Virus record (IMG/VR): IMGVR_UViG_3300031650_000001
Strand: one strand, 5' to 3'
Length of the DNA: 20,000 bases
Source of the DNA: an uncultured virus (IMG/VR IMGVR_UViG_3300031650_000001)
Lineage: Duplodnaviria; Heunggongvirae; Uroviricota; Caudoviricetes
Part shown: in pieces, positions 1 through 20,000 of the stretch
Layout: the number at the start of each line of letters is the position of its first letter
How positions within the stretch are numbered: position 1 is the first letter of the stretch
Program-made: the position numbers and the translations under genes
Notes under the pieces: model-generated
Seen by the model: the letters and a program-made list of their open reading frames with translations, nothing else
Databases searched by the model: none
Told to the model about the DNA's origin: nothing

Positions 1-25
1 GGGTGAAGCACACCGCAACGAACGC

Positions 26-340
26 ATGCGCACATTCGACTGGAACGAGGCTGCCCGGATTCTGCGGGAACGTAACCCCGCGGAAGCAGAAGCCGGGTTG
101 CAGTCGGATCTGGAGTGGACTTGCGGGACTATCTGGCGCGACGGACAGCCCGTTACCGACTCCTATACGTACTTGGCATCCACCTGGGCGACCCCGGTGC
201 TGGTGATCGATGATGAGGAAATCGAGTGCTGGTGCTGGGCCGATGAACGCGAATTCAATGCGGATACGAAATGGCCTGAATCGGCGCGGGCGATTCTGAG
301 TGAGGACCCGGGAGACAACAGAGAGGAGTGGGACCTGTGA
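26..340 (+). CDS. hypothetical phage protein (104 aa, acidic, Trp-rich)
   Basis: ORF whose stop overlaps the next start (GTGA 337-340). Confidence 0.75.
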   Translation: MRTFDWNEAARILRERNPAEAEAGLQSDLEWTCGTIWRDGQPVTDSYTYLASTWATPVLVIDDEEIECWCWADEREFNADTKWPESARAILSEDPGDNREEWDL

Positions 341-930
341 GTTGCACGACACTTTACGCGGTAATGCCTGACAACGACGGCGAGTTCACGGAGGCCGGCG
401 AGTACCGCAACAGCTACGGGAGCGCCGTGTTCATCTGGCACGCGCTGCTTGACACCTACAAGCGGGGCATACTCAACGGTCGTCCACTGATGGGAGATCC
501 CGGCGTCGGGTGGGATCCGTCAGCGGTTGACCGTTTTTCAGCGTATGACCTTCTGTGGAAATACGACAGCAAGGGTGGCGAATTGCAACCGTGGGAACGC
601 AACGCGCTCAAGTCCACATATGACAACGCGCTGCTGCCTCGCGCCGGCATGCTCACCATGGCAGACAGCCTGGAACGGTTCGCCGCGGCGCATCATACGG
701 GTAAGCGACTGCACGGCGTGTGTTCCCTGCGTGAACAGGCGGCGACACTGCGCGAGATTCACGCTAAGGGGGCATTGGCCGCGGCTTGGAATCAGACCAG
801 CTGCAGCGAGTTCTGGGGAGACGGAACTTACGAAGACGACGAAGACGAAACGTCCACACCATACAGCATCGACCGCGACGACAAGCACTGGGAGATCGCG
901 GTGTTGCCGTTGGACGGTGAGCAATCATGA
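337..930 (+). CDS. hypothetical phage protein (197 aa)
   Basis: GTG at 337 overlaps the upstream TGA; GGAG about 8 nt upstream; ATGA coupling to the next gene. Confidence 0.8.
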   Translation: MSCTTLYAVMPDNDGEFTEAGEYRNSYGSAVFIWHALLDTYKRGILNGRPLMGDPGVGWDPSAVDRFSAYDLLWKYDSKGGELQPWERNALKSTYDNALLPRAGMLTMADSLERFAAAHHTGKRLHGVCSLREQAATLREIHAKGALAAAWNQTSCSEFWGDGTYEDDEDETSTPYSIDRDDKHWEIAVLPLDGEQS

Positions 931-1181
931 CCACCATCGACTACGCGCCCAACGACGCGCATTCAATCGTACACCACGAGCCATATTGTGTAAGCCAGGT
1001 GCGTAACGGGCAGGGACAAACCGTCTCGGTTGTTGGTACCTGCGGCGGCGTCTGGCAGTGCTGCATGTGCGGCCGCCTCTTCGGCTACTGCCACGGCGCG
1101 CACCTGAGCGACGACACCGACGAGGAGAACGAGGCGTGTGACGATTGCTGGTCACTCATGAAAGCGACGGTGCCGGAATGA
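927..1181 (+). CDS. small Cys-rich putative Zn-binding protein (84 aa)
   Basis: CCMC and CDDC motifs; ATGA overlaps at both ends; GGTGAG upstream. Confidence 0.7.
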   Translation: MTTIDYAPNDAHSIVHHEPYCVSQVRNGQGQTVSVVGTCGGVWQCCMCGRLFGYCHGAHLSDDTDEENEACDDCWSLMKATVPE

Positions 1182-1492
1182 CCCGCCTCGGCACCTGGCT
1201 CGTTCGCGGCTCCCTCGGCGAGACGCCGGCCAGCGTGATGCGGCGAACGACTACCGGGCTTAGGTCAGTGGGTTCTGCTACCCGTGAGGATGCGGTATCG
1301 GCGCCCTTGGGTTCCGACACAGACGCGCCCACTGACCGGCCCGACCCTATCCCGCCGCAAGTCTACAACCCGGGACCACTCGACGACGCGCACCGGGAAT
1401 ACGCCGGAGCAGAACTCGACGCCCTCATCGGCGCATACAACCGGGGCCGGATGATCGCGGTCGCGGTGAGAGAGACCACAGGGAACAACTAG
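1178..1492 (+). CDS. hypothetical protein (104 aa)
   Basis: ATG at 1178 overlaps the upstream stop; ORF fills the gap in the operon. Confidence 0.55.
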   Translation: MTRLGTWLVRGSLGETPASVMRRTTTGLRSVGSATREDAVSAPLGSDTDAPTDRPDPIPPQVYNPGPLDDAHREYAGAELDALIGAYNRGRMIAVAVRETTGNN

Positions 1493-1500
1493 GAGGCACC

Positions 1501-1713
1501 ATGGGAAACGATTCCGCCCACAGTCTGGGCACCGTGCGAGTGAAGCGCGACACCGGCAAGGCTTTGCTGGTCGACTACGAAGACCTCGGTTTTGAGGGTT
1601 GGGTGCCTCACTCGGTCATCCACGACGACTCGGAAGTGTTCGACGCCGACCAGAACTCCGAGGGCGATCTCATCGTCAAGCAATGGTGGGCAGAGGCAAA
1701 CGACCTGCTTTAG
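1501..1713 (+). CDS. hypothetical acidic protein (70 aa)
   Basis: Strong RBS AGGAGG 1491-1496; WVPHSVI motif typical of small phage beta proteins. Confidence 0.8.
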   Translation: MGNDSAHSLGTVRVKRDTGKALLVDYEDLGFEGWVPHSVIHDDSEVFDADQNSEGDLIVKQWWAEANDLL

Positions 1714-1723
1714 GAGGCACCAC

Positions 1724-1948
1724 ATGGACAGCACATTGACCGAAGCCGCAAAGGCACTCGCGCGAATCCAGCGAATCGAGACCACGTACGCGAACCGTCT
1801 CACGAGACTGGACGCGGAGCGGGCCAAGAACATCACCGCGATCCTTGCCGGCGTCAGCAGCACCAAGGTACTCGACGTGATCCGCGTTGAGGACCCCCTG
1901 ATCGTCACCGAGTTCGGGCCGGTGAGCGATGACGGGGAGGAGTACTGA
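1724..1948 (+). CDS. hypothetical protein (74 aa)
   Basis: AGGAGG 1712-1717 before ATG 1724; TGATG overlap with the next gene. Confidence 0.8.
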   Translation: MDSTLTEAAKALARIQRIETTYANRLTRLDAERAKNITAILAGVSSTKVLDVIRVEDPLIVTEFGPVSDDGEEY

Positions 1949-2982
1949 TGGACCAGCCAGCAGTCAACGACGGACCGCGGAAAGCCGACCGTACCACCGA
2001 GGTCACTCACTTTCACGAAGCCGCCGAGTGGACGGGTCTCCGGATCACGGACTACGCTGCATGGTTGCACGCGCGCCGCGGCATTGTCACCGCGAGCCGG
2101 AGTGCTGCCCTGCTTGGCGAGTCACCCTTTGGTGATCCGCTCAGCGTCTACGCCGACATGGTGGCGCCGCAGCCCGTACCGGAACACGACGATCTAGCAC
2201 TCGATGACCCGCGCACATGGGGCAACGTTTTGGAGGAGCCGATCGCGCGCAAGGCCGCCGACTACTACCACTGGCAGATCATGATGGGTGGCGCCCTGCT
2301 CGTGTCCCGAAAGCATCCTCACCTCGGAGCGACCCTTGACGCGGAGATCTTGCCAGAGGGATCCGACGGTTGGCTCGTCTACGAAGGCAAGACGACAAAC
2401 GCTTGGCGCGCGCGGGATTGGGACGAAGCGAACGGTGTTCCGCCGACTCACATTCTGATCCAGGCGCAGCACCAACTCCTGGTGACTCAGGCTCCGGGCT
2501 GCGTGCTGTTCTGCCTCGCTGGCGGACAGAAACCGATCCGGGTCGACGTCGAGCCGGACGCGGAATTTCACGCGATGCTGATCGAAACCGTGGACGCATT
2601 CCTTGGCCGTGTCGTGGACTTAGACCCACCGCCCGCGACTGCGATCAGCGGTCCCGCTCTGAAGCAACTCCACCCGGAGGACGACGGCAGCACGGTCGCG
2701 CTCCCGGCCGATGCCGTCGAGTGGACCCGCGAACTCAACGCCATTGCTGAGCAGGTCAAGACACTCGACATGCGCGAGAAGGAACTCAAGAACCTACTGC
2801 GCCAGAGCATCGGGGACGCGCAGTATGGCGAGCTACCCGAAGAGGTTGCGGGCAAGGCGCGCTGGAAGTGGGGAACGACCCACGTTGCCGAGCGCACCCA
2901 ACACGTCAACGCCTACACCATGCGCGCGTTGCGTTTGGTCAAGGCGGCGAAGGAAACGAAACAACGGAGGCGCGGTGGATGA
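1948..2982 (+). CDS. YqaJ-like viral recombinase / lambda-exonuclease family 5'-3' exonuclease
   Basis: Motifs WLHARRGIVTAS, WGNVLEEPIA, GATLDA, YEGKT and IQAQHQL, followed by a C-terminal coiled coil. Confidence 0.9.
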   Translation: MDQPAVNDGPRKADRTTEVTHFHEAAEWTGLRITDYAAWLHARRGIVTASRSAALLGESPFGDPLSVYADMVAPQPVPEHDDLALDDPRTWGNVLEEPIARKAADYYHWQIMMGGALLVSRKHPHLGATLDAEILPEGSDGWLVYEGKTTNAWRARDWDEANGVPPTHILIQAQHQLLVTQAPGCVLFCLAGGQKPIRVDVEPDAEFHAMLIETVDAFLGRVVDLDPPPATAISGPALKQLHPEDDGSTVALPADAVEWTRELNAIAEQVKTLDMREKELKNLLRQSIGDAQYGELPEEVAGKARWKWGTTHVAERTQHVNAYTMRALRLVKAAKETKQRRRGG

Positions 2983-3161
2983 GCACACCGGCGTACGGAA
3001 TCAAACACTGGTGGCGCGCGGAACGGCGCGAAGGCGAAAGTCTGAAAGCATTCGCGCGCCGCTTTCTCCACCGACAACGACCCGGCTCCACTGAAATCAA
3101 AGGGACAGCGAACATCTGGCTAGCCCGCAAGGCAGCCCAAAAACGGAGGCACCGAGTATGA
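2979..3161 (+). CDS. small basic hypothetical protein (60 aa)
   Basis: ATGA overlaps at both ends; GGAGG upstream. Confidence 0.65.
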   Translation: MSTPAYGIKHWWRAERREGESLKAFARRFLHRQRPGSTEIKGTANIWLARKAAQKRRHRV

Positions 3162-4111
3162 CCCAAGCAGAAAACAACGCATCGATCGTGAAAGAGAACT
3201 TTGGCAGCACCGAACTGGAGGTGCGGCACGAGACCGCCGCCGGTGCGGTTGCCGCCCGTGCACGCGCCGAAGTCGAGGCCCGTTTCATCATGGCGATCAA
3301 GCGGCCGCGAAACATGGACGTGGTCCGCACCCGACTCCTGCATGAGTGCGAGCGCCCGGGGTTCGCGGAGGCTGCCCGGTATCACAAGCCGGTCGGCAAC
3401 GGAATCGAGGGCCCGTCGATCCGATTCGCGGAAGCCGCGATCCGGAACATGACCAACCTCGATGTCCAGTCACACACGACGTACGACGATCCGACCAAGC
3501 AGATCCTGTGCGTCACCGTGACCGACCTCGAATCCAACGCGACCTACTCGCAGGACGTCACGGTGCAGAAGACGGTCGAGCGCAACTCACTCGGGCGCGG
3601 GCAGAAGCCGCTCGGTCAGCGCACGAACTCGCGCGGTCAAACCGTCTACATCGTGCCAGCCACCGACGATGACATCCTGAACAAGACCAATGCGCTGATC
3701 TCCAAGGCGGTTCGCACGCTGGGGCTCCGACACCTTCCTGGTGACATCCTCGACGAGTGCATGGATCGGTGCATCGCCGTCACGAAGAAACGCGCCAAGG
3801 ACGACCCCGATCGGGAGCGCCTCAATCTGATCGATGCGTTCTTCGGAATCGGTGTCGAGCCTGACCAACTCGCGCGCTACATCGGCCACGACCCGAAGCA
3901 CCTGAACGAGTCGGAGCTACTGGAACTCCGCGCCGTCTACGCCACTGTGAAGCAGGGCGAGGCAACATGGGCGGAACTCCTGGAGCACAAGACCGGAACG
4001 CCAGTTGATGCCGCGGACAACGAGGCCGAAGCCAAGCGCCGCAGCGCAACGGCGGCCCTCGTCGAGAAGCAGAAGGCAAAGCAGGCGGAGAAGTCCAAGG
4101 GCAAGGACTGA
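3158..4111 (+). CDS. putative ssDNA-annealing recombinase (RecT-like) partnered with the exonuclease
   Basis: GGAGG RBS; follows the YqaJ gene; motifs ARAEVEARFIMAIKRPR and EGPSIRFAEAAIRNMTN recall, from memory, the Halo gp43-type phage annealases. Confidence 0.65.
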   Translation: MTQAENNASIVKENFGSTELEVRHETAAGAVAARARAEVEARFIMAIKRPRNMDVVRTRLLHECERPGFAEAARYHKPVGNGIEGPSIRFAEAAIRNMTNLDVQSHTTYDDPTKQILCVTVTDLESNATYSQDVTVQKTVERNSLGRGQKPLGQRTNSRGQTVYIVPATDDDILNKTNALISKAVRTLGLRHLPGDILDECMDRCIAVTKKRAKDDPDRERLNLIDAFFGIGVEPDQLARYIGHDPKHLNESELLELRAVYATVKQGEATWAELLEHKTGTPVDAADNEAEAKRRSATAALVEKQKAKQAEKSKGKD

Positions 4112-4140
4112 CCCATCCCCCCAACGTCGACCCGTTCGCC

Positions 4141-4229
4141 GCTGGGGGTCGGGGCCGTGCCTGGTGCCTCCACACCAAAATCTGTGCGCGGCTCCGACCC
4201 CTGCCGGTGAGCAGGTAAGGAGGCATCAA
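4141..4229 (+). promoter_or_regulatory. structured intergenic RNA with anti-SD sequence
   Basis: 17-bp stem 4144-4160/4186-4202 (3 G-U pairs); TGGTGCCTCC 4162-4171 is complementary to the RBS GGAGGCATCA 4219-4228. Confidence 0.6.
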
Positions 4230-4937
4230 ATGGAAACGTATTGGAATCTGAGTGAGAAGCAGCGATCCGAGTTGGATCACGACGGAGTGGAGCGCTACAT
4301 CGACGCCGAGTTGATGAGCAAGGGTTGCCTGCGAGTGGAGCCCCTGAAGTTGGAGGACGTGCCGCCGATTCCGGAGCACGAGACGCGGCGGTACTTTGCG
4401 ATCAAGGATGCATCGTACATGCGCAACGATCTGCTTTTCGATACGCTGGAGGCAGCGGAAGCCGTCATCGCTGCGCATCCGTCGCGGCTCTCGACTGAAT
4501 ACCTCGGTGGTAGCTATGGACGCGGCGAAGCGGTCGAATATGCAACCTCGCCAGGGGCGCTAAAGATCGAGACGATCGAGTTGCCGGACGCCGCCACGTT
4601 CTCGGTGATGAAGTCGCATTACGAGGCCAACGCAGCCACGATTCAAACCAACAAGGATCGCACCGACGAGTACAGCAAGGCACTCGCAACCCAGACCGAA
4701 GCCCTTGAAGGTCTCTGGGAAGATTGGCAGCAGTGTCGCGAGTTGGGTGCCAAACACACCAAGATCCGGGACACGTTCCGGCGTTACACCGAGATCGCCA
4801 ACGGTGACGAAGCGGTGGCGCGCAAGTTCCTGATTCAGGCCACCGACACCCTCGCGGTGGAGGCAGCCGAAGCCTGGTTCGGTGAGGAGTTCGGCCCGCA
4901 CTTTGAGGAATCGGACTCCGAGGAGCACGCATCATGA
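4230..4937 (+). CDS. hypothetical phage protein (235 aa)
   Basis: TAAGGAGG RBS before ATG 4230; ATGA overlap with the next gene. Confidence 0.85.
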   Translation: METYWNLSEKQRSELDHDGVERYIDAELMSKGCLRVEPLKLEDVPPIPEHETRRYFAIKDASYMRNDLLFDTLEAAEAVIAAHPSRLSTEYLGGSYGRGEAVEYATSPGALKIETIELPDAATFSVMKSHYEANAATIQTNKDRTDEYSKALATQTEALEGLWEDWQQCRELGAKHTKIRDTFRRYTEIANGDEAVARKFLIQATDTLAVEAAEAWFGEEFGPHFEESDSEEHAS

Positions 4938-6028
4938 GACCCGAGCAGCCGGAGGCGGGAACAACCGCCCGCATCTACACCGCGAGCAAGAGCAAGCACG
5001 GTGCGATGTGGAGACGGTACCGCGATGCCGGTGAGCCTATCATCAGTACATGGATCGATGAGTCGGAGCCTGGCCAAACAACGGACTGGGCCGACCTCTG
5101 GACGCGCGCCGTTCGGGAGGCGTCGACTTGCACAGCGTTGATTTGGCATCGCCGCGACGGTGAAATTCACAAGGGAGCATTCGTCGAGGTCGGTGCCGCA
5201 CTCGCCCATGGGAAGCCGGTTCTCTATGACGGCCCCAACGATCTGGCAGTGCTGAACCATCCTCTCGTGATTCAGTGTTCCGACTTGATCGCGGCTTTCA
5301 ACCTCGCGCGGGGCACCGTGGGCAACCCGAAGCCCGGGCAACCGGAGGCGGACGGGGAGGCGTGCCCCGAATGCTGCGGCAAGGGACTCCGCGGTTTTGG
5401 CCAACCCGGGATCGGCAAGTGCCCAGACTGCAACGGCACCGGCAAGCGCACCCCGAACGAGCCGAAGCTTGACGACATGACCGATGCTGAGTGTGATTCC
5501 GAACTGCGAGCAATTGGAGTGGATCCGGGGGAGGTCAAGGTTCGCGGTCGAGTGTTCGCAGACACGCTGAAAGAGAATGCACGGCTGCGCGCCGAGGTTG
5601 CAGCGAAGCCCGCGGACGAACGGCTGCGCGAGGCGGTGGAGCGCATGAACCAAGCATGTGTCAGTATGGCTGAGTGTGCGGCTTATGAGTACACCGGAGG
5701 CAGCGTTGAGGTGTTGCACCGTGTGTTGCCCGAGTACAAGCTCAGGGAATTGATAGAGGCATGGCAATTGCTCCGTGCTGCCCTCGCGGACACTCCGGAA
5801 CCCACACGAGACGAACGGCTGCGGGAGGCGGTGGGGAATTTGCTCTCTGTGCTCGACGAGAACCTACACCGCGGCGCCGGTCACGCGCACTGGGATTACA
5901 CTATGTCACATGGTGCCGGATGCGCGACGTGCCAAGCGCAGCGTGAAGGGAGAACAGCGATTGAGAAAGCTAGGCGGACTGTAGACGCTGCCCTCGCGGA
6001 CACGGGCGGGAAGGACGGTGGGAAGTGA
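4934..6028 (+). CDS. mosaic protein: nucleoside 2-deoxyribosyltransferase-like N-domain + CxxCxGxG zinc finger + repeated helical modules
   Basis: RIYTAS...STWID...GAFVEVGAALAHGKPV (NDT-like); CPECCGKG/CPDCNGTG; DERLREAV...AALADT twice. Confidence 0.7.
   Translation: MRPEQPEAGTTARIYTASKSKHGAMWRRYRDAGEPIISTWIDESEPGQTTDWADLWTRAVREASTCTALIWHRRDGEIHKGAFVEVGAALAHGKPVLYDGPNDLAVLNHPLVIQCSDLIAAFNLARGTVGNPKPGQPEADGEACPECCGKGLRGFGQPGIGKCPDCNGTGKRTPNEPKLDDMTDAECDSELRAIGVDPGEVKVRGRVFADTLKENARLRAEVAAKPADERLREAVERMNQACVSMAECAAYEYTGGSVEVLHRVLPEYKLRELIEAWQLLRAALADTPEPTRDERLREAVGNLLSVLDENLHRGAGHAHWDYTMSHGAGCATCQAQREGRTAIEKARRTVDAALADTGGKDGGK
5615..6003 (+). repeat. two tandem modules bounded by conserved 25-nt and 17-nt direct repeats
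   Basis: GACGAACGGCTGCGsGAGGCGGTGG at 5615-5639 and 5810-5834 (24/25 identical); GCTGCCCTCGCGGACAC at 5777-5793 and 5987-6003 (identical). Confidence 0.9.
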
Positions 6029-6276
6029 AGCACAAGGGACTGCATCAGTTCCGCTTTCGTGACAACCCGCGCGAGCGTAGGTTTGCGGATGAGTGGAATC
6101 GTCAGAACGAAGTATTCCGCACGCTTGATTACTTACTCGGTGACGGGCTCAACCCGGCGGAACCTTCGACACGCGATCGGCTGGTTGCTGCTACTGTGAT
6201 CCAGTGGCTAGGCAGTCCGGTCGGCGCTTGCTTCTTGCGAGATGTGTTGGCCGAGGGAAAAGATGGTGGGAAATGA
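6025..6276 (+). CDS. hypothetical phage protein (83 aa)
   Basis: GTGA overlap; contains VAATVIQWLGSPVG motif; coupled to the next gene. Confidence 0.8.
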   Translation: MKHKGLHQFRFRDNPRERRFADEWNRQNEVFRTLDYLLGDGLNPAEPSTRDRLVAATVIQWLGSPVGACFLRDVLAEGKDGGK

Positions 6277-6443
6277 AGCGGATTGATCCTGAGATTCTTG
6301 CCATGCGTGCGATTGCCAGAGTCCTGCGCCACCTTGACCGTGAAGCCCAGCGGCGCGTGGTGCGGTGGGTAGTCGCTCGATTCAACGGAGGTGGATTCAC
6401 CGATCCGGAAGCAACCCCAACCGAAGGGAACGACGACGCATGA
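6273..6443 (+). CDS. small helical hypothetical protein (56 aa)
   Basis: ATGA overlaps at both ends. Confidence 0.7.
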   Translation: MKRIDPEILAMRAIARVLRHLDREAQRRVVRWVVARFNGGGFTDPEATPTEGNDDA

Positions 6444-6625
6444 AAAAAACCGAAACGAAACGCCCGCGGCTAGAGCACTGCCCGTTCTGCGGCAAGGTGG
6501 AGCACCTGGAGATCACCCGCCCCGCGCTATCATTCGCGGTAGCCTGCTACTCGTGCGGCTGCGAGGGCCCGATCTCGAACACTGCCGCCGGCGCACGCAG
6601 GGCGTGGAATCGGAGGGCGAGATGA
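6440..6625 (+). CDS. Lar-family restriction alleviation protein (61 aa)
   Basis: Family signature LxxCPFCG...VACYSCGCEGP...ARRAWNRR. Confidence 0.85.
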   Translation: MKKTETKRPRLEHCPFCGKVEHLEITRPALSFAVACYSCGCEGPISNTAAGARRAWNRRAR

Positions 6626-6909
6626 CTGATTCCAAGGTGAGGCCGGCGGCAGAGGTTGCCGCGGACTTGGGACGCTCACGGAGACTCGACGTTGATTCCC
6701 ACGCCGTCAGTACCCTGCAACGCTGGTCAGATGCCGTCCGCGCAGAGGCCGACGCTGCGGGGTATCAGCGAGCGGTGAGGGACTGCACCGACTTGTGTGA
6801 TCAGATTGCATGCGGGTCCAAACTGAATACCGGAGAGCGACACATCGCCGGGCGCTGTGCTGAGTTGATTCGCGCCCGGTTCGGGGATGGGAGCAAGGGC
6901 GATGACTGA
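6622..6909 (+). CDS. hypothetical protein (95 aa)
   Basis: ATGA overlap; GGAGG upstream. Confidence 0.7.
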   Translation: MTDSKVRPAAEVAADLGRSRRLDVDSHAVSTLQRWSDAVRAEADAAGYQRAVRDCTDLCDQIACGSKLNTGERHIAGRCAELIRARFGDGSKGDD

Positions 6910-7120
6910 CCACCTGACGGACGCCGCGCTGGCCGAGGGGGAGGGGTTGCTGCGGAATCTGCACGCGGCGGAGTGTACGTTGAGCCTCGACGACGACCCG
7001 TGGGCAGTCGCGTGGCACGTGTGGCGCGAATGGATGACCGCATACTCACCCGCCCTCATCGCCGAAGTCCGCCGGCTGCGGGAGCGGGTCGCGGAGTTGG
7101 AAGACCGGAGGAAACCGTGA
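6902..7120 (+). CDS. Ead/Ea22-like small protein (72 aa)
   Basis: C-terminal PALIAEVRRLRERVAELE coiled coil typical of such phage early proteins. Confidence 0.6.
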   Translation: MTDHLTDAALAEGEGLLRNLHAAECTLSLDDDPWAVAWHVWREWMTAYSPALIAEVRRLRERVAELEDRRKP

Positions 7121-7353
7121 CGTTTTCAGACCAGTTGCACGCTATCGTCGCACGCCGTCTCCGAAACTTGATGCGTCATCAGGAGCGGTACGTCTCCGCA
7201 TGGATCGCCGCCACCGGGGTCCACCCCTGTGACGCCGTACTTTGCCACCGGACCGAGATGCGCGGAACCACAATGGTGGACACGTTTTGGGTGGAAAGGT
7301 TGGAGACACAAACGCAAAAACCCCGCCAGTCCGAAGACCAGCGGGGTCGTTGA
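7117..7353 (+). CDS. hypothetical protein (78 aa), last gene of the left operon
   Basis: GGAGG RBS and GTGA overlap; 3' end overlaps the terminator hairpin. Confidence 0.6.
   Translation: MTFSDQLHAIVARRLRNLMRHQERYVSAWIAATGVHPCDAVLCHRTEMRGTTMVDTFWVERLETQTQKPRQSEDQRGR
7311..7347 (-). terminator. intrinsic terminator of the late (-) operon
   Basis: Minus strand reads CCCCGCTGGTC-TTCG-GACTGGCGGGG-TTTTTGCGTT (stem, C-UUCG-G loop, U tract), about 30 nt after the stop at 7375. Confidence 0.9.
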
Positions 7354-7374
7354 TGCGGGGCAATGTGAGGGCGG

Positions 7375-7839
7375 CTAGCGATTGTGCATCGGAGCCGCTT
7401 GCGCCGGCGGTGACTCAGCCGCCATCGTGATCGCGTACGTTGCCGCAGCCGTTCCGATCATGGCGCCGAGGACGATCCCGATCGTGCGCGCCGTCGTCGA
7501 ATCGAGCCAGCGATGCCGGCGCGATCGTGGTGCCAGCGAGTGTCCGTCGGAGTCATTGCGCAGGGCCCGCTTCATGGCATCGATCCGTTGCTGCTCGGTG
7601 ATCGCCTCGCGCCGTTGCGTGTTGTCCGGGTCGTGGTTGATTGTGCACCGGGTTTCGAGGACCCCAAGCCGCTCCTTGACGCCCTTGTATCCGGGCCCGC
7701 CGTTGATCTCCAGCCGGATTTCCTTGGCTACTTTGTGCGCCGCGGCGGCAGCGTTGGCGGCATCCTGGGCGGCCTTGAGCGTTGGAGCAACGGCGGACTC
7801 GATCAATCCCGTGAACTCTTGGCGATCGGCTGGGTTCAT
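7375..7839 (-). CDS. lysis-region membrane protein (154 aa; helical body, single C-terminal TM)
   Basis: ATG overlaps the GH25 stop; hydrophobic IGIVLGAMIGTAAATYAITMAA. Confidence 0.7.
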   Translation of the reverse strand: MNPADRQEFTGLIESAVAPTLKAAQDAANAAAAAHKVAKEIRLEINGGPGYKGVKERLGVLETRCTINHDPDNTQRREAITEQQRIDAMKRALRNDSDGHSLAPRSRRHRWLDSTTARTIGIVLGAMIGTAAATYAITMAAESPPAQAAPMHNR

Positions 7840-8549
7840 TGCTGGGGGTTCCTGACGGATGTGTCGATGGTGAGAGCGGTGATGTCTTCGATGCGTTCCA
7901 CTTCCCCCCGCGTTAGCCCCAACGGTCCCGGCTCCGGAACGAGGACTAGACTGTCGGCTAGATCCTGATCGATCGGCGCCCCATGCGTACCCGGGAGCGG
8001 ACCCACCTTGTTCTGCCAGATCAGGGCGTCGTTGTCGCCTGGCGTCGCCGGCTCCTTCACTCCCCAATGCGGCGTCCAAAGATGCGTGTCGAGTACCCAC
8101 TGCGGGCGGCCAAGTCGGACCCAATCGTACCGGGTGCAGTATGTCTGCGCCGCTCCGTAGTACTCCGTCAGCAGCGCGGAGAACTCCTGCGCGAGTGGAG
8201 ACCATAGCGGCGTCGGATCGCGTTGCCCTTCCGGTGCCCCCGGGTCGTGCTCAATGTCACAACTTGGGATGATGTCGCCCGGCTCGTAGCCCACCGCGTC
8301 GTCCGCCGCGGCGAATGCGTCGAACTGATCGGCAACGGATTGGTGGGCACGAAAGAAGTGATATCCGCCGACGCTCCAAGCTTCGCGGCGCGCATGCCTG
8401 ATGTGCTCGGCTGCGGCATGGTCGAAGGCGACCCCGTTCGTTAGCCGCACGATGATGAAGGTGACACCGGCTTCACTGAGCGCGGCATAGTCGAGGCCGC
8501 GGTTCCATTTGGATGCATCGATCCCAAGGCGTGCGGATGGCGCGGTCAC
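7836..8549 (-). CDS. endolysin, glycoside hydrolase family 25 muramidase
   Basis: GIDASKWN, GGYHFFR, DIE catalytic motif, LIWQ...IDQD. Confidence 0.92.
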   Translation of the reverse strand: MTAPSARLGIDASKWNRGLDYAALSEAGVTFIIVRLTNGVAFDHAAAEHIRHARREAWSVGGYHFFRAHQSVADQFDAFAAADDAVGYEPGDIIPSCDIEHDPGAPEGQRDPTPLWSPLAQEFSALLTEYYGAAQTYCTRYDWVRLGRPQWVLDTHLWTPHWGVKEPATPGDNDALIWQNKVGPLPGTHGAPIDQDLADSLVLVPEPGPLGLTRGEVERIEDITALTIDTSVRNPQQ

Positions 8550-9121
8550 GCTGCCCCCGGCGGCTCGGTGTCTGCGATCTCCAGTTCGCGCATCCGTTCG
8601 ACCGCCGCATCAAACCACGCGCTGAGATCGACGAAGTACGGGCGCTGCTTCAAGTGCGCGTAGTCTCGCAGGTCCCGCTCCTTTGCGCGCACGAGTCCAC
8701 CGGTCGTGTTGGCGTCGATGGTGAACAGCTGATGCCCGTCGCGCCGCACGAAGAGACAACCATGCTCAACGTGTGCACCGCCTTTGGAGTACGGGAAGAT
8801 CACAGCGTCGGAGAGTTGCGGATCCTTCGTTGTCGGCTCGTCACCGAAGACGCCGATGCAGTCACGCCAGACGCGGTCAGTGATGCCCTCTTCGATGAGC
8901 CAGGTCAGCAATGCGATCTGACAGTAGGACTTACCTTTTCGCGCTGCCGGCGTCGGGTAGCAGGGTGCGGCCACGTCAAAGAAGTGATCGCCACCCTTGG
9001 TGCCGACGTAGCTCTGGGCACGAGCCAGCACCCGGGCGCGGAGGTCGGCGACGGTGGGCAGGTCGAGGGGGTAAACCTCGTCGACGGGCGGTGGACTGAG
9101 TCGGTCTGGCGGCCTATTCAT
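8546..9121 (-). CDS. CHAP/NlpC-P60-like cell-wall peptidase or amidase (191 aa)
   Basis: VLARAQSYVG, YCQ (putative catalytic Cys), EHGCLF (His), TIDANT (TIEGNT-like); GAGG RBS before ATG 9121. Confidence 0.7.
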   Translation of the reverse strand: MNRPPDRLSPPPVDEVYPLDLPTVADLRARVLARAQSYVGTKGGDHFFDVAAPCYPTPAARKGKSYCQIALLTWLIEEGITDRVWRDCIGVFGDEPTTKDPQLSDAVIFPYSKGGAHVEHGCLFVRRDGHQLFTIDANTTGGLVRAKERDLRDYAHLKQRPYFVDLSAWFDAAVERMRELEIADTEPPGAA

Positions 9122-9144
9122 GCAGAAACCTCGGCAAATCCTGG

Positions 9145-9215
9145 CCAAAAACTTTTTTCGCGTGCGGTGTCGATTGTGCTGGACCGTGCCGTACAAGTGC
9201 CGTATCCTCTGATCA
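9145..9215 (+). promoter_or_regulatory. sigma70-like promoter with tandem operator driving the cassette island
   Basis: TGGACC 9180-9185, 17-nt spacer, TATCCT 9203-9208; A/T tract 9147-9158; GTGCCGTA direct repeat at 9186-9193 and 9197-9204. Confidence 0.6.
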
Positions 9216-9244
9216 TGACGACGACGGGAAACACGGAGGCCACC

Positions 9245-9505
9245 ATGAACACGACGATCACCGTTTCAGCCGAGCACGAGGGCAGCACCTACACCGCGAG
9301 CGCCGACTACGCGCACGCCAGCACGCCTAAACTGGTTCAGTTCACCCGCGATGGGGAGCCGGCTGGCCACGGGATTCTGGCCTGGCAGACGATCGACACT
9401 CGGGAGAATCGCCGTCCGACCACCGATGTCCCCGAGGATGCGATTGAGGCACTGGAGGACGCATTGCTGGCGGCCATGGGGCGTTACGCGCGCGAACACT
9501 CCTGA
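9245..9505 (+). CDS. island cassette ORF1, hypothetical (86 aa)
   Basis: GGAGG-CCACC-ATG; an in-frame ATG at 9215 coincides with the predicted transcription start. Confidence 0.8.
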   Translation: MNTTITVSAEHEGSTYTASADYAHASTPKLVQFTRDGEPAGHGILAWQTIDTRENRRPTTDVPEDAIEALEDALLAAMGRYAREHS

Positions 9506-9518
9506 GACCGCACCCCCA

Positions 9519-9560
9519 ACCCCGTCCAGCCCCGCACCGCAAGGCCGGGGCTTCGGCGGT
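9519..9560 (+). repeat. intergenic stem-loop repeat H1
   Basis: AGCCCCG-CA-CC-GCAA-GG-C-CGGGGCT with outer stem, immediately followed by AGGAGG. Confidence 0.85.
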
Positions 9561-9571
9561 AGGAGGCCACC

Positions 9572-9796
9572 ATGACGCTATTCAACCCCGACACCGACAA
9601 CCCCGGTCAGTGCAAGCACTGCAAGGCTTGGTTCACGCGCCGCGTTCCCGGCGACGAGGCTAGCAGTCGCGATCTAGAGCACCCCGAGTACTGCGCCGGA
9701 TGCGCGGGCCACTTGTTCGGAGATAGTGACCGCGGACCGACCATGGTTGTCCGCACCAATGAGAGCCACGACCCCAACGACTGGACGTTCCGCTGA
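9572..9796 (+). CDS. island cassette ORF2, putative Zn-binding protein (74 aa)
   Basis: AGGAGG RBS; CKHC...CAGC. Confidence 0.8.
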   Translation: MTLFNPDTDNPGQCKHCKAWFTRRVPGDEASSRDLEHPEYCAGCAGHLFGDSDRGPTMVVRTNESHDPNDWTFR

Positions 9797-9804
9797 AACG
9801 CCCC

Positions 9805-9850
9805 CGCCCCGTCCAGCCGCGCACCCCCACCGGGCCGCGGCTCAGGGGCG
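9805..9850 (+). repeat. intergenic stem-loop repeat H2
   Basis: AGCCGCG-CA-CCC-CCACC-GGG-C-CGCGGCT; outer CGCCCC/GGGGCG; followed by TAGGAGG. Confidence 0.85.
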
Positions 9851-9868
9851 TAGGAGGCACCGAATACC

Positions 9869-10207
9869 ATGACCGAAACCAACTACGACCCTGCCAACCT
9901 GACCCCAACCGGCGAGCTCATCTACACCGATTTCGTGGACGTCCCCGAGCTCCTGGGCTGCGACACTGCCGCGGAGTACGAGGCCGAATGCAACCTGCTC
10001 GACGACTGCTACACCCGCGGGTGTAGAGGCACGCCGTACACGATCTGGGCCCGACCGCCCTACGGTGGGGAGGCAGCTGGCGCGTACGCCGTCACGGGCA
10101 ACGACCTGCAGATCCTTGGCGGCTCGATCCCAGTGCCCGAGGACGTGGCCGAGATCATGCGCGCGGCGTGGGAGGAATACTGCGCGATGCCGAGGGACGA
10201 CGAGTAG
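9869..10207 (+). CDS. island cassette ORF3, acidic hypothetical protein (112 aa)
   Basis: AGGAGG RBS; Asp/Glu-rich. Confidence 0.8.
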   Translation: MTETNYDPANLTPTGELIYTDFVDVPELLGCDTAAEYEAECNLLDDCYTRGCRGTPYTIWARPPYGGEAAGAYAVTGNDLQILGGSIPVPEDVAEIMRAAWEEYCAMPRDDE

Positions 10208-10211
10208 ACCA

Positions 10212-10409
10212 ATGCCCGAAACCCTCACCGAACTCGCCGTGACCCTGGACAGCATCCCACCGCCTACCCGACAGCAACGCGAGGACCAGGCCCGGCGCGA
10301 TCAAGAAACCCAAGACCGGATCGACGCCTGGCACGCCAACCGCCGCTTGCACTGCCCGGAGGAGTACGACGGCAACGGCAACCATCTGCCGTTCGGGAGC
10401 TTCTGCTGA
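10212..10409 (+). CDS. island ORF4, hypothetical (65 aa)
   Basis: ATG 4 nt after the upstream TAG; stop directly precedes hairpin H3. Confidence 0.7.
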   Translation: MPETLTELAVTLDSIPPPTRQQREDQARRDQETQDRIDAWHANRRLHCPEEYDGNGNHLPFGSFC

Positions 10410-10417
10410 ACCCACCC

Positions 10418-10465
10418 CACCCCGCTCCACCCCGGCACCCGAGAGGGCCCGGGGCTGGGGCGGTG
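10418..10465 (+). repeat. intergenic stem-loop repeat H3
   Basis: CCGCTCCA-CCCCGG-CA-CCC-GAGA-GGG-C-CCGGGG-C-TGGGGCGG. Confidence 0.85.
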
Positions 10466-10501
10466 AACGACAGCAGATCTAGGATCTAGGAGGGTTTCGC
10501 C

Positions 10502-10516
10502 ATGCGATGCGGTTGA
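10502..10516 (+). other. 4-codon minigene (MRCG*) occupying a cassette slot
   Basis: AGGAGG 10488-10493, 8 nt, then ATG CGA TGC GGT TGA, directly followed by H4. Confidence 0.45.
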
Positions 10517-10519
10517 AAG

Positions 10520-10568
10520 ACCCGCCCCGTTCAGCCCGCCCGGTTTCGACTCGGCGGGCTTTCCGGGT
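10520..10568 (+). repeat. intergenic stem-loop repeat H4
   Basis: CCCCGTTC-AGCCCGCC-C-GGT-TTCG-ACT-C-GGCGGGCT-TTC-CGGGT then AGGAG. Confidence 0.8.
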
Positions 10569-10583
10569 AGGAGATAACGAACC

Positions 10584-10838
10584 ATGACCATCGACGATCG
10601 CCTAGCCGCCCAAGACGCCCCGACCGTGCGCGTGCAGCCGGCCGAAACCCTGACCCTCGGCACCGAATACCTGACCATGTGTACCGAGGCCCTCGGCTGC
10701 GAGCCGCTCACCGTCACCGACCACCGAGACGACCCCGACGCTCTGGAGTGCTACGCCGTGTGGGATCCCGAGTCCGGTGACAGCCCCGACGAGGCTGCCG
10801 AGGACGCGGTCCAGACCGTGAGGCGGTGGCAGCGATGA
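10584..10838 (+). CDS. island ORF5, highly acidic hypothetical protein (84 aa)
   Basis: AGGAG RBS; ATGA overlap with the next gene. Confidence 0.8.
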   Translation: MTIDDRLAAQDAPTVRVQPAETLTLGTEYLTMCTEALGCEPLTVTDHRDDPDALECYAVWDPESGDSPDEAAEDAVQTVRRWQR

Positions 10839-11026
10839 CCCTCCGCAAGCCCCCACCCAAGCCGGAGCCGCTGGACGGCCGGGTAGAGATTCGGGCCACG
10901 GCCGAGGAGACTCGCCGTTGGCGAATACTGGCCCGGGCCGATGGTCGGAGCCTGAGCAACTGGATCCGGGTCAAACTGAACCGGGAGACGGACCTGGTCC
11001 CGTACGGACTGGGCGACAAGCCCTAG
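10835..11026 (+). CDS. ribbon-helix-helix (Arc/CopG-like) DNA-binding protein (63 aa)
   Basis: RVEIRA strand, EETRRWRILARADG helix, RSLSNWIR second helix. Confidence 0.8.
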   Translation: MTLRKPPPKPEPLDGRVEIRATAEETRRWRILARADGRSLSNWIRVKLNRETDLVPYGLGDKP

Positions 11027-11041
11027 CCCCTAAGCCGCCCC

Positions 11042-11887
11042 CTAACGCCGTTTCGCCCCGGACGACCTAGCGCCCGCCGGACCTGCCCAGAGGACGACAG
11101 CCGGCGGCACAGGGGCGGGACCGGGGAGACCCACGGGACCGGCGTCCAGTGCGCTGGCGTTCAGGGATGGGGCGGAGGGCCGGGACATGATGCGCAGCTC
11201 GAGAGCTATCAGCGCGTCGCCGTGCAATCCTCTGCCGATGCCTCGCCATGCCCTGTGGTAGGTAGCGAGGCGGGCAGTCACCCAGGACTGCTCAACCAAA
11301 TCGCACCGAGACCCGGATCCGTAGCTGGAAATAGCACTGGCAAACCACTTGCCGCCATGTGATCGGCAGCGGCATCGGGCACGGGTCAGCAGGATCGCCC
11401 CGGCACGGTAGCAGCGCTCCAAAGCGTCGGTTCCACCCACTAGGTCATCGAGCCGGTACCCGGTGACTCCAACCGAATCCGGGTGGATCTGGACCGAGCA
11501 AACCTCGCCCGCTGCCCCGCGGAGCTCTCCCGTCTCCACCACTGACCATAGGCCAGATTCGTGCCGAGCGATGGTGGCGAGCGTAGCCACCATCTCAGCT
11601 GTAGAGCCACCCCACGATGGCGGCGGGTCGACGGCTACGCTGGCAATGGCCTCGGCGTGCAGGACGTAGCGCGAGAGCCCCTCTGCCCTGGTTTCCGCCC
11701 TGGTCCAGCCAAGCCAGGACGCTCCGCGGGACGAGTAATCTAGTCTCGGTGCCCACAGATCACCCGATGGCGCCCACTGCCGCACCTCCGGATACGAGGG
11801 TACGCGGCTCATGTCCGTCACCCCGGGATGCGCTATCGCCAGGATCGCCTCTAGCGCGAGGCGAATCGTCCCACCAAGACAAGCCAT
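11042..11887 (-). CDS. lysozyme-fold / lytic transglycosylase-like protein
   Basis: IARHESG (catalytic ES), CSVQI (GxxQ-like), AISSYGSG (AYNAG-like); start position uncertain. Confidence 0.65.
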   Translation of the reverse strand: MACLGGTIRLALEAILAIAHPGVTDMSRVPSYPEVRQWAPSGDLWAPRLDYSSRGASWLGWTRAETRAEGLSRYVLHAEAIASVAVDPPPSWGGSTAEMVATLATIARHESGLWSVVETGELRGAAGEVCSVQIHPDSVGVTGYRLDDLVGGTDALERCYRAGAILLTRARCRCRSHGGKWFASAISSYGSGSRCDLVEQSWVTARLATYHRAWRGIGRGLHGDALIALELRIMSRPSAPSLNASALDAGPVGLPGPAPVPPAVVLWAGPAGARSSGAKRR

Positions 11888-12116
11888 TCGCGGACCCTAA
11901 CACAGGGGCGGAGCGGCGCAGATATCCGAGCGTCCCCGGTCCCGCTGCGCCATCGGGGGAGTCTGCGGATCCGGCCGTATAGGGCCGGACATTCCCAGGG
12001 CAAGGGTGATCTGTATTTGGCCCGGTCTAAGGCGGAACCGGTACACAAATGCCGCGATTTGCCGCGGGCGTGACCGATCTGCTGAGGGCCCCGGTCTAAG
12101 CGAGCGGCCGGACAAC

Positions 12117-12145
12117 TTGACCCCGGCCGGCCAGTGCCTTAGACT
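12117..12145 (+). promoter_or_regulatory. sigma70-like promoter for the zinc-finger gene
   Basis: TTGACC 12117-12122, 17-nt spacer, TAGACT 12140-12145. Confidence 0.7.
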
Positions 12146-12166
12146 AGTGGCGTGAGGTTGCTCAAG

Positions 12167-12415
12167 ATGAACCCGACCCGACAGCCGCCACCGGCCCCGA
12201 CCGTGCTCTGCGATGAGTGCGGTTCGGCCATGGTGCTGTCGGTGGGGCCCGGGCGCATGCGGGACTACCGCGGCCGGTCCGGGTACGAACTCCCGGCCGA
12301 TCTCGCTTTCCCACGGTGCCCCGAGTGCGGAGCCGAGTGGATGACGTCGTCGCAAATCGACCGGCTGTCGGAGCACCTCGAACGGCAGCGGCGTCGGCGG
12401 ATCAGGGCGATCTAA
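12167..12415 (+). CDS. stand-alone YgiT/MqsA-type zinc-finger protein (82 aa)
   Basis: CDECGSAMV...DYRG...RCPECGAEWMT; GAGG RBS; no HTH domain. Confidence 0.7.
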   Translation: MNPTRQPPPAPTVLCDECGSAMVLSVGPGRMRDYRGRSGYELPADLAFPRCPECGAEWMTSSQIDRLSEHLERQRRRRIRAI

Positions 12416-13152
12416 CCCCGCCGCAACGCCTGCGCATCCGCGATCAGTTGTGCGGTGTCGCACATGCTCGGGGAGAGGTCGTCGGGTCCGGTCCAGTCGT
12501 ACCGCGGGACCAGGACGTACGCCTCGTCTAGAAATTTTGCGGCGAACTGATGAGTCATCTGCTGCCGGCGCGCCCACGTGATACACTCCCATACGTGCGC
12601 CGATCGTCGGACCAGAATCGAAGCATGTCCGCCCCAACCTCCGGCGGCTCCACTCGTATCGGCCCAGATCGATTCATGCTTGGCACTCAGCGGCAGCCGG
12701 AGCCCGCAATAAATCGCTCCGAAGATATCCAGCGCCCGCATCATCGTTGGGATGTCGTCCGGGTCGATCTCCGCGAACGCTTCGCCCACGTGACCGCCGA
12801 TGCCTTCACTGCAATACAGTTTCGCCGCGTCGAGCATGTACGCGCCGCGGTCCGTCTCGGGACGGGTCGGGTCGTAGCCGCTGATCTTGCTGTAGGCAGC
12901 GAGGACCTCCGAGGTCTTCAGCATTGACGGGTGGCCGTCATTGGCTGAGCAGGAAATGATGCTGTGCCCAATCGCTGTGCACGTGCAGCAACCTACGTCC
13001 AGATTTCCTAGAGACGGCCAAGCCGGAACTGCTTCCGCCCAGGACTTGGTCAAGCCAACTGGGCGCTGCTTCGTTGGCAGGTAGTTGACCAGCTTCAGGT
13101 TCCGCGCGTCCTCTTTCTTCGGGAGCTTCCCGCAGCATCCGATCGCGGTCAT
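12412..13152 (-). CDS. papain-like cysteine peptidase (246 aa)
   Basis: GNLDVGCCTC (Cys), GGHASIL (His), CITWA; ATGA coupling with the upstream lipoprotein gene. Confidence 0.7.
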   Translation of the reverse strand: MTAIGCCGKLPKKEDARNLKLVNYLPTKQRPVGLTKSWAEAVPAWPSLGNLDVGCCTCTAIGHSIISCSANDGHPSMLKTSEVLAAYSKISGYDPTRPETDRGAYMLDAAKLYCSEGIGGHVGEAFAEIDPDDIPTMMRALDIFGAIYCGLRLPLSAKHESIWADTSGAAGGWGGHASILVRRSAHVWECITWARRQQMTHQFAAKFLDEAYVLVPRYDWTGPDDLSPSMCDTAQLIADAQALRRG

Positions 13153-13493
13153 GGCGCACCCCCGTCGGCGCAAAGCTCACCCGTGGCGGCGGCGTTGTAG
13201 TCGGCGCAATCGGTCAGGGCAGCGATGCACGCGGCATCCCACGGGACGCCGTCACCGATCAGGCGTTGGCAGGCATCGGCGAAACTCTCACCGGTCGGGC
13301 CCTCCCACAATGGCGCGCCGGTCTCGTCTCGGCACTGCAGCCGCTCCAGGGTTGCGTCCGCGGCCTCGCAGTCGTCCACCGGCACCGGGTCAGGCGGCTC
13401 CACCGGCTCCGGCGGATTCGGATCGATCGGTGGAATCACCGGGCCACACGTGCACGCGGTCAACGCCAACGCCAGCAGCAGGAATCGGGTCAC
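13149..13493 (-). CDS. Pro/Cys-rich lipoprotein (114 aa), possible o-spanin-like
   Basis: MTRFLLLALALTAC lipobox; AAGGAG RBS; GTGA overlap. Confidence 0.75.
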   Translation of the reverse strand: MTRFLLLALALTACTCGPVIPPIDPNPPEPVEPPDPVPVDDCEAADATLERLQCRDETGAPLWEGPTGESFADACQRLIGDGVPWDAACIAALTDCADYNAAATGELCADGGAP

Positions 13494-14281
13494 TGCCCAC
13501 ACTCCTTGGCGTGACTTTCCGCTGACGACTCCGACAGCAGCAGGGCCCCGGCACCGATGGCGCCCGAGACCGCGGCTCCGATGATGAGACCACGCTCCAC
13601 CCGCTCGTCTTCGATCTGCCCAGAGGCTGCGATCGATGCCGCACTGACGGCACCGGCGGCGGCAACCTTTCCGATCGCACCTGCCCACCTGTACTGATTG
13701 TCCAGACTCTCGCAGCGGTCAGCACTCGCAGCGCTCAGGGTTCCGATCGCGCGCATGCGTTGGCCTTCGAGTCGTTGTTGCTGGAGAGAGCCGGTGCACC
13801 CGGTCAGCAGCAGGACGGACAGCACGAGCAGCACGGACGTCGCTTTGCCCTCGGGTCCAGATGGGCGAATGGATCCGGGAGGGGGTTCGGCCTTGCCGGC
13901 GGCGGGCCAGCTTCCGCCCAGGTATGTCGGTCCCGGTGTCCGTGCAGATGCCCACTTCATGATCTCGTGCCCGAGCGGCGCAGCCAACGCAGTCACGGCA
14001 CCGATCACGGTCAGCTTGACGTCTGCGCCAGTGCTGATGCTGACGATCAGAGCGCCGAGCAGAACGGACGGCAGCGCCTGAAAGCACTTGCTCGCAGCGA
14101 CCCCGATCGGGCCCTTGTTGGCGGCCCATTGCCAGACGCCGGGAGCCCACTTGCGGACCGCGTAGAGCGCAGCGAACACGAGGCCAACCATGGCAATCCA
14201 CGGCGCCAGCGGGTGGAGTTCGGTTGCCAGCCAGAGCCAGGCTACCTGCATCGAATGGAACACGGTGTCAGCGATGGTCAT
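13490..14281 (-). CDS. holin-like multi-TM protein with internal lipoprotein signal (263 aa)
   Basis: About 3 N-terminal hydrophobic segments, Pro-rich linker, KATSVLLVLSVLLLTGC, two C-terminal Ala/Gly-rich hydrophobic segments. Confidence 0.7.
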   Translation of the reverse strand: MTIADTVFHSMQVAWLWLATELHPLAPWIAMVGLVFAALYAVRKWAPGVWQWAANKGPIGVAASKCFQALPSVLLGALIVSISTGADVKLTVIGAVTALAAPLGHEIMKWASARTPGPTYLGGSWPAAGKAEPPPGSIRPSGPEGKATSVLLVLSVLLLTGCTGSLQQQRLEGQRMRAIGTLSAASADRCESLDNQYRWAGAIGKVAAAGAVSAASIAASGQIEDERVERGLIIGAAVSGAIGAGALLLSESSAESHAKECGQ

Positions 14282-14670
14282 GGCTTTCCTGCTTTCTCTT
14301 TCGCTATGTCCGGAACCACGTCCGGAACCACGGGCTTGTCCTCGATCACTTTCGCCCGTGCCCACGCCACGGTCAGCGCGGATCGTTCCAGCGCGGTCAG
14401 TGCCTTTGCCGTCGGCGGTCCCGGCGCCAGTTCGGCTTTGATGAGCGCGTCCTCAAGCGGGTCCACGGTCACGCCGTCCTTGTCCTCGCCGGTGTGAGCG
14501 GTGACGGTGACAGCGATGTGCCGACCACCTCCACGCCACTCGGCTCGGGTCAGTCCAACGGTGCGAGGGTAGACCTGTCCCGGGTGATTCGCCGCGAGCA
14601 ACTTGTCCCGCATGGCCTTGTATTCGGCCCGTTCCGCTGGCGTTCCGGGAATGACTTTGCGCGCGATCAT
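14278..14670 (-). CDS. hypothetical protein (130 aa)
   Basis: ATGA overlaps at both ends. Confidence 0.75.
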   Translation of the reverse strand: MIARKVIPGTPAERAEYKAMRDKLLAANHPGQVYPRTVGLTRAEWRGGGRHIAVTVTAHTGEDKDGVTVDPLEDALIKAELAPGPPTAKALTALERSALTVAWARAKVIEDKPVVPDVVPDIAKEKAGKP

Positions 14671-16070
14671 GGGTTGCGCCCGAGGCTGTAGAGATAGGCG
14701 ATTTCGGCGGCGGTCGCGGCGTGGGGGAGCTGGTGAAAATCGCTGATGTCACAATTGGCGTGATTCGCGTCGGTGCCGTTGTTGTTGTGCGCGTACAAAT
14801 AGCAGTCAGCGGTTGACAGTGTCTCAGTGAACGCGCCTGAACTCGCCGCGGTCCCGTCAATTGTGATGATGATGCCTGTGGTCGTGAACGTCACGGTTAC
14901 GTGCGACCACACACCAGCGGTCAGCGTTGCCGTGCTGTCAAAAGTCGCGTTACCGCCACCGGTTCCGGCAACCGCGCGAACCTTTCCATTCGTCTGAACT
15001 TGCACGTAGCAAGCATTGCTGCTGCCGTCGATCGATCCCCAGAGTGAATACGCAGCCAGCAGATCCGTCACCCGCACCCAAACGTCAAACGTGCAACCGG
15101 TCGCATTTGGGGCCGTACCCAAGTCGAGGTATTGGCTGCTCGCCGCAGCGGCGTTGACTAGGTCATTTGCCTGGTCGTGTGTCGGCGCGGTCCCCGCCGT
15201 AGCGTCGTTCCCACACCCGCATTTGTCCGCCCAAGTAGTAACGTCCCCGCCGGCAGTCGCAACCGTCGAGTCGTCGGCAGCGTCAAGCCAAATACCAGTT
15301 ACGCCGTGTGGCACGACCAGCGGAAGAGTATCTGCCCAGCGGGTGGGGAACTTCGCAGCTCGTGCGGCGCGGGACTCGAAGATCTCGGTGGTGGTCTGGA
15401 GGGAATCGCGACCCCAGGCGGCTTGGAACGCCCCGTCAAAAAAGTTGGTAGACTGATCGTAATATCCACCCAGTGATGTGGCCCCTCCCATGCTACAAGT
15501 GACGGGATAGGCGGCAGACCCGATGTGTACCCCGTTGCGGTATGCGGATGCAGTGGTGGTAGCAAAATCCAAATGAAATTCTAGTGACTGTTCCCCGGTG
15601 GTGGCAGAGCCCAAATTCAGTAAACCGGATGTATATGCGGCAACTTGACCAACGTTGGTGTGGGAATAGAGGACAAGCCTGCCCGTCTGAAAATCGATGA
15701 GGTAATCGTGACTTCCGGTAGCATCGTCAGCATCGATGTCAAACCAGAACGAGTGGCTCGTGCCCGCTGGCCATCCCGCACCCTCCGCAAGCCCGTAGCA
15801 GTCCGCGGTTCCGTCCACCGCGATCTCCGCGTTGCCGTCCGCATCTGCACCCACGGTCCCCTGCTTGGCGTCGGTGTTCTGCACCGCATGGTGTCCGTTG
15901 CCACTCAGGTCCACCAGCAAGCGCGCCTGGTCCCCAGCTTCGGCATTCGCTGGATCCGTCTCGTGCACCGCTGCATCAAACCAGAACGTGGGCGCCTGCT
16001 GGTAGTGCACGCTCAGCGCCAGCGATGGCCGCGCGAGGCCGCAACGACGGAGCAGGTCAATTAATCGCAT
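14667..16070 (-). CDS. virion/tail-associated protein with two LamG/concanavalin-A-like domains
   Basis: WFDAA...DLSGNGHHAVQ and WLDAAD...WADKCGCGNDA; TFDVWVR, WSHVTVT...IDG. Confidence 0.8.
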   Translation of the reverse strand: MRLIDLLRRCGLARPSLALSVHYQQAPTFWFDAAVHETDPANAEAGDQARLLVDLSGNGHHAVQNTDAKQGTVGADADGNAEIAVDGTADCYGLAEGAGWPAGTSHSFWFDIDADDATGSHDYLIDFQTGRLVLYSHTNVGQVAAYTSGLLNLGSATTGEQSLEFHLDFATTTASAYRNGVHIGSAAYPVTCSMGGATSLGGYYDQSTNFFDGAFQAAWGRDSLQTTTEIFESRAARAAKFPTRWADTLPLVVPHGVTGIWLDAADDSTVATAGGDVTTWADKCGCGNDATAGTAPTHDQANDLVNAAAASSQYLDLGTAPNATGCTFDVWVRVTDLLAAYSLWGSIDGSSNACYVQVQTNGKVRAVAGTGGGNATFDSTATLTAGVWSHVTVTFTTTGIIITIDGTAASSGAFTETLSTADCYLYAHNNNGTDANHANCDISDFHQLPHAATAAEIAYLYSLGRNP

Positions 16071-16084
16071 CGTAGTTCACCGAA

Positions 16085-16792
16085 TCAAGCGTCAACAAAT
16101 CCCATCATGCTGGTGCAGGTCGTGCCCGCCTTCGTGATCTTCGTGAAGCGCCCCGGAATCAGGGAGCCAGCCAACACGATGATCGTCTTGTCGGCACCGT
16201 CTCCAGCCATGCGGTAGATCAGGGTTCCGCCGCCGCCGACGAAGAGCCAATCTTGGGTTGCGCCGAATGTGTGATCGGTGGCTGAGATGTCGACGGCCTC
16301 GCCTGCGTTCGGGCGCTGGTCGAGTAGGGTGTTCGTCGTCCCGATCAGAGTCTCGACCCCATCGACGTCGGCATGTAGCGTCGCGGAGTCAATCGACAGC
16401 GCGGACCGTGTGCAGAGTGCCTGGAGTATGTCCGGGAAGCAAGCGAAGTCGAGCACGACGCAAGCGGTCGGACTGCCCGCGACGTCGGTCAGCCTGATCG
16501 TGATGTACGCTTTCGGCGTCACCGCAAGCGGCAACGGGAGGGTCGTCCCGATCGATCCGGTTGCGCCAGCCAATGCGGACCAGTTGCCCTTGACGGTTGG
16601 GTCGTCGCCGGCGTCACACGTCCAGACTGCGGCGGTCGCGCTGGTGCCGTCCAGCAGCTGCACCAGGACTTGCGTGACGGTGCTGGGCGCCACGAATACC
16701 CGCGCCGCGTCCGGCGCCGTCGTGGATGGCGCGTCGTCCGCGGTCAGGGGTGCGCCGGTGATCTGATGGTAGGCTTGCCACGTTGCGGTCAT
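16085..16792 (-). CDS. hypothetical beta-rich structural protein (235 aa)
   Basis: AGGAG RBS; Thr/Ala/Gly-rich; located in the tail region. Confidence 0.75.
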   Translation of the reverse strand: MTATWQAYHQITGAPLTADDAPSTTAPDAARVFVAPSTVTQVLVQLLDGTSATAAVWTCDAGDDPTVKGNWSALAGATGSIGTTLPLPLAVTPKAYITIRLTDVAGSPTACVVLDFACFPDILQALCTRSALSIDSATLHADVDGVETLIGTTNTLLDQRPNAGEAVDISATDHTFGATQDWLFVGGGGTLIYRMAGDGADKTIIVLAGSLIPGRFTKITKAGTTCTSMMGFVDA

Positions 16793-16806
16793 TGCTCAGG
16801 CTCCTA

Positions 16807-16938
16807 TTACTCGGGCACGTTGTTGTCGACGGCTTGCGCGATCCAGGCGGGCCATTCCTCGCGTTCGGTAGAGTCCGCGAAGGTGCGAGCGTCTGAGGTC
16901 TCAATGAAGGCGTGATCGACTTGGCGAATAGCGCTCAT
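16807..16938 (-). CDS. small ORF absent from the ORF track (43 aa, MSAIRQVDHAF...VPE)
   Basis: ATG overlaps the upstream TGA; TAA abuts the RBS of the next gene. Confidence 0.65.
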   Translation of the reverse strand: MSAIRQVDHAFIETSDARTFADSTEREEWPAWIAQAVDNNVPE

Positions 16939-17294
16939 GACTGCTGTGTCCCTTCTGATCCTTCAGGCTCCGACGGTGTTTCAGCCGCGGGCTCTTTCAT
17001 GTTTTCGACCGCGTCGCAGAACTCGACGATCGGCTTTGCAACGAGACCCCACGGCATAACCGCAACGCATTCCTGGAGCGTCTTGGCGTCGGCGTCTTCC
17101 AGGCTGATGAGTGAGCCAACTTGGACACCATCGAGAGCGGCCAAGACTCGCAAGCGTGTGCGCATCTGCTTCACGCCAAGGCCACCCTGCGGGATGTTCT
17201 CCAGCGCATGGATCGCAAGTTCAGCGTAGTTGCCTTTGAGTTGCTTTCCGCTGGCCAGCGTAGCGTCGAATGCTTCGTTGCGTAGAGTCTTCAT
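16935..17294 (-). CDS. hypothetical protein (119 aa), possible tail-fibre accessory
   Basis: GGGAG RBS; ATGA overlaps; position downstream of the fibre gene. Confidence 0.75.
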   Translation of the reverse strand: MKTLRNEAFDATLASGKQLKGNYAELAIHALENIPQGGLGVKQMRTRLRVLAALDGVQVGSLISLEDADAKTLQECVAVMPWGLVAKPIVEFCDAVENMKEPAAETPSEPEGSEGTQQS

Positions 17295-17572
17295 GACTTA
17301 CTCCCGGTCAGGCCAGTGTCGGCCATGGCTGCGTTGATGAACGGCGCCAACGCGGCTTGCAGCGCGTCCCAGTTCTTCTTCTGCTCGGCCGCTGTCTTGC
17401 CCACCATTCGCGGGTCGCAACGTCCGACGGCATCTCCGGCTGCATCAAAGCGCACGCGCAGACCCGCGGTCTCGGGTTCGTCACCGTGCGCCGGTTGGCA
17501 CATGATCAGAACCTCGGACGGCAGCGACGCCGAACCCGTATCGATCTCAATCGTCTTGGATAGCTTTGCCAT
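17291..17572 (-). CDS. hypothetical protein (93 aa)
   Basis: ORF coupled to the next gene by ATGA. Confidence 0.7.
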   Translation of the reverse strand: MAKLSKTIEIDTGSASLPSEVLIMCQPAHGDEPETAGLRVRFDAAGDAVGRCDPRMVGKTAAEQKKNWDALQAALAPFINAAMADTGLTGSKS

Positions 17573-17626
17573 GGATGTATCCCGCTGCGGCTCCCGTCGG
17601 CGCCGCCGTGAAAGGGTGGGAACCGA

Positions 17627-18430
17627 TCAACTGCGCAGCAGTGCCGCGAGTTCGTCTTGCGTGAAACTCAGCCGGGTGGGTTTCCAGTCCGGGTGGTCCT
17701 CTGGGCATCGCTCACGCTTGGGCACAAGTCGGCGGAATGGCTCCGGCTTGTGCCCATTGACGACGTCGAGATCGACAGGTCCAACGTCGTGCACTGGATG
17801 CAGCGTTGCTTGTGCCATCTGGTCATCAGTGACGCGCCATGTGTGAGCGTGCCCCGGAGCCGCGTGACGACGCTGCATGAAGTTGAAACGGCTCGTTGCA
17901 TAGAGCCGCGCGCCGCTCCGCGACATATTCTCGCACCACTGGCAATCTTCAGCGCAACGTGCCTCGGAGAATGGAACCGCGGATTCGGACCAACCCGAGA
18001 GAGTTGGCCCAGCGGCGTAGGTTGTGAGTCGGTTCTCTCCGGTCTGTTCGAAAAGCCGAAGCGTTCCGGCCATGGTCTCGACGTAGACTCGGGACTTTCC
18101 GATCACCTCGGCCAGCTCCGAGTGCTTGACGGCCTCGATCAGATATTCGGGGCCGTAGTAGTCGTCATCGTCGAAGCAGGCGAAAAACCCGCCGCCGTGC
18201 TTGCGGACCCATTCGATCCCTGCATTGCGTGCCTGTCCTGGACTTGGAGCACTCGTCAGGACCGCATCTGGTGATAACCTGGCCGCTTTGCACGCTCCAA
18301 CTGCGGTACCGTTCTCGACGATAACAAGGGACCGCCGATCGAAGCGCTGTCGGTTGAAGTTCTCCAGCACATTGCCGAGCATCGCCGACCGCCCCAATGG
18401 GACGATGACCACAACCGATCGCGCGCGCAT
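17627..18430 (-). CDS. glycosyltransferase family 2 (GT-A fold)
   Basis: VVVIVP, LVIVENG, GQARNAGI, FFACFDDDDYY, AED motif. Confidence 0.9.
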   Translation of the reverse strand: MRARSVVVIVPLGRSAMLGNVLENFNRQRFDRRSLVIVENGTAVGACKAARLSPDAVLTSAPSPGQARNAGIEWVRKHGGGFFACFDDDDYYGPEYLIEAVKHSELAEVIGKSRVYVETMAGTLRLFEQTGENRLTTYAAGPTLSGWSESAVPFSEARCAEDCQWCENMSRSGARLYATSRFNFMQRRHAAPGHAHTWRVTDDQMAQATLHPVHDVGPVDLDVVNGHKPEPFRRLVPKRERCPEDHPDWKPTRLSFTQDELAALLRS

Positions 18431-18433
18431 GAC

Positions 18434-20000
18434 TTACGAGATCGGGAAATAAACGCAGAGGCACTCCAAAATGAACTCGTACTGATTCCCTGAGTAGCTT
18501 GGGGTAATGGTGAATTCGAGATCGTCCCCGTTGGCGGCGACGCTCGGATGTGCACCGGTTAAGCCACAGCCCAGCGTGGCGACTGTCGCAAACACTTCGT
18601 TAACGGCGGCCTCAATCACGGCAAGGGTCGGCGTGCCGGTATTATCCCAGACTCGGATCGTACCCTCGCGCCAATATGTACCGGTCTGTGATGTTCCGTC
18701 TTCGCGCCACGACAGGATCGTCCATCGGTACTTCAGCACATAATTTGTCGTCGTTGCGGGCGGCGGTACCAGTGCGGTACGGGCAATGGTCCACGCCACG
18801 ACTGGGTCAGTTGCCGTTGATGTGTAGCGCGTTCGGTGTTCGAATTCACTGCTTCGCGCATTCGTGATTGCGACGGTCGGCGGTACGATGATCCCAGCAA
18901 ACGCCCGGTCGTGCCCCGCTGCCCATGTCACACCGCAACCGTAGTTGTAATTGCCTGGTGGCTGCGTGCCGCTGGCGGCTGGATCGCCCGAGCAGAACTT
19001 GCCGATCCCGCCGGGGTCGCTAGTACCAGACGCGGTGCCACCGGAAACGATCAACTCATTTCCGGGCGCTGTCCCGGTTTGCGCCGCTGGGCGCACGAAG
19101 TAGTCACCTGAAGTCGCGGAGCCCAACTCCAAATATTCGCCGTAGACGTCCTCGCCAAACACTGCCGCCGTGAGTTGCCCGGTGGCCTGGTAACGCCCGA
19201 CCAACACCTCGACATTGCCGCCGCTGCTCGTGCCGGCTCCGCCGTCTGCTGTGATATAGCCAGCAGCGAGTTGCAACTTCCCGGCGGTGAATGGGCCGCC
19301 AACTGTAACATCCACGTTTTGCGCGTGGACCTGCAGCGAGTCGGCGTTCTCGTCTCCGGTCTGCGCCTGTGAAATGACGGGGCCGACCACGGGATTGCCG
19401 AAATAGAGCGATGCGGCATCGACCTTGACGTAGTCCGCGCCGATCGTCAGGTACGTGGTCGCGCCCGACTTAAAGGAATGCGTCGTTGCCGTTGCGGTCC
19501 AGGCCGCGTTCGCTCCCACGTACGCGCTGACCGAGGTCGATGCGCTGACCTTCGTGTTCGTCAGGTTGGTAGCGTCGCCGAGCAGCAGATCGTTGGTGCT
19601 GATGCCCCAGATGCGCGAGTTAGCGGCAGCACCGTTCAGGCCATAGCCGGTGAAGTTCGCGGGACCGCGCACCATGCCGGTGCCGGAAACTGCGGCACCA
19701 CCGGGGGAGACGGAGATCCCGGTCGTCGCGGCGGTGAATTGGGCAGTAGTGCCATTCCGGTAGATGAACCGGTTCGCTGAGTCGATCAGCACGTCGTCGA
19801 CGTTGGTCCCGTCTCCGATATACAGATCGTCACTAGCGGTTAGATTTAGAACCTTTGCATCCGCTCCGCCACCGGTCAGCCCGTACAGGGAGAAATTATT
19901 GATCGTGCGGAACGTGCCCACAGTCGCGACCGTGGCGCCAACCGCCAGATAATTCGTCCCGACCCTGACCGTCGTCTGATACGCCTGCGCGCTGCCGGTG
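18434..20000 (-). CDS. tail fibre / receptor-binding-like protein (5' end outside the window)
   Basis: Frame is open to the window edge; Gly/Thr/Ala-rich beta repeats with an internal ~80-aa duplication. Confidence 0.75.
   Translation of the reverse strand, partial: TGSAQAYQTTVRVGTNYLAVGATVATVGTFRTINNFSLYGLTGGGADAKVLNLTASDDLYIGDGTNVDDVLIDSANRFIYRNGTTAQFTAATTGISVSPGGAAVSGTGMVRGPANFTGYGLNGAAANSRIWGISTNDLLLGDATNLTNTKVSASTSVSAYVGANAAWTATATTHSFKSGATTYLTIGADYVKVDAASLYFGNPVVGPVISQAQTGDENADSLQVHAQNVDVTVGGPFTAGKLQLAAGYITADGGAGTSSGGNVEVLVGRYQATGQLTAAVFGEDVYGEYLELGSATSGDYFVRPAAQTGTAPGNELIVSGGTASGTSDPGGIGKFCSGDPAASGTQPPGNYNYGCGVTWAAGHDRAFAGIIVPPTVAITNARSSEFEHRTRYTSTATDPVVAWTIARTALVPPPATTTNYVLKYRWTILSWREDGTSQTGTYWREGTIRVWDNTGTPTLAVIEAAVNEVFATVATLGCGLTGAHPSVAANGDDLEFTITPSYSGNQYEFILECLCVYFPIS

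Follow-up and report, generated by a model that had tools for sequence, protein, structure and literature searches.

The window, as we call the whole 20,000-nucleotide stretch of uncultured Caudoviricetes DNA that was analyzed, contains a self-contained operon at positions 9180-11026 of the plus strand. This array has a candidate promoter of its own, six small ORFs (9245-9505, 9572-9796, 9869-10207, 10212-10409, 10584-10838, and 10835-11026, all on the plus strand), and a 4-codon minigene, and its last gene is ribbon-helix-helix (RHH)-like. Its strand opposes the neighboring genes on both sides: to its left lie the CHAP/GH25 lysin genes and to its right an unnamed gene, all on the minus strand. 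No two of the six ORFs are alike by pairwise blastp (E<0.01). The ORF calls and this comparison agree with the original prediction of six small unrelated ORFs and a minigene opposite the flanking genes, and the array was also confirmed to be self-contained, with relatives that differ in gene content. These relatives are L022, a metagenome fragment 95% identical to the window, and two unrelated IMG/VR phages, G001 (47.6 kb) and G002 (47.3 kb).

ORF1 (9215..9505, +) encodes 86 amino acids (aa) from the ATG at 9245, which has GGAGG upstream, and its product is acidic (pI 4.8) and without a family. The true start may be the in-frame ATG at 9215, 6 nt past the -10-like TATCCT, which would give a leaderless ORF of 96 aa; the ORF1 start ATGACGACGACG is common to the first cassette gene of G002. 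ORF2 (9572..9796, +; 74 aa) has a CxxC...CxxC pattern and is 74% identical to ORFb of G001, the only match in its alignment search besides two short chance-like ones. For ORF3 (9869..10207, +; 112 aa, pI 4.1), relatives were searched for and none were found, and ESM Atlas gave nothing usable. A single weak match of 40 residues to ORF3 was seen in viral_contigs. ORF4 (10212..10409, +; 65 aa) begins 4 nt past ORF3, at a junction with no hairpin. ORF5 (10584..10838, +; 84 aa, pI 4.1) keeps its N- and C-terminal ends in a 47-aa form in L022 and its N terminus in ORFf of G001, and a search with its representative yielded, besides the cluster to which ORF5 belongs, the L022 form and long proteins of repetitive sequence. 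The array ORFs had no match in PADLOC or NCBIfam; Pfam gave weak rows below the curated cutoffs for ORF2 and ORF4 alone, and PHROGs gave one weak function-unknown family, for ORF5 (E = 0.00085). Small genes of high-GC phages have almost no annotated relatives.

On the left of the array, a CHAP/NlpC-P60-like hydrolase gene (8546..9121, -) is transcribed away from it, and a GH25 lysin gene (7836-8549, -) comes next. The predicted CHAP identity of the nearer product holds at the level of ESM Atlas features (0.96) and structure (TM 0.61-0.69), both CHAP/NlpC-like, but not at that of sequence, with no match in Pfam, NCBIfam, or PDB sequences. The gene on the right (11042..11887, -; 281 aa), convergent with the array, has a conserved RHES...GEVC.VQ.HP motif and a C-terminal stretch of about 50 residues without counterpart in five relatives. 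It had been called a transglycosylase, which can stand as a putative name at most: there was no match to Pfam or PDB profiles, and the GH23-like match was weak and came from a low-confidence model. To place the array within a lysis module overstates the case, since the CHAP and GH25 lysin pair makes up one flank and an unnamed gene the other. The array by megablast and blastn, and the two flank proteins by tblastn, found nothing in the phage collection, and neither viral_contigs nor genome_contigs yielded a relative of the flank proteins. Another record, L023, is uninformative on the array as an insertion because it shares solely the 11042-11887 homologue (41%).

At the head of the array lies a candidate sigma-A-type promoter (9180..9214, +), with TGGACC at 9180-9185, a 17-nt spacer, TATCCT at 9203-9208, and a further 6 nt before the ATG at 9215. 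A generic consensus scan of 8500-11500 called no promoter; its cutoff was 9 of 12 hexamer matches, and the site at 9180-9208 reaches 8 of 12. We nevertheless infer a promoter here, as had been predicted, because related arrays show the same geometry: by eye, this arrangement (-35, 17 nt, -10, 6 nt) recurs at the array head of G001 (TTGCAC / CATACT) and twice in G002 (TTGCGT / CATAAT and CATACT), with an ATG after each. The promoter spacer is filled by a direct repeat of GTGCCGTA at 9186-9193 and 9197-9204 (9186..9204, +; 11-nt spacing), a candidate operator to which the RHH-like protein may bind. In G002, both promoters carry the inverted repeat TGCGTCCG-N7-CGGACGCA over the -35 and -10, beside a homologous RHH-like gene.

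That last gene (10835..11026, +) overlaps ORF5 by ATGA and encodes a basic protein of 63 aa (pI 10.5). Ribbon-helix-helix regulators of the Arc/MetJ/CopG type have an N-terminal strand followed by helix, turn, and helix, and they bind DNA as dimers. Its AF2 model (mean pLDDT of 66.6) has helices at residues 23-36 and 40-52 after an RVEIR stretch, and the top Foldseek rows were mostly ribbon-helix-helix proteins (TM 0.5-0.6, root mean square deviation of 1.2-2 Å), but at E values of about 1. There was no match in Pfam or PDB sequences. A relative heads the G002 array, with 47% identity over 36 aa. Support for the putative RHH regulator that closes the array is thus confined to the level of the fold. 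In searches with this RHH-like protein, AcrIF25 came up at chance level only (E = 0.97; structure search E = 0.8-3).

Four junctions of the array carry GC-rich hairpins, H1 to H4. All four fold, and the predicted layout of the junctions was borne out: H1, H2, and H4 directly abut the next Shine-Dalgarno sequence, and H3 precedes an RBS without abutting it. H1 with its Shine-Dalgarno (9513..9566, +) has an outer stem, an internal loop, an inner stem AGCCCCG/CGGGGCU, and an apical GCAA tetraloop; its basal pairs take in GGAGG, and it scores 58.8 bits with the covariance model. H2 with its Shine-Dalgarno (9800..9858, +) has the inner stem AGCCGCG/CGCGGCU, and its 27-nt core differs from the G001 copy at two adjacent positions. 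H3 (10422..10463, +) has an uninterrupted stem of 14 bp along with a small apical stem, and its tetraloop is GAGA; in L022 it does abut an RBS. It carries CCCCGCTCCACC at the site of the 12-mer described below and scores 53.9 bits with a covariance model that it was itself used to build. We consider it a diverged copy, known by structure and by the covariance model, since the motif is not enriched when 2 mismatches are allowed. H4 with its Shine-Dalgarno (10522..10571, +) has the inner stem AGCCCGCC/GGCGGGCU and a UUCG tetraloop and is missing from L022. A strong RBS, AGGAGGG, and the minigene (together 10488..10517, +) lie before H4; the minigene, ATG CGA TGC GGT TGA at 10503-10517, would encode Met-Arg-Cys-Gly, and contigs from other samples cover the region. 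G002 has an analogue, a 5-codon minigene (Met-Arg-Arg-Ala-Gly) with a strong RBS between two array hairpins. Hairpin-free junctions are those of ORF3/ORF4 and ORF5/RHH and also that of ORFe/ORFf in G001.

The minimum free energies (MFE) of H1 to H4 are -29.4, -37.8, -44.8, and -28.8 kcal/mol, with z-scores of -1.65, -3.20, -1.95, and -2.14, and shuffled sequences folded equally well in 14, 0, 4, and 4 of 200 cases each. In a 50-nt sliding fold of the plus strand of the whole window (mean -13.3, standard deviation 4.3), the hairpins reach -25.6, -30.6, -34.1, and -27.3, and -34.1 is the lowest plus-strand value in the window. The 12-mer CCCCGTYCAGCC occurs in three exact copies, all on the plus strand and all within array gaps, where 0.01 would be expected, and none of 200 shuffles reached this count; with up to 2 mismatches allowed it is not enriched (9 versus 7.0 expected).

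The hairpins form a real, conserved family of structures. Among nine aligned copies, 79.8% of cells pair versus 68.4% in shuffles (0/500 reach 79.8%), two-sided changes occur in 6 of 10 pairs, and the covariation score is 0.297 versus 0.144 in shuffles (1/500 reach it), with lower scores in slid registers. The inner stems read AGCC followed by CCG, GCG, or CGCC, each with a matching 3' arm. The pair counts are conservative because MAFFT and RNAalifold misregister some hairpin rows, a register that the model-fitted alignment retained. Apical loops are of 4 nt in all nine copies (GCAA three times, GAGA, GCGA, UUCG twice, and CACC/ACCC), and GNRA or UNCG loops are found in 7/9, versus 5-6% of the other 4-nt loops in the window and G001. 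Because there are few copies, some of them at homologous positions (H3 and H3 of L022, H1 and hp1, and H2 and hp2), the tetraloop and covariation figures suggest more independent events than there were. GNRA/UUCG loops arise on the sense strand alone and the opposite strand would not give them, which points to a role as RNA.

A covariance model, built from the same nine copies on which it is scored, found H1 to H4 alone in the 20-kb window, which is part of a 71-kb contig, three copies only in G002, and in complete G001 the four array copies as the only ones with significant E values (the other two rows had E values of 0.6-0.8). All copies in the three sequences are on the sense strand and inside the array. 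The repeat had not been recognized as a described family, and a search of Rfam with 8500-11500 gave 0 matches at E values up to 1. A model match in L023 (E = 0.067) was on inspection unlike the hairpin family. The H2 core pattern was found in G001 alone. The strict pattern CCCCGTYCAGCC...GGCT...TAGGAG had 0 matches in viral_contigs; its 21 matches in genome_contigs were set aside, 14 being, as read, a single conserved coding stretch in Acidimicrobiales-type MAGs and the rest isolated chance matches. Single hairpin-RBS units of a similar kind turn up in five further IMG/VR records, in non-structural regions, so the element is not exclusive to arrays. In literature outside subscription journals, we found no earlier account of hairpin arrays like these from actinophages.

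Gene content changes among the relatives. L022 has a different gene after H3: all that lies between the 3' arm of this hairpin and the start of ORF5 gives way to a new 81-aa ORF. The G001 array runs from a promoter through ORFa, ORFb, ORFc, ORFd, and ORFe, each of the five separated from the next by a hairpin, and on to more. Window positions 9530-9873 match G001 positions 36893-37241 (72% nucleotide identity), the sole blastn match between the two; this shared block consists of the H1 3' half, ORF2 (the ORFb counterpart), H2, and the RBS, and the ORFs on either side are unrelated. G002 has an RHH-like gene, the shared promoter geometry, three hairpins, and a minigene, and its other ORFs are unrelated. 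Among the window, G001, and G002, the scaffold of linkers and promoter geometry is conserved while the cargo is mostly different.

By hand count, 4 of 8 boundaries in the L022 and G001 comparisons fall in hairpin-RBS linkers. The other 4 are elsewhere, with an in-frame indel within ORF5 and an extra ORF at an ATGA overlap, flanked by a 9-bp repeat. The notion of the hairpin repeat as a recombination joint is supported in part only. Boundaries at gene ends are commonplace in phage mosaics regardless. In other samples, contigs join or depart from the window sequence at hairpins, with 12 of 24 loose ends in linkers among the matches listed, and one contig links 9233 to 9866, omitting ORF1-H1-ORF2-H2; these joints, which have short sides of 32 nt, come from assembled contigs, and a plain multicopy repeat would also produce loose ends at hairpins. 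Stretches that lacked contig cover in X3-X5 were not counted as evidence.

The reading we prefer, and consider reasonably probable, is that of a hypervariable accessory operon whose hairpin-RBS linkers work between cistrons as RNA signals and probably also offer patches of homology at which cassettes are exchanged. The operon would belong to a high-GC tailed phage and be driven from a promoter of its own, in the direction opposite to the late genes around it, with an mRNA that seems to begin at the first ATG or just before it, and the RHH-like protein of the last gene probably represses the array promoter. Each linker would present a stop codon, a C-rich tract, a two-tier GC-rich hairpin with a stable tetraloop, and at once a Shine-Dalgarno sequence. 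The hairpins would work in the sense mRNA, most likely as intercistronic attenuator, processing, or 3'-end-protecting structures, setting the relative amount of mRNA for each cistron and supplying a ready RBS to any gene that follows. Intercistronic stem-loops and internal terminators are described as setting operon stoichiometry (PMC9045158, PMC10311766). Units of a gene plus a hairpin may be swapped, lost, and gained between phages at the linkers, which could serve as short homology patches because they are alike while the genes are not; the shuffling of PeSLs (PMC2839356, PMC4122927) is a precedent for linker exchange. The small proteins may have an anti-host role.

The same linkers can be read as devices of translational coupling, in which the C-rich tract after a stop codon pairs with the next Shine-Dalgarno and the downstream gene would be translated solely after a ribosome finishing the upstream gene or minigene has melted the base of the hairpin, a reading we regard as doubtful. 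At H1, H2, H4, and the four G001 copies, GGAGG does pair in the MFE folds with the C-rich tract that precedes it, the paired tract beginning 3-14 nt past the stop codon as read from the folds, and the window minigene stops 4 nt short of the H4 base; control of an RBS-hiding stem-loop by a small intergenic ORF has a precedent (PMC8092293). However, the predicted pairing probability of the Shine-Dalgarno at hairpin junctions (0.49-0.98) is not distinctive, since 22 other G001 genes average 0.62 and other window genes give similar values, C-rich/G-rich pairing is cheap at 65% GC, and the minigene stop in G002 lies about 100 nt before the next hairpin. If the hairpins were plain intrinsic terminators, each would stop transcription, as at high-GC bacterial and phage gene ends. 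GC-rich stems with GNRA/UUCG loops of a kind often met in terminators, a short U(U)(U)C after most inner stems, and near-identical single units at gene ends in other phage records would all suit this. But there are only 1-3 U residues after the inner stem, never a run of 5, and a terminator scan (needing 5 T in 8) calls none of H1-H4, which makes efficient intrinsic termination unlikely; a canonical U-tract terminator does exist elsewhere in the window, at 7361-7312 (-). Moreover, none of the hairpins is followed by a promoter-like site, and with full termination 4-5 genes farther along, all with strong RBSs, would fall silent; we judge this explanation unlikely.

Two readings of the hairpins as DNA elements seem to us highly improbable. 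In an integron-like system they would be folded single-strand recombination sites, like attC, for a dedicated recombinase, and the array does place promoterless cassettes behind a single promoter, each imperfect hairpin standing at a cassette 3' end with a conserved base and a variable top; relatives differ in gene content and possibly gene order. However, no integrase or site-specific recombinase is among the 28 window proteins or the proteins of the G001 and G002 arrays. The integron core consensus is RYYYAAC / GTTRRRY, and no such core sites were found at the hairpin bases of the nine aligned copies; stable RNA tetraloops on one strand favor RNA, and several junctions have no hairpin. As double-stranded DNA operators, the inverted repeats would be binding sites for the RHH-like or another regulator, an equally remote prospect. 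An RHH-like gene is present in 2 of 3 arrays, and the authors on Cluster K (PMC3203893) left protein binding open for SAS/ESAS. The hairpin arms, however, vary yet stay complementary, a kind of variation that one shared DNA-binding protein would not accept, no RHH homologue was found in G001 (best tblastn E = 0.25) despite its four hairpins, and the promoters hold better operator candidates.

The preferred reading of an accessory operon with exchangeable hairpin-RBS linkers could be carried further, to a speculation that we think rather improbable: an integrase-free, integron-like cassette system of high-GC phages, in which units of a small gene and a hairpin recombine at linkers between unrelated phages, perhaps via phage RecE/RecT-type enzymes. 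Its arrays would serve counter-defense or host takeover behind one regulated promoter, and the recurrent minigenes would represent cassettes, empty or collapsed, whose remaining part is to keep a linker in place. If the preferred reading is true, an RNA motif of about 50 nt, the promoter geometry, and a small RHH gene would together form a searchable flag for hypervariable accessory islands, which would be places to seek new anti-defense or host-takeover proteins in high-GC phages.

Among known systems, the T7 early region has RNase III sites in which a long, imperfect hairpin with an internal loop separates small early genes of a single transcript; after cleavage, the upstream message keeps a 3' hairpin that protects it. 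The array hairpins are likewise imperfect, contain an internal loop, and stand between small genes of what would be one transcript, but they are shorter (about 16-22 pairs including weak basal ones), and their sequences are unrelated. In acr-aca operons, a strong promoter precedes a few small, often acidic, family-less proteins and a gene for a small DNA-binding repressor. The array resembles them in its candidate promoter, in small, often acidic, family-less proteins, and in a gene for a predicted small repressor-like protein in the same operon, but no array ORF matches any known family.

The array resembles T4 PeSLs and the SAS/ESAS of Cluster K phages and belongs to neither. PeSLs (PMC2839356, PMC4122927) are likewise short conserved composite regulatory units with a stem-loop, repeated between small ORFans in a hypervariable region, and insertions, deletions, and replacements among close relatives end at the units, for which homologous recombination between units was proposed; in the array, 4/8 boundaries are at linkers and 4/8 within ORF5 or at the ATGA overlap. 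Each PeSL has a strong sigma-70-like early promoter and an effective terminator, whereas the array has a single candidate promoter at its head, with 0 promoter-like sites in the 8500-11500 scan, and its hairpins lack a U-tract. In the array the hairpin is paired with a Shine-Dalgarno sequence, in PeSLs with a promoter, and the hosts differ, with the array in high-GC phages and PeSLs in T4-like phages of Gram-negative bacteria. If the preferred reading holds, the PeSL idea of regulatory repeats as shuffling joints would extend beyond T4-like phages to an unrelated group, with an RBS replacing the promoter.

SAS/ESAS of Cluster K mycobacteriophages and the similar motifs of Microbacterium phages of clusters EF and EG (PMC3203893, PMC7302621) share with the array an imperfect inverted repeat with a variable spacer, in an unusually long intergenic gap, immediately upstream of a conserved motif that contains the RBS and of a start codon; elements of both kinds adjoin genes from different families, recur in related phages in conserved form, and lack an assigned function. 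In Cluster K (PMC3203893), the SAS is asymmetric, takes up 13 conserved base pairs over the RBS, and lies a few base pairs ahead of the start codon. In the array, (G)TAGGAGG or CAGGAGG lies 5-11 nt ahead of the ATG at 7/9 copies and is not the SAS consensus, and the imperfect inverted repeats upstream of the RBS motif agree with the SAS/ESAS definition (4-13 bp spacer) in layout only. The sequences differ (5'-GGGATAGGAGCCC for SAS versus G(G/C)(G/C)GTAGGAGG or GGGCAGGAGG for the array), as do the copy numbers: 11-19 genome-wide for SAS versus 4, 4, and 3 hairpins in the 20-kb window, G001, and G002, all in the array. The Cluster K authors (PMC3203893) saw little support for an RNA hairpin, as departures were not compensatory, whereas the two-sided changes and tetraloops of the array support one. 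With its clear covariation and few copies, the array offers a testable case for the long-standing question of the function of SAS/ESAS-like repeats.

The window belongs to a tailed-phage-like contig of high GC content (60-68%); the longest contig in the cluster of one window protein measures 71,178 bp. Pfam and PHROGs place plus-strand genes, including a YqaJ/RecE-like exonuclease, up to ~7,100, and a minus-strand block from 19,921 down to 7,375 with a LamG-domain protein, several unknowns, and a GH25 lysin (7836-8549). This block is broken up by a plus-strand stretch (9,122-11,041) holding six small ORFs, ORF1 to ORF5 and a last RHH-like gene (9245-9505, 9572-9796, 9869-10207, 10212-10409, 10584-10838, and 10835-11026), and a four-codon minigene (10503-10517, Met-Arg-Cys-Gly). 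ORF calls and blastp agree with the array of six unrelated ORFs and a minigene, antisense to its flanks, that had been proposed from the sequence: no two of the ORFs are alike at an E value of <0.01. All but the last, a basic protein (pI 10.5), are acidic (pI 4.1-5.4).

At the head of the array, the minus-strand gene at 8546-9121 resembles CHAP/NlpC proteins in its ESM Atlas features and structure and had no sequence-family match; with the GH25 gene it forms a split lysin. Searches gave no name for the minus-strand gene at the tail (11042-11887). The final ~50 residues of its 281-aa product (window 11042-11197) are missing from five relatives, whose sequences stop near residue 230, and are modelled with a pLDDT of <50. 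The reading frame may run into array-borne sequence, and the true right edge of the array would then lie at ~11,197. Elsewhere in the window, on the plus strand at 1948-4111, the exonuclease (PHROG 434, E value of 7e-57) is followed by a 317-aa PHROG 3657 protein of unknown function, and the two may be a recombination pair able to act on short homologies like the linkers (hairpin plus ribosome binding site [RBS]) of the array. A 276-aa minus-strand ORF (7375-8205) shares 370 nt with the GH25 gene in a different frame; since its hydrophobic stretch lies in the C-terminal part, the true gene is probably shorter and holin-like, with a start further downstream. The plus- and minus-strand blocks converge beyond the last minus-strand gene at a canonical minus-strand terminator (7312-7361), a perfect GC-rich stem followed by TTTTT, which indicates that the phage's host uses U-tract terminators, in contrast to the array hairpins.

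Each of the four long intergenic gaps of the array contains a two-tier hairpin fold (H1 to H4). When the whole window is folded in a sliding frame of 50 nt, these sites lie 2.9 to 4.8 standard deviations below the plus-strand mean, with the lowest plus-strand value at H3, and the 5' arm CCCCGTYCAGCC occurs in three exact copies where 0.01 would be expected; H3 is a diverged copy of the family. Past the stop codon come 3-14 nt of C-rich sequence and then the hairpin, in which a small internal loop separates the outer stem (~5 pairs) from the inner stem. The inner stem opens with AGCC and closes with GGCU, its top is variable yet complementary, and above it stands a 2- to 3-pair apical stem with a 4-nt loop. 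In H1, H2, and H4, a Shine-Dalgarno (SD) sequence stands a few bases past the hairpin. Just 5' of the minigene RBS is a tandem duplication, ATCTAGG ATCTAGG (10474-10491), in a segment missing from the close relative L022, a metagenome fragment.

We examined covariation in nine copies: the four of the window, the four of the IMG/VR phage record G001, and the single one of L022. Two-sided changes with pairing kept occur in 6 of the 10 model pairs, and slid registers score worse. Paired cells amount to 79.8% against 68.4% in shuffles (reached by 0/500) and the covariation score is 0.297 against 0.144 (reached by 1/500), figures that are conservative because some alignment rows are misregistered and inflated by relatedness because three copy pairs are positional homologues. 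Folds, exact arm count, and covariation thus bear out the original prediction that the junction hairpins are a real repeat family; that prediction had not recognised the repeat as a described family, and Rfam likewise gave no match. The apical loops of all nine copies have four bases: GCAA three times, UUCG twice, GAGA, GCGA, and CACC/ACCC. With three copies from a second IMG/VR record, G002, added, 8 of 12 are GNRA or UNCG, types that account for 5-6% of the four-base loops capping short stems elsewhere in the window and G001. On the opposite strand these loops would not be special; they are the main argument for a function in the mRNA of the array itself, and the hairpins look like sense-strand RNA elements.

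G001 was found by an IMG/VR search with ORF2. It is a complete 47.6-kb record with terminal repeats, and its sheath and baseplate genes mark a different kind of phage from the window's. Its array, on the plus strand amid minus-strand genes, consists of a promoter region and ORFa to ORFe with a hairpin at each of the four junctions, followed by ORFf, whose N terminus is similar to ORF5, and three more ORFs without hairpins. ORFb is 74% identical to ORF2. The sole blastn match between the window and G001 (9530-9873 versus 36893-37241, 72%) takes in ORF2 and H2 together with the 3' half of H1 and the RBS and ATG that follow H2. The ORFs flanking this block are unrelated. Its H2 core (27 nt) has only two differences, at adjacent positions, and is more conserved than the coding part. 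One array ORF of G001 (38586-39104, equal to L028 4647-5165) gave a match to Imm5_like, a putative immunity protein family, below threshold (E value of 7.8e-5, 23.0 bits against a cutoff of 25).

G002, a 47.3-kb record, was found by a loose pattern of 3' arm plus RBS and then by the covariance model, an RNA model built from the nine copies. Its array is headed by an RHH-like gene (47% identity to the window's protein over 36 residues) and has three family hairpins, ORFs unrelated to those of the other arrays, and a five-codon minigene with a strong RBS (L059 ~1673-1656, minus strand; Met-Arg-Arg-Ala-Gly). A tiny ORF with a strong RBS thus lies between two hairpins in two unrelated arrays; these could be collapsed cassettes, coupling leaders, or minigenes acting on their own. 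Within the G001 and G002 records, significant hits of the covariance model were confined to the array. Five other IMG/VR records, preselected by a pattern fixing the 3' arm, each carry a single very similar hairpin-RBS unit whose loop is UUCG and whose 3' arm reads GGGGGCUUUCGGCGUAGGAGG (L095 1461-1529, L055 1494-1560, L043 1501-1561, L096 1501-1558, and L049 1494-1562). They adjoin genes of unknown function or an endonuclease gene, and three of the five follow homologous PHROG 29260 genes ending in YGPL(T/R)(R/K)(I/V). The linker family extends beyond arrays. The observation was confirmed and widened, since unrelated phages carry arrays that together form a small family.

The phage collection contained no relative, nor did IMG/VR or GTDB genomes when searched by the flank genes. 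L022 (2.6 kb) turned up when metagenomes were scanned with a tail-flank protein alignment, and it is 95% identical over the tail flank and RHH-like gene. It retains H3, whose 3' arm leads straight into an RBS and a new 81-aa ORF in place of window 10456-10581 (minigene, H4, and H4 RBS). ORF5 differs internally and in frame (47 aa versus 84 aa in the window), and ORF5 and the RHH-like gene are separated by an additional 90-aa ORF, with the 9-bp repeat CGATGACCC on each side of it at the stop/start overlaps. We also aligned contigs of four additional runs on this type of habitat with window 8400-12200; this evidence consists of assembled contigs with short matching sides. Run X2 has the same sequence almost throughout. 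In the other runs, 12 of the 24 loose ends listed fall in the four linkers, and among them the H3 core has foreign flanks on both sides in two runs. In one run H2 has a several-fold higher depth, and one contig passes from 9233 to 9866 through 14 letters of other sequence, so that ORF3 immediately follows the promoter region. The contigs show that the hairpin occurs in other contexts and are silent on how it arrived.

The ORF2 block and the swap after H3 support cassette exchange. By hand count, four of eight boundaries lie inside linkers, an excess given that linkers make up ~12% of the array, but selection for intact genes likewise favours boundaries at gene ends. The proposed plug-in array with the repeat as a joint is therefore supported in part: the comparisons favour exchange, but only half of the boundaries coincide with linkers.

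A promoter scan with a generic consensus called none in the array. Four heads (window, G001, and two in G002) have one geometry in common: a -35-like hexamer is separated by 17 nt from a -10 of the TANNNT/CATACT type, after which come 6 nt. At this point the window (position 9215, in the ORF1 frame) and both G002 heads have an ATG; G001 has ATA there and an SD-led ATG 19 nt further. This geometry suggests leaderless or near-leaderless transcripts. The first cassette gene of G002 begins with ATGACGACGACG, as at window 9215. A direct repeat of GTGCCGTA fills the window promoter spacer, and in both promoter copies of G002 an inverted repeat fills the spacer and spans the -35 and -10. The 63-aa last protein is modelled as a short N-terminal extended stretch and two helices (mean pLDDT 66.6). 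Its top Foldseek neighbours are mostly ribbon-helix-helix repressors or antitoxins, all with E values of ~1, and Pfam and PDB sequence searches were both empty, so we call it only RHH-like. The predicted RHH regulator thus has tentative support at the level of fold, and the protein is a putative repressor of the array.

The evidence fits an accessory operon with junction elements working in the mRNA. In the favoured reading, the hairpins between cistrons would grade cistron abundance by attenuation, as processing sites, or by 3' protection, and fusion to a strong RBS would let any gene set behind them be expressed. Full termination is unlikely, because the array hairpins have no U-run and no promoters follow them. 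Coupling by SD occlusion is attractive in that it would account for the C-rich tract and the window minigene; however, a test on the array junctions gave no distinctive result, and the G002 minigene is far from the following hairpin. DNA operators or attC-like sites fit poorly with arms that vary and tetraloops that are strand specific, and neither the window nor the arrays yielded a recombinase.

Full-text searches outside subscription journals gave no account of such hairpin arrays. The closest system in function and setting is the PeSL elements of T4-type phages (PMC2839356, PMC4122927), and the closest in layout and host group are the SAS/ESAS of Cluster K mycobacteriophages and the related motifs of Microbacterium phages (PMC3203893, PMC7302621). 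The hairpin array belongs to neither PeSL nor SAS/ESAS: unlike PeSL, the hairpin units do not each carry a promoter, and unlike SAS/ESAS as described there, they are limited to one array and show compensatory changes.

Follow-up and report, generated by a model that had tools for sequence, protein, structure and literature searches.

A covarying hairpin repeat with a ribosome-binding site between the small genes of an uncultured phage operon

The early mRNAs of phages T7 and SP82 contain intercistronic RNase III sites, interrupted hairpins within an early phage operon in which the internal-loop region is conserved, the distal stem is variable and the next ribosome-binding site (RBS) follows directly. 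Further elements have been described between small phage genes. In T4-type phages, according to the parts of the reports drawn on here, PeSLs contain a stem-loop, have a Shine-Dalgarno sequence at their end, separate small genes of unknown function and act as recombination points at which those genes are shuffled (PMC2839356, PMC4122927). They carry a strong sigma-70 early promoter together with an AT-rich stretch and, because of this promoter, each PeSL cassette is its own transcription unit, as far as these sections of the two reports go (PMC2839356, PMC4122927). The SAS and ESAS elements belong to Cluster K mycobacteriophages and Cluster EF Microbacterium phages; the SAS is portrayed, in the sections of the reports used here, as a conserved asymmetric motif that overlaps the RBS a few bases before start codons and keeps one orientation (PMC3203893, PMC7302621). 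It occurs in unusually long gaps among non-structural genes and is often preceded by an imperfect inverted repeat whose spacer varies; departures in the arms of the ESAS do not support RNA pairing, and in these sections the authors favoured DNA-binding proteins (PMC3203893, PMC7302621).

Here we analyse a hairpin repeat in a 20,000-nt stretch of DNA from an uncultured tailed phage, referred to as the window; the analysis covers these 20 kb of the phage. All four elements, H1-H4, were located in the window where the first-pass annotation had placed them, separating short genes of one phage operon (Table 1). In their common plan, a stop codon is followed by about 18 bases rich in C, a GC hairpin with a kept internal loop, a G run and the RBS UAGGAGG, which is absent behind H3. 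Unconstrained folding reproduced the stems of all four, the CA/C loop of H1-H3 and the four loop sequences that the annotation had listed. The H1 hairpin is built from 7 bp, the CA/C loop, 2 bp and a GCAA loop, and that of H2 from 7 bp, a CA/C or CAC/C loop, 3 bp and a CCACC loop (CACC in the minimum-energy fold). H3 combines its CA/C loop with a 3-bp apical stem and a GAGA loop, and H4 has 8 bp, a 1x1 C/C loop rather than CA/C, 3 bp including one G·U, and a UUCG loop. The 5′ flanks of H1-H3 are spanned by a 25-nt direct-repeat family, D3 (100/88/80% identity), and a 12-mer from this flank has exact copies at 9520 and 9807 and a copy with a single mismatch at 10525.

The same plan emerged in 12/12 copies, including relatives from elsewhere, that were folded independently. 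The distance from stop codon to stem is 15-22 nt in 11 of 12 copies (19 nt in H3) and 28 nt in one, and the stem base lies close to one helical turn from the loop in nearly all copies. Folding of the 12 copies also pairs the conserved G run with the 5′ C run, and the total helix, outer helix included, amounts to about 14-18 interrupted pairs. The internal loop is C·C at 17/24 sites and CA/C at 4/24, together 21/24. A G run plus TAGGAG(G) is kept in H1, H2, H4 and most relatives, 0-12 nt before a start and in one orientation, and the G+C content of the elements is 69-85%.

Table 1 Features of the operon and its surroundings, with coordinates in the window.
Feature	Position	Strand	Description
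Canonical intrinsic terminator	7305..7351	-	GC stem, UUCG loop, five U; internal control
Promoter-like site	9180..9208	+	-35 TGGACC 9180-9185, 17-nt spacer, -10 TATCCT 9203-9208
Gene A	9245..9505	+	86 aa, no known family, first operon gene
H1	9512..9566	+	C-rich flank, outer helix, main hairpin 9528-9552, one further U, G run, UAGGAGG
Gene B	9572..9796	+	74 aa, GC3 0.79, no known family
H2	9799..9857	+	Main hairpin 9815-9842, no U run, G run, UAGGAGG
Gene C	9869-10207	+	112 aa, GC3 0.87, no family match
Gene D	10212-10409	+	65 aa, GC3 0.82, no family match
H3	10412..10470	+	Single continuous helix 10422-10463 with bulge, without RBS of its own
RBS and mini-ORF between H3 and H4	RBS 10488-10494, ORF 10502-10516	+	Read from sequence
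H4	10517..10574	+	Main hairpin 10533-10560, UU, CCGGG, UAGGAG
Gene E	10584-10838	+	GC3 0.85
Gene F	10826-11026	+	GC3 0.82, operon end

The promoter-like stretch upstream of gene A, with its spacing, is common to metagenome contig L047, in which the surrounding DNA differs. A conserved 5′ leader runs from this site to the start of gene A, and the start context of gene A is likewise conserved with L047. The site would be a plausible operon promoter, and H1-H4 follow in series behind this one conserved region. A promoter scan of positions 8000-12500 returned a single promoter-like site, at 12117, and none in 9500-10600; the site at 9180-9208 escaped it because 8/12 consensus positions match. The 5′ part of a 330-aa open reading frame at 8513-9505 was rejected as an artefact by the GC3 frame plot, which switches pattern near 9160, and a - strand frame at 8546-9196 has gene-like GC3. 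For annotation, the operon would start at the conserved promoter-like site near 9180. Gene A gave no Pfam match and gene B neither a PHROG nor a Pfam match. Genes C and D are 4 nt apart with no element between them. The mini-ORF of 4 codons, which has a strong RBS and a stop codon 16 nt before the H4 stem, may be what is left of a lost cassette. L047, from its position 1561 onwards, shares the N-terminus of gene E, and genes E and F converge on - strand genes that begin at 11042.

Stability alone does not set these hairpins apart. Their folding-energy z values on the + strand (H1 -1.84, H2 -3.24, H3 -1.33, H4 -2.17) are weakly unusual for GC-rich DNA, and stability was dropped as a criterion because a hairpin scan found dozens of stems of similar energy in the window. 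A covariance model built from 5 copies matched H4 with E = 1.4e-14, H1 with E = 2.2e-7 and H2 with E = 0.029; model R1 left H3, which is without the 3′ ribosome-binding part, unmatched. The case against chance is made by the conserved flanks, the fixed place between stop codon and RBS, the relatives and the covariation, not by energy alone.

The pairing was assessed in two alignments, both of which were fitted to the structure of the model and so lean towards it: in 25 copies, 96.1% of cells are paired and 9/11 pairs are doubly changed, and in 11 copies the corresponding values are 98.3% and 7/11. Slid controls gave 36-63% paired cells over both alignments and 38-63% for the 25 copies. The covariation score was matched by 0/500 shuffles in either set, a control that overstates significance because the copies share descent. 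A MAFFT alignment of 14 copies was left out of the counts because it is not structure-aware. Whereas the upper stem covaries, sequence itself is conserved in the lower stem, the lower internal loop and the flanks.

Several features assign this pairing to one strand. Wobble pairs (G·U or U·G) occupy 10 cells of the 25-copy alignment, at which the opposite strand would have A·C mismatches. GNRA or UNCG loops occur on the sense strand at 15/24 sites and on the antisense strand at 0/24, and therefore point to selection on + strand RNA. Furthermore, the copies whose context was read, 20/20, lie in the sense of the flanking genes and before a start, with the qualification that the model includes the RBS flank, so that the link of its matches to an RBS is partly built in (46-150 candidates scored per genome). 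Together with the frequent compensatory changes, these traits bear out the original suggestion that selection acts on the structure of + strand RNA.

Relatives of the element were found in two metagenome contigs, in five distinct viral contigs and in contigs or genomes labelled Polyangiaceae, with 1-4 model matches per genome. Contigs from other runs align with the window at repeats only (9807-9865, 10418-10460 and 9520-9536) and are unlike it beyond them. The joints seen in metagenome contigs connect 9233 to 9866, 9553 to 10212 and 10434 to 9846; by the second of these, gene D is directly preceded by an element. Metagenome contigs thus join and diverge exactly at the repeats, and we read the repeats as cassette-exchange junctions because of this coincidence; recombination would be the probable cause, to judge by the junctions. 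One contig carries a paired insertion (+C behind 9529, +G behind 9546) that makes the H1 stem one pair longer. At the protein level, the window and the other repeat-bearing contigs show essentially no similarity.

Other searches delimit the family. A pattern of 5′ flank plus RBS yielded 5 single matches in viral contigs, all without the hairpin plan, and at least 120 stretches in metagenome contigs, where among the matches listed only L047 (by BLAST) and L058 (on reading) are genuine. The flanks examined around the viral-contig look-alikes, and three records searched whole, held no further copies. Protein searches with the false 330-aa ORF, gene C, gene E and a RecE-linked protein gave nothing useful on the relatives of the repeat; one contig (L007) encodes a protein that is 52% identical, and no element is present there. 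When the region and its single elements were compared by BLAST with catalogued phages and plasmids, matches were absent or at chance level (E >= 0.2), and the region has no DNA or protein match to catalogued phages. Rfam produced 0 matches at the gathering score in the window and 0 at E <= 1 in 9100-10700.

With the U of the closing A-U pair included, the U run behind the stem has 2 residues in H1, 1 in H2, 1 in H3 and 3 in H4, and a terminator scan (>= 5 T in 8) flagged none of them. The first-pass annotation was thus right that the copies in the window have no real U tract. Its further view, that the element is something other than a terminator, does not agree with the Polyangiaceae-labelled relatives, in which the same plan of stem, C/C loop and tetraloop is followed by 3-5 U (closing-pair U counted), as in intrinsic terminators. 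Because of this resemblance, it seems best to regard the copies in the window as hairpins that derive from terminators and have a degenerate U run. Their proposed status as a new RNA motif stands in part: the repeat is real, evolves to stay paired and is without an Rfam match, yet it resembles a variant of the usual terminator-type hairpins rather than an RNA of an entirely new kind. The canonical terminator of the phage itself, at 7305..7351, lies outside the repeat family, with a weak R1 match at 7318-7347 (E = 0.54).

The reading that we place first, with somewhat less than even confidence, is that H1-H4 form a terminator-derived intercistronic module of hairpin plus RBS, which would serve as mRNA boundary, as standard RBS and as cassette-exchange junction. 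In the + strand mRNA, such a module would begin about 18 nt past the upstream stop codon and present a one-turn GC hairpin with a stable tetraloop cap, then the G run and UAGGAGG for the next gene. Most transcription would pass through it because the U run is degenerate (1-3 U). Once transcribed, the hairpin could act as a segment boundary, that is, as a barrier to 3′-to-5′ decay and possibly a processing point, and at most as a weak attenuator; the decay barrier is suggested by analogy with other operons, and a processing role may be added to it. The conserved 3′ flank would provide the same strong translation start for each small gene, and the conserved flanks could offer short stretches of homology where small-gene cassettes are exchanged, lost and gained among related phages.

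The most serious contender, which we regard as possible though not probable, takes H1-H4 as leaky intrinsic terminators, or attenuators, that lower expression stepwise and are perhaps relieved by a phage antiterminator. Their GC stem, tetraloop and closing A-U pair follow the plan of intrinsic terminators, the genomic relatives have their 3-5 U directly after the stem and H4 has three; moreover, in the portion of the report considered here, similarly placed T4-type PeSL stem-loops are described as effective terminators (PMC2839356). What argues against attenuation is that the 2, 1, 1 and 3 U of the copies in the window run into a G/C run and none of these copies passes the terminator scan, whereas the canonical terminator in the same phage DNA carries five U. 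Genes E and F would be almost silent behind four successive terminators lacking any promoter in between, and pairing of the conserved G run with the 5′ C run is not a terminator feature. Appreciable termination at H4, with its CUUUC, and at the genomic relatives could nevertheless favour attenuators over our preferred module of hairpin plus RBS.

Retention of the C·C or CA/C loop amid covarying stems is not accounted for by a plain decay barrier, nor is the sequence conservation of the lower stem and flanks. A more elaborate hypothesis, which we consider unlikely, would have phages and integrated elements of Polyangiaceae-type hosts use the element as a dedicated RNA module, one that goes beyond a decayed terminator. 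A specific factor, an RNase III-type nuclease or a phage RNA-binding protein, would recognise the kept internal loop, the tetraloop-capped one-turn helix and the conserved lower stem and would cut the early polycistronic message into uniform mRNAs of one gene each; in the DNA, the module would also be the exchange point that shuffles small early genes between phages. The simpler claim that H1-H4 are an RNase III-type processing site, or a site on the mRNA bound by a phage or host protein, we hold to be decidedly doubtful. In its processing version, cleavage within the lower loop would yield an upstream message that ends in a 3′ hairpin and a downstream message with a uniform leader. Conservation of the lower stem, lower loop and flanks beneath a covarying upper stem, the internal loop kept at 21/24 sites, the spacing of about one helical turn from stem base to loop and the position between cistrons early in a phage operon all speak for such recognition, and the kept loop and one-turn upper helix would be compatible with, rather than diagnostic of, RNase III processing, a 5′ stabiliser or a protein-bound antitermination element. 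Against it, the helix of about 14-18 pairs is interrupted and is short for classical RNase III substrates, and the relatives with U runs suggest a simpler origin. Binding to the loop itself is unlikely because the loop sequences vary.

We give little credence to the idea that the RNA structure is a by-product of a DNA recombination site, or of a hairpin repeat in the DNA (REP/BIME- or MITE-like) that is selfish or mobile and spreads into intergenic gaps. The same element does occur in otherwise unrelated contigs with junctions at the repeats, the hairpin of metagenome copy L047b is identical to that of L174, a Polyangiaceae-labelled genome, and some copies adjoin integrase genes in Polyangiaceae-labelled contigs. 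However, the copies read in context are all sense-oriented and directly before a start codon, their tetraloops and wobble pairs are strand-specific, and a genome of 5-10 Mb yields 1-2 matches (46 candidates scored in each). An unsystematic look revealed no target-site duplications or terminal inverted repeats, and no transposase or RAYT gene was present among the ORFs scanned. An integron attC-like reading was set aside, as no such conserved core sites are visible and the loops point to RNA; the window ORFs scanned include no integrase gene. Translational coupling, in which the C-rich 5′ flank would hide the RBS until a ribosome ending about 18 nt upstream melted the pairing, is very improbable: the narrow stop-to-stem distance, the mini-ORF ending close before H4 and the pairing of 2-5 RBS bases with upstream C's in minimum-energy folds of most copies would suit it, but partition-function folding of 11 copies gave it no support, with unpaired probabilities of the RBS core (0.20-0.77) not below those with shuffled 5′ flanks (0.33-0.59) and with a 10-nt footprint mask that raised accessibility in 6/11 copies, lowered it in 3/11 and left it within 0.01 in 2/11.

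If our preferred reading of a terminator-derived module of hairpin plus RBS is right, phages of high-GC, myxobacteria-like hosts arrange their small early genes as cassettes that are delimited by one reusable unit of stop codon, hairpin and RBS. The small genes of such cassettes are those likeliest to encode host-takeover or anti-defence functions, and the module could be used as a marker of hypervariable gene arrays in metagenomes or as a compact natural part, a hairpin insulator with a strong RBS, for high-GC hosts.

Compared with known systems, the repeats resemble REP, BIME and MITE sequences in being short imperfect palindromes placed in intergenic gaps and repeated in unrelated contexts. 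They differ from them in their sense-only orientation among the copies read in context, their tie to an RBS, their low copy number per genome as far as the searches went, and their strand-specific tetraloop caps. With intrinsic terminators they share a GC-rich stem of 10-12 pairs, a GNRA/UNCG cap, a position shortly after a stop codon and a stem that closes on A-U into a U run (3-5 U in the genomic relatives). They depart from terminators in the 1-3 U of the window copies, followed by a G run and RBS, in standing four in series within one operon, in their conserved and mutually pairing flanks and in the kept C·C or CA/C internal loop. The T7 and SP82 RNase III sites are likewise interrupted intercistronic hairpins with a conserved loop region, a variable distal stem and the next RBS close by, whereas the helices of H1-H4 are shorter and the correspondence here is one of geometry.

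Like the SAS and ESAS, as portrayed in the sections of the reports used here, H1, H2 and H4 have an asymmetric RBS motif a few nucleotides before starts and in one orientation. The family consensus given in those sections is GGGATAGGAGCCC (Cluster K) or GGGAAAGGACCCC, compared with a G run and TAGGAGG at our locus, and the inverted repeat, often present with the SAS in that account, is always present here. Our locus moreover has no actinophage cluster context and no match to catalogued phages, and unlike those of the ESAS its arms covary; if our reading is right, the module would exemplify an inverted repeat that clearly functions as RNA. From the T4-type PeSLs, H1-H4 differ in having no sequence similarity to them, in their hosts and phages, and in the lack of a sigma-70-type promoter or AT-rich stretch (scan of 9500-10600). 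As in the PeSLs, small genes of unknown function are separated by a stem-loop that follows a stop codon and precedes the next Shine-Dalgarno sequence, and the joints at which cassettes are gained, lost or replaced fall in the repeats, presumably through recombination. The arrangement thus parallels both the T4-type PeSL cassettes and the actinophage SAS/ESAS motifs and, should the dedicated RNA module exist, it would be the RNA-level counterpart of the T4 PeSL system.

What the first-pass annotation describes for H1-H4 is confirmed, and the four elements share one order of parts. On the 5' side of each, a stop codon is followed by a run rich in C and poor in G, whose last bases are CCCCG, and by 3-4 unpaired bases. 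The main stem then begins AGCC, its return strand ends GGCU, and an internal loop (CA/C in H1-H3, C/C in H4) separates it from an apical stem of 2-3 bp. The terminal loops of H1 to H4 are GCAA, CCACC or CACC, GAGA and UUCG, respectively. Downstream of the stem, 0-2 further U lead into a G run able to pair with CCCCG and then into UAGGAGG, with the start codon 5-11 nt away. In H3 alone, the G run leads instead into different sequence, after which come a separate ribosome-binding site and a mini-ORF whose stop lies 16 nt upstream of the H4 stem. Between H3 and H4, at 10471-10516, GATCTAGGA and TCTAGGA form a short direct repeat; a strong ribosome-binding site and an ORF of 4 codons are located there too, perhaps left over from a lost cassette, perhaps a deliberate mini-ORF. 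The stop-to-stem distance is narrow (15-22 nt in 11 of 12 copies), perhaps because a repeat whose 5' border is fixed has been packed compactly. Folding energies are unremarkable (z -1.3 to -3.2), and dozens of comparable stems occur elsewhere in the window.

Across the 11 closest copies and the 25 hits of R1, a covariance model of the element, standard pairs fill 98.3% and 96.1% of cells, respectively, and 7 of 11 and 9 of 11 pairs have changed on both sides. The covariation noticed among H1-H4 holds in the larger alignment, its score being reached by 0 of 500 shuffles with 11 copies and again 0 of 500 with 25, in alignments fitted to R1 and composed of copies related by descent. Sliding the partners by 1-3 columns as a control left 36-62% (11 copies) and 38-63% (25 hits) paired, and two base pairs are invariant. 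Unconstrained folding gave the common plan in 12 of 12 copies, supporting the pairing independently, and a paired insertion in one metagenome contig (C behind 9529, G behind 9546) makes the H1 stem longer by one pair. Ten cells of the 25-hit alignment are wobble pairs (G·U or U·G), which become mismatches if read on the other strand. GNRA or UNCG terminal loops occupy 15 of 24 sites in sense and 0 of 24 in antisense, the GAGA loop of H3, which is outside that set, being additional. All copies read in context (20/20) have the orientation of the genes that flank them, a count biased by the ribosome-binding flank included in R1. Wobble cells, sense-only tetraloops and sense orientation therefore uphold, together with the covariation, the earlier proposal that selection acts on + strand RNA structure. 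No Rfam family matches. The repeat family is real and had not been catalogued before, and the evidence that it is selected at the RNA level is sound.

A search with the 5'-flank pattern returned mostly chance-level matches, yet it uncovered two short contigs of one metagenome, L047 with two copies and L058 with a complete copy and another truncated where the contig stops; in both, the flanks are as in the window and the stems differ. Because L047 has the N-terminus of gene E and the promoter-like region in common with the window as well, it comes from a related phage. The 3'-flank pattern, which imposed no hairpin requirement, found 8 viral loci (5 distinct), all with a hairpin, and 20 loci in genomes, where the plan is clear in two MAG contigs labelled Polyangiaceae (L138, L155) and doubtful in L154. 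R1, built from five gap-free copies, added nothing in the flanks of the viral loci. It did detect the element on four contigs of one Polyangiaceae-labelled MAG and, among 46 candidates scored per genome, gave matches (E <= 0.001) in 5 of 121 genomes from the family to which that MAG belongs. Directly downstream of the element lie tyrosine-integrase genes in L165 (1960-3354) and L166 (5021-6352); other genomic copies precede longer genes with N-termini resembling those integrases, or small genes of 60-66 aa that look ribbon-helix-helix-like by eye (L171, L172, L175, L176). At two of the integrase starts, the U run is followed by hardly any ribosome-binding site or by none. Since the element adjoins integrase and such genes, the genomic copies sit in integrated mobile elements, which makes a myxobacterial (Polyangiaceae-type) host for the window's phage plausible, though not proven. 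Between the window and these contigs there is no significant protein similarity apart from the element itself. The hairpin of one L047 copy (L047b, 1259-1286) is exactly that of L174, from a Polyangiaceae-family genome (model hit 1501-1560, - strand), while the flanks differ; this suggests recent exchange of the element.

The window is phage-like DNA of 59-68% G+C; contigs containing it come from runs labelled salt marsh metagenome, with no RNA run among them, and searches of catalogued phage and plasmid collections gave nothing similar. Over its 5' two-thirds, a 330-aa + strand ORF (8513-9505) has the codon-position G+C pattern of the - strand gene 8546-9196, and near 9160 the pattern changes to that of a + strand gene in the frame of the ORF. 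The first two-thirds of the ORF are an artefact, and the + strand gene runs from 9245 only. No homologues of the ORF were found, nor of either gene in the libraries searched, and none of the small genes A-F around H1-H4 belongs to a known family. About 80 nt upstream of the ATG at 9245 are common to the window (9146-9250) and L047 (about 320-393), with spacing kept and surroundings unlike; they include a -35/-10-like pair (TGGACC, 17 nt, TATCCT), a conserved leader and a ribosome-binding site. Because the pair matches 8 of 12 consensus positions and was unflagged in a promoter scan, we call the promoter putative. Upstream of it lie a TGTCGATT word and an A/T-rich stretch (9146-9160), and the region is possibly an early promoter with operator. 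The G+C frame switch and the leader shared with L047 therefore place the repeats in a short rightward operon. At 11024-11044 the + and - gene blocks meet tail to tail, with their stop codons only some 15 nt apart and no terminator-like hairpin in between. Two 33-nt stretches (repeat D9; 2950-2982 and 3129-3161) are 73% alike, lie just upstream of the starts at 2982 and 3158 and have a ACGGAGGC ribosome-binding context that is present before gene A as well; they represent another conserved start context of the phage.

Features of the window and of the operon carrying H1-H4
Feature	Position	Strand	Remarks
RecE/YqaJ-type exonuclease	1948-2982	+	
RecE-linked protein	3158-4111	+	
Textbook intrinsic terminator	7305-7351	-	GC stem, UUCG loop, five U; 27 nt past stop of - strand ORF ending at 7375
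GH25 endolysin-like gene	7836-8549	-	
Operon		+	rightward: promoter-like site, A, H1, B, H2, C + D, H3, mini-ORF, H4, E + F
Gene A	9245-9505	+	after promoter-like site, before H1
Gene B	9572-9796	+	between H1 and H2
Genes C and D	9869-10409	+	between H2 and H3
Mini-ORF		+	4 codons; between H3 and H4
Genes E and F	10584-11026	+	after H4; end of operon, converging on - strand genes
Lectin-fold virion protein	14667-16070	-	

When contigs of four other runs were compared against window 9100-10700, many matched at the repeats only (e.g. 9807-9865, 10418-10460, 9520-9536) and were unlike beyond. At individual joints gene C follows straight on from the leader (9233>9866) and gene D straight on from the H1 hairpin (9553>10212), and at another an H3-like 5' half and an H2-like 3' half make up a chimeric element (10434>9846). 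Small-gene sets and orders therefore differ among related phages, with the repeats at the seams.

The plan of the element is that of an intrinsic terminator, with a GC stem, a stable tetraloop and A-U closure into a U run, about 18 nt past the stop. In the genomic relatives, one of which (L174) has the very hairpin of L047b, the stem is followed by 3-5 U, closing-pair U included; H1, H2, H3 and H4 have 2, 1, 1 and 3, followed by a G/C run. A terminator scan of the window flagged none of the four, and the promoter scan found no promoter between these serial copies. The few U, the negative terminator scan, the promoter-less series and the contrasting five-U terminator of the - strand (7351-7305) argue against efficient termination, and we infer that H1-H4 are terminator-derived hairpins mostly passed by polymerase. 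On the message, by analogy, each hairpin would then hold back decay from the 3' end or mark a processing boundary, and would attenuate weakly at most; each is joined to a standardised strong ribosome-binding site. The interpretation in the first-pass annotation is partly supported: selection on the + strand RNA stands, but a new kind of RNA does not. Given the terminator-like plan and the 3-5 U of the relatives, the kind is one already known, namely an intercistronic hairpin of terminator type that carries a ribosome-binding site and lies at cassette junctions.

A putative RNase III or protein-binding site, suggested in that annotation, would fit features that a plain decay barrier leaves unexplained, namely the conserved lower stem and flanks, an upper helix one turn long, and an internal loop (C·C in 17/24, CA/C in 4/24) held at one place while neighbouring pairs change. 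The kept loop leaves room for a more specific reading than a terminator-like hairpin, though we consider that reading rather unlikely. A selfish DNA repeat could account for the element's presence in unrelated contexts, but the terminal loops are strand-specific and the orientation is sense-only, in a count biased by the model's ribosome-binding flank. Translational coupling, in which the C run would mask the ribosome-binding site and a terminating ribosome would free it by melting the pairing, is not supported because, in partition-function folding of 11 copies, the core was already about half accessible natively (probability 0.20-0.77) and no less so than with shuffled flanks (0.33-0.59), and masking the ribosome footprint shifted accessibility in no consistent direction.

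The phenomena closest to such a terminator-derived hairpin are intrinsic terminators, PeSLs and SAS/ESAS motifs, and by their defining features the element is a member of none. The SAS/ESAS motifs of Cluster K mycobacteriophages and Cluster EF Microbacterium phages (PMC3203893, PMC7302621) likewise combine a conserved ribosome-binding-site motif with an inverted repeat just upstream, among non-structural genes and in one orientation. Their authors found RNA pairing of those arms not to be kept and favoured DNA-binding proteins, whereas the arms of our element covary. The PeSL cassettes of T4-type phages, as described in PMC2839356 and PMC4122927, have differing sets and orders of small genes with repeats at the seams, as is the case here. 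PeSLs carry a promoter, whereas H1-H4 do not; from this comparison, the way in which the element works would come closest to that of a PeSL that lacks a promoter and has a weakened terminator as its base.
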